Origin: a virus
IMG/VR virus record: IMGVR_UViG_3300020041_000020
Location: 1-6,067 of that record
Reading direction: 5' to 3' (one strand)
Length of the DNA: 6,067 bases
Shown here: positions 1 through 6,067 of the stretch, piece after piece
How positions within the stretch are numbered: the stretch's first letter is position 1
Layout: the number at the start of each line of letters is the position of its first letter
The notes under the pieces: model-generated
What the model saw: the letters and a program-made list of their open reading frames with translations, nothing else
What the model was told of the DNA's origin: nothing
The model's database searches: none
Made by a program: the position numbers and the translations under genes

Positions 1-121
1 TAGTTGCGTAGGCCCGAGTCATCTTATTTCCTCCGCTTTTTTGTTTGATTCGACGCCCCAAGGTGCTGAATTTTGGCTTAAAGAGTCTGATGCTTGGAAG
101 CGTTTTTATTCTGATTTTCAA
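1..121. repeat. Terminal direct repeat, copy 1. It is identical to 5947..6067 and reflects linearisation overlap of a circular genome.
   Basis: Reading both ends base by base, 1..121 (tagttgcgtaggcccgag...ctgattttcaa) matches 5947..6067 with no mismatch seen. An ORF runs straight through the junction. The repeat offset gives a unit length of 5,946 nt. Confidence 0.95.
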
Positions 122-133
122 TTAAAACTTTAA
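2..133 (+). CDS. 3' portion (last 43 codons plus TAA stop) of the wrap-around 104-aa basic hypothetical protein that starts at 5765
   Basis: The frame is continuous with 5765..6067 across the circular junction (position 5948 equals position 2). After the repeat it reads tta aaa ctt TAA, with the stop at 131..133. Codons mostly end in T, as in the hallmark genes. Confidence 0.65.
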   Translation, partial: SCVGPSHLISSAFLFDSTPQGAEFWLKESDAWKRFYSDFQLKL

Positions 134-144
134 TTTTCATCGTC

Positions 145-468
145 ATGACACAGATTCATGTTGTTATTCGTCGTGTTAGTCCGGCTCTTAAAGTCGACCT
201 TGTCCAGGTAGGTCGCCTCGTAGATGGCCGTTTTGATCCTCTTCCCTCCGGCGTCGTTGAGGATCTCCCTATTGCGCGTTTTCTGAAGAGCTCGCACATT
301 AGCGATTCGCTCTATGTTGATCATTCGGAAGTTTCCGAACTTGTTACCATCTGTGGTAGCCTGCCTCATTTCCTAATCGATTTCTTCGATAATACGCTTG
401 TCCTTATGTTCGATTTTAATCTTGATCACGATGAAGTCACGTCGGAAGAAAAAGGGGAAGGGAACTAA
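145..468 (+). CDS. Hypothetical acidic protein, 107 aa. It may be a scaffolding-type protein, but its function is unknown.
   Basis: The ATG lies 11 nt after the upstream stop. In the codons I tallied by hand, about 46% end in T and about 7% in A, matching the VP1 pattern. Net charge is about -10, with an acidic tail DHDEVTSEEKGEGN. It is on the same strand as every hallmark gene. Caveat: a codon-aligned antisense ORF (130..369) exists, so strand assignment is not certain. Confidence 0.45.
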   Translation: MTQIHVVIRRVSPALKVDLVQVGRLVDGRFDPLPSGVVEDLPIARFLKSSHISDSLYVDHSEVSELVTICGSLPHFLIDFFDNTLVLMFDFNLDHDEVTSEEKGEGN

Positions 469-512
469 GGTTGTGACCCGACCTCTTGGTGGAAGAGTTC
501 TTTAACTCATTT

Positions 513-577
513 GAACCCCAGGGGACAGCTAACGGCTGTGGCCACCGCGAAGCGGTATGACCCTCCCCTGTGGGTTC
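513..577 (+). other. Structured ssDNA element: an outer stem enclosing two hairpins, one of them a GCGAAGC mini-hairpin. Candidate complementary-strand origin or priming signal.
   Basis: Hand-folded. Outer stem 513-524 pairs with 565-577 (12 bp, single bulged T571). Hairpin 1 is ACAGC(525-529)/GCTGT(535-539) with loop TAACG. Hairpin 2 is ACCGC(544-548)-GAA-GCGGT(552-556), core GCGAAGC at 547-553. It sits in the largest non-coding gap (469..605). A further small hairpin, CTCTT-GGTGG-AAGAG, lies at 483-497. Confidence 0.5.
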
Positions 578-605
578 TTCGTTTTAATTCGTAAATACTT
601 TTTTT

Positions 606-806
606 ATGGATTTTTTTGATTTCCGTCCTAGATTTTCGCCATTGATTGATAGTATTCCTTATCGCTTTTCCATTGGCGCATATCGTGGTCGAAAGCGAGT
701 TGTTGTCGCTTGGTTTGCTGACGAGAATTCCGCGAATGATTATCTTGTTCGCTGTCGTCTTGATCATCCTTGTATTAAATTCGACTGTCTTAAAAGTTTC
801 CTCTAA
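606..806 (+). CDS. Hypothetical small protein, 66 aa, translationally coupled to Rep
   Basis: Strong T-ending codon bias (gat ttt ttt gat ... cgt cct). The stop TAA (804-806) overlaps the VP4 ATG (806-808) as TAATG. The protein is mildly basic (YRGRKRVVVAWF). I recognise no family. Confidence 0.6.
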   Translation: MDFFDFRPRFSPLIDSIPYRFSIGAYRGRKRVVVAWFADENSANDYLVRCRLDHPCIKFDCLKSFL

Positions 807-1876
807 TGCCTTGTTCGTCGCCTATATGGATCCGCAATCGTCGTTATTTTGACAAGAAGAATCCCTGTCGTAACGGCTCTGATGTCGCTAAATCTGCTCT
901 GGCTCTTCGTCCTTGGGATATCGCCCGTCAGTGGATTATGGTTCCGTGTGGTAAGTGTGACGAATGCTTGCGTCGTCAGCGTAATGATTGGTTTGTGCGA
1001 TTAGAGCGCGAGCTTGCTTGTTGTAAAGCTAATAGTCAACAGGCTATTTTCATTACGATAACGATTGCTCCGAAGTATTATAATGAAGCTCTGCTCGACC
1101 CCTCTCGATTCATTCGTCGATTCAACGAGCGCCTTCGTCATAAACTCGGCCATTCCTTTAAACATGCTTTCTTTCAGGAATTTGGGACTCATCCTGAAAC
1201 GGGAAACGAACCTCGACTACATTTCCATGGTTTTCTCTTTGCCACGAATACCCTTTATAACACAATTCGCTCGGCCGTCCGAGACTTAGGTTTTGTCTGG
1301 TTAGCGAAGGCTACTCATAAGCGTGCTCGCTACTGTGTTAAGTACGTTACTAAACAAATTCAGTTCAACCCCGAAGAGATTTCGGATAAATATGTTACTG
1401 TAGATGGAAACCTTACACCTTTATCTTGCCTCCTCCAACATCGCCGTTATACGCGAAAATTCGTATCTGCTGGCGTCGGTGATTTTCTTGGTTATATGCC
1501 TCGTCCTTCTAATCGTGTTTCGTCGTGGTCTTATTTCGATCTTGAGAGGCGTGTCAATTATAATTACTCGATTCCTCGATACTATCTTAAATATCTTGAA
1601 CCGGAGGACGAGGTTGTTCGCTCGATTGCCTCTGCTGATGTCTATGCACGTTTTAGCAAGTCTTCTTTGGTTAAGCGTGTTGTTTCTTTGTGTATTGAGC
1701 GGTTCTCTCTCGATTCCGCCGTTTCCCGTAGAGCGTCTTACACGTGGGAACAAAAGCAAATGATGCGTTTTTCCGCCTCTTCTCGGAAAATGCCCGACTT
1801 TGACCCTCCTACTTGGCTGGATTTGGATATTCTCCATTTTTGGCGAGATCATTACAAACTTCAACTAATTATTTAA
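806..1876 (+). CDS. VP4: Replication initiation protein VP4: rolling-circle HUH endonuclease, phiX174 gpA-like
   Basis: 356 aa. The N-terminus MPCSSPIWIRN is typical of microvirus VP4. Cys cluster PCGKCDEC (C48/C51/C54). RCR motif 1 FITITI (aa 82-87). HUH motif RLHFHGFLF (H139/H141, nt 1220-1228). Twin-tyrosine motif YCVKYVTK (Y176/Y180, nt 1331-1354) has the YxxKYxxK spacing of gpA-type enzymes. Confidence 0.93.
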   Translation: MPCSSPIWIRNRRYFDKKNPCRNGSDVAKSALALRPWDIARQWIMVPCGKCDECLRRQRNDWFVRLERELACCKANSQQAIFITITIAPKYYNEALLDPSRFIRRFNERLRHKLGHSFKHAFFQEFGTHPETGNEPRLHFHGFLFATNTLYNTIRSAVRDLGFVWLAKATHKRARYCVKYVTKQIQFNPEEISDKYVTVDGNLTPLSCLLQHRRYTRKFVSAGVGDFLGYMPRPSNRVSSWSYFDLERRVNYNYSIPRYYLKYLEPEDEVVRSIASADVYARFSKSSLVKRVVSLCIERFSLDSAVSRRASYTWEQKQMMRFSASSRKMPDFDPPTWLDLDILHFWRDHYKLQLII

Positions 1877-1879
1877 TTT

Positions 1880-3685
1880 ATGGGAAAACAACCCTTTATT
1901 TCACATGCTGTAAACGGCTACTCTCGCTACGATGTTCCAGAGAGTAAAGCGTTTACTTGTACGCCGGGTATTCTTTATCCGGTGCGAATTGATTTTATTA
2001 ACGCCCGCGATCGTGTTTCTATCGAGCAGGGTATCGATGTTCGGAGTAATCCTTTGGCTGTTCCGACGTTTAATCCCTACACTATTCGTCTTCATCGTTT
2101 TTGGGTGCCTCTTCAGTTGTACCATCCGGAGATGAGGACGAATAGCAGTAAGTTTGACATGAACAATTTGAGCACGAATTGGGTTTGTTCTACTATGACC
2201 TCGACCGGCGCATTGAATTCTAACCGTTTCGGTGCATCGTATATAAATTCCCTTTTTTCTTGGCTTCGCATTGGAAATAAAAGTAATGCAGGCGGTAATC
2301 CTTTGACTTCTGTGTCGCTTCCGTCGAACGCTTCGATAACGCAATGGTCTAACGCCGATACTTATTTGGCTTATTGGGATATCGTCCGAAACTATTACAG
2401 TTATTCGCAGTGGAGCCTCTATTCTTTTGCGTGGCCTATGGCGAATAGACTTCTTTATTCTGACTCTTCGTTTGGTCTTGACTCGGACAATCCGACCAAC
2501 TCGCGGTTTTTTACGCAATGTTATGGAAACCTTGAATTTTTGGACGCGTTTTTCGAGAGCCAATTTTATCCCTCGGCTGTTACCTCTACCAACAATACGT
2601 TTAACCGTGGTAATCTTTTCTTTCAGATTATTTGCTCGGATTTAGATAGCATGGGTAGTACTGGAGACGGTTTTCCTGTTAACAGCACTTATCCGGGTTC
2701 AAGTTTGCTCGGCTCTACCGGTATTGAATCTCAGACTCTTGCGACTCCTTCGGATACCGCCAACTCTGCCTTGTCTTATTTCTTAGTCGCTCATCCTATG
2801 GCGGTCGTTCCCTCGAATCCCGACCGATTTAGTCGTCTTATCCCTACTGGTTCGACCTCCGCTGTTTCGATGTCTGGCGTTAGCACTATCCCTCAGCTGG
2901 CCATTGCTTCGCGGCTTCAGGAATATAAGGATTTGCTTGGTGCTGGTGGTAGTCGTTATTCGGATTGGCTTGAGACGTTTTTTGCCTCTAAAATTGAGCA
3001 CGTAGACCGACCTAAGCTTCTTTTTAGCGCTTCGCAGACTATTAACGTTCAGGTTGTTATGAATCAAGCTGGATTCAATAATTTCGGTGGAGATTCGTCC
3101 ATGGGTCCTCTTGGTCAGCAGGGTGGTGCTATCGCTTTCAATGATAGATTAGGCCGCCGTCAATCTTATTATTTTCGCGAGCCCGGCTATATGATTGATA
3201 TGCTAAGTATTCGACCTGTTTATTACTGGAGCTTTGTTAAGCCGGACTATCTTAACTACCTGGGTCCCGACTATTTCAACCCTATTTATAACGATATTGG
3301 CTATCAGGATGTTTCTTCGGCTCGGATAGTTTTTAACGGAAATGCGGGTGCTGTATCCGCCTCCGAGCCGTGTTTTAACGAGTTTCGAGCATCTTATGAT
3401 GAGGTTCTTGGACAACTCCAGGCTTATCCTCAGCCCGAGTCGCCGGGCGCGTCCTACGTTCCTCTTTATTCTTATTGGGTGCAGCAACGTTCCGTCAAAC
3501 TATCTGATGGCTCTGGAAGCCTGCCTGTGTCTCATTACTACCCGATACTTTTTACCGATATGTTGCAGGTTAATTCTCCCTTCTTTTCTAATGTAGAGGA
3601 TAATTTCTTTGTGAACCTTTCCTATGCTGTACAGAAGAAGAGTCTTATTAACAAAACCTTTGCAACTCGTTTGTCTAATCGCTAA
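1880..3685 (+). CDS. VP1: Major capsid protein VP1 (Microviridae F-like jelly-roll capsid protein)
   Basis: 601 aa. It carries the conserved microvirus MCP blocks in the usual order: GILYP...DRVSI...VRSNPLAVPTF...HRFWVPLQL (N-terminal), AYWDIVRNYY, IPQLAIASRLQEYKDLLGAGGSRYSDWLETFF, and FREPGYMIDMLSIRPVYYW. It starts 3 nt after the VP4 stop. Confidence 0.93.
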   Translation: MGKQPFISHAVNGYSRYDVPESKAFTCTPGILYPVRIDFINARDRVSIEQGIDVRSNPLAVPTFNPYTIRLHRFWVPLQLYHPEMRTNSSKFDMNNLSTNWVCSTMTSTGALNSNRFGASYINSLFSWLRIGNKSNAGGNPLTSVSLPSNASITQWSNADTYLAYWDIVRNYYSYSQWSLYSFAWPMANRLLYSDSSFGLDSDNPTNSRFFTQCYGNLEFLDAFFESQFYPSAVTSTNNTFNRGNLFFQIICSDLDSMGSTGDGFPVNSTYPGSSLLGSTGIESQTLATPSDTANSALSYFLVAHPMAVVPSNPDRFSRLIPTGSTSAVSMSGVSTIPQLAIASRLQEYKDLLGAGGSRYSDWLETFFASKIEHVDRPKLLFSASQTINVQVVMNQAGFNNFGGDSSMGPLGQQGGAIAFNDRLGRRQSYYFREPGYMIDMLSIRPVYYWSFVKPDYLNYLGPDYFNPIYNDIGYQDVSSARIVFNGNAGAVSASEPCFNEFRASYDEVLGQLQAYPQPESPGASYVPLYSYWVQQRSVKLSDGSGSLPVSHYYPILFTDMLQVNSPFFSNVEDNFFVNLSYAVQKKSLINKTFATRLSNR

Positions 3686-3697
3686 ACTATTAATTTT

Positions 3698-3994
3698 ATG
3701 GCACTTGATTGGTTACTCGAGGATGTTCCCGCGTATATTTCGCGCGGTCAGCGTATCCTTTCGGTTCTCGATGGCTCTGGCTCTGTCGAAGTTCTCCCCG
3801 GTCGTCCGGATGTGGCGGCCGAGCCCTCTGACTTCGATAAGGGCGAAAGGTTTAACCCTGAGATTGATTTCGATCCTAATTCTTTCTCTCGTATGGATAA
3901 GTTCGATGGTCTCGAAATAGGACAAGAACTTATTGATTCAGAGATAGATAGGGCAAAAGCTCCTTCAAAGTCTACTGATTCTGAAGAAAAATAG
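3698..3994 (+). CDS. Hypothetical acidic protein, 98 aa. It may be a scaffolding-type protein, but its function is unknown.
   Basis: The ATG is 12 nt after the VP1 stop, on the same strand. Net charge is about -12 (13 D, 10 E), with a D/E-rich C-terminal half. I recognise no family. Confidence 0.6.
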   Translation: MALDWLLEDVPAYISRGQRILSVLDGSGSVEVLPGRPDVAAEPSDFDKGERFNPEIDFDPNSFSRMDKFDGLEIGQELIDSEIDRAKAPSKSTDSEEK

Positions 3995-4024
3995 TATGTC
4001 CTTTACTTGACGATATATGTTACG

Positions 4025-4102
4025 TGCGCGGACCCCTCTTGCGAGAGTTCGTGAATCGCTAGAGGTTATTGGTAACGACTGCAGGAGAGGCCGCGCATTT
4101 TT
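4025..4102 (+). terminator. Long-range GC-rich inverted repeat closing a roughly 73-nt structured segment, followed directly by T5. Terminator-like or an ssDNA structural signal.
   Basis: TGCGCGG (4025-4031) pairs with CCGCGCA (4091-4097), 7 bp. After a 3-nt bulge, CCTCT (4035-4039) pairs with AGAGG (4086-4090). Two weak 4-bp inner hairpins: 4041-4044/4056-4059 and 4065-4068/4073-4076. TTTTT at 4098-4102. The element sits in the intergenic gap between the 98-aa ORF and the lipoprotein ATG. Confidence 0.35.
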
Positions 4103-4127
4103 CTATCGTTCTTTAAATTTTATTTTT

Positions 4128-4319
4128 ATGTCTGATATTAAACAACCGTTCTATAAGTCGAAAGCTTTTTGGACGCTTATTTCTTCTATTGTTGCCGCAT
4201 TGGCCGCTTTTTTTCTTGCTTCATGTTCGGCTCAAGCTAGAATGCAGCGTAGCGGCGTACACATTGACACTGTGCGTGTTGATTATATCATTCGTTCTAA
4301 CAATTTAACTAGCTTTTAG
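4128..4319 (+). CDS. Small predicted lipoprotein: 63-aa precursor, 31-aa mature peptide. Function unknown; candidates are lysis or superinfection exclusion.
   Basis: MSDIKQPFYKSK (basic n-region), AFWTLISSIVAALAAFFLA (h-region), then lipobox L-A-S-C (aa 30-33, nt 4215-4226), giving a signal peptidase II type signal. The mature peptide is CSAQARMQRSGVHIDTVRVDYIIRSNNLTSF. The stop TAG is 1 nt before the VP2 ATG. I prefer the start at 4128 to the track start at 4017, because 4017..4127 overlaps the structured region and would bury the signal peptide 37 aa inside the protein. Confidence 0.6.
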   Translation: MSDIKQPFYKSKAFWTLISSIVAALAAFFLASCSAQARMQRSGVHIDTVRVDYIIRSNNLTSF

Positions 4320-4320
4320 T

Positions 4321-5691
4321 ATGCCTGCCCCTGTTGCCCCTGCTGCTGCATCTTTTGGTCAAGCTCTCGGTCATTCCGCCGCCTCTACAGGCATTACTGG
4401 TTTAATTTCCGGTGCTTTTGGCCAGCTTTTCGGCGGCATGAATGCCCGTCGTCAGTGGCGTTATCAGCAAAAGCAAATGAAGCTTCAACAACAATACGCT
4501 TTGGAGCAGATGCAAAAACAGTCAGAGCTCTCTTATGCTAATTGGCAGAAGCAGTTTGATTATGAGAACGCCTATAATGATCCTTCGAAGGTTTTCGACC
4601 GTTATTTGAAAGCAGGTGTCTCGCCCGCCGCCGTGCTCGGCTCTTCCGGCGTTGGCGTTAACGCTACGATGTCTGGCGGCTCTGCCTCTATGCCTTCCGC
4701 TTCCGGCCCTTCGGGTGGTTCGCCGATTTCTCCTGCTGGTTTTGCTCCTGCTGATCCTACCTCTATTGCACAGAACATGGTTGCGCAGTCGACTGTTGAT
4801 CGTAATACAGCCGCCGCAAATCGTGACAATGCCGAGGCTCGTTCAATCGATGATCAAAATGTTGGTAATCAGCTATATACGGCTATGGCGTCTGCTCGTG
4901 TAGCCTTAGACCAGGCTGTCGCTAAACATAATTTGGCTTCGGCAGATGTTCTTAGAGTCCAGGAGGATATTGAGAAGAATGCTCGTTTTATTTCTGATTC
5001 TACTCTTTTGAGCGTTATTGATGAAAAGAAGAATCAAGCTCGACTTACTGCTGTGCAGGTTCGTCGTTTGGAGATTGAGAATGAGCATTTGGGTGCTTTG
5101 ATGTCGGCTCAGGCTTTTATGATGAATACCCAGGCTGTCCTTAATGAAATTTTAGGGGAACAGTCTCGTGAAGTTATAGAGTCTTTGCGTCTTAATAATC
5201 TCGATACCGCCAATGAGCTTGAGCGTAATTGGGAGAAGCGTTTTGAGATTGAGATCCCCAATCCTCAGTATTCAGCGAATCTTAGGAGTAATAATCCGAT
5301 TACTCGCGGCAATCCTGGTCCTCGGTCTTTTAAAGTCTCGATGTCTCTTAAGGATTTTTATGATAAAACTATTGTAAATGAGGCGAATGCTTCTGATTTT
5401 CTTCCTGAGCAAGCTCGTGTTGCGCTTCGCAATGCTAAAATTGATCCGTATATCGAAATCTCGAAAGCTCTGGTTGGCTTAGCCGGTAGTGTCGCTGGCG
5501 CAGGAATAATTCGCGGAGGTATGTCTCGTGCGGCCGGCACTATTTCTGCTGGTGGTTCTTCGAATAGTTCTGCAGGTTCTTCGTTGACGACTCGTTACGA
5601 TTCGCGTGGAAACGTTGTTGGTTACGCGAAAACTGAAATGTCCCGTAGTGGCCATTCGAGTACGTACAATAATTCTCGTAGATCTCGTTGA
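4321..5691 (+). CDS. VP2: Minor capsid / DNA pilot protein VP2 (phiX174 H-like function)
   Basis: 456 aa, downstream of VP1 as in gokusho- and alpavirus-type genomes. The Gly/Ala-rich N-terminus is followed by a Q-rich segment and the block YNDPSKVFDRYLKAGVSPAAVLG, which resembles the conserved AGLNP-type VP2 motif (KAGVSP at nt 4609-4626). A G/S/A/P low-complexity linker, a long helical region that looks heptad-like (roughly aa 150-310) and a G/S-rich tail follow. Confidence 0.8.
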   Translation: MPAPVAPAAASFGQALGHSAASTGITGLISGAFGQLFGGMNARRQWRYQQKQMKLQQQYALEQMQKQSELSYANWQKQFDYENAYNDPSKVFDRYLKAGVSPAAVLGSSGVGVNATMSGGSASMPSASGPSGGSPISPAGFAPADPTSIAQNMVAQSTVDRNTAAANRDNAEARSIDDQNVGNQLYTAMASARVALDQAVAKHNLASADVLRVQEDIEKNARFISDSTLLSVIDEKKNQARLTAVQVRRLEIENEHLGALMSAQAFMMNTQAVLNEILGEQSREVIESLRLNNLDTANELERNWEKRFEIEIPNPQYSANLRSNNPITRGNPGPRSFKVSMSLKDFYDKTIVNEANASDFLPEQARVALRNAKIDPYIEISKALVGLAGSVAGAGIIRGGMSRAAGTISAGGSSNSSAGSSLTTRYDSRGNVVGYAKTEMSRSGHSSTYNNSRRSR

Positions 5692-5707
5692 TTTTTTCTT
5701 TGTTTTT

Positions 5708-5738
5708 TTTGGATTTTCGATTTTTTGTTGTATGTTTG
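5708..5738 (+). promoter_or_regulatory. Candidate Bacteroidota-type promoter: -33 TTTG and -7 TAnnTTTG
   Basis: TTTG at 5708-5711, a 19-nt spacer, then TATGTTTG at 5731-5738, about 27 nt upstream of the ATG at 5765. My manual scan of TTTG occurrences found no other intergenic TAnnTTTG. The only other match, TAAGTTTG at 2149-2156, is inside VP1 and has no suitably spaced -33 TTTG. Confidence 0.4.
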
Positions 5739-5764
5739 CACTGTAAACCAATAATCTCACTGTT

Positions 5765-6067
5765 ATGAAAAAGTACAAAGACTCTAGAACTGACAAGTTG
5801 ATGGTTGATATCATTGACTATGCGTTTACCGAGTGGCTTGTCCGTCGCGGCGTATTCTCTGCTTTTAGGGCGAATTATGAGCGAGCCTTTTCTAATAGGC
5901 CTTTCCGAGATCGTCTGCGTTCTCATATTCGTAATTCCCTTCGTCGTAGTTGCGTAGGCCCGAGTCATCTTATTTCCTCCGCTTTTTTGTTTGATTCGAC
6001 GCCCCAAGGTGCTGAATTTTGGCTTAAAGAGTCTGATGCTTGGAAGCGTTTTTATTCTGATTTTCAA
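5765..6067 (+). CDS. Hypothetical basic Arg-rich protein, 104 aa in total. The first 101 codons are here; it continues across the circular junction to the stop at 131..133.
   Basis: ATG at 5765, open to the window end exactly in frame (303 nt). The ORF track misses it because no stop is reached inside the window. Translation: MKKYKDSRTDKLMVDIIDYAFTEWLVRRGVFSAFRANYERAFSNRPFRDRLRSHIRNSLRRSCVGPSHLISSAFLFDSTPQGAEFWLKESDAWKRFYSDFQLKL. Codons mostly end in T. Net charge is about +8. Confidence 0.65.
   Translation, partial: MKKYKDSRTDKLMVDIIDYAFTEWLVRRGVFSAFRANYERAFSNRPFRDRLRSHIRNSLRRSCVGPSHLISSAFLFDSTPQGAEFWLKESDAWKRFYSDFQ
5947..6067. repeat. Terminal direct repeat, copy 2 (identical to 1..121)
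   Basis: See copy 1. The match is exact by eye over all 121 nt. Confidence 0.95.

What the first reader, a model, noticed from the sequence alone, without database searches (positions are those of the whole stretch)
4128..4319. Tiny lipoprotein gene wedged between VP1 and VP2: candidate lysis or superinfection-exclusion factor in a microvirus with no recognisable lysis gene
The 63-aa product has a textbook signal peptidase II signal: a Lys-containing n-region, a hydrophobic core of about 19 residues, and the lipobox LASC. That lipobox is in the style common in Bacteroidales lipoproteins. Cleavage leaves a 31-aa mature lipopeptide, CSAQARMQRSGVHIDTVRVDYIIRSNNLTSF. There are no acidic residues just after the Cys, so I would not expect surface export under the Bacteroidota lipoprotein export signal rule. 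The gene ends 1 nt before the VP2 ATG, so it is embedded in the structural operon. I do not know of such a gene as a standard microvirus component, and no lysin or phiX E-like gene is evident here. Small lipoproteins of this size do have precedents: colicin lysis/bacteriocin release proteins (mature about 27-35 aa), phage o-spanins such as Rz1, and receptor-blocking exclusion lipoproteins such as T5 Llp. Which role applies, if any, is an open hypothesis.
Basis: partly seen in the sequence, partly recalled or inferred. Interest (0 to 1): 0.72.

Follow-up and report, generated by a model that had tools for sequence, protein, structure and literature searches.

The report
Conserved tiny lipoprotein gene in gut microviruses
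A real, strongly conserved 63-codon gene in a large group of gut microviruses of Bacteroidales (Alistipes-type) bacteria encodes a lipid-anchored 31-residue beta-hairpin peptide that most likely acts on the host cell envelope, either to release progeny or to block re-infection, but its role has not been tested.

Summary
ATG 4128 to TAG 4319 encodes a 63-aa prolipoprotein with lipobox LASC and Cys33, ending 1 nt before the VP2 ATG.

It is a real gene. Across 72 related genomes the variation sits at third codon positions, and dN/dS is about 0.11, the same as the capsid. It is present in every complete relative.

The family has at least 393 plus 418 protein clusters. Cys33, Gly43, His45 and Asp47 are invariant, and 100 of 104 members pass a PROSITE-type lipobox rule. 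AlphaFold2 predicts a signal helix followed by an amphipathic beta-hairpin, with the invariant G-x-H-x-D in the turn.

Relatives include prophages in Alistipes, so the host is a Bacteroidales diderm. No known family matches by sequence or fold, and I found no paper describing it. One GenBank record already calls it "lipoprotein".

A 119-codon ORF encoding two membrane helices (1404-1763) is overprinted in VP4, and VP4's synonymous variation collapses exactly there.

The role stays inferred:
- Exit or lysis factor of the colicin-lysis-protein type: about 0.4.
- Superinfection exclusion: about 0.3.
- Spanin: unlikely.

In the Alistipes prophage clade the same frame runs on into a basic J-like tail. 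I cannot explain this.

The parts
4128..4319 (+). LIP gene: 63-codon prolipoprotein ORF including the TAG stop
   Evidence: Searches give the ORF. Third-codon-position variability is 0.45-0.56, against 0.05-0.15 at positions 1 and 2, across 72 relatives. dN/dS is about 0.11. There are 393 homologous clusters. The start codon is ATG in 90 of 90 relatives.
4128..4223 (+). Signal peptide, residues 1-32: n-region with K5, K10 and K12, then a hydrophobic helix at about residues 12-32
   Evidence: AlphaFold2 predicts a helix at 12-32 with pLDDT above 90. The KD hydrophobic span is 12-36. The sequence is unusually conserved for a signal peptide: K12, F14, W15, A23, A24, L25 and F29 are at least 90% conserved, and dN/dS is 0.088.
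4215..4226 (+). Lipobox L30-A31-S32-C33. Cys33 is the predicted lipidated +1 residue.
   Evidence: Cys is invariant in alignment A1. The -1 residue is always S, G or A. 100 of 104 family members pass the PS51257-type rule. The commonest lipoboxes are LASC (43) and LSSC (32).
4224..4316 (+). Mature 31-residue lipopeptide. Predicted amphipathic beta-hairpin: strands at residues 35-42 and 50-57, turn at 43-49 (nt 4254-4274) carrying the invariant G43, H45 and D47.
   Evidence: One search gives the AlphaFold2 model (mean pLDDT 82). One search gives the invariant columns. One search shows the alternating hydrophobic and polar faces, 4 K/R against 2 D/E, no Pro and no second Cys. dN/dS of the core is 0.088.
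4317..4323 (+). TAG-T-ATG junction between the LIP stop and the VP2 start
   Evidence: One search shows the junction. The gap is 1 nt in 69 and 2 nt in 6 of 90 relatives. That it implies translational coupling or co-expression with VP2 is an inference.
4024..4102 (+). Conserved structured non-coding element immediately upstream. An 8-bp GC-rich closing stem (4024-4031 with 4091-4098) encloses inner helices and is followed by a T5 run. It looks like a terminator or attenuator, or else an ssDNA origin hairpin.
   Evidence: The element is about 88% identical across relatives with no codon periodicity. RNAalifold finds 20 pairs, 7 with compensatory changes. The fold z-score is -2.5. Rfam has no match. 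Megablast finds this stretch alone in otherwise unrelated microviruses (H24-H26).
4321..5691 (+). VP2 (DNA pilot protein), the gene downstream of LIP
   Evidence: PHROG 8689 'pilot protein for DNA ejection', E = 1e-7. VP2 varies from 42% to 100% identity among relatives whose LIP is almost unchanged.
1404..1763 (+). ORF-X: a 119-codon membrane-protein ORF overprinted in the +1 frame of VP4. It is a rival lysis candidate, or a possible partner of LIP.
   Evidence: It is open in all 72 aligned relatives, apart from assembly duplications and stops 2-3 codons early. VP4 third-position variability is 0.12-0.30 inside 1391-1750 and 0.33-0.61 outside. It has two hydrophobic spans. AlphaFold2 predicts helices 2-68 and 74-98 plus a basic disordered tail. 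Only 4 database proteins match and none is named.

Best explanation
LIP is a genuine core gene of a large clade of gut microviruses that infect Bacteroidales. The only host shown is Alistipes.

Proposed pathway:
1. The 63-aa precursor is exported by Sec.
2. It is diacylated at Cys33 and cut by signal peptidase II.
3. This leaves a 31-residue lipid-anchored, cationic, amphipathic beta-hairpin on the periplasmic side of a membrane. It has no Bacteroidota surface-export signal.
4. The invariant G-x-H-x-D turn engages a conserved host envelope component, not a phage protein.

The gene is made at a low level together with the pilot protein VP2, downstream of a terminator-like structure.

The role I commit to is an exit factor. 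Like the colicin lysis (bacteriocin release) lipoproteins, the lipopeptide destabilises the envelope late in infection so that virions escape. Its unusually conserved signal helix may contribute as well. It may work together with the overprinted membrane protein ORF-X.

What is shown: the gene is real, the lipoprotein signature is present, the gene is conserved, one host is known, and the hairpin is a prediction.

What is inferred: processing, localisation, the target and the exit role.
For: The gene is real and constrained:
- Codon-position pattern and dN/dS of about 0.11, equal to VP1.
- Present in all complete relatives. The single miss, L032, is a contig that breaks inside the locus.

Lipoprotein signature:
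- Cys33 is invariant, the -1 residue is always S, G or A, and 100 of 104 members pass the rule.
- The parts are modular. The same signal and Cys occur with unrelated mature parts (L038, L061, L067, L079, L092-94). The same mature part occurs with other signals (P0148, P0159, P0166).

The target is likely a host factor, not a phage protein:
- LIP is 74.5% identical between the window and an Alistipes prophage whose VP1 and VP4 are only about 27-28% identical.
- LIP is unchanged while VP2 ranges from 42% to 100% identity.

Host: the Alistipes montrealensis prophage L096, and 'hypothetical protein [Alistipes sp.]' on contigs of 60-660 kb.

Arguments for an exit role:
- No muralytic domain in any window ORF scanned, and no M15 peptidase in any of the 105 LIP-bearing loci.
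- LIP-less Bacteroidales microviruses, including the cultured phiHBP1 and more than 100 database records, carry an M15 endolysin-like gene. In five of the six M15-bearing genomes scanned no lipobox ORF was found on the coding strand; bajarodmic virus 1011 (L110) gave one pattern match, an unexamined 56-aa ORF inside its replication-initiator gene. In the three M15-bearing microvirus records inspected the M15 gene sits in the VP2-VP4 interval, which is where the prophage clade keeps LIP.
- The mature size of 31 aa lies within the 27-35 aa range the first-stage reader quoted for colicin lysis proteins. The signal peptide is sequence-conserved (dN/dS 0.088), and from my own knowledge colicin lysis protein signal peptides are stable and functional.
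- The gene sits in a low-expression position behind a stem plus T-run.
Against: - There is no functional test of any kind.
- ORF-X is a more canonical single-gene-lysis or holin-like candidate in this genome. That removes the need for LIP in lysis.
- No lipoprotein single-gene lysis protein is mentioned in the two Sgl papers checked.
- There is no sequence or fold relation to colicin lysis proteins or to any other family.
- Sharing of one lipoprotein across very different phages, and replacement of the mature part in a sub-lineage, are also what receptor-blocking exclusion proteins show.
- In the temperate clade the gene follows an HTH regulator gene.
- The complementary distribution with M15 is confounded by phylogeny: LIP occurs in two clades and M15 in others.
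- In the Alistipes clade the protein is about 200 aa with a J-like basic tail. A simple release-peptide model does not explain this.
Confidence: 0.4

Rival explanations
1. Superinfection-exclusion or receptor-masking lipoprotein, working like T5 Llp, phi80/N15 Cor, or the TP-J34 Ltp injection blocker. The periplasm-facing lipopeptide would bind a conserved host outer-membrane receptor or entry factor. Infected or lysogenic cells, and their debris and vesicles, would then no longer take up or inactivate microvirus particles.
For: - From my own knowledge, most characterised small phage lipoproteins outside lysis cassettes are exclusion factors.
- LIP is shared at 55-75% identity by two microvirus clades that are otherwise about 27% identical, as cor is among FhuA-using phages.
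- The mature part is swapped in a sub-lineage while the signal is kept.
- The gene is adjacent to the entry protein VP2.
- In the Alistipes prophages it is the first ORF after an XRE-type HTH gene.
- There are weak, non-significant hits of 4 of 35 members to a PADLOC defence-candidate model, PDC-M02A (best E = 7e-4).
Against: - The gene is present in every complete genome of a 6-kb virus and is as constrained as the capsid.
- LIP type A does not co-vary with the hypervariable VP1 regions or with VP2.
- There is no similarity to Llp, Cor or Ltp families in Pfam or PHROGs.
- No evidence of expression in lysogens.
Confidence: 0.3
2. Another envelope-directed role. One version is an inserted-loop inhibitor or activator of a periplasmic host enzyme, such as a peptidoglycan hydrolase or synthase, a Bam/Lpt/Lol component or a defence factor. 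Another is a membrane-tethered accessory of genome delivery or packaging, linked to the J-like basic peptide to which it is fused in the prophage clade.
For: - The invariant G-x-H-x-D sits in a protruding hairpin turn, and position 46 is often H or C.
- The LIP-long fusion to a basic tail is kept open in many lineages that are less than 50% identical. The chance expectation is 3-11% per lineage.
- In the window that tail is a separate 24-aa ORF under selection in its own frame.
Against: - No homologue of known function exists.
- The 63-aa stand-alone form is sufficient in most genomes, and several prophage-clade-like genomes also have a stand-alone LIP of about 60 aa.
- This hypothesis is too broad to be predictive.
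Confidence: 0.2
3. Spanin-type component. Either an o-spanin (Rz1-like) that fuses the outer membrane to the inner membrane with a partner, or, for the long form, a unimolecular spanin like T1 gp11.
For: - It has a lipoprotein signal and is small.
- The long form has an N-terminal lipobox plus a C-terminal hydrophobic and basic end.
- VP2 immediately downstream has an N-terminal hydrophobic segment and Gln-rich helices.
Against: - No endolysin or holin cassette is present.
- The mature part has no Pro and no second Cys, and is a predicted beta-hairpin.
- M15-carrying microviruses show no LIP homologue and no credible lipoprotein ORF; the only pattern match is an unexamined 56-aa ORF within the rep gene of L110.
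- The C-terminal hydrophobic stretch of the long form is only 9-17 residues and contains Pro. It lies where selection acts on the other reading frame.
- LIP does not co-vary with VP2.
Confidence: 0.05
4. Not a cleaved lipoprotein. The N-terminal helix would be a permanent membrane anchor, and the peptide would act inside the inner membrane like phiX174 E or levivirus LysM.
For: The helix is sequence-conserved well beyond what export requires. It is retained when the C-terminal part is replaced.
Against: The invariant Cys with S, G or A at -1, placed exactly at the helix end, holds in more than 100 members. The mature part also occurs behind unrelated signal helices that keep the same lipobox.
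Confidence: 0.05

Closest known systems
Colicin lysis / bacteriocin release proteins (Pfam PF02402 Lysis_col; e.g. ColE1 Kil, cloacin DF13 BRP)
   Same: - Very small prolipoprotein with an SPII signal.
- The mature lipopeptide is about 30 residues.
- The signal peptide is itself conserved.
- The gene is placed behind a terminator-like structure in the operon of the product to be released.
   Different: - No sequence match.
- It is encoded by an ssDNA phage of Bacteroidales, not an enterobacterial plasmid.
- The mature part is a predicted beta-hairpin with an invariant G-x-H-x-D turn.
- No lytic activity has been shown.
T5 Llp and the Cor proteins of phi80, N15 and HK022 (receptor-blocking exclusion lipoproteins)
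   Same: - Small phage-encoded lipoprotein that faces the periplasm.
- Shared among otherwise dissimilar phages.
- The gene lies next to entry or adsorption genes.
   Different: - About half the mature size.
- No sequence or PHROG relation.
- Universal and capsid-like in its constraint.
- No co-variation with the variable capsid regions.
- No receptor is known.
Lambda Rz1 and other o-spanins; T1 gp11 u-spanin
   Same: An outer-membrane-type lipoprotein signal on a very short phage protein. The long form has lipobox-to-basic-C-terminus polarity.
   Different: - No i-spanin partner, endolysin or holin.
- No Pro-rich region and no disulfide Cys.
- No real C-terminal transmembrane domain.
phiX174 E and other single-gene lysis proteins (amurins)
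   Same: A small membrane-targeted protein of a microvirus that lacks a muralytic enzyme. It has a conserved hydrophobic helix.
   Different: - LIP has its own non-overlapping coding space, whereas E is overprinted in D. In this genome it is ORF-X (1404-1763) that is arranged like E.
- No lipoprotein Sgl is mentioned in the two Sgl papers checked.

Membership tests
Bacterial prolipoprotein (signal peptidase II substrate; PROSITE PS51257-type rule) | Positively charged n-region followed by an uncharged hydrophobic h-region | tested here: met
   K5, K10 and K12 are present. The KD span is 12-36. AlphaFold2 predicts a helix at 12-32.
Bacterial prolipoprotein (signal peptidase II substrate; PROSITE PS51257-type rule) | Lipobox [LVI...][AST...][GAS]-C with the Cys at residues 15-35 | tested here: met
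   The lipobox is LASC with Cys33. 100 of 104 family members pass the rule, and -1 is always S, G or A.
Bacterial prolipoprotein (signal peptidase II substrate; PROSITE PS51257-type rule) | Cys conserved among homologues | tested here: met
   It is invariant in A1, which holds 35 sequences down to 39% identity. It is kept when the mature part is replaced.
Bacterial prolipoprotein (signal peptidase II substrate; PROSITE PS51257-type rule) | Actual diacylglyceryl modification and LspA cleavage | not testable with these tools
   This needs palmitate labelling and globomycin. SignalP and LipoP were not available here.
Colicin lysis protein / BRP (PF02402) | Sequence membership in the family profile | tested here: not met
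   LIP has no Pfam hit at E <= 0.1.
Colicin lysis protein / BRP (PF02402) | Mature lipopeptide of about 27-35 residues | tested here: met
   The mature product is 31 residues after Cys33.
Colicin lysis protein / BRP (PF02402) | Causes quasi-lysis or release, with phospholipase activation | not testable with these tools
   Requires an expression experiment.
Two-component spanin, o-spanin subunit | Cognate i-spanin gene (N-terminal TMD plus periplasmic coiled coil) embedded, overlapping or adjacent, within a lysis cassette that has an endolysin | tested here: not met
   The neighbours are p98 and the virion pilot protein VP2. No muralytic domain is present.
Two-component spanin, o-spanin subunit | Periplasmic part that is Pro-rich, low in secondary structure and has Cys for disulfide links | tested here: not met
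   There are 0 Pro and no Cys other than +1. A beta-hairpin is predicted.
Unimolecular spanin (T1 gp11 type), for the 190-217 aa long form | C-terminal transmembrane domain | tested here: not met
   The hydrophobic stretch is only 9-17 residues and contains Pro. In the window the equivalent stretch is not selected in that frame. The middle of the long ORF is selected in the overlapping frame.
Llp / Cor superinfection-exclusion lipoproteins | Sequence membership in the family | tested here: not met
   No PHROG or Pfam hit. No BFVD fold match outside its own family.
Llp / Cor superinfection-exclusion lipoproteins | Gene linked to the receptor-recognition gene and co-varying with it | tested here: inconclusive
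   The gene is adjacent to VP2. However, LIP type A is unchanged over VP2 identities of 42-100% and VP1 identities of 66-91%.
Llp / Cor superinfection-exclusion lipoproteins | Blocks the receptor or DNA entry | not testable with these tools
   Requires infection assays.
phiX174 E-type amurin | Overprinted in another gene | tested here: not met
   A single-frame codon periodicity holds across 4141-4320. By contrast ORF-X, at 1404-1763, does meet this feature.

The most novel reading that the evidence does not exclude
LIP is the first lipoprotein-type single-gene lysis effector. It would be a lipid-anchored beta-hairpin 'protein antibiotic' whose invariant G-x-H-x-D turn blocks a conserved periplasmic step of envelope biogenesis in Bacteroidales, such as lipid II use or the Bam, Lpt or Lol machinery. 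This would explain how a large group of non-phiX microviruses without a muralytic enzyme leave their host. In the prophage clade, the fused cationic tail would be a second envelope-active module.
Probability: 0.2. Interest if true: 0.85.

Novelty: new variant of a known kind. Interest (0 to 1): 0.62.

Why it matters
How microviruses other than phiX174 leave their hosts is unknown. These viruses are among the most abundant phages of the mammalian gut.

This work defines two testable candidates in one 6-kb genome:
- LIP, a universally conserved 31-residue lipopeptide.
- ORF-X, an overprinted membrane protein.

It also links them to a culturable host genus, Alistipes, through intact prophages.

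If LIP is a lysis effector, it points to a new druggable envelope target in Bacteroidales. If it is an exclusion factor, it is the first described for Microviridae, and it bears on phage-host dynamics and on vesicle or debris decoys in the gut. Either way the gene should be annotated. At present it is labelled 'hypothetical', missed altogether, or called with a spurious 37-codon N-terminal extension.

Tried and rejected
Searches that gave nothing beyond the family itself:
- Pfam, PHROGs, NCBIfam and PADLOC gave no significant family for LIP, ORF-X, p98, p107 or p66. Only sub-threshold hits appeared: a YgdI/YgdR signal region and PDC-M02A, matched by 4 of 35 members with best E = 7e-4.
- A PDB sequence profile search gave nothing.
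- Foldseek against PDB and BFVD returned only its own family.
- Rfam gave no match in the window.
- Literature searches and targeted reads of the Alpavirinae, Microviridae diversity, Sgl, ICBM5 and phiHBP1 papers found no description of a microvirus lipoprotein.

Ideas rejected:
- The 100-aa form starting at ATG 4017.
- A u-spanin reading of the long form.
- An o-spanin partner role for M15 endolysins. M15-bearing microviruses show no LIP homologue and no credible lipoprotein ORF, and LIP-bearing ones have no M15.
- Co-variation of LIP with VP2 or VP1.
- A prophage context for the window's own clade. The 12-kb contig L113 is a two-copy concatemer.
- phiHBP1, the cultured B. fragilis microvirus, has no LIP.

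Limit: the single genome-contig scan used only one peptide pattern and found one prophage. Host breadth is therefore under-sampled. One search adds further Alistipes contigs.
Full report
WHAT THE WINDOW IS

The 6067-nt window is essentially a whole microvirus genome with all genes on the + strand.
- VP4, the replication initiator, lies at 806-1876 (PF23343, PHROG 942).
- VP1, the capsid protein, lies at 1880-3685 (PF02305, PHROG 514).
- An acidic 98-aa ORF, p98, lies at 3698-3994.
- The flagged ORF lies at 4128-4319.
- VP2, the pilot protein, lies at 4321-5691 (PHROG 8689).
- Small ORFs lie between VP2 and VP4.

Megablast finds only partial matches of 73-87% identity to faecal Microviridae from pig, rodent, lemur and human.

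THE OBSERVATION

TAG-T-ATG leads into VP2.

A lipobox ORF of 50 aa or more appears in about 11% of shuffled windows, so the case rests on comparison with relatives.

IS IT A GENE?

Yes. The evidence is as follows.
- A search of 5.8 billion proteins returns 393 clusters. The best 120 are 86-98% identical and sit on contigs of at most about 12 kb (most about 6 kb or shorter fragments). One is named 'MAG TPA: lipoprotein [Microviridae sp.]'.
- I fetched 80 IMG/VR relatives by VP1, at 67-91% identity. LIP is found in 79 of them. The exception, L032, is a contig that ends in the upstream element and restarts inside VP2, so the locus falls in the assembly gap.
- In a 73-genome alignment, variability over 4141-4320 is 0.45-0.56 at third codon positions and 0.05-0.15 at positions 1 and 2.
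- Nei-Gojobori dN/dS is about 0.11 for LIP (signal 0.088, mature core 0.088). For comparison, VP1 is 0.10 and VP2 is 0.29.
- The start codon is ATG in 90 of 90 relatives. The gap to VP2 is 1 nt in 69 and 2 nt in 6.
- The alternative 100-aa reading from ATG 4017, which many gene callers report, is wrong. Positions 4021-4127 are uniformly conserved without codon periodicity. Many relatives have a stop 4 codons upstream of the ATG, or carry the same DNA in another frame.

IS IT A LIPOPROTEIN?

Every computational criterion is met.
- A full HMMER scan of 1.84 billion representatives finds 54 clusters down to about 40% identity.
- In an alignment of 35 diverse members, Cys33, Gly43, His45 and Asp47 are invariant. 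K12, F14, W15, A23, A24, L25 and F29 are at least 90% conserved. There is no indel between the Cys and the Gly.
- 100 of 104 members found in the fetched loci pass a PS51257-type rule. The -1 residue is always S, G or A.
- The architecture is modular. A sub-lineage (L038, L061, L067, L079, L092-94) keeps the signal and the Cys but carries an unrelated or very divergent mature part. P0148, P0159 and P0166 carry the usual mature part behind different signal helices with the same S-C junction.
- AlphaFold2 on the alignment (mean pLDDT 82) gives a helix at 12-32 and a beta-hairpin at 35-42 and 50-57. The invariant G-x-H-x-D lies in the turn.
- The strands alternate hydrophobic and polar or basic residues. 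The peptide has 4 K/R against 2 D/E, no Pro and no second Cys.
- There are no acidic residues in the first five positions after the Cys. Under the Bacteroidota lipoprotein export signal rule, which I cite from my own knowledge, the peptide should stay on the periplasmic side.
- The A/T-rich, Shine-Dalgarno-less leader also fits a Bacteroidota host. That too rests on my own knowledge.

HOST AND DISTRIBUTION

One scan of GTDB species genomes found an intact prophage in Alistipes montrealensis (L096). Its gene order is: HTH regulator, LIP, VP4, VP1, a 112-aa ORF, VP2. It lies between a HIT-family gene and a formate/nitrite transporter gene. IMG/VR loci L083 and L084 have the same flanks.

A search with that prophage's LIP returns 418 clusters. 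Many lie on contigs of 60-660 kb, and one is named 'hypothetical protein [Alistipes sp.]'.

This prophage clade shares only about 27-28% identity with the window in VP1 and VP4, but 74.5% in LIP. LIP is therefore by far the most conserved protein between the two clades. It also sits at a different place: between VP2 and VP4 in the prophage clade, and between p98 and VP2 in the window's clade. Horizontal transfer, or exceptional constraint by a host target, would each explain this.

Within the window's clade, LIP is nearly unchanged while VP2 identity ranges from 42% to 100% and VP1 from 66% to 91%. So LIP does not track the virion proteins.

In GenBank phage records, 32 microviruses from pig, civet, musk deer, rodents, lemurs and tortoise carry it. 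It is always annotated 'hypothetical', left unannotated, or hidden under a mis-framed VP2 call.

WHAT ELSE IN THE GENOME BEARS ON FUNCTION

(a) There is an E-like candidate after all. ORF 1404-1763 is 119 aa and lies in the +1 frame of VP4.
- It is open in all aligned relatives.
- VP4 third-position variability drops from 0.33-0.61 to 0.12-0.30 exactly over 1391-1750.
- Inside the overlap, the VP4 first position, which is the third position of ORF-X, is the most variable.
- It has two strong hydrophobic spans and is predicted as a helical hairpin with a basic disordered tail.
- Gene callers almost never report it: only 4 database entries match.

(b) No muralytic enzyme is encoded.
- No Pfam or PHROG hit points to one.
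- None of the 105 LIP-bearing loci has an M15 peptidase.
- The cultured B. fragilis microvirus phiHBP1, and more than 100 other microvirus records, carry an M15 endolysin-like gene. In the three M15-bearing microvirus records inspected it lies between VP2 and VP4.
- Five of the six M15-bearing genomes scanned have no lipobox ORF on the coding strand; L110 has one unexamined 56-aa pattern match inside its rep gene.
- This complementary distribution is suggestive but confounded by phylogeny.

(c) Upstream of LIP lies a conserved structured element at about 4024-4102.
- An 8-bp GC closing stem encloses inner helices and is followed by T5.
- Seven pairs show compensatory changes.
- The fold z-score is -2.5, and Rfam has no match.
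- If it is a partial terminator, as after phiX174 genes (my own knowledge), then LIP and VP2 are made at a lower level than VP1 and p98.

MECHANISM

Shown or strongly supported:
- The gene is real and under purifying selection.
- It carries an SPII-type signal with an invariant Cys.
- A short amphipathic hairpin with an invariant turn is predicted.
- It is co-located, and probably co-translated, with VP2.
- The host is in Bacteroidales.
- The target is more likely a host component than a phage one.

Inferred: the role.

I rank an exit or lysis function of the colicin-lysis-protein type first, at about 0.4. My reasons are these:
- The gene is universal and as constrained as the capsid in a 6-kb genome.
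- No muralytic gene is present, whereas LIP-less relatives have one.
- The mature size and the conserved signal helix match the behaviour of release lipoproteins.
- The gene sits in low-expression positions in both clades.

Superinfection exclusion of the Llp, Cor or Ltp type comes second, at about 0.3. Precedent favours it. So do the sharing of LIP across unrelated phages, the swapping of the mature part in one sub-lineage, the temperate lifestyle, and the position next to an HTH gene in the prophages. The lack of co-variation with VP1 and VP2, and the universality of the gene, count against it.

Spanin models fail their defining tests. See the membership table.

COMPARISON WITH KNOWN FAMILIES

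LIP works like, at most, a bacteriocin release protein or an Llp/Cor protein. It is a member of neither.
- There is no profile, PDB or fold match.
- None of the microvirus or Sgl papers searched mentions a lipoprotein.

UNEXPLAINED

In the Alistipes clade the LIP frame does not stop after the hairpin.
- It continues for about 130 codons across an overlapping 118-137-aa gene.
- It ends, just before VP4, in RRGGR(R/K)GKxRPKxTKxxPLGGSHL.
- Codon-position counts show selection in the LIP frame for the first 62 codons and the last 25 codons. In the middle, selection acts on the overlapping frame.
- Stops in that +1 frame are rare: 2-3% per codon, because third positions are T-rich. This gives a 3-11% chance per lineage of staying open.
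- Even so, essentially all lineages stay open, including ones less than 50% identical. Openness therefore looks selected.
- In the window, the tail is a separate 24-aa ORF at 431-505, MKSRRKKKGKGTKVVTRPLGGRVL. It is under selection in its own frame. Its ATG aligns with a GTG in several prophages.
- By my recollection of the phiX174, G4 and alpha3 J sequences, the tail resembles the J DNA-packaging protein. I did not test this.
- Several prophage-clade-like genomes have a stand-alone LIP of about 60 aa, so the short form suffices.

VERDICT

The finding is real, widespread and essentially undescribed. Its biochemical class is clear and its role is open.

Noticed in passing
window 1404-1763 (+), inside VP4 (806-1876): A 119-codon ORF in the +1 frame of VP4 encodes a protein with two hydrophobic helices and a basic tail. 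It is open in all relatives, and VP4 synonymous-site variability collapses exactly over it. It appears to be an unannotated overprinted gene, and a candidate E-like or holin-like lysis protein.
   Followed up: yes
window about 4024-4102 (+), within the conserved block 3961-4127: This is one of the most conserved non-coding stretches of the genome. It forms a multi-helix structure closed by GTGCGCGG/CCGCGCAT and followed by TTTTT, with 7 covarying pairs. It is found alone in otherwise unrelated microviruses (H24-H26). It could be a terminator or attenuator, or a complementary-strand origin. About a third of relatives carry an extra structured insert of about 100 nt between it and LIP.
   Followed up: partly
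window 431-505 (+): A 24-codon ORF, MKSRRKKKGKGTKVVTRPLGGRVL, is under purifying selection in its own frame (dN/dS about 0.10). It overlaps the end of the 107-aa ORF at 145-468. Its size and layout resemble the J DNA-packaging proteins of phiX174, G4 and alpha3. None of the annotated relatives' records inspected lists an ORF at this position.
   Followed up: partly
L096 6977-7585; L082 1512-2114; L083 2432-3025; L098 4688-5320: In Alistipes prophages and their free relatives, the LIP frame continues over an overlapping gene into the J-like tail, giving ORFs of 190-217 aa (418 clusters). The open frame appears to be selected, although the middle part evolves under the other frame.
   Followed up: partly
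L096 (Alistipes montrealensis NZ_JAGYXY010000001, locus 6101-11793): An intact microvirus prophage lies between a HIT-family gene and a formate/nitrite transporter gene. It starts with an XRE-type HTH gene that is also present on circular free genomes of 5.6-5.9 kb (L085, L088). It could serve as an experimental system.
   Followed up: partly
window 606-806, 145-468, 3698-3994 (+): Three further conserved ORFs of unknown function (66, 107 and 98 aa) show clear codon periodicity. The acidic 98-aa one, after VP1, is probably the scaffolding protein. None has any family match.
   Followed up: partly
window 4017-4127: Gene callers frequently extend LIP to 100 aa from ATG 4017 (54 of the 120 listed database entries). 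The extension is the translated non-coding element and is not conserved as a reading frame.
   Followed up: yes
L106 (phiHBP1, PV598014) 84-488 (-); L110-L112: The cultured B. fragilis microvirus, and more than 100 other microvirus records, carry an M15 peptidase (endolysin-like) that has no signal peptide. None of the LIP-bearing loci does. The distribution is complementary but has not been corrected for phylogeny.
   Followed up: partly
L113 (ENA scaffold, 12408 nt): This contig is a two-copy concatemer of the microvirus genome with two different VP1 variants (607 and 599 aa). It is either an assembly chimera of co-occurring strains or a replicative multimer.
   Followed up: no
P0199: One LIP-long cluster is named 'flagellar biosynthesis protein FlhB' by JGI. 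This is almost certainly a mis-annotation.
   Followed up: no
window 2161-2340, 2461-2520, 2641-2760, 3421-3540 (VP1): These are hypervariable, indel-rich blocks in VP1 (identity 0.41-0.53). They presumably form surface loops. They vary independently of LIP.
   Followed up: no
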